Assembly: GCA_907165135.1 (NCBI GenBank)
Contig: OU015566.1
Coordinates: forward strand, 9,610,001 to 9,674,000
Length of the DNA stretch: 64,000 nucleotides
Direction of reading: 5' to 3'
From: Oikopleura dioica
Lineage: Eukaryota; Animalia; Chordata
The notes under the pieces are model-generated. The model searched no databases. It was given only the letters and a program-made list of their open reading frames with translations, and had not been told where the DNA came from. Position numbers and translations under genes: made by a program. Shown in pieces: positions 1 to 64,000 of the stretch. Within the stretch, counting starts at the first letter, position 1. Each line of letters opens with the position of its first letter.

Positions 1-337
1 GTTTTCTGAATTTTGATGAGTCTACTGAGATGGGTACCGCTTAAATATATTTCAATTCATGCTCTAGTAGATTTGACCTTTTACCCGTGAAATATCAATT
101 AGCAATATCAAGATGTAAAAGAATCTACCGATTCTGAGAACCAGATGTAGATACGGCTATTATTGTTACACATGTCTTAGAAAGCAGATGCAACCATGCA
201 GATAGCGGAAGCAGCGGCTGTGGGAACTCCAGATTTTAATCCGATTACTATCAGCCGGACGTACATTGGCGCCATCTTAGCGCTAGACTAAGTTCTCCAT
301 ATTTAACTCCACCCAAAACACGAAACTCCATCAAATT

Positions 338-919
338 ATGTCAAATCTAACAAACCAAAAGCCTCTTGTCGGCTTCAACACTCGAGCAAACGTCGTCTAT
401 CGCAGCAAGAGTCCTTGGTCTCAGACCATCTACGCAGAACCTATCTACGAAGAACCTCCAAGCCCTATCTACGACCCAAACCATCCCGACTACGACGCTT
501 CAGTCTACGACATGCACATTTCAGGAGATCTGACTTACAATCCTGTCAGCCCAGTCTACCAACCCGACGACGCTTCCTCTGCCAGTGACTTCTCCGACAG
601 CGACTCCTCTGACAACGACTCTTCTGAGAGCGATTCTTCCGACAGCAACTCCTCCGACAGCGACTCCTCCGACAGCGATTCATCCGACGACGACTCCTCC
701 GAAGACGATGTCATCACAATCTCAGACGACGATCACATTACAATCTCAGATGACGATGTCATCATGATTTCCGATGATTCAATCATTAGCGTCTCTGATG
801 AGGAGCCAATGGAGATTGACGACGAGCCCGTGCAAGGCTGCGAAGAATGGGAAACAGCTCGGCAACGCTTCATCCAGCATCACATTGACATGGGCAACAT
901 CCGAACAGAAACCGACTAA
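338..919 (+). CDS. Acidic Ser/Asp-rich protein with tandem SUMO-interacting-motif-like repeats (probable Polinton accessory gene)
   Basis: 193-aa ATG ORF converging on the capsid gene. SDSDSS repeats are followed by VITISDDD, HITISDDD, VIMISDD, IISVSDEE. Confidence 0.7.
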   Translation: MSNLTNQKPLVGFNTRANVVYRSKSPWSQTIYAEPIYEEPPSPIYDPNHPDYDASVYDMHISGDLTYNPVSPVYQPDDASSASDFSDSDSSDNDSSESDSSDSNSSDSDSSDSDSSDDDSSEDDVITISDDDHITISDDDVIMISDDSIISVSDEEPMEIDDEPVQGCEEWETARQRFIQHHIDMGNIRTETD

Positions 920-1047
920 TTTTTCCTCCTCTACTCTCATACTTCACCTTAGATTACTGTTTTTCTATTGCTGTGCTTAACCTGCTGTAAATTTTGTCTT
1001 TGTAATAAAACACCAAAAACCTTAAAATTCAGTGTTTTTATTGACAG

Positions 1048-2332
1048 TTAAAGAACTTCTTTTTCGACAGAACCATGCTCGTCGATAGTGATTTTTACAG
1101 AGTGACATGACCAAATTACAAGCGTTTGATTTTCCGATGGATTTTCTTTGAAATCAAGAACGAGATTCAACCATCCTTGCGTTTCTTCTGCTCCAGAAAA
1201 CTCATGCGCAAAAATTGCTGATTTTTTGAATTGGTCAAGTGACAAGGCAACTCCTGAAGTCGTCGATACAAGTCTATCAATAACATCCATAAGACGAAAA
1301 TATGGCCAAATCGGAAGCTCATTCGTTATTTTCTTAATAAAAAATAAGTTTTGAAAACAATGGTGATAACTACCATCGGGAATCCCAAGCAAGATTGACC
1401 ATTCAGAGTCAAATTGACGTTTTGCAAGTCTTCATGAAATGCGAATCTTGTCGTCTCTCGATTAAGTGACCCTTGAAAGGACTCAGTATCCGTGAGCGCA
1501 AAGAAGAGGACATCAGGCGTGTTTCCTCCCTTGATATTATGAAGGGTGATATTTGACGTGTTGGCAGGTAAGTCTCTGGTGGAAACAGTAATTTCCTGGT
1601 ACTTGTATGAAATCGGCTTCGACTTGATTCGAGAAAAATAGTTGCGCATCGAAGGACTTGTTACATATTCACAGAGAGCATAACAATCTTTTATTTCAAG
1701 AGGTTTTCCCTTATGAACAGCTGTGGCTGGGGTTGATCCTATGTAAACCGTAGAAAACTCCGAATTGAGTCGGTTGAATTTGAGTTTCATCGTTGTATTC
1801 AATGGCAGTGGCTTGTTATCCAAGCAGAATCCGTTACTTGGAAAAAATACAAGCTCGTACACATAATAATCGCCATCCTGAGCGCACTGTGGACGTCGTA
1901 ATGTTTGCAGCAGTTCTTTATCAGATTTCCTTTCCAAGTAGTCGTAGACTTCGTGGTCGTAATAGCCTTCAATCTGATACGCTGTCGAAACATAGTCTCG
2001 ATTAAAATTCCCAAATTTAGTCATGTAATCAGCAAGAAAGTATTCGCAACTAAAATAATTCAGCAAAATTAAACAAGTTCATCTTACGTTGTCTTTGAGC
2101 TTGAAATAAGCTGCGAGTTGATCTCAACTTCCATCACACCGAATTGCTTAGCTGCAAATCCATTACTTGGAATATAATCTTTATGAAGCGAAATCGTCAT
2201 ATGAATCGCGATTTTGTTTTTCAGCAAAAATAAGTTCGGGTCGCTTTCAAACTCGAACGTAAGAATCTCTGAAGATTGAAGATCCTTCGGAAAATGTTTT
2301 TTAAGGACGCGAGTGTCATATTTATCCTCCAT
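1048..2332 (-). CDS. Polinton major capsid protein (double jelly-roll), 3 exons, about 401 aa
   Basis: Exons 2332-2088, 2049-1374, 1332-1048 join in frame via GT-AG introns 2087-2050 (38 nt) and 1373-1333 (41 nt). Motifs resemble Maverick MCP (LTFEFES..., EVEINSQLIS, TPDVLFFAL..SFQGS, GWLNLVLDF..LVIW..ITID). Confidence 0.85.
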
Positions 2333-2383
2333 TTTTCTAAAAATTAAAGATATTATTTACTTAAAAAGAGAGTTTATTAGAGT

Positions 2384-2803
2384 TCACCACAATTTGTAAA
2401 GAAGAGACAAAAGTATAGCATCATTGTTGGAAAGTGTACGAGAAAACAAAGAAACTGCTGCAGATAATGAATGAGATTGACGGTACAGAATAAAAAAACA
2501 TGAATATAAACCACAGAAATAAGATTTGTTTGGCTGTATTTTTCGTATTTTACGCACAGGCTTGGATAACAAGAATTTTTTTATAGTTTCTGGATAATTT
2601 GCAAGATTAAGACTGTCATAAACTTCAATACTATTCTCGTCTTCACGAATTGCAAACCAGTGGGTACCTTTCTGATTTGAATTATCAGTATTGAGAATAA
2701 AGAAGGAAGGAAACGATGTGCATTTTGGAATCGCGTCACATGGAAACGATCCTATGAAATTTTGCACACGCTGAAGTCTTTTGACAATAAGAAACTCACT
2801 CAT
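2384..2803 (-). CDS. Adenain-like cysteine (maturation) protease
   Basis: GTHW, VYDS and IQP...FCGLY carry the catalytic H/D/Q/C. The likely ATG at 2803 overlaps the upstream stop (ATGA). Confidence 0.9.
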   Translation of the reverse strand: MSEFLIVKRLQRVQNFIGSFPCDAIPKCTSFPSFFILNTDNSNQKGTHWFAIREDENSIEVYDSLNLANYPETIKKFLLSKPVRKIRKIQPNKSYFCGLYSCFFILYRQSHSLSAAVSLFSRTLSNNDAILLSLLYKLW

Positions 2804-3000
2804 CGTCTTCTCTTTTTCGATCGCTTCTTGGATCTTTTGGAAACGTTTGTTTTTTGAGTATTTCTTTTTTTCTTTGATGATTTTTTGACTCCGTTTGACA
2901 TGCTTGGAGACCATTTTCGTTTACTTTTTCCTTCACCAGTTTGCTGAATAGGGGTCCAGATTTTGCGTCGGTTCTGAAGAGCTTTATTGATCTTTGCCAT
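2800..3000 (-). CDS. Small Lys/Arg-rich putative virion core protein
   Basis: 66-aa highly basic ATG ORF between penton-like and protease genes; contains QTGEG. Confidence 0.55.
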   Translation of the reverse strand: MAKINKALQNRRKIWTPIQQTGEGKSKRKWSPSMSNGVKKSSKKKRNTQKTNVSKRSKKRSKKRRR

Positions 3001-3364
3001 TCGTCTCTCTTATCAGAATCTGGATAAAAATCTCGGAAAATTCAATAGCTCCTGTCTTCACTTTGAGTTCGAAGCAAGTGGCACCAAGCTGATTAGTTCG
3101 CAGCGGATGGAAAACTGTAGGATTGCCTGAGGTCATCTTGAAAAATCGAGCTCCATAAAGAACTAACATCGATAGAGTGTACGGCTTTGGTCCAGGAAGA
3201 GCTTTTATTCCGTTGTAGAGAACCTCTATCAGCGAATATGTTACTTGTTCCGGTTCGATGATCCCGCATATGTTGAGTATCCCGATTTCATAGTTTTTGT
3301 TTTCATCTAGCACAATATCTGGAAGTTTCAAGGGAGTTTTATTTCCGTAAAGACTCAAAATCAT
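2984..3364 (-). CDS. Putative minor capsid (penton-like) protein
   Basis: 126-aa beta-rich ORF in the structural cluster. The C-terminus (VFHPLRTNQL..FELKVKTGAIEF..IQILIR) resembles Maverick penton C-termini but is short. Confidence 0.5.
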   Translation of the reverse strand: MILSLYGNKTPLKLPDIVLDENKNYEIGILNICGIIEPEQVTYSLIEVLYNGIKALPGPKPYTLSMLVLYGARFFKMTSGNPTVFHPLRTNQLGATCFELKVKTGAIEFSEIFIQILIRETNGKDQ

Positions 3365-4469
3365 CAGCGACTTTGTTTAATTCGTAAAAGTATTTGATCC
3401 CTTCTTGTCGATTTCCTTCCAAATCTCCTATTTTATACCAGACAACTCCTGCTCTTTGTCGAACGTCAATAATTTTGTAAAGCTCAGTCGACCAGTTTTG
3501 TTTATAACCCTTATCGAAAATCTCTTTTTTCAGCTTGACTCTGACAATATTTCCAATTTTTAGTTTTGGAGATGTGACGTCGTTGATGTCTGGAAAGAGA
3601 CTGGCAAAAACTTGTTTTCGATTTGACTCGTTCACATCCTTTGGCGCCATCTTTATTGATGAATGAGGAGTTGAGTTGTAACCCTTAACCACTTGATCAA
3701 GAAAGTCAATCCATTTTTTTGACTTGTTTTTCACCATACATTTTTCGAGCCTTTCTTTTATAGTACGATTCGCTCGCTCAGCAATCGACGCTTTTAATGG
3801 GGTTTTTATGCTGTAGTGATGAATGCCATAGCGTTCGTAAATTAATTTTGCCTTGTCATTGTAAAACTCAAGTCCTTGATCCGTGATAAGAGAGTTAGGC
3901 CAAGCGGTAAAATCTTGAAAAATATCGTTAAGACAGTTTGCGGTTGTCGTTTTGTCTTTATTCTTCATAGGTCTCGCCCAGATAAATTTTGTAAAGCAAT
4001 CGATCATCAACAAGATAAATTTATAGCCATGATTATGATAGGGGTCTTTTTGATATTCAATAAGATCTGCCATGAAGATTTGAAATGGGTATTTCACGAT
4101 GATTCGACGACGGGGAAATATTTTCTTGACAATCCGACGATGAGTGCTGTGGATTTTATTCTGACGAAGAAAATCCGCTATTTTCGCTGTAAACGCTGGA
4201 GGATTTTCGACGTTTTCGTAAAGTTCTTTGATCGTCTGACTCGGTTGCGGTTGAGCTGTCGCTATCTGAGGAGTAATATTTTCGTTGCTTTTTGGGTTTT
4301 CTTTCGCGCTTTCGTCTCTTCTTTGTTGATTTTGTGTATCTTTTTGTTCTTTTTCTTTGCGTTTCAACCGGTTCTTCAGCCGAGCAGCTCGTGTCGTCGG
4401 TAAAGCTGTCGATTTCTGAGAAATCTCTTTTACGCGACCTTTCGCAGCTCTGTTTGATCTCGTCCTCAT
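3339..4469 (-). CDS. Retroviral-like (c-integrase) DDE integrase
   Basis: FMADL..IDCFTK, LITDQGLEF and SIAERANRTIKERL give an intact D-D-E; uninterrupted 376 aa; no evident C-terminal chromodomain. Confidence 0.95.
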   Translation of the reverse strand: MRTRSNRAAKGRVKEISQKSTALPTTRAARLKNRLKRKEKEQKDTQNQQRRDESAKENPKSNENITPQIATAQPQPSQTIKELYENVENPPAFTAKIADFLRQNKIHSTHRRIVKKIFPRRRIIVKYPFQIFMADLIEYQKDPYHNHGYKFILLMIDCFTKFIWARPMKNKDKTTTANCLNDIFQDFTAWPNSLITDQGLEFYNDKAKLIYERYGIHHYSIKTPLKASIAERANRTIKERLEKCMVKNKSKKWIDFLDQVVKGYNSTPHSSIKMAPKDVNESNRKQVFASLFPDINDVTSPKLKIGNIVRVKLKKEIFDKGYKQNWSTELYKIIDVRQRAGVVWYKIGDLEGNRQEGIKYFYELNKVADDFESLRK

Positions 4470-5220
4470 TTTTCAAAGTTGCTGAAAATTTTCGCGCTCT
4501 CTCTTCGATTTCGAAAAATCGTGAAAAATCAGTTTCGTTGATAATATAACCCTTCATGCCATCAACTGAGTATACAACCGGATGTTTTGCGAATATATCC
4601 GTGTATAATCTATAGCTCGAGGCAAAAGCTCGCGGCGACTGGTCGATGAGAAAATACGGATATTGTTCATGCTGAGTATCAGCCTCAGCAGCGTCCAATG
4701 CTTTTGTGAGTCCGAGCTGTTGGCAGACCCTTTTGTTTATTCTCAAGTCGCAGTAATTTCGGAGAAGTACTGTTATATTACACTGGTTGCGAATATCTCT
4801 CGTAAATTTGCCAGAAGTAAAATTATTTTGCGTCATAATCATGACATTCAACATTTGTTTTCCGCTTGTGACTCGAAAAAGGTGGTCGACAGCAGTACTT
4901 TCTACAGCACCATCGTAATTATCGTCAATTACGATAGTTGTATCCTCATCCATTTCTTCAATATCTTCTTGAGATGGAATTCCAATCCTGTAAGAGACGG
5001 GAATCTTCAATGTTTTCTCCCAGTTTACCGGGCGCTGCTTTATGAAACATGGGTAATAATAGACGACTCTTTTTGCTTTTCTTTCAAATAAATCACTTCT
5101 CTCCAATATCTTTCCGGCGAGATATGTTTTTCCGCTTCCAGACGCTCCGCTCAAAAGTATTCTGTACGGATACGCAAACTTGGTCTTTGGAATAATATCT
5201 CCGTTTAGTGAGAAACTCAT
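4156..5220 (-). CDS. A32/FtsK-like DNA packaging ATPase
   Basis: Walker A GASGSGKT, Walker B IVIDD, ..MIMTQN motif; charged C-terminal tail overlaps the integrase ORF. Confidence 0.9.
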   Translation of the reverse strand: MSFSLNGDIIPKTKFAYPYRILLSGASGSGKTYLAGKILERSDLFERKAKRVVYYYPCFIKQRPVNWEKTLKIPVSYRIGIPSQEDIEEMDEDTTIVIDDNYDGAVESTAVDHLFRVTSGKQMLNVMIMTQNNFTSGKFTRDIRNQCNITVLLRNYCDLRINKRVCQQLGLTKALDAAEADTQHEQYPYFLIDQSPRAFASSYRLYTDIFAKHPVVYSVDGMKGYIINETDFSRFFEIEERARKFSATLKNEDEIKQSCERSRKRDFSEIDSFTDDTSCSAEEPVETQRKRTKRYTKSTKKRRKRERKPKKQRKYYSSDSDSSTATESDDQRTLRKRRKSSSVYSENSGFSSSE

Positions 5221-6037
5221 TCTGGTAAAAGTCTGCTGGCATCACTCGAATTTATAGGACTTGAAAATAACCTAAGGCAAAATATAGTATTTATTTATTC
5301 CCGTATTTGCAGATTGTTTCAGCGAAGTTTTGAATCATTTTGAAAGAGCAAGTATCTTTGATGAAATTGGTGTTATCTCATGCGAAAATGCTTCATTTTA
5401 TTGGTTTTTTTACCACAATTTGGATGAAATCAATGAGGAAATTTGCGCTTCATTTCATCAATCCTGATTATGTAGAAATTTATGCATCATTTTATGAGTT
5501 GTCACAATATTGTCTTCTTCCTTCTAATTCTTTAGCTTCATTTCGACTTTTTCATAAACATAAAATTTCAAGTTTCATTTTTAGTTTGTGATTTGAACCT
5601 TAATCGCCTCCTCTATAAGCGGACACGTGTCCAAAAGAGGTCGCAATGTGCAGCGTCTTGCGCGAGGTCATGCACCCTGCTGAGCGACTAGCCACCTCAG
5701 CGTGTTACCAACACCTAGCTCCCTCTTTTGTCGTGGACAGTCATAAATACGACCGTAAAACCTGGTTGGGTATCAAACACAAAATGAATCAAAATTCTTT
5801 ATTTTTTCCATGATAATTTTTCGATGAGAATCCATTTTGAAATGAATCCAAATACTTAATTATTTCCATTGACTCAGTTGATAAGTTTTGATAAAATGAA
5901 ACGAGAATAGTAAGAGCAAACAGAGTGAGTATGATGACGACAAAAAATGATTCCACTGTTATAAAATGAAGCTAAATTATTTGTTATTGTCATTGATTTT
6001 CCATTGCCAATAAAAAATTTACAAAATGATATCTTGT

Positions 6038-6475
6038 TTATTCTACAATAGTTGACAGACATAGAGGACATGAATTTGCTTGTTCAAGCCATTTTTTTAT
6101 ACAGGAAAAATGGAATTGATGACGGCAGGCAGGAACTGTTGCAGCGAGAGCGTCTTCTATGTCGTCCAAGCAAATCATGCATGGATCAGCTTCGTGTTCA
6201 ACCAATTTGTGAAGTAGAGCTGCGCAGCGGCGAGAAACTTCCCTTGCATGAGCAGTTGGTCTGGGAACGATTCTCCCATCTGGAGTGACAAACATCGACC
6301 GATTTCGAGCATCGCCCGGCGAAGAAGAGGGGCTGAAGCGAGACGAAGGGAAAAACTGATCTGGTCTGTTTTCAAAATTTCGCTCGACAAACCAGCTCCC
6401 GCATCGACTACAACAATACGGTCTGCAAATAAAATCCGCTCTTTGGTCGCATCCCATACAGAAATAAAGAGACAT
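6038..6475 (-). CDS. RNF115/RNF126-like E3 ligase (N-terminal zinc ribbon + RING-H2)
   Basis: MSLYFCMGC..CCSRCGSWFVE zinc ribbon; CMIC..CRHQFHFSCIKKWL..CPLC RING-H2; TTTAG acceptor 1 nt before the ATG. Confidence 0.8.
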   Translation of the reverse strand: MSLYFCMGCDQRADFICRPYCCSRCGSWFVERNFENRPDQFFPSSRFSPSSSPGDARNRSMFVTPDGRIVPRPTAHAREVSRRCAALLHKLVEHEADPCMICLDDIEDALAATVPACRHQFHFSCIKKWLEQANSCPLCLSTIVE

Positions 6476-6571
6476 TCTAAATTTAAAGTGCTTTATTTCG
6501 AAGGATAAAAAATTAACTTGAGGAAAACAGAAGCGGATTAAGAAAAGAAAAGAAAATAACATTTCGGAATA

Positions 6572-7125
6572 CTAAAAAAGACAATTGCAAGCTACACATC
6601 GTCTCTTAAACAAGTTTTCAGCAATTTTGATGCAGGAATTGCAATAGAAATGACAGCAAGGTGTCTAATAATGATATTCAATAATGCTTGAACCTCTGGG
6701 GTAATTTTAGAATATCATTTCCTGGTAGCTAGCTTTTGGCTCTAAGCAAATATAACAGGTTTTCTCTCCTCTTCTGAAATCTCCCTTTCTCGAGCGATTC
6801 GAAGGTTGGCTTTTCGAATAATTGATTTTGAAGATTCAGCCCAAGAATATTCCAAAGGTCGTCCCCAGTCACGGAAAGCTCTCTGCACATGTTTAATGTA
6901 GACTTTATTTCTCGTTATACGAGCATGTTTGAGAAGCTGTTCCCATTCGCGGGGAGAGTATGGGTGATAATAGTGTTCTCCACATTTGTAACAACAATCC
7001 TCAATTTTGACACGACCGTCTTCTAACGGAGTTCTGATTGTTAGCAATCGAGTCTCATCAATGCATAACATACACCAAATATGAGCGTGACGGGTGGTCA
7101 CTTGATACTTTTCTCCAAAGCTCAT
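6572..7125 (-). pseudogene. RING-HC protein paralog A (frameshift just before the RING)
   Basis: Paralog of 7149-7999. An extra AG near 6761-6768 shifts the frame before CYICLEP. A GA-AG intron 6721-6665 joins ..ASYQ to TPCCHFYCNSC..CVAC. The shift could be an assembly error. Confidence 0.6.
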
Positions 7126-7148
7126 TATCAATCTAGAATTTTAAAGTT

Positions 7149-7999
7149 TTATTCACATAAGAAAAGAGAAAGTTGATATATGAAAAATATCGTAGTAGAG
7201 GTGACAAATTTCGGAAAGATAATTGATCAGAACAATTAATAGTCAAGAAAAAATCCTGCGTAGAGGTGTTCATTTTTTCGAATGTCAATTCCATCGTAAA
7301 CGAATCGTGTGTTGCAAGCTGGGCACTTTTTGTCGAAATGCTTTTTCGCTTTTTCTACACATGAAGTGCAGAAATGATGACAGCATGGCGTCTTATTACG
7401 TTATTCAAATCAGTCGAATAGGAAAATGAGAATTCTGAAACTATTATTTCATAATAATATCTTTCACACTTCTTTTCTCTGAACTGTCGATTAAAGAGAA
7501 TACAGTAAAGAGGACTTGAAACGACGTTATCAAAATAAGATCGTGTCACGACCTCTTTTGTGTAAACCTCTGAAAATTTGAATAGCTTTTCCTGGAAGTC
7601 CGCATTTGGCTCCAAGCAAATCAGGCATTTGGTTTTCTCTTCTTGGCTTATCTCTCGTTCTCGAGCCATTCGAAGATCACTTTTTCGTATGATTGACACA
7701 GCTGGCTCAGCGACAGAGAACATGAGGTCAGGTTTCCAGTCACGATGAAGGCTTTCCATTCCAGCATGGAATCCGTAAATCTTCTTTCTCGTTACGCGAC
7801 AACTGCTGAGAATGTGCTCCCACTCTTTTGGACTGAAAGGTTGATAACAGCACAGCCCGCACTTGTGGCACATATCCTCGCAATCGATAAGTCCCTCAGA
7901 TTGAAATCCCTTTGAGATAAGTCGAGTCTCTTGAATGCACTTAAAGCAAAATATGTGTGCATGTCGAGTAGTCACAATATATTTTCCTGAAGAATTCAT
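7149..7999 (-). CDS. RING-HC protein paralog B with unknown N-terminal CxxC..CxxC domain
   Basis: CLICLEPNADFQ joins TPCCHHFCTSC..CPAC through a GA-AG intron 7591-7392 at the same position as in paralog A. Confidence 0.7.
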
Positions 8000-8320
8000 T
8001 TCTGATAGAATGAAGGGTTGCTGGTCGGAATTTATACCGATCTCAAATTTCCTTAGGCAAAAAATAAATAGACCGTTTCAATCAGAACCTACTTCCGGTT
8101 GAAAGGTCAGAATACAATTTTCAGATGCTGTATATTCTCAAGGAAGCTCACTTCCGGGGTAAAAGATGATTATCTGTGTGCTGTTTCCATGTACATTTCC
8201 CAAAGCAGTCAACAGTAAAAAACATCAAAGATTATCTCTCTTCAGTGAACATTACCCGAGCAGTGATCATCAGAACCAAATTGGATTATCTGTCTACTGT
8301 TCCCATGAACATTTCCCAAA

Positions 8321-8394
8321 CCAGCTTGTCTGGGATACAGGCGGTAATCTGTTTGATCAATTTAACAGTACTTCCTGTATCCCAGACAAGCTGG
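8321..8394. repeat. Perfect 21-bp inverted repeat / long hairpin
   Basis: ccagcttgtctgggatacagg (8321-8341) and its exact reverse complement (8374-8394); the spacer pairs further (gta/tac, ctgtt/aacag). Confidence 0.9.
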
Positions 8395-8474
8395 CGCCAG
8401 ACCGTGAAATTGACCTTTATGTAAAACATGGTGTTTTTACATACTACTCCCAAGCTCATTTTTTATAAGAGAAA

Positions 8475-9938
8475 ATGAGTAGATCTTTAAAAGACGGCCA
8501 ATATGTTGGTATTGACGATTCTAAATTTGGTGATCCAAGAGGAGTCACAACAGCTAGAGACACCCAAGCTGGAACAACTGTAATGATTAAATGGTTTCAA
8601 ATACGATCAAGGGAGCAACTCGAAGAAGCAAAAGAAGAAGCTGATAATTTGAAGTCCTTTGGTAAGACAAAAGGCTCGTTTTCTTCTTTGAAACTCCCTA
8701 GATCATCCGAACATCGTTAAATTTTTCGATTATCTTGGCAATGTTCGACCCGCTTGGTGGGAATTCGGTCCTTTATCATTCATTGTTATGGAGTATTGCG
8801 ATGGTGGAAGTCTATCCGATTGGATTGGAGACATGGAAAGGAAAAATAAGCTCCCTACGCGCGATGAAGTTTTTCATATTTCATCACAGATAGTTGCTGG
8901 CTTACGATATTGCCATATGCAGAATAAAGTGCACTTGGATATCAAGCCCGCCAATATATTTCTCAAATCAAACGGAATGGTTGTGAAGATTGGAGACTTT
9001 GGCAGTGCTTCTGCAGTCAAATCAGTTGTCAAAACTTCTACGTCAACTAATGCAGCGCATGTCAAAAATACCGAGCTTTATGCTCCTCCAGGTATGGTTG
9101 AAAACTACTGATCATTTGAATATTTTTGCAGAGCTCTTTACTGAGTTTGGCATCGCAAAGTCAGCAGCATTGGACATTTGGGGATTCGGCCTCGTTCTTC
9201 AAGAATTGATAACGCTCAAACACGCTTTTTATCCGGTGAATGATCCTCTTTTAAATCTTTCGAATCAAATAAGTAAGTTATATCAATTTGTGCCTGTAAA
9301 TTCATGATTAAGAGTCAAACATACGTGACGGCAAAAGAACAAAAATATTTGATTTCCGAGAAGATTTCGCGGAATTCACCGATTTTGAAGACCTTTTGAA
9401 AAAATGCTTGAGCTCTGAAAAAAGAGACCGACCGAGAAATGCTATTGAACTTGCTTCTGAAAATATCTTCCAGCACGTATTTGCTACAGATGAGAATACT
9501 GAAGATAAAACAGTCAGTGAAAAATTCATTGAATTGGAGAAAAAGCTGGAGCGTGAAAAAATCGAGAATAGATCACTTGAAACTTCTAATCGTATGTTGA
9601 ATGAAGAAAATTCGAGATTGAACGACGAGCTTGAAAAATTAAGAAAAAAATATCAAAAGACCGACCTTCAAAATACGAAATTTTTCAAATTGAAAGTGGA
9701 CTATGATGAAATCAAAGAACAAAACAGAAAACTGAAACGAGAAAACGAAAAACTCCTAGCGAAGCTATCACAAGCAACATCTTCAAGAAGCACTGTTGCC
9801 TTGTCGACTCCATCAGTCGTAGTTCAGCCCCAACAACGCCGAGTTGTTACAACTAGAAGAGTTACTTCGCGTGTTATTCGTAAGCCTTCTTCAAGCTCAT
9901 CACGACCAAATTCATCTAGTAATACGTATACTGTCTGA
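8475..9938 (+). CDS. NEK-like Ser/Thr protein kinase with C-terminal coiled coil, multi-exon
   Basis: VMIK, HPNIVKF, MEYCDGGSL, HLDIKPANIFL, KIGDFG, LDIWGFG, KCL..RDRP; three short GT-AG introns (starting near 8662, 9092, 9272). Confidence 0.9.
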
Positions 9939-9996
9939 AGGAAGATATTTCTAATTCATTTATTAATCCTTCATTTGTTCAAAAAATAACCACAAC

Positions 9997-10730
9997 TTAA
10001 AGTTCTTCGTGAAGAGTTCTTCCTTGAATAATCTTCCTTATATCTGCTGCCACCACATTTGGCTCTTCCCAATGAGCGTAAACACGTCGCACAAACCCTT
10101 CGGGGTCAACGAGATATTTCCAAAAATTCCATCTTGGCGCGAAACCGGAATATTTTTCAAGCTCTTTCCAAAACTCATCTTTCTCCACATCTAAATCCTG
10201 TAAATCATGTTATCACTAATTTTGACGATACTCACCAAGTTTTTCGTAGATCGGAAAGTTCAGACTAAATTTATCGTTCATATTTTTGCGGATCGTTTCA
10301 ACATCTTCAGGTTCTTGCTCGCCAAAATTATTGGTAGGGATAGCAATGATCTAAGAATAGTAACAGGAGTCGAAGGCAGTCTCCTGCTTACTTTAAGTTT
10401 ATCACCAAACTCTTCTTTTATCGAAACAAGCTGAAGTATTGAGTCAAAATCGCTCTTCTTTAGTAAAAATATACCTGATTGTAGTTTAGCTCTGTATATC
10501 CGCAATGACTCGCAACATTGACTTGTTCAGTTTGATAAAAATATATTATTTTATTATTTGTTTGTATTATACATTCAGAATGTAACATTCTTTACAATTG
10601 CCTGAAGTCATGATGATCAAACCGTTCCTATAATCACAAATTGTCCTTTAGCATCAGCGATTTGAAATGTTTCATCGCCTTCGTAAAGAGGAACCCTCGT
10701 GAAATCGGCGTAAACAAAACTAAAATATTA
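9997..10730 (-). CDS. Probable multi-exon gene of unknown function
   Basis: Short open exon-like segments with splice-site-like flanks (FVYADFTRVPLYEG..; MEKDEFWKELEKY..); model not resolved. Confidence 0.3.
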
Positions 10731-11042
10731 TATTCTTAATTTTCATCTTCAAAAACTACTACCTGACTATGCAAATAAACAGATTGAAATCTCTCATTTT
10801 TAGAAATTTTAATAAAAAAATACAAAAGAGGGGAATATTTGGCTCTGGTTTGTTTTGGGTAGGTTTCACACCAAAGCTTCAATCGAAAGAGAGGGTCGTT
10901 AAATTTCGAAACAGCTGACGTCTTTTCAGTACAACTGCGTTCTATTACTCTCATGTTCAATTTAAAAGAAACCGTTTTATTGCAACTTTTTATAAGAACG
11001 CAAAGTGAATCAAGAAAAAGAACGATTTTCGCAGTAACGAAG

Positions 11043-12075
11043 TTAGACGAACGACCAAACCCATGCATCTCTTGACCAATCCTCTGACTCAGTTTTATTA
11101 ACAAATCTTACTGATCTTGATTTTGAAGCTCTGAGGCTTAACTCTTTAATTAGTGATCTTATCATTGAAAACTTATGAAATCACTGCCTTGAAGAAGGTC
11201 TAAGCCGTCGACATGATCGTGTTTTATTTTCATCGCTTTTCTTACTGTTCCATTATTTTTGTCATACGTGTAATCGTCGTCCCACTGAATTTGGAATCTT
11301 CCAGACTAAAATACATGCAATTTAAATCTTTGATGGCTCGTCTAAAAACATTATCTGGATGAGGGATGAGTCTCCATATTGAACCGTCCTCAGAAAGCTG
11401 GACGAGAGGAAAACCATTTTTGTGAACTTTTCTCCACTCCAAATTGCGTTCTCGATTCACAGTTACTATTTTTCCTCTTATTTGTTCATTTTCTAGCGAT
11501 TCAATTTCGTGAAACTGAACACTTTCTCCTTCTCCTATTATGGCTTCAAGACAGAATTCGGTATTGTTCCAGATTCCAACTTCTCTTATCTGGCGGTTCT
11601 CGATCATAAGTTTGGACTTCACATACTCTGTTGTCGTTGTCGTTGTCGTCGTTGTCGTAGTTGTCGTCGTCGTTGTCGTTGTTGAAGAACTAGATGTTAT
11701 TGTCGTCGATGTTCCAGTCGTCGTTGCTGTAATATCAATGGCCGTAGTTGTCGTTGTCGTAGACTCGGTTGGCAATGAGTTTGTAGTTGTAAATAAAGTT
11801 GTGGAAGATGCAGGTTTCGTTGTTCCGTTATATTTAGTTGTACTCCCGTTGTTTGGTATTTCTGTTGGTGTATTTGCTGTCGTGGTCAATAGAATCAAAG
11901 TTGTATCTTCATACACTGTTGCCGGAGGGACTGCTGCATCATTTTCCTGAGTTGTTGTCTCTGATTCAGAGGTCTGCTTTTGAAAAAATTTAGGAGCGGT
12001 GAGAATTACCCCCACTGAAATTATAACCAGAAGAAGGTTGGTAAAAGTCAAAATTCTTCGCCTTTTATTTCTCAT
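11043..12075 (-). CDS. Type II membrane protein with Thr-rich mucin stalk and possible beta-trefoil-like C-terminal domain
   Basis: N-terminal basic + hydrophobic segment, poly-Thr (GTC/GTT repeat near 11620-11680), then FCLEA..G..V and recurrent Trp motifs; 3' exons inferred by eye. Confidence 0.6.
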
Positions 12076-12651
12076 AATTATTTAAAAACTAGAAGTGGTG
12101 ATCTCATAAGAAGGGTCTCTCGTGATATTTGAACGGATAAGTGACATTTTCAGGACTAAATCATTTGATAGTGTCCCGATTCAGATATTTACTTATTTTG
12201 ATCAGCAGATTGTTCCAACAGAGGGCTTTCTTCTATCGTAAAAAGTCAAAAAGTCAATGATGACTTCTTCCTCTTTTCCTAAATTTATTCCTGTTCAAGA
12301 AGAAAATGCGTCGATATATGTTTTGGTATTCTTAGAAGACTCCTCCTTGTTTGCAGCCAAATTTTGCCAAGTTGTGTCAGCTGTGCATTTAGTAAATGCT
12401 TTGCTAAGTACTTGTTTGAAATTTAAACCTAACACCGATTCGTTTTTCATGCACACTGTTGCATCAATCAAGCTGGACAGCTTAACCTCCAGGCGAAGTA
12501 AACAACGCTCCATTCAACGAGTCTTCCATTAAAAAGAATTGTTTCATTTTAGATTGCCCTCCGGAGGACCTCTGACGCAACTAAATATTCTTTTTTTCTA
12601 GAAAGAATTTGATATAAGTATCATAACAGAGAGAAATTGCGAAGAGAAAAA

Positions 12652-13550
12652 ATGTCCGGTTTGCGGGGACGAGCTGGGAGAAGTAGAATTCAAGGCGGTC
12701 GAGGACGAGGAGGGTCTTCGTCGAGAAATACGGCCGATTTCGCGAGGCCTGTTTCGCAAAGAACAACTTTTGCTAATGCAGAGGTATGATACGTAATGAT
12801 ATCGTAAATGATGAATGTTTAGTTCTCGCAAGTCAAGTTTCAATCAAAATCGAAGAAGTCTGTTGAAGAGAGCACAAGAAACTTTGCGTTCGAGAAGGAA
12901 GACAAGCCGCCAGATCTTGAGCCCTTCAAGAAGCACATGATATCTCCCGGTTCTTTTGTCGAGTATCACGTGGCTGTCTTCGAAAATGAGGAAGAGCTGT
13001 CGAAGAAGCTCATCAAGTATCTTCCTGTAATGGATGATGATACTACTCCAGGAGAGGATAACTAAAGTCTATTGACACTAGAATTTCTTACTGTGGAATA
13101 AAATTATCGTTATCCAGTCTGTCAGACACCCTCCGACGTCTTCTAAGATGCGAGTACCTTCCGGAAAAGAGACCTTGGCCGAATCATATGGAAGAAATCC
13201 GCTCAATAACAACCCAAAACCTTCAATCAAGATTTGAAGAATCCTCCTTTGACCGTGCAAAATGCAATCTGATACGCTACGAGAAAGACATTTTTACGTT
13301 TACCGGAAACGACCCTGAGTTTTATTGCATCTTTGGCGATAGTCGGACAATCTTGTTTCAATCAAGGTAAGAAATTATAAAATTGAGCGTGTATCAAATC
13401 TTTTCAAGAAAAAGCCGGAAAACGCGATTCCGAATCGTCACCTTCTCTGGCTCATTATTGATCCTCTCTGGGAATATCTTCAAAGACTGGGACATCACAA
13501 TCCCCATCGAGTACCATGATCGGGACTCGACCGTTTTGATAAACTTTTAG
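12652..13550 (+). CDS. ALKBH3-like protein with degenerate active site (pseudoenzyme), multi-exon
   Basis: RSRIQG, RNFAFEKE, CNLIRYEKD, GSLLILSG..DWDITIPIEYHDRD align by eye with ALKBH3 (RARVQG, REFVFKE, CNLYRNEKD, GTLLIMEG..DWQHRVPKEYHSRE). Confidence 0.7.
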
Positions 13551-13905
13551 AGTTTATATGGTGCTACTTCTCTGTCAGTAATCTGCAATAAATTTTCGCT
13601 AATCAACAGTTATTGAATGGGACGTATGTATTTGAAAACGAAATAGCAGTCGAAAATGTCAGAAATTTGAACAGGGTTTTGAGAGATTGGTAACCAAATA
13701 AAGCTGCTAGATCCTGTTTTTCTTAGCACAAAGTATAAAAATATGAAATTTTTATTTAGTGGCTTGATAAAAAAGGACTCTAATCAGGCGATTTTTAATA
13801 ATTTACTTTATTGTCGATGCACTTTTGGGATCACCTTCATAACGAATTTTGCGAGAGAATGAATTTTGCGGTTTACAGCTATATTCAGTTATTTTTACAA
13901 AGTTG

Positions 13906-16900
13906 TCACATGACGCCGGTCTGATAGAACGAGTGAGAAGCTTGTTGTGGAACTTGTTGGAATTGGAACGGCTGAGCGAGCTGCGTCATCGCTGGAATCA
14001 CGTGGAACGGAACGCTTAATTGAACGGTTGAGATGACATTTGAAAGAATCGTTTACCTTTGAGGAATTTGCGAGATTGGATTCTGAGCTTGAGGAACTGT
14101 CTGCTGTGGAGCTGTCTGTTGATAGGTCGTCGTTGCCGTTTGTGTCGTTGCTGTGGGCACAGCAGCTGTTGAAACAGGTACAGTAGCAGATACAGCTGCA
14201 GGTGTGGTTTGATTTTGCTGGGCAATGAGAGTTTGCAGGTCCAATCCTTGGATTTGCTGCCCGAATTGGCTAGTAAAAATGAGAAGCTGAAATCAAGGAA
14301 GACTACTTACTTATATGGCAGCACAATCATCGGGGATTGCTGAACTTGCTGTTGGTTTGCAACCAGAACTGGTTGCTGAGTTCTTGTATTGTTAGCAACA
14401 GCTGTAGGCCGAACCATGGGATTGTACCGTCTGCCCTTGTAGGTTGCCTGATTCACAGCGGTGTTGACCGCGGATTGTCCGTTTGCAACTTGCGCGACAG
14501 ATGGGGTTGATAGGATGGTGCTCGCTTGAACTGGTGCAAGGGATGCTGTAGGAGTCACAGTAGCTGGGAAGCCTGTTAGCATCGATGCTTGAACAAGCCA
14601 TTCAATTGGAGGTTGAGATTGAGATCGAGCGAAGGAAATCTGGAGAGGCTCAGTCGCGCTGGGAAGGGTCTTTCCGTTCATTTCCTTCAAAACATAATAG
14701 AAAGAGTGTAAGATAGATGTTTTCTACCTCGCAAGCTCGTTCAGCCATTGCCTTTTCGGCGTACAGGAGAAAGCCAACTCCAGTGCCAGTTTGAGTCGCT
14801 GGGTCAAAAAGGATTCTTGCATTTCGAATGGTGCCGAATTGATTGAAAGAATCTTCGAGGTCTTTTCTCGTCCAATGTTTCGGGAGGCCCTGATTAAAGT
14901 TAAAATACGTACATCGTAAGCATACCGTATGCTGCATACGTATTATATGTTTACACATGCGTATGTCAAGTGAAAAAATCTTGCAATAAGAGTTCAATTT
15001 TCTATTGAAAATCAGATAAATTTTCTGCGAAAATCTAATTTTACCTTTATATAAAGATTGATATTGCGCGTCCGATCGCCCGAGGGGAGAGAATAAGCCA
15101 CCTTGAGCCGCTTATGTCCGATTTGATATTGATTGAGCTTACGAATTGCTCGCTCAGCATCCTCAGCAGATGCCATGTCGATGAAGCCATAGCCGAAGGA
15201 GTAGCCGGTCTGGCGGTGGCGGATGATTCGCGCTTTATTGACGCGGCCGACGGTTGAGAAGAGGTTGAAGAACTCTTGGTCCGTGAAGCTCTTAAAATTT
15301 TTATCAGAAAAAGAGCTTCATTGCTGTAGTTCTGTTATTCCTGTTGAAAATCGTCAAACGTATTTAGATAACATATCCCTGAACAATTTAAAAGAAGGAG
15401 GGCCGGATCTTAATTCTAAACAAGTCAACCCGCAATTTATAAAACAGCAATTCCAATCGCTTCTGCGATCCAAAGAGATCCAAAGAGCCCGTGGCCCACA
15501 CCCTTCCTTATTTTCAAGTTGATATTATTTTGCCAAGCTTTTTTTTATCCACAAGTTAAAAGAAGAGTCTCGGATTTTTTTGAAAAGGACCCTCTTTGGC
15601 TGGCTGAAGTGTTTTTGCGTCGCTTTGTTCAATTCATCTAAGCTGCGCTCAAAGCTTTTACAGGACGCGGTGATGCGCTTGCGTCCTGCCAAATCGGTTC
15701 TTAGCCGCCTTTCGAGCACTTTTTTCGTAAGCAAGCTTGTCAAAACAAAATCTATAGCTATTAATCCAAACAGAACTTCCCCACCCAAAAGACCGAAGAT
15801 TGTCCATGAAATCTTAGAATACGAGAAAAAATATGTGGGTTTCGATCTCTCAGAATTGAGTCTTTTATAATTACAAGAATTCTAGTTCGATGATCTTTGC
15901 TCAACAAAAAAATGAATTGCTACAGGTGTGACGCTCAGGGAACGTCATGAAATTTTATGCTCGCAAACTTTGCACACGACAAGCTGAATCTATACAGTAC
16001 GGCATCAAAACATAATGATCCAAATATTCTTTGAAGCGAGATTTCAAGATTTTTGACAGATTTTACTTCCATAAGTACTTCTGCCACTTCATAAAGAAAT
16101 CGCTGGGAGGAGACATAAATAAATAATTGTCTCGGAATTCAGAATCCGTACTTCCGTAAATATTACGTGGAGGAAACTGTAATCAACTTGAAAAATTCCG
16201 ACGAGGGCCAGGCTGGTGGTAGAACGTGGCAGTTCCAAGCAGTGTCGTGAGAGTTTTACGAGATTATGATATTTAAAGAGATAATTTCATGACAGCTAGC
16301 GGGGTAAATAGCAATTTATCATTATTGCTCCGCGGTTACTGTAGCTATAGTAGCCGCTATCGCTCTATGGAATTCGAGAAGTGACCACTTCTTTTGCTCG
16401 AAAGAAGCTAACCTAGTGACTCGAGCATAGACTTGAAACTAGACCGGGCTTTAGTTGGTAATACCCTGGGCGCTGAAAGTATGCAACTCTATCTAGTGCG
16501 TCCAGAAAATAGGATTCCCCATTTCCTAAATTTAAAGTGCGGAAGGTTTACTACCCATACCCAGTTTCCTCTTTGATTTAAAAAAGGGATGCTCAAGTGA
16601 GTATGCTCACTTCAACTGTGTATCTCTTGAATACTGAATTTATTAGTTGAACACTATGTTTTTTCTTGCACTTTTGGGGTCTCCAGGCGAATGTTGTAAT
16701 TTTAGAGCCCTTGTTTCTAGGAGTTAGAGTGCTGTGTATTCCCGAATCTCGATTAATATCTAGCTATTTTCAAGCCCTAACCAAACTCCTAGCTATATTT
16801 AAAATCATAAGTTATGATTCATAACCCTAACCCTAACGAAAGAGGTGGTTTTAGCCCCTTGGTTAGGGTTAGAGATTGAAGAAAATAAAGAATAGAAGCT

Positions 16901-17137
16901 CACCTGCGGTAAATAATTGACAATCAAATTCGTCTTCTCCTTGTTAAAATCGACATCTGAAGTTTTCATTCGTTTTTTAACCTTAGGAGGCGCCTCGTAG
17001 GTTGCTTGGGTAAAGATTTGGTTTGACGTTGAATCAATGGTGGAGGTGGAATTTTCAAAATGCGCCGTTGGCTGGGCTTCGGAGGACTCGCTAGAGTGAT
17101 CGGAGCACTTCGCGTTGTCAACTTTCACATTTTGCAT
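13906..17137 (-). CDS. ELAV/Sex-lethal-family RNA-binding protein, two RRMs + Gln-rich tail
   Basis: KTNLIVNYLPQ, TGYSFGYGF, NLYIKGLP, GVGFLLY; exons 17137-16904, 15290-15045, 14889-14728, 14684-14311 and two 3' exons. Confidence 0.9.
16823..16872. repeat. Inverted telomere-like (CCCTAA/TTAGGG) repeats in the ELAV-like intron
   Basis: aaccctaaccctaac ... gttagggttag facing each other. Confidence 0.6.
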
Positions 17138-20100
17138 TTTAAACAATTCACAAATCTTTCAGGTGCTAAATGGTAAAAATTGAAAAGAAGAAATAAACAA
17201 GTTGATAGTAGTAGTACTATGCTCGGAGATATACCATACTGATGCTTTATCTTACTGGAGAGTTCAACCTTTTGTTTGAAAAATTGACTTGCTCTCCGCA
17301 AATAAAAACATCAGCATTTGTTATTGCCTTTTAAATTTGCGCAACATTCTGAGGTTATTCCAATCCTTGCTCAAAATATCACGAGAATTTGGCATGATAA
17401 ATAAATAGTTAAAAATTACCGGTTCTGGTGAGTTTAAAAATTCAGGTTTCGAAATTCGAACTCAAGTTGTGAACACACACAATTATCTAAAAAATAGTGA
17501 TAAGTGGGAAATATTTTCGATTATCTCTGTTAAAAAAATTGAGTACAAAGTGTGTTAAAAGCCCGTCATAAACTAATGTTTTGGGAGCAGCTAAGGAACA
17601 TGGGTCGAATGAAAAATTGATAAGGGTCGCGTTAAAGATTAAGATGAAGACAGTGTGACAACTTCTATAGCTACTGACTACAGGCCACTTTCAGGGGTTC
17701 TAGTAGAGTATGACTAATGAACCTTCTTATGTACCGTATTTTTCGAAAAAAATGAAAGACGAAAAATGTCTCTTAGCGACATTTTTGGGGCATTTTTTCG
17801 AAAAAAAACTGGTAATCGGGAGAAAATTGAATGTATCAACCTTTAGTTGGCATTTATTACCGAATATTTGCACATATTTTTGGGGAAAAAGAGCATCAAG
17901 AACTTCATATAGATTCATTTTTTATCCCATTGTCACTCAATATCGAGCAAAATCTTGCGCGTAATCGATTGAGCACACGGTTGAGGTGAAAATGCACACT
18001 CTCCGGCGCTGCCAAATTAAGAGTATCCTGTTGTATTAATAAATTATCCCCCTTTCTTGTTAATCATACATTACATGTATCTGAAATCTATCTGTCTCGC
18101 TACAGGCACTATCCAGAAGGAGTAAGCTCGCACACTCGAGCTGCGGCTAACACTTAAATTGCGCTATTTATGAGATATTCATATCTTCTCGGGGTATTTT
18201 CGACATGTTCACGATAAATTTTTAAACAAGAACAAGGAAGAAAAAGAAGTACATATACTATTTTTTCTTCCAAAGATCTTTCTTGAAAATCCATCAATTT
18301 TAAATTGGTAAATTTTTAACTTTACCTTATCATCGGTAATTTCGAGGCTTTCAGCTAATTTTCTTGGATTTCTCGTTCGAATAAAAATTCACTGGGTTTG
18401 GATTTTTTGAGAAAACTTCAAAAAAGCAATGCGGCAGCTGTCACGACAGCCGAATAAATAAAACTTGTGGAGCTATGCCATTACGTTTTACGAAGACGAT
18501 ATTTCATCCACGATTTCACACTCTCAATGCCAAAACACTGCCTTTTTACTGCTCAAAAATGAAGATCCTCTCTTCTGAAAAAATCAAAAGCTCGAAAATC
18601 CTTCGATAACGAATTGGGCTGCCCAAAATCTGATTTTGATTAACGAGCGATTTTAGCAATTAATTATCATGTATGATAATAAATTAACGTTTTTATGCCG
18701 ATTCCATATAAAAATTCGTTTCTTTAATTTTGATATTTCGAGCGCTCGCAATAGAAATCACTGAATTCTCTTCGACATTCATAAAAAAATGCAGACAAAA
18801 GAAGGCGACTTCCGGCTTCAGAGAAAAAGCATCGTCAACCCACTCGATAGAAATCCGGAATAGCTATTTGGCCGGTGCAAATAAAATAGCGCGGCGCGTT
18901 CTGTCACCTGTCACGCGACGAGTTAATTCCAGATTTAAAATGGACAAATCCAAAATAAACAAAATAACAGTTGAACAAATAACTGACTCCCAGCCACATG
19001 TTCCTAAGCCACCTGTTTCGAAATAAAAGCATTATTTCTTAGATTCTTTGTATTCAAATTAATTAACCAAAACCGTTTGATAAAAAATGATAAAGCAAAT
19101 AAACGACCTTCGAACTTACCGAATTTTTACATAAATTGATAAATTTGAATCTTCAAATATATCTCTTGAAAGCTTCAAAAGGGAGAATTTCCTTTATTGA
19201 ACACTTTTTGACTTTTAGTAAAAAAAAATCTTTAGCTCTTGAAAGATGAAGAGCCAAACGTTTTTTGCCAAAGCGGATATTTTTGGCGCTTTGGAGAAAA
19301 GGCAGCAGCGCCCTCCCAAGCGGAGCACCGATTTCAGCAACCACTTTTTACAGCGATATAAGACAAGTTTAGATTATCATTATCGGGGAGCCGACTTCTA
19401 TAATGCAAACTATGAGGAGCAAAAGCGTCCTTATTTTATCCAGCTTATGATTGCCTTTCTTTTGAAGTTTGTAGCTGGGCTCGCCAACCTGTGTAAAAAA
19501 CCTGAGTCAGGGCCAAAAAGATCTTTTTTTTTAATAATGTAAGTTGAATTTATTAGAGATTTATGCCTTCAAATCACATGCAAAAGGATTTTCTTTTATA
19601 AAAGAATATACGATTGGTGTCAGATGTGATTCATTGTTGATTTATCTCTTGATTGTTGAGCCTTGCCATTTTGAATCTGTCACAACTCCGAGAAGAGCAG
19701 GAAAATTACTGCTTTGGTCTTCCGCCATTCAATAAATCTCCTTAACTTGCGTCATAAATTACGCGCCGCACTATTCTCGTAATCGCTAATGTCATCAATG
19801 CATGAGCGACAAAGAGTTAAAATGGTTTTGATTGAAATGAATAACTTTTGAATCTAACCTTTGCTAAAGAGTGATTAAATAATGCATAACGTTTTAGCGC
19901 GGTGCTGCATGGCGGCCTTTGCGCTGTTTTTCCGTGCGAAAGGGCAAAATAAGCGCGGAAATTAGTGGAGCTTTCTACCGTAAAGCCACGGAAATTGACG
20001 CGCTGGTCCTCATGGGTTGACGAGTCAAGGTTCACTTTTGATTTCAAAGGAGCCCTACTTGAAATTGAATTAACCATTTTGGGTACTCCTTGAGATTGAA

Positions 20101-21045
20101 CGGTTATCCTTTTCTGGGACGCTCTTTTCAATGATTTAGTTCGATCAAAGAGAATCGAGAAAAAAGACTAGTAATCGCATTTTGTCGCCGCGCTAGGAGG
20201 AACGAGCATCTGTGCCGTCGGTCCTTACTTATCCTGACAGGCTGCCAGCGGATAAGCCTAAATCCGCTTTTTGCATTTTTCTCTTTCCGTTGGGCAAGCG
20301 GTCATACGGGAAGTGCCATGATGTAAACTTATGAGAACATTGGTTTCAATGATGATTGATTTATACTTCTGTGAACTGCCAGTTGGGTGGTGGATTTTAA
20401 TCGCAAACAGAAATTCTAATTATGTTCTCAGATAATTTATTCGTCAATGACAACAAAATATGAAATACTAAAGTACGTTAAGAGTTATGTTTGGCTGGGG
20501 TTAAGGTCGGTAATTTATCAGTTTTTCATTTTCTTGTGAAGAATCGGGAATTTCAAGGGTCAGAAAAGAAGATGATTGCCGAATAAGCGCAATATATAAT
20601 TGCAGTATAATTATGACCAGAAAGTCACTGCCGAAAATGTTGTTAAAAACCATAATTTGAATAATTGTGACGCTGCTGGAAAATGATTTGAATCACTCTT
20701 ACTAGGAAAACGGCAGGGAGTCAGAAAGTAGCTCGATTGTAGATTGATCACTTACTGAAAATATCTTAAATTTCAACTTGAATACTCGTCTCGTAGGTTT
20801 GATATATATTTTTATAAAGAATAGGTGTTAAGTTTTTGCATCGCACATTTTTTCGATTGAAATCAAGGAAGAGAACGCGAGGATCGAATAACTAGTCCAA
20901 TAGGCAAATGAAGACGGCGGGACAAAATAAACCGGTTCTATTTAGTTTCATTGTCTACTAAAATAGATGAGACATAATAGAACCGAGATAGCCGGATGTG
21001 GTTTGCTCGGGCCTGGGTTGAAGCGCTGGATAGGCAGCCTCGATT

Positions 21046-22473
21046 TTGTTTGGAAAAGCCGTTTTCATCCATTTGTTAATAAACGTTTGTCAACTTGATA
21101 TACAGATGGTAAATTTAATCTCGGCTTTTACCACCATCATCTTCTATCGTACGAGAAGTCGGTCAAATCTCGAAAATATTTTTGAGCTTGAAGAACCGGA
21201 AAAAATGCAGCTTACTTACAAATATCCTTATAAACTGGGTCCTTTAAAATAATTATTTATACGATGTTTGGCTCGAACCAACCGCGCTGCGAAAATTGAA
21301 TGATCGGTGGAACGATGCTCCGAAAACAGGGAAAAGTGGAACGAGTTATATAACCAGTGTCATCAGATTGGTTTTTTAGATCCAGGGTTATATCTTTTAC
21401 ATTTTTGTTGTGATACAAAAATCATCAAGATTCCACTTGGCAACGGTCTAGTAGCCAAAGAGTTCAGAAATTTTAATCGTCTAGACTCTAGACATACTTT
21501 CTAACAGAACGGTTCTATCGTTTCTTCTTTGTGTTTGTTGCCAAAGTTCGCGGCTAATATTTACGGCGCCACTAATTGATGATTACAAGGTTAATATAAA
21601 CTCGCCATTTTATATCGCGATAGTGTCTCGTTTTGATATGATTTGAAATTGTTTGATAAATTCGAGGCATGAGCGTTAATTGGAAATGCAAACGAAACGG
21701 CGGCTTGGGGACCTTCGCGGAGAAATCTGTTTGTCAACATTTGCTACAACAAAAAGTTGAAAACAACCTCCAAAAGGGAGGAGCCGGCCCAAACTCCAAA
21801 ACACCCTAAGGTGAACCTCTGTCTATTTTTTCAATTCTTCAACAGAAAAGCTTTAGAAACGCTGTTTCTGCAACTATCCAATTTTGTTGCTTACATATTA
21901 TACATAAAAAACAGGCTGAAAGCTCTTTCACAGGAATCTCAGGAGCTGACAGAGCGAGTATTTACGCCAATGTATGCTTCAATACTTTCCATAACTCACG
22001 CTGCTCTGCATCGACTGGAGGTCAACATAAAAGCGGGCAAAGAAGCTAAACCGCAAACTAAAGATGCTCTTTCAAAAATCTTTCGCTCTTTTTCTTGTCG
22101 TTTCTGCTACCGGCGCGTTTAGGCTCAGGCCTCAAAGAAATCATCACAGAGTGCTTTTAATTATCACTTTTCAATTTTAACAATTTTCTAGGGAATCAGC
22201 AAACGCGATCAGCCACAAGAAGTAGGCCTCAATCTTTTTGCTGATAACGACGAGCAGGAGCTAAACTACATTATTGACGTAAGAGTAGCTTTCTGTATTT
22301 TTTTTTCTAGAGCTGATAAAAATAAGATGCTGATTGACCAGATTATGCAAAAACACGGAATCACGCCGCAAAATGTTGGCCCGACCGACGACGAAATCAT
22401 CTTTAGCGACCGAGACTTTGAATTTATCTTCGACGAAGCAATCGACATTCTCGGCGAAATGATTGACGAGTAA
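21046..22473 (+). CDS. Probable multi-exon gene, unknown function
   Basis: Several open exon-like segments with GT/AG flanks ending in ..FIFDEAIDILGEMIDE*; start uncertain. Confidence 0.35.
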
Positions 22474-23282
22474 GAAGACCAATGATAAAAAGTATCTCAA
22501 CCTATATTTTAGAGCGGAGAAAGAATCGAAGGAAAGAAAGCTTTAAATTTTGCTGTTACTTGTTTACCGTTTTATTGATGTTTAATAAATTCCGATACGA
22601 TAGATTAATGCTTTTTTGATGAGAAAAGCAAGTTTGTTTCTTCTTTTAAAATATCTACTAGCACAGTATTCCCAAAGTGCGTGAGAGTGTTTGGACAAGT
22701 GGCTTTCAATTAGCAACAAAGCAAATTCTGAGGAAGCAAATTTCCATGGATACGGTAGGGCTCCAGTTAGTGATAACTTTCTTGAAAGTAGAGATTAGGA
22801 CAAAGCCTAGTTACAAAGCCGCGAAATTTCCCGCCCACAATAAAATAAGATACAGACAGAACTCATCATGCCAGAAATGCAGCAGATCCCCAAAAGATAT
22901 CACCAGCCATTCAGGTTAATCAATAAATTCTTAGAGACCTAGAAATCAAACTCGAAAAGTAGGTTCGAGGAGGCAGAAAGGCGAAAATCAGCTCTAGGGC
23001 CCAGACTATCCAGAGAACCTAATTTCTCAGGTGGCAGAAAGCGTCTTGTTCCAAATGGCTTCGAAACTTCGCAGGTTTTACTTCCCTCTATTGTTCGTTG
23101 ATCGATCATTTTTTTAAAGGAAGCTTCGTCTGGATTGCGGAATTTTACCAGAAGAGCTTTCAGCTGTAACAGACACGAGGTAAGTCTGACTGTTTTGACT
23201 CAAGACTCTCAACTTAACTCGGAAGTTGAGTTATCAAAAGACGATTCCAAATCATCCGAATCAGTTCTAAATTTAGATAAGT

Positions 23283-23780
23283 TTGTTATTTCAGATCAAC
23301 GGGCGAAGCTCGTATCGCGAAATAGAACCCAAGCAAATATCAATGCGACAAAGTCGATTCAAAACACAGCCTGAACTTTGGCAAGCAGGTATATTTAACG
23401 ATGATGTGTTTGACCCTGTAGCTACTTGTTTGATTCAGCGACAATACAGTGGAACAGTCCTGCTAGAAATGTCAGACCGCGAACGGGCAATCATGTTGAG
23501 ATGAAACGACCTGCTAATAACGTCGATAAAACTTATTTTGAAGTGTACGCAGAAGGGTATGAAAGATGTATTCCAGGATACACTGGTCATATTCAACCAA
23601 GATATCCGTCTAGAATCACTCGTCAGGTAAAGAATATATCAGAAATTTCAATTAAAAAATGAAGGAATCGTCGCAAAACAACATGAAGCCAGTTCTTTTG
23701 CGAGAAAACTCCTTTCCTAAAACGGGAACTTTCTCAAAAATGATCACCGTTCTGCCTCCTTATAATCCTTTTGCGAGATA
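23283..23780 (+). CDS. Possible ciliary microtubule inner protein (FAM166-like IPGYTG motif)
   Basis: Exon encodes CIPGYTGHIQPRYPS; remainder of the model uncertain. Confidence 0.35.
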
Positions 23781-23821
23781 TAAATCGATTCAATAAACAA
23801 ACTTTATGTAATCTTCTTAGT

Positions 23822-24958
23822 TTATTGATCCCTCAAAAATTCCAAAATCTGATCAGCAAGAGAATTCGCTTCACTTTCCGGAAAATCAGAGAGTTTTTCA
23901 GTCTCTTGTTTCAATAATTCTTCAATTGCTTTCGCAAGAGTCCACTTTTATGGTTGCAGAGCTCATTAGATTTGAATGAAATCATAAGTTCAAATATCAA
24001 CCTTCCAGAATCCCATCTTTTGCCGACAAGGACAAGGCAATGAAGCTCGGGTCCGACATTCCAATTGCTATAAAATACCGTAAAAGCGGCAAACTAAACC
24101 GACGAATAACAGACTCACCATCGTCCAAAGTCAATTCCAGATCTTCTTTTGTTTTCTGCATTGAAATTCGTTTCAAATCATACTCCTCAAGTTTGATTTT
24201 CAGCGACTCGATAATTTTAGTTTCTTTACTTGCTTCAATAAAATTATCTTTATCTCATACAAATCAATTGAAGCCATGCCCATTTCCACTTTGGACTCGA
24301 GAATCTGGAGCTCTTTCATTGTCATCATTTCTTCTTGTTGGTTCAGTTTCTGCTCCTGCATAAGTTGATCCATTTTAACCTCATTCTTCGCCGCAATAAT
24401 TGCATTTTTCGCAATGATATCATACTTAGCTTTTTCAAGCGCATCGTCATCTGCGTCAGAATCTGACTTCTCGATTATTTGCGGTAGAACATCGTATTTT
24501 TCTTTGAGAAGACTTGTACTAGCCTTGACCTTTTTAATTTCAGCCTCGAGTTTTTTCTGTGTTGTGACCTCCTCAAGCTCATCAAAACTTTTTCAAATTT
24601 TAATTTTATCAAAAAACTTATTTTATCAGTCGACTAACCTGACTTTTTTGATTCTTTGTTGGATAATATCAAGCTCTCTTTCAGTAAAATCTTTCTTGCT
24701 TACTTTCATCAGCTGGTTATTCTTTCGCCAAAGAATATCTTTCTCTTCCTCAGTCATCTCTTGTGCTTCAAAGTCCAGTCCCTTGGCCTCCTGGAGTCGC
24801 CGAAAATCCTCTTCCAATATTTCATTTAGTTTGAGCATCTTTACGCGCTCCTCTTCGACTAGATCCTCCTTGTTCTCTGCTTCCATGCGGATTGACTGCT
24901 TGTCATTTTGATAATTTAAAACAACTCGTCTATCTTGTTTCTCCATGAAATTTCTCAT
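23822..24958 (-). CDS. Coiled-coil protein, multi-exon
   Basis: Glu/Lys-rich heptad-like exons separated by short introns. Confidence 0.6.
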
Positions 24959-25074
24959 ATTTTCAAAGTGAACTTATTGCGCTGAGTTTATACGCGTGTT
25001 TCATTAAATTTTCATCACGATATTGTGTTTGATAATCCGGGTTACGGAAGTTATATTAAAGATATCACAACAGT

Positions 25075-25430
25075 TTAAGTTCTTTTAAACATAGTTTTAT
25101 ACAGTAAGATAGCTGTCATCTGAATTTCTTTGCTGCTGCTGCTAAGCACCACTGTGGTGCCACCACAACATAAGCAGCAACAACAAAGGGCGAAGACGCC
25201 GACGAGGATGAATTTAAGAATATCGTTTGAGTCTCCCTCATCATCAGCTATTTTCTTCAATGCGGCTTGGAACTGATTAAGAGTCCATACTGTCTAAAAT
25301 AAACGCTCAAGAAGATAAGAACGTCTTCCTCAACTTACAACTTCCATGAACATGGGCGGCCCTGATTGTCCCGTCACTCAGAAATGATAATCATGGTATC
25401 TTCAAATGAAGGCAACTATGCATCCATATT
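25075..25430 (-). CDS. Small Cys-rich transmembrane protein, paralog of 26142-28109
   Basis: VTVWTLNQFQAALKKIADD followed by hydrophobic ILVGVFALCCCCLCC. Confidence 0.5.
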
Positions 25431-25595
25431 AATAAAAATTTTGTATTGATATAATCGGCTATCGTAGTGATCAGTTTTAATACCAGAAATTTATCATCAA
25501 AAAAAATATTACCAAAAATTTCAAACCCGGAAGAACATTTTTAATAAAGTGAGCAGTTTTGGTTGAGGTCGGACTGTTAGTAGAGTTTTGAATTA

Positions 25596-25992
25596 CAGTG
25601 AAAACTCAGAAATTGGCCGGTTTTTAGATTCTTATTCAAGAAAAAAGCGGCCAAATTTTGAGTTTTTTACCGGATAGCCAAGAGTCCACCATTTAGAATT
25701 AAATTTTCGAAATTTTCGAAAATGGGCATGATTTTCACGTTTTTGATCAATTTAATTCAAATTTTTGCTTCTTTGAAGACATTTATTTTATAAATTAGTC
25801 ATTTTAAATAATTTAAACAGTCTAAAAAAGATAAAAATGCCCAGGAATAGCATAATTTGGGCGCAATTTTGAACCAAAATTTTCTATTTTTGAAAAAGCG
25901 GCCAATTTTTGAGTCTTTTTTGGATTCTAAAATCAGTCAATTTCGACCAAAACCGGCCAAATTTCGAGTAGGCAAATTTTGAGTTTTCACTG
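25596..25992. mobile_element. Tc1/pogo-type MITE (397 bp)
   Basis: 23-bp TIRs CAGTGAAAACTCA(G/A)AAATT(G/T)GCC, TA on both flanks, internal cggccaaatt repeats. Confidence 0.85.
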
Positions 25993-26141
25993 TAACAAAT
26001 TTTAAGAAATTTTTTGATGTTTTCTGATACCTCCTCCAAAGAGCCCTATTTTCACAATTCTTGATGGGAAGATTCAGAACTCTAATTTTTATTATTCCTC
26101 AAAAAGAAGTCAGAGACACGATTCTCGGAGATTCATTTTCT

Positions 26142-28109
26142 TCATGAGTTTGTAACATCTCTTCCATCATCTTCATTTGAGCAGCATTCGCAGGCTGCGA
26201 AATCGCAGCACATGCCACCAAAAACATAGCAAAAACCGATTGGTAAAATTCAGGGCTGGATATTTTGAAATCAGCAAAAATTTCAAATCAATTTTTGTGT
26301 GAAATCTCATTTCTATCTCAAAATTTTGCACCATCTCAACAAATCTCAAATTTCAATATTATTGCAACTTCCTCGTCATAATTTTTCCATTCTTGAGATT
26401 GCTGAGATCTCGAGATCTCAAATCTCAAAATTTTGCGAACCGCGCAAGGGCCGCGGACAAACGTCGCGGGCTTACAGCAAGACTTGTGATTGGTTCAGAT
26501 GGACCTGAAATGCTTGAGATCTCAGAATTTCAAATTTCATTTCATTGCAACGCGCGTATCCAACTCACGCAGTTTTCTGAAATGCTTGAGATCTCAGCAT
26601 TTCAAATATCATTTTTTTGCAAAATCGAAAATTGAGATCTCAGACACAAAAATTTCTGAGATTGCATTTTTGAAATGGATGAGATGATGATTCATGTTTT
26701 TTTCGGGGTTTGAGATTTTTGTTGATTTCAAAATATCCAGCCCTGGTAAAATTGCAATGAGGCAAGGCCAGCAACAGATCAGTCCCAATTGACTGCCACA
26801 ATACTCCTCGTTCACTTAATTTTTCTTATCAAAAGCAAACAACATCGACTCTTACTGTCGTTGGTCAATTTCTTTAATCCTGAGTAGAGTTGTTCCTGAG
26901 TCCAACCCAGAGTTCGAAATCCGAGAAAATATAGCTGCTACCTGCTACCACTTGCTTTCACCTTAGTTACAAATGTATTTTCATCACATTTTTTATGGAA
27001 AAATACATTCTAGAACAAAATTATTTAAAATGGTAGCAATGCTAGCAGGAGACGATTTGCTACAACTTGCTACCACCTCTGATGACATTGCTACCTGCTA
27101 CCATTTGCTACCAAAAGTGGTAGCAATGGTAGCATGCTACCATTTGCTACCAATTGCTACCATCGGATTTCGAACTCTGGTCCAACCTGTCTGAAGGAAG
27201 GCTTTTTGTGAGAATAAAAAGAAAAATACGTACGAGTTGAAGGACCATGATGTCCTCTTCTGAAAGTGGCATTGATTCAGTCCAGTCTGAAGAAACTCCG
27301 ACACAGTTGGTAGTTGTTGGATATTGGTACAATCGGTCGTCGTAATTATCATCATCGCCGCATGCATCCAGGCCTCCTAAGAGGGGACTTCCTAAGAGTA
27401 AGAGCTAGGTTTAGACCTGGGAGTCCCGAGGCTGGGACACAAATACAAACCAGGAAAGACGTCTTTGATCATTTTTGCAATCTCCACAGGTGTAATATAA
27501 TTAGGACTCAAACTCAAAGTATATAATGTTGGTCTGTTTGCATTCGGATTTTCGCGAATTCTTTGAAAGTATTCGAAAAGCATTTCTCTCCGGGTATTGA
27601 ATGAAGCATCTCTCGGAGCTCTTATCGGTTTTAATAATCGTCAATTCTATGGAACAAAAAGAAGAAGAAAAATTAAAACTGCATTCCCTAAAGTCGTCTT
27701 TGAAACTCTCGTAAGATAGCTCGTCACTGCTCACTGGCGCCGAGTCGTAGTTTGAAGTCGGCGATGCATTTCTAAGAGAAGTTTCGTGTTCTGCCGCATT
27801 ACTGTCTGTAAACACTGAGCCAGCTACAGGTCCATTTTCTACTGTATTGGTTGCTTCTGGTAAATTAGAATGAGCATTTTCTGTTGGCAAAACGGAGCCA
27901 GCTACGGGCGCATTATAAGCTGCATTGTTTGATGGCTCGAAACTGTAAGGATCATATTCAGTTGAAGCAGGAGGTTGAGGCATAGCATGGCTCTGAGGAA
28001 GTTCTGGGACGACTGGTTGAACTGGCTCGGAAGTAAGCCCTGGAAACTGATAATCCGACCATGGATTGTCGGTCGTTTGCCCAAATTTATCATCCCCAAA
28101 GAAACTCAT
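26142..28109 (-). CDS. Multi-exon protein with C-terminal Cys-rich TM segment; two exons interrupted by hAT MITEs
   Basis: Removing each MITE plus one TSD restores ..QTGWTQEQLYSGLKKLTND.. and ..CCWPCLIAILPIGFCYVFGGMCC..; the first motif matches the neighbouring paralog. Confidence 0.6.
26251..26745. mobile_element. hAT-type MITE (495 bp)
   Basis: TIR CAGGGCTGGATATTTTGAAATCA; perfect 8-bp TSD GTAAAATT; internal gagatctc repeats. Confidence 0.92.
26908..27179. mobile_element. hAT-type MITE (272 bp)
   Basis: 17-bp TIR CAGAGTTCGAAATCCGA; perfect 8-bp TSD GTCCAACC; internal tgctacc/ggtagca repeats. Confidence 0.92.
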
Positions 28110-28552
28110 AACTGAACCTTACATCTGCATTTCCTTATACAATCACGTTTATTCTAGAGAACTGTATCGACGTGGTTTTCTCCATGTTGTGGTAAGTGGA
28201 TCCAGCAGAATGAAGAAATTCGTCGCACCTGCTCAAAAATAATTTTCGCTGGCCCGAGCAGCTTTTTGAGCACTTGCTTTGCTAAATACGCCGATAATAT
28301 AAGCTTTTAAAAATCTAAAACAAGAGTGTTCCTTCTACGCGTTTGAAAGTCATCATCGTCGCTGCTCTTTTGATAAGGTGCGATAAAATAATTGAGTTCC
28401 TAATTTACCGAAAAGTGCAGTAATTGCCTAGGGGCGTTCCTTCTACTTTCCTGCTTGCAAAGCGAACCAACCTTGACATCATTTTGGTACAAACAGAAAA
28501 AGCCTTATCACATTCGTTCAATTTTTTATGTAGATGATCAATTTATTTGAGA

Positions 28553-29985
28553 ATGGAACTCAGAGAAACGTGTTTTGCATTTACATATTCGCATGGGTTG
28601 TTTATGGACAACTTGTCACGTTCGCGAAGGGCGAAGACGGAATCAATTACAGGCATGGATTTCAAAAATCTGAAAAAGACATCTTTTTGTATGGAAGAAA
28701 TAATGTTAAGAAATCTAAATAGTCCCGCGTTGCTTGTTATAATGGCCGAATTTATAAAGACGTTTGTTTGCCTCTTCATATATACCCGCGAGAAGACCCT
28801 TGATGCTCTCTTACAAAATGTTTTGCAAGAAAAGAAGCTGTTTCTTCTTTGTAAGTCCATCTTTTCTAGCGCTCGATTGGAACTTCATTAGATTCCATTC
28901 CTTCCGGAATGTATGCGCTGTACAACATTCTGTCCTTTTACTCGATTTCTTTGGCCGATCCAACCACTTACTTTGTGCTTTTACAATCAAGAAGCTTGGC
29001 AACAGGAATTATCTACCAAATTCTTTTCAAAAAGCAGCTAAGTTGTCTCCAGGAAAGGGTTGAAACGAATTTAGCGCTCTCCACGTTTGGGAATGTTTAT
29101 AAATTCTAAACAAGAGCTAACTTATTCAACTCGCTGACAGTGGCTCTCGCTGGTTACTCTTACTGTTGGAACATCGATGAAGCAGTTTTCCTTCTCATCA
29201 TTCAACTTTGTGTTCAACGAAGCGATTCCGCTGATTTTGATACAGATAGTTTGCGCTTGCTTTGCCGGCGTTTACAACGAGTACTTGCTAAAGGCCAGGA
29301 ATGCGGACTTTTGGGTTCAGGAAAGGATACGATCATCATTATTTACAAACATTTTTTAACTCGCTAAAAGAGCTCAAAAACTCCCGAAAGCTGTTTGCGC
29401 AAATTTTTTCTCCCTTTTGATGTCGAAACACCCCTCCCTGAGTTTTGCCAAGTAATCCAGCGACTGCTTAAATTTCATTGAATTTGTGAACATGATCGTT
29501 CGTATCTCAAACAAGAATATATTTTTCTACGTCAACTCGATCATCATCAACGGTTTCATTTTTATCATTCAAGGAAATGTCAACAAGACAATTTTGGCGA
29601 ATACTTTTAAATTGCCAGCTTTGATCATCCCTTTCAACCTGGCTTTGATTGGAATTACGACAGTCATGTTCTTGAAACACTTGAACTCCATTCTGAAAAC
29701 AATCGCAGCAGGAAACGGTCGAAACTCATTTTTTGCATCATTGCAACCAAGATATTCAACCGATCAAAAGCTTCTGAGCTCTTCTTTGCTGCATGCTTGT
29801 CCTACCTCTTCTTCGGCATCCCGATTGAGATGGGGACAATCGTCTCAGTTGTCATGATTTGGCTTTCGTTGTACATTTACGCGGTAAATCCCATCAAGCA
29901 ACCAGAAAAACAGACGAGTGAAGACGAAGTTATTGAAGAAAAACTAGACCTGTTGAAATCTGACAAAAACTCGAATCCAGTTTGA
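28553..29985 (+). CDS. SLC35A-family nucleotide-sugar transporter, multi-exon
   Basis: AEFIKT, YALYNILSFY, DPTTYFVLLQ..ATGIIY, FAGVYNEYLLK, LKHLNSILK; includes a GA-AG intron after ..FWVQ. Confidence 0.85.
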
Positions 29986-30412
29986 TTTTTCTTACTTAGA
30001 ATATTATAATCCTATAAAGCTGTAACCACCAAAAGCATTTTAATTCTCAAAAACACAAAACAAAAACTATTAATTCTTTATCCGTTTATTCTTTGTTCAG
30101 AGGTGTCTTGAAAATTCAGAGTAGAAAGAAAGACCTTACAAAACAAGAAGCTTCTATGTGTTTTCAACAACATATGCATCAAGGGTCATTTTCACGGCAC
30201 GAGCATTAACGGTATATAAAGTGTTTCCTGTCAGATGGAGCGCATATTGGGCCACTCAGTTTTTATGCGATTTAGATACGCTACTTTGTGGGCCGAGAAT
30301 TAAATATTTACGTCCAAAATCGAACCTAAGTCACTTTGTCGTATCAGATGGTCTATAAATGGCTCTTGATTTATTAATTTTACCCCCTTAAGTCGGAATT
30401 TCTTCTAAGTTA

Positions 30413-33080
30413 CTAAGCTTTTCTCCGCAAAAATGACCCCTGCGAACTGTAGTTCGGCGAAGTCTGGGTAGTTTGATCGACGAATTGTCTGTTTTCTGCG
30501 CTTGATTGCTTTCTGTTCTTGTCCTTGTCTTCTCGGAAAGCAACGTCAACTGCGATTTGAATCAGCCCACCCAGCCAGCTCAGTCCCATCAGCATCTATC
30601 AACGTCAACTTCATTAAATTGCTCCGACAGCTTACCCATAAAAGACAGACAATTCTGTAGAAAACCGATACGACACCCATCCAGAACTCGTTTGTACCTT
30701 AGAAGATCGTCTCATAAACTCTGTTGTATAAAAAAACTAACCGGGCAATTTCCAATTCTTTTGCGTTTGTCCTTCGAACTCAGCTGTCGGCGTCAGGTCT
30801 CCAAATCCAATCGTAGTCAGAGTAATGATCGTAAAATAGAACGCGTCCAAGAAATCCCAGCCCTCTATTTTTGAGAAGAAAAGCGCCGGCATTACCGAAA
30901 ATATCCTGAAACAGACTTTGAGTAGGAGTTTCTTAGAATCATCTCTACCCGAAACCGATGACAATGTAGAGCGATATCGCTGTTCTTTTCCCACGAAAAC
31001 GGTAGAAACCAGCGGACTTGACGAATTTGTGTAGATAGTTTCCAGTGACTTTCATCAAGTAATAAAAATATGGAACACCAAACAAGGCGTAGATCACGCA
31101 AAACATCTTGGAAAAAATAATTATCAATCGGACGAAATTCTGTGGAACGGACCTTGCCATATTTGGTCTTTGGCGCAACGTTGCCATATCCGATCGTGGT
31201 AATAACGGTGCCCACGAAGTAGAAAGCGTTTTTGAGAGAGAGGCGATTTTCTGGCAGTTAGACTTTCTGGCAGTTAGACTTTCTGGCAAAGGCGATTTTC
31301 TGGCACTGCCAGAAAATCTAATATGCCAGAAAATCTAATTTCCAGAAAATCGCCTCTTTTGATTTTGAATCTACAGTTAGTGATCCTGGAAGGTAAAAAA
31401 ACGGAGAGGGTTTTCGACAGTACCACCAATTTTTTCTTACATGTTTTATAAAAATTCATTGACAAAAGCCATTTTTGACCCATTTATTCAAGATAATTGG
31501 CTGTAGCAAACATAAATCAGCTTCTTCCGGGAATTTTCACCCGGTGTTATTTGCATCTGATTTCGAGTACTTGGTCACAGTGGGCACCCACTGAGATAAT
31601 GGCGCACGCTCATGCTTTTTAAAACTGAACTTGTTATAAAACTCTCCTGAAAATTCTTCCTCAGAAGGTGGTGGAATCGCTGTCATTTTCAATATTTATC
31701 TATACGATTTTTCTTCCTTATCATTCTCCATTTTCTCAAAAAAATCAAAATCTAACTTTTCAGCTGCCTGTGAACCCGTTTGTCACTCCGAAAACAGCTA
31801 GAACGAACTGCGGATGCTACCCTCATTCTATTTTTAGCGCAGAAATTTCAATTCCCAATTCGTAGTCTTTTTTTACCGCCCTGAATAGTCGGCTTTTAGA
31901 TCAAACGCTCCCGTCGAAAGGTGCAAACTCCTGCTGAAACTGCTCCGAAATGAAATTTGTGTGATAATCACCAGTTTTTCGAATTTATAAAATGATTATT
32001 ATTAAGAGTTTCTTGCAGAATTTCAAATAATATCCATCCTATAAAGGCGATTTCACCACCTGAGGAAGAATTTTCTGGAGAGCTTTATAACAAGTTCAGT
32101 TTTAAAAAGCATTAGCGTGCGCCATTATCTCAGTGGGTGCCCACTGTGACCAAGTACTCGAAATCAGATGCAAATAACACCTGGTGATTAACACAAAAAT
32201 TCCCGGAAGAAGCTGATTTATGTTTGCTACAGCCAATAATCTTGAATAAATGGGTCAAAAGTGGCTTTTGTCAATGAATTTAAAAAAAAAAAACATGTAA
32301 GAAAAAATTGGTGGTACTGTCGAAAACCCTCTCCGTTTTTTTACCTTCCAGGATCATTAACTGTAGATTCAAAATCAAAAGAGGCGATTTTCTGGCAGTT
32401 AGACTTTCTGGCAGTTAGACTTTCTGGCAAAGGCGATTTTCTGGAAGTTAGATTTTCTGGCAGTGCCAGAAAATCGCCTTTGCCAGAAAGTCTAACTGCC
32501 AGAAAATCTAACTGCCAGAAAATCGCCTCTCTCCGTTTTTGAACGTCCAGTTTTCTGGACAACCGTGTTCAAGAAGCGCTCCAGTATCGCTAAAAATATA
32601 AATGCGAGTACCGACGATTTGCTTACCGGGCGACAGTTGTAATGGAGTCAACAAGGAGAACATAATTGTCAGCTGACAAAGTCACATTCCAATCGACACC
32701 TTCTGGCTTAGTCTTTTTGAACTGGTTCCAAATCCAAACCTCCGTCCCTTTATCAATAAATAAAGTCTAAGATCTATTCTAATTTTAACTCTACTGCATG
32801 ATAGATCTGCCGAATACAAATTAAAAATGAAGCAGATTTTAAGTAGAAGCATAAATGCTTGCTTACCCGCCATATAGATATTGCTTATGTTTTGTGCAGC
32901 TTCACAGAGCGCGATTTCATTCGGGCGCTCAGTCTTAATAAATTATTGTCTGAATGAACTTGCATTTGAAAATGCGAACAAACCATTAAGAAAATCGCTG
33001 CCCCAAAAGCCAGGTACAGAAAATAGACGGCGATTCGACCACAGTAGCCGTACGCATCCGGCAAGTGACAGCCCTATATA
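30413..33080 (-). CDS. Two-pore-domain K+ channel (K2P) 1; P1 exon interrupted by a foldback element
   Basis: [63 protein letters not shown]; 5' exon(s) unresolved. Confidence 0.9.
31236..32533. mobile_element. Foldback/MULE-like non-autonomous element (1298 bp)
   Basis: About 445-bp inverted arms starting GAGAGAGGCGATTTTCTGG, with 16-nt tandem/palindromic subrepeats; perfect 9-bp TSD CGTTTTTGA (31227-31235, 32534-32542). Confidence 0.95.
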
Positions 33081-34682
33081 ACAAATTAGGGATAACACCC
33101 AACTACCAAAATATGGTTGAATTACCTTTTTCTTCTCCTTTTGCCCTTCGGAAATTTGCAGCGGAATCTGTTGTTTTTGATAATAACTTTCAAGGTTCGA
33201 TACCAGTTAGATTTTAGAGCTCATTAATGAAATACTGTGAACGAATATGTATTTTCCTTGCCTGTTTTGTGAAATTTGCGCAGTGAAGTCAGGTTTTTCT
33301 GCTCTTTTCTCTTGGCGAGGGCTTTCGCCGGGCGATGCTTCCGAAACTCCATCTGTTGGATTCTGTTGGAAAAGAAACAGCACTTTTTCGCCTTCAATAG
33401 AATACTTATCTCGGAAATATTCGTATAAAGAATTTTGAAGGGTTCCTGTCATATTGGCAGAAGCAAGCGCAACTTTCAGAAAAGTCTCATTTTTATTCTC
33501 GTCATTTTTGTTTGTCTTCGTCATTTTGGATCTTCGCGAGTTGATTTCAGTCTCATTCTCTGGCTTAGTTGTATATGCACGTAAAGAACGAAAAGGAGAA
33601 AATATAAAAATAAACTGGAAAGCATCGAACAGGCGGACGAGCGTGCGGGCGACATCCGCTGTCAGCACAGTCAAGCAGGTACTGCAGCCGAGATTCAGAG
33701 ATTGCCAATACGCCCCATCACCCGCAAAATTCAATCAAGAGGGGTATCTATTCCAAATAACGGCTAATAAGTATAAGCTGTTGAAGCGCTTTTAGTGAGA
33801 TAAGACTGTTGTACCAATTACTTAACAAAAACTCTATCGTCAGATGTAAATCATTCTATTCGCAAAACCTTGGATAGATTATCAAAAGAATAATCTTCTG
33901 AAGATTTGATTGATTGAATCAATAACAGTCATAAGAATTCACTTTGATAGATTTATCATTGAGATTCAATACTTATTCGTTTTGAAAACTCATCGTTTTA
34001 ATTTGTCCGATATCAACCTTCGGAAAATTCAACATTTAAAAGACATATTCCGATATTCTGACAGGAACAGTTTGTCGATTTACCTTTCACCGCCTTGAGG
34101 TCATTAAAGTTTCTGATCCCAGCAGGAGGTCAAGAAGCAAAAAGTGTCGTTTTATACGTCACGCTGTCATTTTCAAGGACGTTGATATAAAAATTTTACT
34201 CATTAATTCCTTGATCAAACATTGATATTCCGATGATACATACAAAGTGCCGTAGTCGCAGACTTTTGAGAGGATGACTTGTACTTTGGATACTTTATTA
34301 TAAATGCAAATGCTAGAATTCTAGTTCGACTCTTTAATTTTGGGCAATAACGATTGCAGAATCGACTGAACAATGATGCCGTCACTGATGAGCTACATTT
34401 TGCAATATTGAATTATTCAGCGTCAATGATAGGAAAGCTGTCTGATGTGGTGCATGAGTACGTTCTGTCATCCTAAGAGTATGCTTGAGCGGATCGTTAG
34501 GCACAACGAAAACTGAGCAGTGGTGCGAACGTCGCGTTGCTGATTTAGAATCACGCGCCGATCATACAATTGTCAATTGTAATACGTCTTGTAAAACGTT
34601 TGTTTATTACAGAATTAGATCAAGAACATGACTGTCAAAGTATTTAAGAAGTTAAAAGATTGCCGTAAAGTTGAATTAGAAA

Positions 34683-36885
34683 TTACTTTTTCCCTTTTTT
34701 CTGACCTTTAGTAGCGGCTTCAAGGACATAAATAAATTTCTTCTCAATATTGAAGTCTTTTGTTAGAACTTTTTCGATGTGTTTTGCTTGGTTTCCTTGA
34801 ATTTGCACTTGTATCAGTTTTCCGCTCACATCTGTTCCGATACTTGCCGATGCCTATTAAAAATATTGAGCCGAGAAGGATAGTTATGTCTCTACCTGGG
34901 CGAGCTTTTTCATCTTGTCAGCGAACAATTGCGGATCAAGAAAGAACGATTCAAATCCAGTGATCATCGATACCATTTTATTGCCTGAGACCTTCTTTGT
35001 CGTCAAATCGATGCGGGGCATCTTCCCCTTCTTGACCGCTGCAGTTGGCTGTCCAGGAAACTTGACAGAGTAGGCTGGACCCATTTTTGATTGAACACCT
35101 CCAAAAACTTTGTCCCAGGAGGCCGTTTCTTTATCTGCACCGCCTTTTCCGAAAACCGCTTGATGAAGAACAGGGTCCATTTTTACATCCTTCTTTCCTC
35201 GTAAATCATTTGCTTCGATATACTGAAATCTTATATTGATGGTGATTTGAAGAATGATTCAATACCATTGTTACGAATTTTCGAATATCCTGAAGATTGA
35301 GAACTGCACCACGCCTGCAACCAACACTCGTGAATAAGTTTTCGACCTGACCAGAGACGACATAAAGCTGGGTAACCGCCGGAGCAGAGTAATCCTCTTT
35401 TGTAGACGAAGAACCTTAAACAACCATTATCATTCTTTCATGATAGTCTGCGCGTTTTTCACGCTTCCGTGCACCATTGACTTCATTTTGTGTTATTCTT
35501 GTGCATTATCTGGCAGGCCAGTGGCAGCCGATTTCTGGCATGCTCTATTTTCTTACCCAAAATGTTAACCATCGGCTTGGCAGCTTCTTCAGTAGGCTCG
35601 TCTGCTTCCACCGACTCTTGCCATCCACGGAAGTACGAGTGCTTGAAATCAACGGAAGAAATCTGATCAACGCCGCTGCTAACTTGTCCGATTTTCAAAA
35701 TGCCATCTTTTTCTTTCGCAGAAAAGAAGGTGGAAAGCTTCTTGAAAGAAGTTTTCTTTATTTTGAGTTCTTTTCCGTTTGGTACTGATGGGAGAAGATA
35801 TTGAGAGAAGAATGTCGAACAGAGAAGAGGTAGAGCTCCCTAAACATAATTTTCGATAGTAAAACAAGATAGATTACTACCTTATCCTCCTGAAGCTTTG
35901 CCTTGACGGCGATTTTAAAAGAATTTTCTAACAGAGAATCTTGTTCATTTCGCATTTCTTCCAGACTCTTTTCTGGAGCCTCTTCGTCTGCCTCTGTAGT
36001 TACGGCTTCACTACTGTTTTCCTCGACTTTGCAATCAGGAGATTCTTCAGTTTCAGCTTCATTATCAGCGGTTCTCTCGGTGGATTCGTCGTCAATGTCT
36101 ATTTTAGGGGTCATTTTTGTAATCTTTGGAGCAAATTTCGGATATTTTGCTAAATTTAAAAGATGAAGTTTTTGTTTAAAGTGAGTCCCAATCATTGATA
36201 TCCAAATTTTCGATATCTTCTTGCGTCAGCGTTCTATATGAACATTGTCAAAGAAATTCTTGTAGAATTTTCCCAAGTGGAAAGAAGTGAGGCACCTGAA
36301 CTGCGGATCTGTCTCAGTGGGTGGGATCTTCTTGCTCCCACTCGCCCAGAGCTGATCGCCAACGCACGAGACAATCTTCACGGCTTTGCCGCTCAAGCCC
36401 TTCGAAAGCTGCTCTGTGGATTGCTCCGCTACTCCTATCGCGACGAAGTGCTTTTGCCCGGCGATTTTGATGCAAACGGCTTTGTTCCGTTCAATTTTCT
36501 CGTGCACCCCGACCCCAGGAGAAAGAATTATTCCCGGTGCCATCAAATCGGCTCCGTTGGCGAATCGTTCGAGGACATTTCCAGTCGTATGGAGCGTCGG
36601 AACACCCAGAAATTCATAGCTCCAGAGCGAGTAGAGATAAGGAATCAATGTCCCGTTTTTCATCTCGATCACTGTTGGTTCCCCTTCCACGGTAAATACA
36701 GTTACTGGCTCTCCTTTATGCGTAACCACCTTCATTTCTTTCAAATCGCCCTTCGCCGGCACCATGGAATTGAGCGTCTCTTCCGGAGTTTCGGGAAAGA
36801 AATAGGCAAAGCGACTTTTCAACTTTCGCCGATCGGAATTACGGACAGTTACTGCGCTTTTGCTGCGAAACGGCTTTACGAACAT
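34683..36885 (-). CDS. EIF2D: Eukaryotic translation initiation factor 2D (ligatin)
   Basis: MFVKPFRSKS..RNSDRRKL, PUA domain (NGADLMAPG), C-terminal SUI1-like KKVSGNKMVSMITG..QIQGNQ. Confidence 0.9.
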
Positions 36886-37088
36886 TACTCTTCACTGAAA
36901 ACATAAGCTACTGTGACGCTACCGAATCTTCTAGCAGTTTTATTCTGCGGTAAAAACACTCCTCCTTGATATGAGGTTTTGAAAACGAAAACAGAACGAA
37001 AGAGGATTGAGTCGGGAGTTCGATCTCAGCTGTATTCTTTGCGGCAGAATCGACAGAAAAAGGGTTGAAAAGACTCTTGACAGTCGAT

Positions 37089-37382
37089 TTACTTCTGGAC
37101 CTTCTTGGCGGTGACGCCTTCTCTGAATCCGTTATGGAATCGTCGGTTCACGTCCTTGAGGTGCTTTGCTCGGCCAGTTCCGGGGGCAGTTCGGCGCTTG
37201 GCCTTGGTCGACCAGTTGAATCGGCCTCGCTAGAATGGAAAATGAAAATGAGAAAAGAAAGGATGAATAATAACTCGAGAGTCTCGCTTCTTCTGAAGAT
37301 GGTAGGCTCGTCGACCGGTGATTCGGGAGATGATATGGGTCTTATCATTGCGAGTACCGCGAGATGTCGTTCCCTTGGTCAT
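37089..37382 (-). CDS. RPL37: 60S ribosomal protein L37 (eL37), 82 aa, lacking zinc-finger cysteines
   Basis: MTKGTTS..KTH..AYHLQK and [26 protein letters not shown]; GT-AG intron 37274-37230. Confidence 0.9.
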
Positions 37383-37734
37383 TTTCTAGTCGATTTCTGA
37401 ACAAAACCAGATTTATTGGTCGTCTGCGATGACGATTTTCGGAAAGGTATCCAGTAGGGAAAAGTCAAGTTTAGAGAGGATATACCACAAAAACTAGTCA
37501 ATACTCGCCAATCTCCTCACAACTTTACTTTAAATACGGTAGAAATATAATATCTCTGAAAACAAAGAAGTTTGAAGAGGTCCATCCACAAATAATAGGG
37601 TAAAAGCAAAGGGAATAGGTTCTCCACGAAAGTCTTCTTTATAATCTCTGAATAACATTCATCTTCTGACAAAAGAGGGGAAAACGGAAAGAATGTTGGA
37701 AAGAACGCGCGTGCTGCGTAAAATAACGGCGCTG

Positions 37735-37771
37735 ATTGGCCAGCGCGAGGTTAACACGCGCTCTCAATTGG
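37735..37771. promoter_or_regulatory. Two CCAAT boxes in GC-rich divergent promoter region (RPL37 / MFAP1)
   Basis: ATTGG at 37735 and 37767 between divergent housekeeping genes. Confidence 0.4.
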
Positions 37772-38170
37772 TGGAGTCAAGAATTCTCTCCAGATTTTCC
37801 GTCGAAGAGGAAAATGTACAATTTCCATTTCAAAATGAACTAAAACTTGTCCAATAGCGCGGAAATTTCGAAGAATTAGACTACTTATTTGTCTTAATTT
37901 ATAAACCATTTGAAATAATTTTTCCTACGATATATTCATGGATTTTATTAACAAGTTTTGCCTGCATGATTTTCATATACTCAACTGTATTTATAATACA
38001 GATTCTTGAGTAAAAAGTTTTTAAAAACAATTCTCTTCAATCTCTGCCTGTCACTTTCAGCCTTGTTGGCGTTGTTTTTTGCTCTATCAGCAGTTCTTAC
38101 CTTTTCTCAAAAGGTCCTCTTTATCCTCAAAGAATTGGAGGGTTGAAATGAGAGCTAGAAAATTTAGACG

Positions 38171-41100
38171 ATGTCGGAAGGAAGGAGCGAGCGTTACCGC
38201 CCGCCAGAGCCGAACCAAATGTTCACGCTCGGACACGATAAGTGGAAAAGAAATGGCCCCTCAGCGCATCAGGTACTGATATTTGATTTCCTGTGGTTTC
38301 TGACAGTTACGGTAGTCAACAGCAGGAGCAGTAGAAGTGCGAGATGCAAAAGGCCGCGTCGTCGGCCTCGAAAAAGTCAAAGTAACTCGTTATATGGCGG
38401 GTAAACGTCCAGACTGGGCGCCAGACGACTTCGATTCCGACGAAGAAATCCAGATCCAACCGAAAAACATCAAAATTAAAATGACAGGCGCTACGGTCCT
38501 TTCTGAAGAAGCGAAACAGGCGGCTTCTGGCGAAGAAGGCGGTACTTCCGAAATTAGCAATTTCGAGGACTCGGCTGCGGTAGCTGCTGATCCTCGACTT
38601 GCTCGACTCATGCGCCATCAAGCGGAGATCAAAGACGACGACGAGGATGATCGGAGAAGAGTCAGACATGAGCCCGTCATTATGTCGAGTGAGGATGAAG
38701 ATGAAAAAGAAGAATCTGATGACGGTAAGTCTTCATGTTTGCTTGACCTGAAGCTAGAATCTTCAATTTCTCTAGAAGCCACGGAAAAGAGGCGAGAACT
38801 AATAAGAAGGCGGAACTTGGAGCGAGAAAAGCAGGAAGCAGAAATCCTACCGCTCGACGATGATCTTCCAGATATCCAAGCCGACGATGAGAGCTCAGAG
38901 TACGAGACTGAATACGAATCAGAAGAAGACGAAGGACCCAGGTTGAAGCCTGTCTTTGTCAGAGAAAAAGGTACATTTCCCCTTCATTTTGATCTTTTTA
39001 CGAGCAAATATATTAAGATCGTCTAACAGTGAAAAACGCTGAAATCGAAGAAGCGAAACAAAAGCGTATTGAAGTCGAAAAGAAGAAACTAGCAGCCAGA
39101 GTGGCTATTTTGGACAAAAAATAGGGGTCTATCCATCCAAATTCCATCCAAAAAATTTCTAACCGGGTCTATCCATCCAAAATCCAATCCAATCCAATTT
39201 TCGCCCAATTCCCAACTAAAATCCAATTCCAAGTTCTTCCGAAATTCCAACTTTTCCCAATTCCCAATATGCCCCGATTCCATTGGATTTCCAATATTTT
39301 CCAGCTAGCAAATTCAAAAAAAAACAAACAAACAATACTTATTCTTCAAAGTTTATTTCTGTAGATCCAAGGGCAATGTCTAGGATTGTGCTGGCAGCAA
39401 GTTTGTGGCGTCGAATAGATCGCATCAATGTCGTGAAACTGAAGGCTCGCTCCAGGCTTGAACTTGAGACGGAAGAGTGATGAAGCTAAGAAATGCTTTA
39501 TTTTTGAACTCAAAAAAACCGAACCATTAATCCGATTCTGCTCAATCTTGGCAAGGTTTCAGCGTATCGCCGCCAGAACTCTCCAACAATATCATCTTCC
39601 GCAACCTTCTTCATTGCGCAATACTTCTTGTCTAATTTCAAATAAAGTAGATTAATGATGAAAATTACTTACGCGCTTCTATATCAGTATCATTTACTTC
39701 GTCGTACTGAGCAATCTCTTCTTCGATCTTGGAACGGATTTCTTTTGGCTTTCCTAGTCCGCGGCGGTGACTAAGTGGGCCAACAGCGTTATTTTGGCTG
39801 TCACATTGAACATTATTAACGCCAGCTTCAAGGAGCTGTAACAACTGTTCATCTGTCAGCTCGTCGTCTTCCATTGTTCGATCAACCTCTGTGATCCAGT
39901 TCTTCGCTTTTTCGAGCCAATCCTTGGTTCCGTCGACGAGTACTTTCTGAATTATTTTTTTTTTTTTGGCATGAAGATAAATACATACCATTATTTTGGA
40001 GATGAAGGGGACTCGGGAATCTTTCATTTTGGCGACGACTGGATGAAAATTCATCGCTATCGATGTAGAGTCGGGTGCCAGGTAAATGCTTGCCAAGTCT
40101 TTGTTGGTAAAACGAAGGGGTACTTGACATGGGACATCGTTTCCATTCATATCAATCCGCTTTTTTGTAACCTGTTCCACCACACTGATGAGCACAGCCT
40201 TCGCAAATCTGGATTCCTCGGTCCGACTGATTGTGATTCGATTGACGCACTCAATCATTATTCGTTCGATTTGCTTGTAGTACGCTGATCCGCAGGCAAG
40301 CGAGTCAGACTCGAGAATATTGATACTGCGATGAATTTCGATAAGAAGAGGGTTGATTGATCGCGCAAACTGCAGATCTGGGACTGGACACTCAGCGAGA
40401 AGATGGCGTTGAGGGTGGTTGATAGAAAAGAGGTTGTTTAGGCTATCTTCGCTCAAAAGGAGACGCTGAACTCCATAGATTAATTTCCGGAAGCGCGTGG
40501 AGCCGGAAATTCGATCGATGGCCTTCCCTTTCTCCTTTCTGTTGAGGAATGCATCCGTCTTTTCTTCAACAAGTCGTTTGACTTGATCGTCTTCAAGAAT
40601 TTCAGTACTCGCTTTTATTTTTGCATTATAAAACTCTTTTATAAGCAAGCGATTAGTCACTTCTTGAGAAATCAAAAACGCATTGATTGACTTGTATCCG
40701 ACACCAGCCGGAAGATCACTCGCCGATACTGTAGCTTCACACTTGTCGATGAATTTTTCAAGTGATTCGTACTTCTTATCCTTCGGTCCACCTGGTCTGA
40801 GATTTTGTTCGCACGCTCTCTTAAGGTTGCAACACATTGAATGACTTCCGCAAATGCTACGGTTGATCGTAAAATGCTCGGGCACGGACTCTGCTGCCTG
40901 ATCGCTCACAATGCAGACCAAGTTTTCTCTATCGCATCGGTAAGGTTGTATTCTTCAAATATCTGCTTCAGTTTTTCTATGGTGTGATCCGCAGTTGAGT
41001 CCGGCATCGGAACATAACCGATCAAACAGTTCCAAAATCCGTTTTTGCAGCGAATATTGACCTCAACCCCGAGTATCTTCCAGAGCGTATTTTCTTTAGT

Positions 41101-43041
41101 TTTCACGTATTTGTGGTCTTTAAAGGATATTAAATTGTTAATAAGACAAATTATTCAAAAATTTTTAAAGAAACTTTGAAATCCTTATCCTAGAGAAATT
41201 GACAGGCGGCCCTTTTTTGCCATTTCCGGAAGAATCTGTTGAAGGCGCTCCCGAATTTTCTTTGCCTCTTCTTTCATGTATATTTTGATGGCATCCTTCG
41301 AAAGGCAAAGTTGATTGATGAGCATCTGGCTAAAGGATACATTTTTGAGAAGGCAGCGCATCAGGGCCTTGACAGAGTCATGTGACCAAAACCGGAAGCT
41401 TGTTCCGGTATCGCGCATGACTTGCAGAACTTTCTTCTGGACATCAACTCTGTGGTCCTTGGTGTTATTCAGAAGCGCGAGTACTCTCTGCTCATCTGGT
41501 GCTTGCGCGTGGCGATCCACAATCGGTTCGAGAGTCTTTTTATAGACATCTGTATTTTGATCGTATGTATGGAATGGCTTAAGGTTTTTTAAGAATTTTT
41601 ACAAAATGCAAATTTTACCTCTCCTCTGCATTTTTTGCACTTAGCTCCATCTATTCTTGCGCAGCGCAAGTAGCAAGTCGGAAATCCCTCGAAATAGTAC
41701 TCTTCAAATTCAAGGTTGAGCTCTCGAATCTTGTCTTGTAGTTTTGTAGGGGTCCATTTCTTCCATTCACCAGTCGGTTGCTCACTTTTTTCATCAGCAG
41801 TAATTTCCGCTTTCTTTCTATCAACCTCTTCTTTTCGTTTATCCTTGTCTTTTTCGTCACTCGCCACATAAATGCATCTCTTGGAACGCTTGGCAGGTGG
41901 ACTCATCCCTTCTGAAAAAAGGTTGACTAGTAAAAGAAAAGAAAATGCCATTTAAATCGCAGTAAAACTCTCTAATGATCAGTATTTATCCGTCTGAGAA
42001 AGGTAGACTGCGCGTGATGAGTGTAGGTTGAGAACAAACCTGATTGGTCGATCATTTTTTCGCAATTTTTTCTCGGATCCAATCTTGCCAACAACTGCCA
42101 ATTCCCCAAGAAGATCCAATTTTCCAATGTCGCCAATCCCCAATTTCCCCCAATTACCCAATTTTACCCAATAAAATCCGATACCCTGGCCATCCAAATT
42201 CCATCCAAACCTTATTGGATTGGATCCAATCCAATTCCAACTAACCCCCAAGTCCAAAATAGCCACCCTGCTAGCAGCCGAGAGGAAAAAGTACACCCTG
42301 ACGATGATCGAAAAAGACGCGAAAAAAGACTTTGAAATGGAGAGAGACGAGAAGACGCTTCTGGAGGCGTGTGACTCCGATGATGGAGATCCAGACGTCG
42401 AATTTGAAGGTAAAAATGAAAAGAGGGGACTTGTTTGCTCAAACTTATTTTCTTACTTTAAGCTTGGAAATTCCGAGAGCTGCAGCGTCTGAAGCGAGAC
42501 CGAGAAGCTCGTGAAGCAGAAGAAGCAGAGCAAGCTGAACGAGATAGACGCAGAGCAATGACGGAGGAAGAGCGAATCCGGGACAACGAACTCAACCCGA
42601 AAATTATTACCAATGCTCAAAATAAGGGCAAGATGAAGTTCTTGATGAAATACTATCATCGTGGTGCCTTCTACATGGACAAAGAGGAGGATATACTGAA
42701 GGTACTCCTTTATCGACTTTACACATTTATAAAATTATTCCAGCGAGATATCATGCAACCTACGCTCGAAGATCACCAAGACAAAGAAGCTCTTCCAGAT
42801 GTCATGAAAGTCAAGGTGAATACAAGATTTCTTTTGAGTTTCTTTTCTGACTCAATCATTTTAGAATTTCGGAAGGTCTGGCCGTACAAAATGGACTCAT
42901 CTTACTGCCGAAGATACCACAGCCTTCGATGGTACTGCCGGTGGAGCCTGGGCGGCCAAAGACAACACGACTCATCTTAAATATGGAGCGGGTTTTAAAC
43001 AGACTTTTGAGCGGCCGTCAAAGAGAAAGAAACTCTCTTAG
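38171..43041 (+). CDS. MFAP1: Microfibrillar-associated protein 1 (spliceosomal B-complex factor), exon split by a hAT transposon
   Basis: KVTRYMAGKRPDWAP, PRLKPVFVREKDRLTV, LAA|ERKKYT, MTEEER, KMKFLMKYYHRGAFY, FGRSGRTKWTHL. Confidence 0.92.
39097..42269 (-). mobile_element. hAT DNA transposon (3173 bp), near-intact
   Basis: 19-bp TIRs CAG(A/G)GTGGCTATTTTGGAC; perfect 8-bp TSD CTAGCAGC; subterminal (AT)CCAA arrays; internal transposase gene. Confidence 0.95.
39339..41906 (-). CDS. hAT transposase, multi-intron, one apparent frameshift
   Basis: NLS PPAKRSKR, SISL|D, DSTADHTIEKLKQIFEEYNL, IVSD, ICGSH, FWRRYAETLPRL..SSSSLERAFS; one base missing near 40921-40927. Confidence 0.85.
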
Positions 43042-43160
43042 ACCGACTCGTCTGATTTTAACTTGCACTAATTTCTGTACTGCCCTGTTTTTAATTGTAA
43101 ATCGTAACTGATTCCCATGCCAATTCAATTTTCCAGTTTTAAAAAGAGGATTATTTTAGA

Positions 43161-44113
43161 ATGGCAACACAGTTCGACGAGTACTCTAGAGGCGATCCAT
43201 TCATTCATGCCGCTGATCAGGGAAACAACTGTAAGTCTGCCCTTCAACTGAATTTTTTAATAATTTCGCCAATAGCGGCCGAGTACAAGCGTCACTGGTC
43301 TCCTTATTCGTGGCACGGAGGCACTTGCCTGGCTATTGCCGGCGACGATTTCGTTCTGATGGCTTCTGACACTCGACTTGGCGAACATGGAGGCATTTAC
43401 ACTCGCGAGCTCAACCGAAACAGCAAAGGTAGGGGACAATCATTATTTCTGCTTGCACAAAGACAATTCTAGTTACCGATCACTGCGCAATTGGCCAATG
43501 CGGCTTCCAGGGAGACGCACGCGTTTTGCTTCAAAATGTCAAAGCAAAGATTCGAATTTACGAGCATCAACACATGGAGCAACCAACTGCTCCTGCCATC
43601 GCTGCCATGCTTTCTACCATGCTTTATTACAAGTAAGCGACACTTATCAGCGGATGAGTCTTCATCTCTTGAATTTTAGACGTTTCTTTCCATACTACGT
43701 GTACAACATCGTCGCTGGTCTCGACGGAGAGGGCAAAGGCTCTGTCTTTAGCTACGATCCTGTCGGATCCTACGATCAGGTCCCGATGGTCTGCTACGGC
43801 TCCGCTCAGAATCTTATCCAGCCATTCCTTGACAATCAGATCCGACGACCTCACATCAAAGTAGCTACCCCTCCTATTTCAATCGTATTTACTATCTCTT
43901 TCAGGAAGATGAAGCACCAAAGATGACTCGAGAGCGAGTTCGTCAATTGGCCATTGACGCGTTTATTTCCGCTTCTGAGCGAGAAACCAACACTGGTGAC
44001 GGGGTCCGTCCCTTTATCTATCAAAAAGTCCTAATCAAAGCTTTCAGATCACTGTTACACTCATCGACAAGAACGGCACAACTGTTGAGACAATTCCACT
44101 CCGACGAGACTAG
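43161..44113 (+). CDS. PSMB1: Proteasome subunit beta type-1 (beta6)
   Basis: [70 protein letters not shown]. Confidence 0.92.
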
Positions 44114-44322
44114 TAAAATATCTTTTTCAAAAGTTCTATTTTCATCGTTCACTTTTACGCACGGAAACATGTAAGAATTCACGAAAACTGCTTCAAACTG
44201 CAATAAATTTGAAAAAAATAATTTCAAAATGCTAAAATTGGCAAAGGAACTTTTGGTTTATTTGCTTTTTACACAGTCGGTAATTTTACAAATGAGAGAG
44301 CATCGTTGACTGAGGCAGTTCG

Positions 44323-46506
44323 TTATTGATCACTTCGGATGTCGTCTCGCTCTCCAAGTGCACTTCGACGTCTCTGTTGTCTAAACAGGTGCCTAAACAG
44401 CATGAGTTTAACATTTTCTCTTGAATTTAGTTTGATCTGACCCTGGGAGTCATGATTGTGCAGAACACATTTCCACTTGACAACAGCTTTTTGAACTATT
44501 GCTGATTTTCGTAGTTCGCCTTCGTCTAATCGACCCTTCGCTAGATTGAGGAAATTCAACCCGTTTGCGGGTTCGATGTTCAGCTTTTTCTTCGTATCGT
44601 CGATGTTGCTTTTCAGTAGTTGTTCTCCTTTCTTTCCTAAAGCAATTTTGTAGTTATAAATATCAGGTCCTGATTCCAAAAGTTATCATTCGCGCATGAT
44701 CCAAATTTATTCATAAACCCTTCCCCTTGTCTGCCAAAAAGTTTGTACCTTTTATTTGCATATAAGTGCTAACCATCCGAATCAAACTTCCAAGCCAAAG
44801 AAGACCTAAGATCAGCCAGAAGAACACTGCTATTCTATACATATTGAACATAGCTTCTATCCCATGTGACCAGCTTGTCTAAAACTTCGTCACCAGCTGT
44901 CAAGAAAACAAAATAAAACAAACCTTGTCACAAACCACCGAGATCCCACTCTCCGCAGAGACGGCTGACGACGGCATTGGGTTTGTCAACTCACTTAGGC
45001 ACGCGTCCTCGTCCATCACGTGCTTTGCCTTCTCGATCGGAGGGATGTTCCTAAATTATGAAGATTGAATTGTCAAGAACTTTTAGCAACCTTGGGACCA
45101 TATCACCGAAACCAGTCGTAGATAAAGAAATGAAGATGAAATAGACGGAATCTACAACGTCCCATCCTTCCATATGGTGAAATAGCCAAATTGGTCCTGC
45201 AATAAGGAAAAAGAAACCCATCACACAGAACAATGTTGTTCCTACGGAAGCAGGGATTCCTCTTTTGAGTCGCTCTTCAGCCGCTTTGCCAATCTTGAGC
45301 ACAATAATGTTTGAGTTTTCAGACAATTTTGACATCATGTAGCCGAAATATGGGATGCCGACGCTGACGAATACAATACAGAAAATCTTCCCGTGAGGAG
45401 TTACTGGTACAAGATTTCCGTAGCCTTTTTCAGCATGAAAAAAAAATGTTTTGAAGTGAAAAAAGAGATCATTTTCTCATGCTTTCCTATCGTTGTAGCG
45501 ATCGTTCCCGCGAAGAAAAAGGCATTATGAAAGTTCCATTTCTTCTCACAATCTTGATGCAGCGCCATATAGTTTGAGATAGAAAAGTCGGCAGTGCGTT
45601 TGAGAATCTTGCGTAATGTCGCTCCGCTGAGGACGAAGACATCTTCGTCGAACTTTCCCTTGAAGTCGGCCATCACCATAAGTTCTAATGAGTTTCGCAA
45701 GTTAGATTTGAAGGTTGGCGAAGATCATTATACTATACTTTTGAAGACCATTTCTAGCTGCATACGAAAGTCGGGGTCCTTGTGCATGATCATATCAAGG
45801 ATATCGATGTAGGCATTTTCGGCGCAGTCGGTGCTGTGCCAGTACTGATACGCCTCGATGATATCCCCTCGATAATAGGCGAGTTCTGTCTCATTGCTCA
45901 TCATCTTCTTTATCCCTATTTTATAATTAATTCCTGCCTCAGAAACTTTCTGACTTGATGATTTTTTAATACTGTCAAGTTCGGAAACACGATCTATTCC
46001 AACCGCAAAAGTTCAAGATAACACTTCTCAAACTAATAACCCGTTAGTACCTCTACAGAGCTTCTTGTTCATTCCCAGTTCGTAGAAGTACATATTTCCG
46101 AAACTCTGCGTTTTCAAGATAAGAGCAGCTTTTGCGTCCTCGCATTTCTTTTCTTCGAATTCGCTTTCGCACCAGATGAATATTCCAGCACCAATCAATA
46201 AATATATCATGTAACCAGCGAAAATCTATCATAAAGTTAATCATGATTTTTTAATTAAAACTTGATAGGATCGCCTGTTTAAATCAAAAAAAAAATAATT
46301 CAAGAGTCAATACTACCACTGACTCGATTGCTTACTGTTATCCTAGTTACCTTTGCTGAGCTGAAGAAGAGCTGTGCGACAGATAGATGTATTCTTAAGG
46401 GGGTGGCCCTCCTCTGCATTTTTCTCTCAAAATTACATTTAATTGTAAAGTTCCTAAGAGCACTGCTGCCCTTAGCAAAAGCTACGTATCGCCTCGCCTG
46501 CTTCAT
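44323..46506 (-). CDS. Two-pore-domain K+ channel (K2P) 2, multi-exon
   Basis: YLLIGAGIF, WNFHNAFFFAGTIATTIG|YG, VSVGIPYFG, GWDVVDSVYFIFISLSTTGFGD; ends approximate. Confidence 0.85.
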
Positions 46507-46901
46507 GAATTATTTTTTACAAAAACTTGGAAGCGCAGCGATTAATTCGTCGCTCCAAATCAATAAGGATTTACGAAGCAATCAATTGCTTTCAGGATCA
46601 TTCTTACACTTGAATTGAAGAAAGCCATTCTCGTAAATGTAAAAAATAAATAAGATGAAATTGAAAGTGCTCTATCGACATCGTGTTGAAATCTAACGAC
46701 AATCTTGATTCCCTAGGCATAGGATGAGCTACTCCTCGAACCTTTAACAGATTTAGATACGCGCCTGGCAGATCCAATTAATGGATTTAATCCCTTAACC
46801 GAGCTGCTTCTATATAATACGACCTAAAGTAAATTTAAAAATAAAGGTTAGTTTGGAAGATTTTCAATTGTAATTCATGTATTTAAAAAAAAAACAGTAT
46901 A

Positions 46902-47709
46902 CAGTCGACTCTGGCAATTACGAGTAGCAGAATTACGAGTATTTTGACAAAAACCCGCCAATTTTGAAAACAAGGGATCATCGACCGAAAAAAATTTTTT
47001 TCGAAAAAATTGAGAATGCTTGATTTTAATCATTAACCCGCTAACAGGGTGGTCGATTTTGCCTACGCTTTTGCCTGTCTGTGATTGAGTGAAAACATGG
47101 ATCCGGGCATGCGATTGGCTACTCATTTCCACGCGTGGCCGTGAGACGGCCACGCGCCTGTAACCGGGTTAAATCTTTGGCTTAAGAGTCTCCGGCTCTT
47201 CAGATGGTTTTAAAGCAGCTTCAACAGATTGAAAATTTGCATTTTTTTTTATGAAAGTCTCTGAATATTATTTTAATTTTTCGTTGACAAAAAACTTTCC
47301 AAAGGAGTACGGTGGTAGCTAAGAGCCTTAGCTCTCTCCTGAAAAAAATTAAGGGTTTCCCTCAGCTTAAATCCCTGAAAAAGCTTGATCCTATCAACCT
47401 GATCTTTAACGGCCTGTATATCATTGAGGAGGTAGAACTAGATTTTTGAACAACCGTGATTTTCGGGATCATCATAAGGGAAGCGGTTGTATTCGAGTGT
47501 TAAATTCGAGTTCCAATTAAATTAAGGGTGTAAATAAGATAGCTTCGGAGAAATACTAACTTCAAGGAGGCCCATTTTCGCAATTCTTGATGGGGGGTCC
47601 TTAAAAATGAAATCGAGAGAAAATCGAGCCACATTTTCCAACTCGGAGAATTACGAGTATTTCACGAAATTCCCGACAAAAAAAGGCTCGTAATTGCCAG
47701 AGTCGACTG
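46902..47709. mobile_element. Tc1/pogo-type MITE (808 bp)
   Basis: Perfect 23-bp TIR CAGTCGACTCTGGCAATTACGAG with TA flanks. Confidence 0.9.
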
Positions 47710-48479
47710 TAATACTTGGCCCCCCGAAACCTTATTTTAAAATAAACGAATAAGTGCAACAAATAATATTGCAGTTCAATCCACCCATCCCTTTTCTGTA
47801 TGTTTCGTTTTCCTCGCTCTCTAACAGAAACGGACGAAGTTAGCATTTTCTCCTGACAACTGTCGACTAAAGGGGACAAGTATTGAAAAGCTATTTAGAA
47901 AGCAAAGCAATGAATATTAATCCTGGCATGTACAGCGCCCGAGAAGTGCATCGATACTACAGAAAACACTCTAGAAGAACACAGTCCCCTTTTTTTAAGT
48001 ATTCTAACCCGAGTCAACCAATGGCTTTATTATGAATATTTTCAAGTCTTCTTACCAGTCACTGAGAGCCACTGCTCTCAACTCTATGGAACCCAACAGC
48101 GAGCCAATTTGTTTAATAACCAGCTCGCAATAGAAAAACAATTGTGAATTTCTATTAGCAATTCTTGGGTTCATTCCAACATGGAAAAAAACAATGAGAT
48201 TGCTCCACGAAATCAAAATATAGCAATATCTACAAGCATTTTTTTCATTATCAATTATAAGGAGACAACTGTAAATATGCATATCGCAAGAAATTGATTT
48301 AATCTCCCCCTGACTTTGGGCTCACGCTTCTGACTGTATCAGAACTGTTCAAATATTTTCCATTTGTAGCATAAACAAACGAAAGTGGACAAGATGTCAA
48401 GCCACCAGTAGTTGAGTCGTTTGAACTGGAGTCTTGAACAAATTTTATCAACTATATAAGACTCTCACGAAATTACAAA

Positions 48480-49439
48480 ATGTCCGTTTTGTCAACAAAT
48501 GAATTGTCGAGGCAGCAGAGCTCGCCTATTCCGGATTCAGCTGAAGAGATGGTCGAGGAAGGGAAGAAGATAATGGCGATTTTCAACCAGTGTGCAAAGG
48601 TAAGTAAGATTTTAAAGAAGATTATTATTTCCTAGACGATAAAAATCTACAATGCACGACTGAATAAAATACATGAACGCCGTGTTCAAATTGCCAAAGT
48701 GATCAATGCTCTTGGAATAAACAACTTGGACACGCGCCCAGTCGAACGTCACATGGAAGTAAGAAAACGCTATTTCCCCCTCTTTATCTTCATAATTCCA
48801 GATAAACGTGAAGAAGGGGAAAGAATCAGTCGCTTCAGAGCCGCTCTTTTTGCAAGAAAACGCAATCAAAGCAATTTTCCAGCGAGACAATGCCACAAAA
48901 CAAGCATCAGTTGCATTTAAACTTCGCCTTACGCCAAGGTTCTTCTTCCTTGATTTCATTTCTTAAAGTATTTTCAAGGATTAAAAACGTTACCATTCAA
49001 TGGCAAATCTTCCATCCTCTGATTCGCGAAGAACCACCGATAAACGAAGCTGTCTTCGAATTCAGCCGAAAGTCACCTGATCAAGCTTTTGGTGAAAAAC
49101 TAATAAAAGTGGCTGACTTTTAATCTTAATTTTCAGTGACACCGATTTTGACGGACAGAATGGATTTCGATCGACTCGTCGACATGGATAACTTTCATAT
49201 TGATATCCACCTAACAGTTAGGGGTGTTAAAGCATTCAAAGATGACGACGAGGGCGAAATTGTATCAGGTGAGATTAAGAAACGAATACTATACTCGAGA
49301 AAGAAGAGAATCAGTAAAAAACGGTTTAAAATCTTTGAATCAAGCGATGATGGAGGGCCTGAACTTCATGACGAAAAATGATCCAGCAGTGGAGGAACAA
49401 ATGAGAGCCATAAACGAAGCGACCAAATTTTTGCATTGA
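48480..49439 (+). CDS. Probable multi-exon gene, unknown function
   Basis: ATG exon MSVLSTNELS..QCAK|gtaagt and a final exon ..EQMRAINEATKFLH*. Confidence 0.4.
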
Positions 49440-49715
49440 ATAGCTGATCGAGCTGTTTTCTACTATAATCCCAATAAACGTATATACTGTTGCTTGCACC
49501 ATTATCGATCATTGCCATAAATTATTATGACCATAATCTTAATGTTCTCCAATCCTATCGGTTAACAGATGACATTCTCAGAGACAAAGCAAAAATTATT
49601 ATAACATTTTATCATTTTAAAAGTCTCTAGATGACCGAAACCAAATTTTTATGTTATTGTTATACAGTTAATCCGCCACGTCCGACAGTAGAGAGAGAGA
49701 GAGAGCCCCCGTCCA

Positions 49716-51600
49716 ATGACAAAACCGATCAAGCCCGTATTTGGAAAACAAAAGCAAACTGCCAAAACTACGCTTAAAAAAACTAAATCAGCACCTAAAA
49801 TCCGAAAGGAGCCCAAGAAGCCGACCAAGAAGACTGCCAAGAAACCGTTAATAGTCACACCTCCAAGGCAAAAGGGTCCATTAACAGACGAACAATTCGA
49901 CGGATACGAAGATGACATTGAAGACTTGGAAATTTTTAAGGTCCATGGTTTCTCGATGAAAGATTTGGGGGTGAACAACTCAACTATCGGTATGTATTTC
50001 GGTCTATTAGACTCGATGTCTTGAGGACTTTCAATTGAGCCCGTGGGAACTAGAGACAAATTTTAAGATGCAATTGAGACAGAAGAGATCCAAGGCGAGC
50101 TTGACGAAGATGGAAATTTCATCGATTTTCCTGATGACCCAGAAGAAGAAAACAAAATTATCAAAGAGCCACCTAAACCTCCTATTGCAGAGCCGAAGAA
50201 ACCAGATTTTGCAAAGCCTGGAAAGAAGACTACTAAACCAAAAAGATCAAAAAGGAAGGCCCCAGAGCCCGACGCCGATGCTGACGTGAAACAAGAATAT
50301 GACCCCGATGCTCCCCCTTCAACTAAGCAGAAAGTTCGAAAGCGGCAGAGCAAGCCTCGAACAAAACGGCCGGACACTTATAAAGAAAGAATTAAAATGG
50401 CGATTCGGAACTGGTAAGACACTGATAGCAAGGAGGAATATTTTCAAACTTTTTTTCTTAGTGGAGGATCATCGGCGGTCCACATGATTTACAAATTCAT
50501 GGAAGAGAAATGGCCAGAAGACTACGTAGCCGACAAAAGGCAGCAATGGCAGAACTCGATTCGACATAATTTATCCCTTCATAAAAAAGACTTCCGACGG
50601 TAAGAAGAACAATTTCAGAACAGTGTTTAAAAAGCCATTAGAATTCATAAAAATGGCCGGCAAGAGTGGGCAGTAGTCGAAGAGGAAGGTCGGTTGAGTG
50701 CAGTTCCAACAGAAGAAGAGTAAGTTACGCGATTTGATTATTACATTCATTCCATTTTAGTGAATCCACAGCTCGTCGATCAAGAAAGAAAAAGAACCAA
50801 CAAAAACAAATCGAGAGTTTGAAGCCACAAAAAACTGACCTAAGAATTCCGCTTAACAAACAGTTGCTCGAAGTAAGATTTTCGATTAAAAATTCCAATT
50901 GATCTTAAATTCAGGCTCACAAGAAGGGTTCTCGAGAAGTGGTCCTTGTCTCCCAGCGAGATGCGATTATTCTCTGTACTTTCTACCAGTATTTCTTCTA
51001 TGAATTGGGAAATACTGCAGCATGGATGCAACGATTGACTTTCCAGGCAATAGAAGAAGGTAAAGCCTGAACCACGTCTATCAAATGAACACAAATTTAT
51101 GTTTAGATGAGCGACCACGGCGGCTCTGCCCAGGAGTTGTTCCGATTCCGACATCAGAACTCATCGCAAATACTTTGGCGCACGCCAAGACCAACGAAAT
51201 CGAGGAGGAAAAAAAGAAACAAGAACTGCAAAAACAGATTAATGAAGAAGCATCTTCGCCAGAACCCGAAGTTTCTTCAAACTCAGATTCGATCGAATCG
51301 ACTTCTCCAAAGCCAGTTCTGATTGAACCTATGAAGATAGTTCAGGAGCAGTCTAATTCAACTGAGCCCACCAAACTTGTTTCTTCCAATCTGACGCCAG
51401 CAAAGCTGTTAGCATCCCGATTCAAAGATGCCTTCAACAAGACTGTCAAGGATGGAAAGACTATCACGCCTGCCAAACCCTCAGTTCCCAAACAACCAGA
51501 AAACACAAAGCAATCAGAAGATAAACCTGCGCCAAAGAAACCAGTTTTCGGTCGAGCTAGAAGGCCCGTTTTCAAATCGCCCTTCATCAAAAAAGAATGA
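49716..51600 (+). CDS. Divergent forkhead-domain transcription factor
   Basis: RPDTYKERIKMAIR..IYKFMEEKW..WQNSIRHNLSLHKKDF; Lys/Pro-rich flanks. Confidence 0.8.
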
Positions 51601-51962
51601 ATTCCTAATTCACGTTCCAAGTTTCAAAGATATGCCCAGGGATTCGGGCTGAAATTAGTGTAAAAATTAGTAATAAATTTATTCAGTTGCCCGAATTCCG
51701 ATTATTTCCGTATTTCTATATTCTTCTCTTTAAGTTATTTATATATGTTTTGCTGCATCCAGAATGCATTACATCTGTACCTTCCCTTATCGTGCAATAC
51801 CTGCTCTGCTTTCTAAGATACTATTTCAGATAGTAGACTGTCCATATATTCGTAATAAATAATATAAACAAAAATATGGAGAATTGAAGTATATTGCACA
51901 AAAATAACAAAGTATAAAGTTTAGACACTCATGGAAGAAAGGACTTCAGTTCGAAGTATAAA

Positions 51963-54797
51963 TCAGCCGGAAACGGAGTCGTCACGGGATGGCTCAAGGT
52001 TCTAAAATTTCTTTGAAATGATGAGCAGAAACTTTCGCGTGAGGTTGTCACTCAAAGTGATTGATGTACCTGACATATGAGCTTTACATAAGGCCTCGCT
52101 GGATCCACTGGTATCGCACAGAAGGGGCAACGCGATATGAACTCCTGTGTTCCTTTAGGCAGTTTATGCTGAGACCAATACTTTGCTGTTGCCAGGCTGA
52201 CAATGTGTCCGCAAGGATTAAACGTGAATCCAGGCTCTTCTGAGTCGATGTGGAACGCTGCTTCTTTGCCTTTCGTTGGGGTCTTGAATGGGATTTCACG
52301 GTTGAGTTCAATGTGAAATTTCAAAATGTGAAAGCTAGCGTGTGATATCGAGCAGCTGTTCAAAGACGACTTTGACAAAGTTTACGGACGATGAGTTTAA
52401 ACATGCTTTGTGGAAACATTCCAAATGGCAGCCTGGATCCAATAACGCTTCGGAATTGACATGGTTTGACCCTTTCCTTGAACAAGCGCCACAACCTTTT
52501 GACTCTCTTGTCTACATAAAGGGCACTCCTTGACAAGCTGCTTCTTCTGGTCGAGCTTTTGTCCCCAGTCACAGGGGCCCTGTACGTGCCCACATTTCAT
52601 GTAGCAGTAGGGCTGGCGCTGATCGTTCGTCTTGTGCCCGGAAAACTTGAGCGTCGACAAGCCGACGGGACACTGGACTCGAATGCTGTTCAGACGATCA
52701 AGAGCGTTATCTAGTGCGGAAAAAATTTAAATGGGGCTCGGAAGGGCAACGGAATATTAACAATATGATTCTACGGACGTAATATAAATCATATTGTTGT
52801 TTTATATATTTACCTATATCTTGATCTTTTGGCATATTCAATACAGATTTCTCCGATCGCCACAGTAAGGTCACCCCGCAGAGGTCAATTAGCGTCCCAT
52901 CCCTGAGGACGTTGTCGAACTAATTTACAAAAAGATAAATCACATGATTCGTTTTTGCAAGTGCAAGTTACAACACGCACCTCGGGGCAGAACTCGCCAC
53001 GTTTCTGGTCACTTCGAGTTTCCCTGAGGGAGAAGACGGAACCGCCAACTGATAATTCGCGCCAAGTGAGATTTTGGTCGTCAATGTGGTGGATTAGGAC
53101 GCCGTTTGTAGTTAGGCCATCCATTGTCCCGTTCATGTCCCATTTTGGGGCCTTTTCGCCGAGGAATATCCTATTCTTCGAGTCGAAGCCGGCTTAAAAT
53201 TAAGCTACAGTAGTTTTTACTTTGATATTTTTACCTGCGTAAATTCTAGCGACATATGGAGGCTCCCTATCACAAACAATACGGCATGAAAACCTCGAAA
53301 TTGTTGATTGCTCCGGGAGGACAGTTCTTGATCCGGCTTTGGCCGAGGCGCCAGGTTGAATGTCAATCAAAACCATGTCGATCGGTGGGTCTGTCGATCT
53401 GCCAATTTGGAACAAATCTACATACTGTTATTGAGAATCGATAACGCATTAACAACATGACAATTGGACGCAATAAAATACAGTAGAAGACGCTGTAAAA
53501 GACACTTTCTAAAATTCTAGCTTGTGACCACGTGAGAAGCTATAAATTTCTATTAAAAGTGTCAGAATACACTCAGAAAATCTACTCATATTTTTACTGT
53601 CTCCATAAATCTCGAAAAAAAATCTGCCCGACGGAAGTGGTCAGACCTTCTTCAAACAGAAGCTCGTGTTGAAACCGTAAATTTTACCTCTTCAAAAGGC
53701 AAATATAATATACTGTCTACGTAACACTACTGTATTGCTGTGTATATAAAGAAGAAAACTGACGGTACCTTTTGTTTCATCGTGTTCGTATTTGACGACG
53801 ACTTGGGTCTTTTCAAAAGGGTCGAATCAGCAGTTCAAGAATCTTATTGAACAAAAATTGTGATGGGCAAACAGTTGACAAGAACTTCCAGTAGCTTCAG
53901 TAACAAAAACTCAGAAGCACTTATGTCGGAAGATAAGTGCAACAAATATTGGCACACTGTCGATTTTGCTTTTGAAACTATCACTGTAACTCAACTTTTA
54001 ACTGCTCTTCCAGAAAGCTCGCCTCGGCAGCCTGTGTAGAAAACCTGAGTCAGGATCTGAAAGTTATTCATTAAAGATCGTTCAGACCCTGACTCAGGTT
54101 TCCTCCACACAGGCTGCTGAGCCCAGAAAGAAAGGAAGCTACAGGGAAGACTTACTGTATTTGACGTATGAAATATCGCTGAGTGCCAAATATTTGAAGC
54201 ATATGTTTAAATAAAATTTATACAGTCGATTCTTTACGACCCCATTCCTGTCTATTTAGCGTGTACGTGACAGTATGATTTCTCAACTATCAGTTCGGCT
54301 CAGAACTTTCCGCAGAGGATATGGATCTGCGTGCGGTTGACATTTGCGTGGCAAAGCCAAACACTCCAATTTTCTTTCAAACATGAAATCGCGAAAAAAA
54401 AGAAGAAATACAAGGGAAGTCGCGGAGCCGCCTTCCTGACTTTGATTGATGAGCTGTGGGCTCGTGCAGGACAAGTCGAAGGTTTGTTGGCCTGTTGGTG
54501 TTACTCCGTTCGGTTTTGGACGACGACGAAGCTGGAAATTAAATTAAAGCAATTTACGAACTCAAAACATAATGATCTTTGTTCACTCAAATAAAGATAA
54601 AGATGATAACGAAACAACTGTAGTTGTCGTTCATCTAAACGAGTTAACCTAGTAAGAAATTTAATTTGAATTATTATTTCAAAGCTATGAGCTCTTACAG
54701 TATATCTACTTCTTCTTCTTCCCTTATTGCCTCCAGGCAGTTCTCCATCTGTGCCCAAAACTACAAGTTCTCCATAATTTATCTCCTGTCTTCTCAT
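51963..54797 (-). CDS. PELI: Pellino E3 ubiquitin ligase
   Basis: YGELVVLG..GRRRSR, MFQIGRS, STISRFSCRI, MDGLTTNGVL, WRELSV, CGHVQG, FNPCGH, CPFCA. Confidence 0.93.
53943..54196. repeat. Nested palindromic element (MITE-like) in a Pellino intron
   Basis: ctcggcagcctgtgt..aaacctgagtcagg versus cctgactcaggttt..acacaggctgctgag, with outer caaatat(t)tggcac arms; related fragment near 19475-19520. Confidence 0.6.
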
Positions 54798-54997
54798 TTT
54801 ATTCCATATCTATTCAAAAACTAACGACCAAAAACAATTTTCCTTTTTAGCGATGAAAAAAGCTCGTAAAACGATAATTATCTTTTTCGATTCTTTCTTT
54901 CTTTTTGAGATTGAATGAAAACTACGAGAAATCGTCGATTTCGTAGTCAGCTCCGAAAATCAGTGAGTCACCAGAAGTGCACGAGCGCCGCCGCGCG

Positions 54998-55010
54998 ATT
55001 GGTCAATTGG
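54998..55010. promoter_or_regulatory. Tandem CCAAT boxes in divergent Pellino / RNPS1 promoter region
   Basis: gattggtcaattgg in a GC-rich patch between divergent genes. Confidence 0.4.
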
Positions 55011-55384
55011 AAATTTCGCTCTCAGCAAAATCGAGCAACAGAAGAAGAAAAAATGAAGAACTGGAAAAATTGACGAACCAGATGAATAAGTAGTTTCTTT
55101 TCCGAAGATGACTTTGCAGAGTTTTTTTTTCATTGATGATGATGACTGAGAAATTGCCTTATTATTATCTGCTTTTTGATAAAACTCTATATTAAATGAA
55201 CTCGTAACCTCCGAAAGGTGCTCGTCTTTAGCAATAAGCTGTATACATAATCTTGTTTCATGAAAATATAAAATGACAATCCACAATTTGGTCTAAGCTC
55301 TAAATTTAATTTCTAATGAATCGAGTATCGCGAAACTCGTTATAAAAAGTTTTTATTAAAAACTTCATTTATTTCTTCCTCAGA

Positions 55385-56558
55385 ATGGGCCGAGGTCGCT
55401 CCAGATCACGAGGACGCGGTCGCTCATCGTCTTCTTCCTCGTCTTCATCTTCGTCCTCTTCTTCTTCTAGCTCCTCTTCTTCCTCTTCCGGAAGTTCTCC
55501 AGACCGCCGCGATCGACGAAGCCCTCGTCGGGGGAGCCCAGGAATGTTTTCAATTGTTTCGCTTTCAATTGTAATCGCTAGAATCAAATCCTTAGAAAAT
55601 CCTTTTCAAAAACATAAAAATAAGGTCGACGAAGAGGATCTCCTCGACGAAATTCACGAAGACGATCCCCATCGCCGCGAAATCGTCGACGATCGCCGCC
55701 AAAACGTAGATCTCCAAGGTAAAAAATGCCTTTCTTTCAAAAACTAAACTTCTGAAAAAGCCCAAGAAAACGAAGCCCACCTCGACGCAGACGATCTCCC
55801 AGTCCTCGTCGACGATCGCGATCACCAGTTCGAAGGAGAAGATCGCCAAGTCCCAGAAGACGATCGCCCGTGCGTAGACGAAGCCCAAGACGTAGCAGAT
55901 CAAGATCAGCTCCGCGAAAGCGAAGAAGTCCTACTCCAGTAAAGGTTAGAAACGCCGTAATTTCTTAATCGAGAAACCACTTGCGGCTTCGAGACTAATA
56001 ATCGACGATTGTCCATTTCTTCAGTAATAATGTTCTCTTAGGATCCAGTGCGAATTCAAGTCACGAAGCTCACGCGAAACATCACAAAAGATCATCTCTC
56101 CGAAATCTTCGGCACTTACGGAACAGTCGCTCATGTAGAAGTCCCCGGTGGGAACGGATTCAGTTTCAGCTTCCGCCACCAGGCTTTTATCGAGTACGAA
56201 TCGTCAGAAGATGCGGCTAAGGCGGCGAAGTTCATGGATGGCGGACAAATTGATGGACAAGAGATCATGGTTACTTTGATGAAGGGAGCGCCGCAAAGGA
56301 ATGGATCAAACTTTCAAGTTTGAAAACTTTCCCATTTCGATTTTTTCGAAACAAAGTTTATTGAAAAACGAGATTTTCTCTAGATTTTCCAGATGTATCT
56401 ATTTTCATCCTTCCTTTTCGATCCTTTTCCTAAGACGACGAAGTCCCCCTCGCCGAGACAACTCCCGCGATCGTCGGGAACGCCGCCGCAGCCCACGCAG
56501 AGAGAGCCCTCCTCGTCGCCGCCGCCGTGGCTCGACCGGCTCGTCCTCCTCCGATTAA
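55385..56558 (+). CDS. RNPS1: RNA-binding protein with serine-rich domain 1 (EJC/ASAP), multi-exon
   Basis: Poly-Ser/RS N-terminus; RRM RIQVTKLTRNITKDHLSEIFG..MDGGQIDGQEI; RS/P tail. Confidence 0.85.
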
Positions 56559-56743
56559 AAAGAAAAGAAACAATCTCTCACACTTTTACCCTGACTCGCT
56601 GTGAAAAAGCACCCTTTTTATTAGCGGCCCGCCACATTTCTTCGTTTCGTTTCCAACCTTTTGAATTCACCACAGCCGATTTCAGGAATTCCACAGAGAC
56701 AGATTTAGAATAGAACTGCCGTTATTGAATGATCCATTCTGGG

Positions 56744-57162
56744 TAGGGTGGGTCACTTTCAGGGTTGGTCTTTCGATTTCGATTTTTGTTTGTAAGATGC
56801 TTGTTCTTACCCCAATAAAGAGCTTTCCATGGAAAACTGATCAAAAAATTTTTTCATCCCTCATTTTTGAAAAAAATTTTGTCGAAAAACCGGTTTTTCT
56901 AGAATAACACCGGAAGCCGCTGACAGTACACGTGATCTTACTGTATCATCATAAAGAACTCGTTAAGCCGGTCATTTTGGTACCCGAAACTTCCCCGGGA
57001 AATGGCAGGAAAAAAAACTGCTGAGATTAAGACTGTAAAAGTACTTTCCCGGGAGTGCACAGAGGTGTTCGGGTGCTCAAAATGATCAGCACGGTGAGAG
57101 CTTTCAAATGAGCACAAAAAGAAAGTGCGGCTCGAAAAATGTTTAAAAAGTGACCCACCCTA
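56744..57162. mobile_element. hAT-type MITE (419 bp)
   Basis: 16-bp TIR TAGGGTGGGTCACTTT; 8-bp flanks ATTCTGGG / TTTCTGGG (7 of 8 match). Confidence 0.8.
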
Positions 57163-57362
57163 TTTCTGGGTGAATAATTAGGAAACAAATCACATTATTT
57201 TCACTCAGAATCATAATCTCACAATTTGTCACTTTTCCTTTCCTTCGATTTTATTGTCTAGTACAAATTTATCGTCTAATTGTATTGGAAAAAAGAATCC
57301 TAGACCAATTAACGTTTAATCCAAGTTTATCTTTATCCCTTTTAGAAACAAAAGAACTCAAG

Positions 57363-59076
57363 ATGCCCGGGCTTGTCACACTTGTCTCGCAAGACAACCA
57401 GAAAATTGAGGTTGAGCTCAATGTCATCAGACAATCAAAGGTAAGAAATATTATCTAATTTATAAATTAATATATATAATATAATTAATAATTTATCTTT
57501 CGTCAGGTTTTTTCAACGGGATATTTAAGGTCATCTCCGGAATGCTCCAAGACCTTGGTGAGGATGAAGATACCGAGTACCCCATTCCCAACGTCTCCCA
57601 CGCCATTTTGAAGAAAATCATCGAATGGTGCGAGTAAGTACTGCTAGACTTTTATCAAAAGAAAACCAAGTCTCTTTGACCGATTTGACTTACCATGTCT
57701 TTCAGAGAGCACAAAGATGACGCCCCGATCGATGATGAAGACCCGAACTACCAAGAAAAGAAGCGAACCCAGGAAGTGCCCCGATGGGACGCAGAATTCC
57801 TCAAGGTCGACCAAGGAACGCTCTTTGGTAAGTCTCCGCCCTCTCATCTCTTTTGCTTACTTTTTCGCCCTAGAAATCATCCTCGCTGCCAACTACCTTG
57901 ATATCGGCCGCCTTCTGGACTTTGCCTGCATGACTGTTGCAGATCAAATCCGCGGCAAGACACCAGAAGAAATCCGTAAGGTAAACCGTCGGTATCAATC
58001 ACTGTTTCTTAGAAAAATTGCTTGATGAGGAAGAGCGAGTAAACTCAAAATACGGGCCCCCTTCAAATATGAAGCCCCGTAATGAAGTTGAATCAAAGCC
58101 GTATCTTTACCCCTAACCTAAAAAACGAAAGAATGCTACTAGAAACAGCTGCCAGAAACGCTCTTACATCCCATTTTGCTCCTTATATTGTGCGAATAAA
58201 AAGTTTGGCTTAAATTTGCTAGTTTTTGAATTTCCGTCTATTTCAATTTGATAAATCGATTGAATAAAGTTCCACAGGGTCAATTCTCTAGCTTACTTAA
58301 CCCCTATACCCGAAGTGTACAATTTTTGTCGATTTCGGGATATAATCGCCCGCTGAATGGAACTGGTAGGTCGGAATGACCTGAAAACTCAAATGAGTAT
58401 TTGCACAAGACTTACGCACCTTTTAGCAAAATTTCGGCGTGATAAGCCCAACAAGTACTGCACGAGTACTGATTTTCTCACGCCACCCCGCCCGCTTCAA
58501 GAAAAGAAAAATTTCCCTTTATCTTTTGGAGTCATCTTTGCTCCGGTTTCGTGTTTATCTATAGGTTTTCTACCATGTGGAATTCGAAAACCATCGTTAA
58601 AAATGAATTGGATGAGTTTTTTTAAATACTCGCCATATAAAAATTTTATAATAACAAAATAACTTATCTCAGTTTCACCACTAAATATTGATTTTTTCGA
58701 AAATCTAAAAGTGCAGTTCGAAAGAAAATCATTAATTTGGTATGATCTGAGATTTTCAGAAGATTATCTCGAGAGGAAGATCAAATCGACAAAAATTGTA
58801 CACTTCGGGTAAGGGGGTTCTTTAGGCAGCTTCGAGTATAGGGGTTAACAAACCATAATTAAATTTTTTTAAGTTCTGGTATATAGTTTTATTGCCCGAA
58901 ATTCACGCTAATTCAATATGAGTAACCATCGTATTTATGTTTTGACAAAACTTTGTCCACACTTGTGGATCACAAATACTTAACGTCACCTCTAGCACTT
59001 CAACATCAAGAACGACTTCACCGAGGAAGAAATGGAGCAGATCAAGAAAGAGAACGAATGGTGCGAGGGCAACTAA
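57363..59076 (+). CDS. SKP1: S-phase kinase-associated protein 1
   Basis: [49 protein letters not shown]|[18 protein letters not shown]. Confidence 0.95.
58301..58844. mobile_element. piggyBac-type MITE (544 bp) in a SKP1 intron
   Basis: TTAA on both flanks, TIR CCCCTATAC(C/T)CGAAG, subterminal inverted repeat gtgtacaatttttgtcgattt. Confidence 0.88.
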
Positions 59077-59674
59077 ACTATCTTCTCCTACCACCACCAG
59101 TCTTGAACAATTCCAAAAGCTCTTTTTACAATTGAAATGTTCTATTTAATTGTATGATAGATACCCCCTTCCGCGCGTTGTTTTTTCCTCTGTATAATTT
59201 TTCGAAACCATTTTTTCGTATTTTTTTTCTCAGGCGTACCAATCAAGTGAAAACCTCTCTTTTTCATTTACCAATTGAATAAACTCATTTACGGAACTCG
59301 TACAGTCTCTTTTCTATCATCTTGAGTTTATATTATCCGAATAGTTTATCTTGAGAAAGAGAGTTATCTGTATCAGTTTGAAGCTCAACAAATCGACCTG
59401 TTTATAAGACCATCAAAAGTTCAGGGCATTCAAAATGCATGAAATAATGTTCTTGCTAGCCCAATTTTTTCGTCGAGCCTATGAAAATCCGTTGCACTTG
59501 ATTGTAGTCTACTGTAACCAGTATTGTCTCCTAAAGACGTTATTCTTCGATGATTCTTTTTTTCGAATATACAGTTAAAAAGTTTATTTTGTATCCGCTC
59601 TATTCTTAAACCATGCAAAAATTATTCTTGATTTTATTCACTTCAACAGCCTGTTACTCTCTGATTGGGTTAGA

Positions 59675-60145
59675 ATGTCGCACAACATGTATCACAAAGA
59701 ACCGAAATTAGAAGCACCAAACAGCGACTACGCAACTCAACAACATCAACGCGGCATGCATCAGCGCAGGACTCATTTGCCCCAGAGTTCTCTTATGGAA
59801 CAGGTGACTTGTTAAAGCTTTCTTATTCCTTTCAATCGGGCTTTTTAGATCGCGGAAATTGCCCGAAATCCAATGAATCGCTCGCCAGAAGAGATGCGAG
59901 AGCACTTTCTGAACATGAAGGCTGAGCTTGGGAACATCAGAGAGCGTATTAAAAACTCCCCTGCTTTGGACTCGCTGCGGGAAACACAGCAACTCCAGTT
60001 GGAAGTTGTTCAAGAGCAGTTGAGGATGAAACAAGAGCTGATTCAGCGACTCAAGGACTCTGATGTAAGACACGTTATTTATTGACCTGCTTCTTATCAT
60101 TTTTAGCTGGACAAAGACACAGCGATGGAGCTGATGTCTCAATAG
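59675..60145 (+). CDS. Mediator subunit 9-like protein
   Basis: SPEEMREHFLNMKAEL..IKNSPAL..QQLQLEVVQEQLRMKQELIQRLK resembles MED9; start uncertain. Confidence 0.55.
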
Positions 60146-60364
60146 AAGATGCTCTGCGAGATGCCCACTGCCTATTTTGTACATTGCCACTTTATTTAAT
60201 TACGATCTACTAGATTCATTCGATAGAATAAAAATCATAATAATGCATAATTCAAACAGCGTAAATATCTTCCATTAATCGTTAATGTGAAGATATCTTC
60301 AATTTCGAGTCTATGTATTTATCAACAGTGTTTGTTTATTAGTGGTAGATGTAACGATTGAGCT

Positions 60365-60959
60365 TTATTTGATAATTTTTCCAGGAGCAGGGAACACCTT
60401 GAGCGATTTTTCGAATAGTTCTCTAGTAACTCCGTTCGGAGTGTAGATGGAAGTGACTGGAAGCCGACTGACCGCGTTCATATTGTTCATTTGGTTGTCG
60501 TAGAAGACCATATCATCAAGAGCGATGCCGGTTTTCTCTGCAAGAGTCCGGAAATGCACCTCTTTAGATCGCGCCTTGTAGATTTCCTTGTGGGCGAAGA
60601 CATCGTCTGGCTTGATGTCAAGTTTAGGCCCGATTCGCATTTTACGGAGGCACTCTGCTGCCCAACTCGGCTCTTAAAACAAAGCTCAATACACTGTAGA
60701 AAACTTGTGTACTTGTCTAACCATCGCAAGTAGAAGCAATGCCGACTATTGAATCGGCATATTTTGGGTCAGTGTGAAGCTCGTAGAGAATCTTTCTAAC
60801 ATCTCCCAGAAAGTGCACCTCTTCGCCTTTACAGTCCTTGACATTTCCATTCTCCTGGAGCTTGAAAGGACTCCCTCCTCCCCAGATTTCGTACATTTCC
60901 GGCGCCCAGACGCAACCGTCAAGGTCGAAAACGAACATTTTTGGCATTTTGTTCGACAT
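60365..60959 (-). CDS. MDP1: Magnesium-dependent phosphatase 1 (HAD IIIC)
   Basis: FVFDLDG, VGIAS, SKEVHF, MVFYDN; one intron. Confidence 0.85.
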
Positions 60960-61055
60960 TCTGTTGGTTTCAAGGTTTAAAAGTTAAGTCAATGCTCGCA
61001 TGCTTTTATTGTTAGAGACAGATTATTGTTAGATATGTACAGGAAGAGAATTATA

Positions 61056-61656
61056 TTAGCATTCAGCACGATAAGTACCAATATATCTTCCACAACTTGG
61101 GTTTCCGCAATAGTGCTCGATGTCTCGCATGTACTAAAATGAAAATAAAACGAACGCCCTTTCAAAATATCAAGGTGAATTATTGATCAAATAATCTTTA
61201 AAAGCGAGAATATCCTCGAGTGCTTACCCTGCAACAAAATGGAATGAAGCAGCAAGGCCAACAGCCGCACAAGAACATTGTGAAACAAAGAAGGAATGAA
61301 AGAGGAGCATGAGCTGCTTCTGTCGTTCGAGTGATTGCAGTTCCTTAGTGAAGGTGTTAGGGTCAATACTTAGCAGAAAATTGCAACTTACGTTGGCACT
61401 GGTCGCAATAAATCCTCTGGGGATATCGAAAATGAATTCCCTGATCTGACCCCATGCTTTGGACAACATAGATTTGCGTGTGACCATTGCTAGTCCTTAC
61501 TGTCCGTTGTTCTTCAAAATATTGACTCTCTGGTTGGGTTGCGATAGGGATTTCCTGTGATCTGTGAATAAGATCACCGTCAAAAGACAAGTTTGTTTCT
61601 CCCTTTTTAGTTTCATCCATTGCTTGATTATATGATGGTGGCATTTCATTTGCCAT
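61056..61656 (-). CDS. LITAF-domain protein
   Basis: PPSY, YCDQC, FLCGCWPCCFIPFC, RDIEHYCGNPSCGRYIG. Confidence 0.85.
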
Positions 61657-62149
61657 TTTTTCGCTTTTTTTTCTATTCTCTCAGTTGCAAGAAAAATTAG
61701 TCACTTTTTCGTATATTTTATAGTTGTTTTATTGAATATCATATATAGTATCTTGTCCGTTACAGGAATACGTTTAATTGAGAAACAGAGAATAGGAAGT
61801 AATAGGATTCGTTACTGATTAACCCCACCCCTCTCTTTTCCACAGTCTGCTAATATTGCAACTAGGTAAACAAGATAGAAAAATGAGCATTACGCATGCG
61901 AACATTCGCGCTTTTTTACAAAAACGAACTTTGTGAAAAGAAAGCAGTGACGTACAGCGGCCAAGAGTTAGAAAAATATTTGACAAAAACATAGTTTGTG
62001 TGTGACAATACGCGTTTCGTGGTTTTGTTGTGTATCTATCACGTGAGCAGTTTGAAAGACCGTTGAACTTTTTCATTTTGACTCTTGACGAGTTTTACAA
62101 TTGTCGTTTACTTTTGAATCTGTAGCACCAGTAGTTTTGGTGTATTGTT

Positions 62150-64000
62150 TATCAGGTTTTTGTTGATGTTGGAGATGGCAGTAGAAGAAATTAATTTAAC
62201 CGGGGAGATCCGGGACGAACGTTGAATTACTAAATATGAGCAGTTATTTAAACGCAGTCATAATAAAACAGAATGGTTTAAATGGAAAATAATTGCTAAC
62301 ACACCTGACTAAAAGGAGGATATTGTCCGTGTTGTTGCTGCGGAGGTGCTCCCATGCCTGGTGGGGCTCCTCCTTGTGGTGGTGCTCCGGGATATCCACC
62401 TGAAAAGAAAGGATTATTATCGAATACAAATATAGGAGCAAGTTAAATTATCGTGATAAATTTAACTCACGGTGTGGTCGCATACCCCCTGGGTACTGAG
62501 GAGGATACTGGCCATATTGAGGATAACCTCTAGGCGGGTATCCTTGGTATCCAGGATGTCCAGGAGGGTGTCCATAGCCAGGCGGCATTCCAGGTCGAGG
62601 TGGATAACCACCTGAGCCGGGGTGTCCGTGTGGTGGGTAACCTTTCATTCGGGCTTTGACTGGGTCATTTTCTTATTTTTTCTAAAAGTTTTTCACTAAA
62701 GCCGTGCCTTGCGGAGGATATCCAGGATGTCCACTTGGGTAGCCATAAGGGTAGCCTGGTTTCTGCGCCATGCCAGGGTGCATTCCTTGAGGCGCGTGAG
62801 GGTTGTATCCTGCTGGTGGTGCACCTTGGGGACTTTGGCCAGGATGGGGTTGAGACTGCCCTTGCATTGCTGGCCCTCCTGGGCTTTGCATCATCGATGG
62901 GTGTCCTTGACCTAAAAAGACATCTTAGCTAGATAAAGACTAATAAGGATCTACCCGGAGAAGACTGTTGAGGTGACTGATGCGGGATATTCGGCGACTG
63001 AGCATGTGGTGCTTGAGGCGTTTGCGGATTCACCGATGGGCTCGCATGTGTTGAATCTGGTCTGGGAGGAGGATTAGGCGTCGAAGGCTGTTTCTGGGGT
63101 GATATCTAATACTCGGAATATAAAAGAACTTAAACTGGCGCCAACTACGACCTGTTGTTGCGCCTGCGGTTGAGAGCTGTGTAGATGGTGAGGCTGGTTC
63201 ATGGCGTGTGGAGGGTAGCCTGGCGCCTGGCTACCTGGATACGGCTGGCTGGCTGGCCCACCAGGATAACCGGGGCCATAGCCTGGATGCTATAAAATGC
63301 TAAATAAACTTATAAAAATAACGATTTACCTGTGAGTAAGGAAATCTGTGTGCAGGATTCTGAGCGGCTTGAGGATTAGGTGCTCCAGGTTGCCCAGGCC
63401 CATTCCCATGAAAACCAGGATAACCGGGATGTGGCTGACTTTGTGGCGTAGCTGCTGGATTCTGTTGCGTTGGCATCGCACTGTTTTGAGCTGCAGATGG
63501 AGACTGTTGAATTGGTGTTTGTTGTTTGGGCGGAGGTTGTTGTTGCTGCTGTGGTTGTTGAGCTTGAGAAGACGCCGAAGGAGCGGGACTTTGAGCTGGC
63601 TGAGACTGCGCCTGTTCTTGTGGAGTTTTTGGAGGCTCTTCGGTAATCGACTGGGGAGGTTCGGTTTCGGAACTTGGCTTTGGTGAGACTCTGGCTTCGC
63701 TTTCGGAGTTGACCGCTTGAGGAGGGTTATTTCCAGGAGTTGGCGGATTATCTGGTTGATTTTCCGTAGGAGCGGGAGATTTTACAGCGGATTCAGTCGG
63801 AACGGGAGTTGAGACTGGAGGAATTTGTGTCTGTGATGGCTGATCATTTTCGGTTTCTTGTGTTGACGCAGGAGTTGCTGGCTTTGGTGGGTGACCGTTT
63901 GGAAGCCCGTTCGGTAGTCCTGGGTGCTGCTGTATGCCTGTATGAGCTTGTGGAATGGGTGGTTGGGCCATTCTCGGGCCCTCAGGTCTAATCTGAGACA
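62150..64000 (-). CDS. Pro/Gln/Gly/Tyr-rich low-complexity protein, partial (5' end beyond window)
   Basis: Multiple exons encoding GYPPHGHPG/QPGAP repeats; identity not determinable. Confidence 0.55.

Follow-up and report, generated by a model that had tools for sequence, protein, structure and literature searches.

A polymorphic foldback transposon interrupts the first pore exon of a TREK-like K2P channel gene

The locus described here raises a simple question: does a 1298-bp foldback element lying in the middle of a channel exon break the gene, or could its transcript be repaired by splicing the element out in frame? The element was found in a 64,000-nt stretch of DNA, analysed here as a whole and referred to as the window, where it divides the P1 exon of a K2P gene between the residues NWTFKN and AFYF. 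A preliminary description of the locus had proposed that the two ends of the element carry a GA donor and a branch-point-like motif with an acceptor, and that they would allow whole-codon splicing at any insertion site. The anatomy behind this proposal is largely as described. The indirect evidence nevertheless points to an ordinary gene-breaking insertion, as set out below.

The host is a genuine TREK-like K2P gene that is otherwise intact. Counted from the exon for M1 up to the stop (30415-30413), it comprises eight exons on the minus strand (30413..33073), and after removal of the element and one copy of its target-site duplication (TSD) the reading frame is open over 324 codons. Its seven introns, of 37-119 nt, are all GT-AG. 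Two T-x-G-[YF]-G filters, TIGYG and TIGFG, are found in one chain with four transmembrane helices (M1-M4); Pfam Ion_trans_2 hits fall on the exons for M2 and P2, and the best solved matches of the gene are TREK-2, TREK-1 and TRAAK (K2P10/2/4), with E-values down to 7.5e-13. The P1 segment is nearest to the solved TREK-2, TREK-1, TASK and TRAAK channels. The interrupted exon, which encodes pore helix 1 and the selectivity filter, spans 31153..32589 on the minus strand and measures 130 nt in the empty allele, as judged from the alignments and the reconstructed ORF. On the gene strand the sequence runs ...AAC TGG ACG TTC AAA AAC G, then through the element (32533 down to 31236), and resumes with TC AAA AAC GCT TTC TAC.... 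By our reading, the insertion point between W-T-F-K-N and A-F-Y-F falls at the N terminus of pore helix 1. All 43 solved K2P/TOK sequences that were matched align to the segment around it without a gap, and so do their second pore domains in those alignments that were displayed.

Could this K2P copy be a decaying pseudogene, in which the insertion would be neutral? The start codon and the first intron or 5' exon have no unambiguous placement from sequence, as such decay would allow. We hold this reading to be very improbable, since the frame is open over 324 codons, none of the seven introns has lost its GT-AG ends and the two filter motifs are retained; moreover, unbroken gene fragments from metagenomes keep the same residues, and the empty allele on one marine contig (L003, below) is open across the site. 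As a separate observation on the 5' part of the gene, a possible intron of 111 nt lies at 33145-33256 on the minus strand (AAG/GAAAATA...CCGAAG/GGC, slashes marking the splice points here and below). Its removal would eliminate a TAA in the reading frame and connect the M1 region to a 175-codon ORF upstream (33207-33734). If real, it would belong to the GA-AG class, its donor having the AG/GAA context described in the literature, but many donor/acceptor pairs fit equally well and the assignment is ambiguous.

The element itself occupies 31236..32533, is given no strand, and is present as a single copy in the 64-kb window. It is bordered by a perfect 9-bp direct repeat, the TSD, with copy 1 at 31227..31235 (CGTTTTTGA, or TCAAAAACG on the gene strand) and copy 2 at 32534..32542. 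The foldback and the split exon of the preliminary description are confirmed. Two inverted arms, left at 31236..31670 and right at 32054..32533, enclose a non-coding central loop of 383 nt (31671..32053), delimited by the spacing between the arms and by an ORF scan. In a self-comparison, arms of ~435 nt were 95-99% complementary, with the inverted repeats arranged as four collinear blocks of 86, 124, 94 and 134 nt; the right arm has about two extra repeat units. The outer ~120 nt of the left arm consist of 16-17-nt repeats and form a nested palindrome, the terminal ~165 nt of the right arm fold on themselves, and at each end of the element the outer ~165 nt are also palindromic on their own. 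The repeat unit, CCAGAAA[AG]TC plus GCCT/TAAC/TAAT (16-17 nt), occurs in 16 copies, in both orientations, within the element termini and is absent elsewhere in the 64-kb window; likewise, a 20-mer from the terminal inverted repeats (TIRs) has 7 matches in the window, all within the element, where 0 were expected. On the gene strand the element begins GAGAGAGG and finishes ...CTAACTGCCAG plus a 15-nt tail; compared as inverted repeats, its two ends agree at every one of their outermost 27 nt. The ORF scan found no coding ORF in the element, which is therefore non-autonomous.

Judged from its structure, the element is a recent cut-and-paste insertion of a non-autonomous DNA transposon of Mutator/Foldback type. 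The GAGA at its start resembles the termini of maize Mu. The 9-bp TSD falls in the 8-10 bp range of this group, with one copy at the empty sites; the TIRs are long and composite, with short tandem subrepeats; and both presence/absence polymorphism and several copies, as transposition implies, were observed. The 16-17-nt terminal units are probably binding sites for a transposase. Elements of the Tm1 type within Mutator/Foldback have 9-bp TSDs and composite TIRs made of 13-15-bp repeats (PMC3169594). Tm1 of Meloidogyne and FB of Drosophila (Phantom-related) share with our element the 9-bp TSD and the long composite inverted repeats, as well as short tandem units (13-17 bp), non-autonomous forms of ~1 kb and internal-deletion variants (PMC3169594). 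The Tm1 motifs, in contrast, are unrelated to the terminal sequence of our element, GAGAGAGGCG..., and the likeness is a structural one, as no transposase or autonomous partner was seen with the element.

The size of the family can be gauged from a DNA run, X30, in which the contigs covering the element have a summed depth ~6-25 times as high as the flanks, suggesting a family of roughly ten copies. Joints in the same run within 31979-32382 and 31996-32043 represent internal-deletion derivatives that skip 402 and 46 nt; they are consistent with a heterogeneous foldback family, possibly still active. Searches for relatives further afield gave little. The TIR 20-mer had two matches among metagenome contigs, which we attribute to chance since blastn found no wider similarity, and none in a scan of viral contigs, and a protein search for further copies with an element-encoded pseudo-ORF returned no candidates.

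The insertion is polymorphic, and the empty allele exists in other individuals and in environmental samples. In X30, a DNA contig (depth 97, side 96) joins 31226 to 32534 with nine shared bases, a precise empty site. A second empty site was found on L003, an ENA marine metagenome contig with 98.2% identity to 33097-32534 and 93.8% to 31235-30931, where the two matches overlap by 9 bp and TCAAAAACG occurs only once. The ORF on this contig (P0019), found by a protein search with the downstream half-exon, reads ...ENWTFKNAFYF... unbroken, and all 11 metagenome gene fragments recovered (P0019-P0029) are uninterrupted at WTF[KR]NAFYF, the ten other than P0019 presumably deriving from related species. 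Given the empty sites in X30 and L003 and these unbroken fragments, the empty state is ancestral. Two other explanations were considered and set aside: an assembly artefact is ruled out by a TSD free of mismatches and by two empty sites that were found independently, and an origin of the empty sites by excision is ruled out by the lack of any footprint in either and by the uninterrupted related fragments. An exact look-up of ORFs across the filled-allele junctions found none in the collection searched, and it thus yielded no second record of the filled allele.

Does the transcript of the filled allele have a route around the element? The details of the preliminary proposal bear directly on this. 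On the gene strand the first two bases of the element are indeed GA (32533-32532), giving a candidate donor ACG/GAGAGA at 32532..32533 (minus strand), and CTAAC and CAG are present 15 nt before the terminus, where a candidate acceptor AG (31251..31252, minus strand; ..CTAACTGCCAG/AAAATC..) lies within the terminal copy of the 16-nt repeat. The 15-nt tail is free of stops in every frame and, with the 9-bp TSD, amounts to 24 nt, so that a GA32533-AG31251 splice made in silico adds the eight residues ENRLSLKN without a stop. As had been argued, this arithmetic does not depend on orientation, because the outer 27 nt of both ends are the same. The GA-AG pair is one of 13 in-frame, stop-free donor/acceptor pairs near the element ends. 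A canonical GT donor, GCA/GTTAGA, lies 21 nt inside the element (32511..32512, minus strand) and is absent from the preliminary description; GT 32512 to AG 31251 gives +45 nt (15 aa), in frame and stop-free, and would do so in either orientation because of the TIR symmetry, the 21-nt 5' remnant having no stop in any frame. An exonic GT at 32563 joined to AG 31251 gives a net change of -6 nt, again in frame.

The element might thus behave as an intron that leaves a scar, with its GA donor and CAG acceptor adding 24 nt at any insertion and in either orientation, and yielding here a channel with ENRLSLKN. Beyond the arithmetic, the stop-free 15-mer and the identical outer TIRs, several features speak for such behaviour. 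ACG/GAGAGA agrees with the U1 consensus at five positions (-1, +1, +3 as a purine, +4 and +5), and the C at -2 is frequent in the GT introns of the K2P gene itself; the duplicated KN would retain ..LKN-AFYF beside the pore helix; and GA-AG is the main non-canonical intron class in Oikopleura dioica and in Eurytemora affinis (PMC7072748; PMC4122922). Among introners, those of Aureococcus carry both splice sites inside and add 12 nt, made up of 4 nt of element and 8 nt of TSD, and some families use GA donors in up to 40% of cases (Gozashti et al. 2022, PMC9860276). The geometry proposed for our element is alike in that retained bases and TSD sum to a multiple of three and codons are added; the Aureococcus introners, in contrast, are short, numerous and found as annotated introns, whereas our element, 1.3 kb long and present in about ten copies, folds into a giant hairpin, and its splicing is in silico only.

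Several lines of evidence nevertheless weigh against removal as a scar-leaving intron. Frame-preserving splice sites do exist in the element and its TSD in silico, but they lie in predicted double-stranded RNA: the interrupted exon with the whole foldback is predicted to fold at -862 kcal/mol, and the terminal hairpin (first 165 nt) at -142 kcal/mol. In this model, the sites within the element are buried in a near-perfect duplex, with a predicted unpaired probability of 0.0004 for the GT donor, ~0.001 or less for the acceptor with its CTAAC, which sit in a perfect stem, and 0.23 for the GA donor window. The candidate branch A of the last CTAAC is only 8 nt from the CAG, and the previous CTAAC would face two earlier AGs, both out of frame. 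The acceptor motif is itself a generic one: CAG and CTAAC belong to one copy among the 16 terminal repeats, and four sense-strand CAGs follow each other at 16-nt spacing at the acceptor end. Any one donor/acceptor pair has about a 1 in 4 chance of being in frame and stop-free, and the route is not unique, being 1 of the 13, which include the canonical GT 32512. The added residues would land in the pore segment that is ungapped in all 43 K2P/TOK sequences, the family numbers about ten copies rather than hundreds, and the insertion is still polymorphic.

The preliminary description had also appealed to GA donors elsewhere in the window, and these could not be confirmed. All 13 introns mapped there (seven in the K2P gene, five in a proteasome beta gene and one in an eL37 gene) are GT-AG, the one further candidate being the ambiguous AAG/GAAAAT at 33256. 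An ORF-continuity heuristic for GA-AG introns in the window proved non-discriminating, the 'good' fraction being similar for GT, GA, GC and GG. In view of this balance we regard scar-leaving intron behaviour as improbable for this element, and would give the GA32533-AG31251 splice a similarly slim prospect of being the main product. The broader notion of an animal 'scarred introner' family supposes that each terminus offers a working 5' splice site, GA at +1 or else GT at +22, and, when reversed, a 3' site at -16, to which the obligate 9-bp TSD is added. Splicing would then remove the element from every coding exon it enters, whatever the orientation or phase, and leave a scar of 24 or 45 nt that is in frame and free of stops; a large hairpin transposon could in this way persist within exons. 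We consider this, too, improbable.

Somewhat better placed, albeit still unlikely, is the removal of the element by other cryptic splices, by way of GT 32512 (+45 nt) or GT 32563 (-6 nt), which would produce some mRNAs with partial function alongside others with none. Imprecise splicing at sites near the ends of DNA transposons in exons is well established, as with Tc1 in C. elegans and Ds, dSpm and Mu in maize; it is said to have been described by Rushforth and Anderson in 1996 and by Wessler in 1989. In these elements, cryptic sites near the ends lead to leaky, sometimes in-frame mRNAs, in which they resemble our element; their splicing is experimentally documented, whereas that of our element is an in-silico possibility. 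The 13 in-frame, stop-free routes argue for such an outcome, as do the likeness of GTTAGA at 32512 to the donor of K2P intron 6, GTTAGT, and the 21-nt remnant that is open in all frames. Against it, the GT donor is predicted to be as deeply buried as the acceptor, and GT 32512 has an A at -1.

We therefore favour, with somewhat better than even confidence, the reading of the filled allele as a segregating null or hypomorphic K2P allele, its probable loss of function following from two properties of the interrupted exon: read-through stops eight codons into the element, and skipping of the exon shifts the frame. In the sequence of events that we envision, a Mutator/Foldback-type element inserted recently into the P1 exon of the TREK-like channel, where it is still polymorphic. 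Unspliced read-through would meet a stop after 8 element-encoded codons (in the ORF scan, the read-through ORF 32508-32663 terminates inside the element), and skipping of the 130-nt exon would cause a frameshift. By the model, the pre-mRNA should form a hairpin of exceptional size, in which every splice site in the element would be buried. Cryptic splicing near the ends may yield a minor, leaky in-frame product (+24, +45 or -6 nt, all to AG 31251); such a product would simply follow from the way the repeats are arranged and from the 9-bp TSD, with no selected design behind it, as in-frame footprints or scars are a generic outcome of a TSD of this length. A counterpoint to a null allele is that the genome, if Oikopleura-like, would have a reportedly permissive spliceosome (PMC4122922; PMC7072748).

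A further comparison is offered by Fritillaria borealis, whose MITE-derived non-canonical introns are reported to be fixed, to occur in very large numbers and to be cut out precisely at AG-AC/AG-AT ends (Henriet et al. 2019, via PMC11282704). Both cases concern a planktonic animal that has TIR/TSD elements within coding exons and whose spliceosome accepts donors other than GT. They differ in that the ordinary introns of our gene are GT-AG, the element is polymorphic and its removal would leave a scar.

Read as a segregating loss-of-function allele, the locus presents a natural insertion polymorphism in which an active Mutator/Foldback-type element disrupts the gene for an ion channel in an animal of the marine plankton. 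Both alleles can be recovered from public data, and the insertion is a marker of current transposon activity; as such it is not surprising. Were in-frame removal to be true instead, the locus would show the birth of an intron in an animal at a stage when it still segregates, and the mechanism by which element and TSD together add whole codons, so far a matter of short algal introners, would extend to a kilobase-scale foldback.

RNA data under the same species label were also considered. The runs X4-X6, mapped on 26720-32709, gave no reads on any gene in these 6 kb apart from a 34-nt chance match, and are therefore uninformative on splicing of the filled allele; no word of the locus is found in older RNA contig sets. 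Under this label, runs X25-X30 contain the locus, while X32-X48 (DNA) and X4-X6 (RNA) share essentially no sequence with it. The RNA runs probably stem from a different lineage carrying the same name, and the pattern suggests that the species label covers deeply diverged lineages. The organism of the window is probably a larvacean similar to Oikopleura, to judge from introns of about 45 nt, the matches in marine metagenomes, runs under one label without any 31-mer in common, and an assembly made up of a few very large pieces.

Other features of the window deserve brief mention. A search of positions 1-64000 against Rfam gave no family at the gathering score, and no matches to tRNA, snRNA, snoRNA or SL RNA. 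A second transposon-like element, a 272-bp hAT-like MITE at 26908-27179 (region 26900-27187) with TIR CAGAGTTCGAAATCCGA and a perfect 8-bp TSD GTCCAACC, sits inside an apparent minus-strand coding exon; X30 contigs include variant copies of it, and a right-junction contig ends exactly at the TSD, no clear empty-site joint being listed among these contigs. The eL37 gene (37092-37385, minus strand) has one GT-AG intron and encodes a product without the usual zinc-binding cysteines. At 36229-36885 on the minus strand lies a single-exon MCTS1-like gene with Pre-PUA and PUA domains. A 98%-identical ORF was found on marine metagenome and Logan contigs (L004, L005), with DNA identity of ~97% over 1.3-2.2 kb; ocean metagenomes sample the organism of the window or a very close relative.

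Follow-up and report, generated by a model that had tools for sequence, protein, structure and literature searches.

Is a transposon that sits within a coding exon removed from the transcript, or does it break the gene that it has entered? This question is raised by a 64,000-nt stretch of Oikopleura dioica DNA (the window), in which a preliminary description had placed a near-intact hAT transposon in a coding exon of MFAP1, which encodes a splicing factor, together with a GT-AG pair that could take the element out without changing the length of the reading frame. The window belongs to chr1 of OKI2018_I69, the Okinawa reference of O. dioica; its sequence matches OU015566.1 (GCA_907165135.1) at 100% identity. 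O. dioica is an animal known for massive intron turnover. The coordinates of the features are collected in Table 1.

A hAT element in MFAP1

The element was delimited by sequence reading and a repeat search at 3,174 bp, one more than the 3173 bp first given. It is flanked by a perfect 8-bp target-site duplication (TSD), CTAGCAGC, and its 19-nt terminal inverted repeats (TIRs), CAGAGTGGCTATTTTGGAC versus CAGGGTGGCTATTTTGGAC, are complementary at 18 of 19 positions. The ends begin CAGAG and CAGGG, which fits the hAT pattern (C/T)A(G/A)NG and agrees with the earlier reading that both ends start with CAGR followed by GT. Short repeats are clustered just inside both ends. No other occurrence of the TIR was found within the window (0.01 matches expected by chance), and neither the TIR search nor the mapping of homologues revealed a further copy there. 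In two DNA runs, X25 and X28, the element body has roughly 7 times the read depth of the flanks and its ends 25-50 times that depth; by these read depths, the family is repeated in the genome. A metagenome scan with the upstream flank gave no match, and one with the TIR gave three matches, about chance level, that were otherwise unlike the element.

Table 1. Positions in the window of the element, its predicted transposase gene and the two parts of MFAP1
Feature	Position	Strand	Basis
TSD, left copy, CTAGCAGC	39089..39096		Direct reading; single copy in all empty-site contigs
hAT element, 3,174 bp	39097..42270		TIR and TSD, homologue mapping, read depth
TIR, left, CAGAGTGGCTATTTTGGAC; candidate donor GT at 39101-39102	39097..39115	+	Reading, repeat search
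TIR, right; minus-strand reading CAGGGTGGCTATTTTGGAC	42252..42270	-	Reading, repeat search
TSD, right copy, CTAGCAGC; competing AGs inside at 42273-42274 and 42276-42277	42271..42278		Direct reading
Predicted transposase gene, ~792 codons, 5 exons	39339..41951	-	tblastn of homologues, motifs in translations
Predicted transposase exons	41951-41619, 41535 (or 41549)-41190, 41117-39673, 39631-39525, 39485-39342; stop 39341-39339	-	
Only frame break in the transposase, at an AAAA run	40923..40926	-	Alignment of P0001 and P0008
MFAP1 5' part: exons 38171-38272, 38316-38724, 38776-38970 and left part 39018-39096	38171..39096	+	
MFAP1 3' part: 42279-42409, then exons 42463-42701, 42744-42815 and 42865-43041 (stop)	42279..43041	+	PF06991, RNA contigs X1, frame reconstruction

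The identity of the element was established through its homologues. HMMER found 13 homologous protein clusters of the transposase among 1.8 billion representatives, and all 13 map within the window to the element alone. One of them, P0003, carries the hAT C-terminal dimerisation domain (PF05699, E=5.6e-10), which aligns to 39629-39354 at 40% identity, SLERxFS motif included. Four short, host-style introns are predicted in the gene, one of them a GA-AG intron (41189-41118), and they are exactly the gaps in the tblastn alignments of P0001, P0003 and P0008. Since 13 homologue clusters exist, one with PF05699, and since they align along the element with intron-sized gaps, the element is assigned on sequence grounds to the hAT superfamily, as an apparently autonomous-type member with a very divergent protein. 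The predicted exons add up to 2,375 nt and lack one nucleotide for a whole number of codons. At the single frame break, the alignments of P0001 and P0008 run on unbroken through a switch from frame -2 to frame -1. The break could be a true mutation, or the Nanopore-based assembly may contain a homopolymer error there.

Direct searches with the protein returned little. The motifs DHKYV, VSDQAAE, CGSHS and SLERAFS are readable by eye in the translations. No significant Pfam match was obtained with the four large transposase ORFs or with the two C-terminal exon pieces when these were scanned by themselves. The first exon (41589-41951) contains cysteine pairs that have no Pfam match, and no BED zinc finger was recognised in it. 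A recognisable BED finger is absent from many hAT families, and its absence carries little weight. With the 418-aa ORF, a word-indexed protein search found nothing, and an Atlas feature search yielded hAT-flavoured leads that were all weak. Neither the ORF nor a 10-sequence profile retrieved a relevant sequence from the PDB, and for two ORFs of the window no record of the exact product was found. AlphaFold modelled the 418-aa ORF (pLDDT 72) as almost entirely helical, as expected of the hAT insertion domain, and Foldseek found no match to this model in the PDB at E<=0.001. The element thus resembles known hATs (Ac/Ds, hobo, Hermes, Tol2) in its 8-bp TSD, its short CAGRG-starting TIRs, its subterminal repeats, the dimerisation domain of its homologue and its visible D, D, E and CxxH-like motifs. 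It differs from them in that its protein has homologues in 13 clusters only and no direct Pfam, PDB or Foldseek match, in the unrecognised BED finger and in its four host-style introns, one of them GA-AG. It documents a divergent hAT family, probably still mobile, in a genome in which 44% of repeats are unclassified (PMC8008620).

The interrupted gene is MFAP1, as PF06991 matches the exon downstream of the element (E=1.7e-14). Together with the TIRs, the TSD and the homologues, this bears out a near-intact hAT in an MFAP1 coding exon. The reconstructed CDS of the empty allele is an open frame of 467 codons, with the insertion point at codon 262, and orthologous MFAP1 ORFs are present in other O. 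dioica lineages. The interrupted exon begins at 39018, because RNA contig X1 shows the preceding intron to span 38971-39017. Read-through into the element gives LAA-RVAILDKK and then a stop, in accordance with the split at LAA and the stop within nine codons that had been described; the added stretch is 8 codons. The unspliced product would be truncated before the conserved MFAP1 domain, and the unspliced filled allele is therefore most likely a null allele.

The public annotation of OKI2018_I69, which was guided by RNA-seq (PMC8008620), reflects the insertion. It contains two models for MFAP1. The first, g2588.t1, ends in LAARVAILDKK, the read-through into the TIR, and the second carries the MFAP1 domain. 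The 5' pieces match public model P0014 as far as LAA. These results correct the annotation, in that both models belong to a single MFAP1 gene of 467 codons in OKI2018_I69.

Empty and filled sites in other samples

Comparison of empty and filled sites had been proposed as a check. In X25, a 2,818-bp contig joins 39088 to 42271 at a depth of 214. This is the diploid depth, because haplotypes elsewhere in this run stand at 120 and 103. Contigs of the second DNA run, X28, have AAAGAAGAAA directly before 42271, so the site is empty there too. It is also empty in a divergent-lineage assembly and in five environmental genomic contigs, which are 95.6-98.4% identical to the flanks and read gaagaaa-CTAGCAGCC-gagagg. 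A filled site was observed only in the reference assembly. Because contigs can show that an allele is present but not that it is missing, other samples may still carry the filled allele undetected.

The expressed sequences examined have the empty form as well. A plankton mRNA contig, X1, consists of 38846-38967, 39015-39088 and 42271-42366, joined at the site just as in the X25 DNA contig. It reads GCC GAG AGG at the site and is the only MFAP1 mRNA recovered across it. The 23 reads found in RNA run X6, which bears the same species label, are mostly 90-95% alike and belong to a divergent lineage. Among 29 related MFAP1 ORF clusters, sequences were read for 18; these have LAAERKKY or LAEERKKY, or start after the site, and none of the 18 has LAARRKKY or the filled junction.

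The insertion looks like a private or rare allele, not like a transposon seen spliced out. Of the caveat in the preliminary description that the allele might be rare or heterozygous, rarity is favoured by the empty sites elsewhere, and heterozygosity in I69 itself is what we infer. The sequenced material is consistent with it. OKI2018_I69 was assembled from one male with a heterozygosity of 3.6%, and its 99.3-Mb diploid draft was processed with HaploMerger2 into an unphased reference and allelic sub-assemblies (PMC8008620; PMC5870766).

The explanation that we prefer, with a probability of about 70%, is a recent germline insertion that is heterozygous in I69, most likely null, and whose splice pairing is coincidental. 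An autonomous-type hAT would have inserted recently in the germline at codon 262 of MFAP1. The insertion would be present in the male I69, from whose two haplotypes the reference was merged, while all other sampled animals and populations would lack it, and the filled allele would be covered in I69 by an intact one. The locus is like other heterozygous transposon alleles in merged single-animal assemblies in its heterozygous animal, unphased merge, insertion absent elsewhere and broken gene model (PMC8008620, PMC5870766). Unlike in those cases, heterozygosity at the site is here presumptive. The case is a warning that the merged single-animal reference carries insertion alleles that differ from the population norm.

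Another possible explanation is an assembly artefact or a somatic event, so that the insertion would not be in the germline of the sequenced animal. The filled junction was seen in the reference only, and the upstream flank is identical to X25 while the 930 nt of the downstream flank show 21 base differences and 8 gaps, which would fit a haplotype switch at the element. However, the perfect 8-bp TSD, the exact TIR ends and the otherwise colinear locus indicate true transposition and not a chimeric join. Part of the downstream differences is also found in X28, so these are real polymorphisms. We consider this explanation very unlikely.

The candidate splice route

The length-exact pairing that had been described does exist. 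Joining 39100 to 42283, with GT at 39101-39102 and AG at 42281-42282, yields CTA GCA GCC AGA AGG, which encodes LAARRK, with length unchanged. The candidate intron would be the element plus one TSD, 3,182 nt, and the product would have a single E-to-R change. If the spliceosome used this TIR donor (CAGA/GT, the slash marking the splice boundary) with the AG four bases past the right TSD, carriers would make full-length MFAP1, the insertion would be tolerated, possibly even when homozygous, and the element would be a nascent introner. We regard this as unlikely, although the geometry is exact and both TIR ends read CAGRGT.

Splice-site strength was judged by eye against MFAP1's own introns. The five donors read there are (A/C)AG/GTA or GTGAAT, and T-rich tracts precede the acceptors. 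By this comparison, the candidate donor (AGA/GTGGCT) and acceptor (GCCGAG/A) are weaker than the sites that MFAP1 normally uses. Three AGs precede the candidate acceptor, at 42262, 42274 and 42277, and each is frame-shifting; competition from the two inside the TSD had been anticipated. The median intron length is 49 nt, and the candidate intron would exceed it about 65-fold. The glutamate that would be replaced is present in every O. dioica-complex sequence read. Human MFAP1 has a glutamate at this residue too.

An AG at +3/+4 after the TSD would occur at 10.5% of MFAP1 coding positions, and 49% of positions have some in-frame acceptor close by. The exact-length geometry is therefore not improbable, as chance alone would produce it at about 10% of sites. 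Other observations are more favourable to splicing. In O. dioica, 11% of introns are non-canonical (PMC8008620), which suggests a permissive spliceosome that tolerates unusual sites and therefore weakens arguments from site strength; the element's own gene has a GA-AG intron. A second hAT-type MITE in the window (26908-27179) also has, on the minus strand, an AG at +3/+4 after its TSD, a likeness in layout. Introns born from transposons have precedents in other tunicates, another larvacean among them (PMC11282704, PMC12130899).

The RNA data do not point to use of the route. None of the junction reads or contigs seen contains GCC AGA AGG, the single mRNA contig that crosses the site has the empty form, and the RNA-guided annotation built no canonical intron at the candidate route, splitting the gene instead, though it could have used a GT-AG hint (PMC8008620). 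The proposal that the pairing serves as an escape route is thus unsupported. The pairing of GT(39101) with AG(42282) is most likely an accident of the target sequence rather than a working rescue. If it were used, the in-frame splice would be expected to give a minor product beside frame-shifted ones.

Maize Ds and dSpm are exonic DNA transposons that are spliced from mutant-allele transcripts. Like these and the exonic insertions of C. elegans Tc1 (PMC12779559), the MFAP1 element has ends that offer splice-like sites, with possible partial frame restoration; unlike them, it has no observed spliced mRNA. The comparison with introners and MITE-derived introns (Micromonas, dinoflagellates, Fritillaria borealis, Styela clava) is similar. 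The MFAP1 copy shares with them a TIR element with a TSD in tunicate coding sequence and, as a candidate, one splice site in the element and the other from the target (PMC11282704, PMC12130899). Those introns are short, multi-copy, fixed and demonstrably spliced, whereas this copy is 3.2 kb, autonomous-type and polymorphic, with a candidate splice only. Introners are expected to be fixed or common at their locus, and this site is empty in all other DNA samples examined. Should carriers remove the element in frame, this would be a rare chance to watch, in a chordate, an intron arise from an autonomous DNA transposon; none of the present findings points there. There is equally only an outside chance that hATs of Okinawan O. 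dioica are tolerated in coding exons, even of essential genes, through in-frame removal by a permissive larvacean splicing machinery at CAGR/GT ends and a target AG (or through excision by TIR pairing), with the MFAP1 copy as an introner at birth.

Excision of the RNA could also take place without the spliceosome. SOS splicing, with its factors AKAP17A, CAAP1 and RTCB, is triggered by an exonic DNA transposon with pairing ends, and has been described for several unrelated transposons in C. elegans and human cells (PMC12779559). By analogy, pairing of the TIRs might lead to imprecise excision near the inverted ends, with some products in frame, and the allele would then be leaky, not null. The element lies in a coding exon and its 19-nt ends could pair at 18 of 19 positions. 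However, hAT is not among the cases in that study (the term 'hAT' does not occur in it), and a 19-nt stem across 3.1 kb is short. We find excision of this kind improbable.

Skipping of the whole interrupted exon, which is 210 nt without the element, would keep the frame. It would remove 70 residues, the conserved LAAERKKYTL among them, and was judged an unlikely rescue.

Insertion of the element in MFAP1

Direct reading of the sequence agreed with the preliminary description of a hAT transposon within a coding exon of the splicing factor MFAP1. An inverted-repeat search of the window recovered two arms of 19 nt each, complementary at 18 of 19 positions, and an 8-bp target-site duplication (TSD), CTAGCAGC, borders both. 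The element is 3,174 bp long, with short subterminal repeats inside. The pattern of its terminal inverted repeat (TIR) occurs at only two places in the window, both of them element ends (chance expectation, 0.01 matches). The exon downstream of the element matches Pfam MFAP1 (PF06991, E=1.7e-14), and the MFAP1 exons joined without the element give an open frame of 467 codons. The insertion point is within codon 262 (GC/C), and translation confirmed the early stop that had been described, with read-through adding RVAILDKK before a stop.

Coordinates of MFAP1 and of the element within the window
Feature	Position	Strand
MFAP1 exon	38171-38272	+
MFAP1 exon	38316-38724	+
MFAP1 exon	38776-38970	+
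MFAP1 interrupted exon	39018-39096 joined to 42279-42409	+
MFAP1 exon	42463-42701	+
MFAP1 exon	42744-42815	+
MFAP1 exon	42865-43041	+
TSD copies	39089-39096 and 42271-42278	
Inverted arms	39097-39115 and 42252-42270	

The insertion allele in the reference disrupts the public MFAP1 gene model. Using the first large MFAP1 exon as a query, we found the model Oidioi.mRNA.OKI2018_I69.chr1.g2588.t1 (270 aa), in a public locus (L005) that is 100% identical to window 32171-45124; this places the window on chr1 (OU015566.1) of O. dioica OKI2018_I69. Its C-terminus is KKKLAARVAILDKK, which is MFAP1 reading through into the TIR, and the MFAP1 domain is held by a separate public model of 186 aa whose first residue is an internal Met near 42337. 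The annotation therefore splits MFAP1 in two, yet it used RNA-seq guidance from the same culture (PMC8008620). The split covers window 38171-43041 (OU015566.1 about 9,648,171-9,653,041). Elsewhere in this locus, a public 775-aa model (32171-36114, minus strand; L005 1-3944) combines the eIF2D domains WHD, SWIB and SUI1 with the potassium-channel domain Ion_trans_2, and the adjoining model mixes eL37 with eIF2D PUA domains; both are probably merged or mis-split annotations.

Transposase gene of the element

Four large ORFs are aligned along the minus strand of the element. They gave no matches to Pfam, and a word-indexed protein search with the transposase ORF returned no relatives. Scanning all 1.8 billion representatives with HMMER gave 13 homologue clusters. 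One homologue, P0003, is a single contiguous ORF on a Logan contig and has the hAT dimerisation domain (PF05699, E=5.6e-10). When the homologues were mapped onto the window with tblastn, the element was the only location mapped, and the alignments were gapped by exactly 24 and 13 codons at short introns. The intron at 41189-41118 (minus strand), positioned from the homologue alignment, is GA-AG and 72 nt long, and two others are very short (GT-AG, 39 and 41 nt). As predicted from these alignments, the transposon's own gene follows the host's unusual intron style. The five exons of the transposase model total 2,375 nt. Because this is 1 nt under 792 codons, the frame is broken once, and the only reading-frame switch within the alignments is at the A-run 40923-40926. 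Either a genuine mutation or a homopolymer error in the Nanopore-based assembly could account for this break. Structure prediction and a fold search on the transposase gave nothing further on its identity. The 8-bp TSD, CAGRG termini, subterminal short repeats and the homologue's PF05699 domain, combined, identify the element as a near-intact hAT, as originally proposed, and a divergent one.

In X1, an oligo-dT plankton metatranscriptome, element contigs are present at 39218-39533, 39923-40095 and 41438-41697, at a depth about equal to that of MFAP1 mRNA. Two of them are unspliced across predicted transposase introns. These contigs are less suggestive of mature transposase mRNA than of antisense or read-through transcription, or of carried-over DNA.

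Empty and filled sites

The insertion is real but polymorphic. A 2,818-bp contig from the DNA run X25 shows the empty site: it spans 38370-39088 and resumes at 42271, at a depth of 214. Since a nearby heterozygous stretch in X25 is assembled as two contigs with depths of 120 and 103, 214 is the diploid depth and this sample is homozygous empty. X28, also DNA, is empty too because its contigs carry AAAGAAGAAA immediately 5' of 42271. In X1, a 292-nt contig of spliced MFAP1 mRNA consists of 38846-38967, 39015-39088 and 42271-42366; its joint matches that of the DNA contig and differs from the predicted joining of 39100 to 42283. The site is also empty in the divergent-lineage assembly GCA_977009715.1. 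A protein query with the ORF that passes out of the element at its right end and into the MFAP1 exon returned 29 clusters. Of these, the 18 that were read either start beyond the site or cross it with LAAERKKY or LAEERKKY, and none has the filled junction or LAARRKKY. The two best matches stem from five genomic contigs of environmental origin, some of which bear a TARA label, with 95.6-98.4% identity to the flanks and all with an empty site. Among all samples examined, the filled allele was found in the reference only, in line with the earlier caveat that it might be rare, and the insertion is apparently private to the reference animal.

Most runs under the same species label (X6, X9-X24) have almost no 31-mers in common with the window. 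This fits the known cryptic O. dioica lineages and makes the species label alone a failing criterion for choosing runs. The RNA run X6 carries this label, yet it is from a divergent lineage, with reads only 90-95% alike, and was uninformative.

OKI2018_I69 comes from a single male with a heterozygosity of about 3.6%, and its diploid draft of 99.3 Mb was merged by HaploMerger2 into a reference and allelic sub-assemblies (PMC8008620); the HaploMerger2 paper describes sub-assemblies of this kind as unphased (PMC5870766). X25 is identical to the window across the 719 nt of the upstream flank (38370-39088), whereas in the downstream flank (42279-43200) it differs by 21 substitutions and 8 indels over 930 nt, some of them also present in X28. 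The haplotype shifts at the element or close by, which an unphased merged reference would be expected to show. The data are read most economically as a young and probably heterozygous null allele that a merged single-individual assembly captured.

Candidate in-frame splice route

The preliminary description had also proposed that splicing could remove the element in frame. On paper this is possible, with 0 supporting reads: joining 39100 to 42283 would preserve length and frame and change E to R, as had been stated. The candidate donor is AGA/GTGGCT and the candidate acceptor is GCCGAG/A. MFAP1's own donors (five read) are AAG/GTACAT, AAG/GTAAAA, AAG/GTACTC, AAG/GTGAAT and CAG/GTACTG, and T-rich tracts precede its own acceptors. 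Competing acceptors are present as AGs ending at 42262, 42274 and 42277 upstream of the candidate, the last two inside the TSD as had been anticipated; use of any of them would break the frame. The geometry that the route needs (AG at +3/+4 past the TSD) occurs at 10.5% of MFAP1 coding positions, and the glutamate it would alter is conserved in every O. dioica-complex sequence read. The sites, competing AGs, chance geometry and conserved glutamate lower the odds that this route is used. Weighing the other way, 11% of introns in O. dioica are non-canonical (PMC8008620), the larvacean Fritillaria borealis has MITE-born introns (PMC11282704), and exonic DNA transposons with pairing ends undergo spliceosome-independent excision in worms and human cells (PMC12779559).

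A second hAT-type insertion, a MITE of a different family, lies at 26900-27187. Its TIRs, at 26908-27179, are perfect over 17 nt (CAGAGTTCGAAATCCGA), with CAGAGT ends and the 8-bp TSD GTCCAACC. On the minus strand, TCAG is right after the TSD, the same geometry as at MFAP1.
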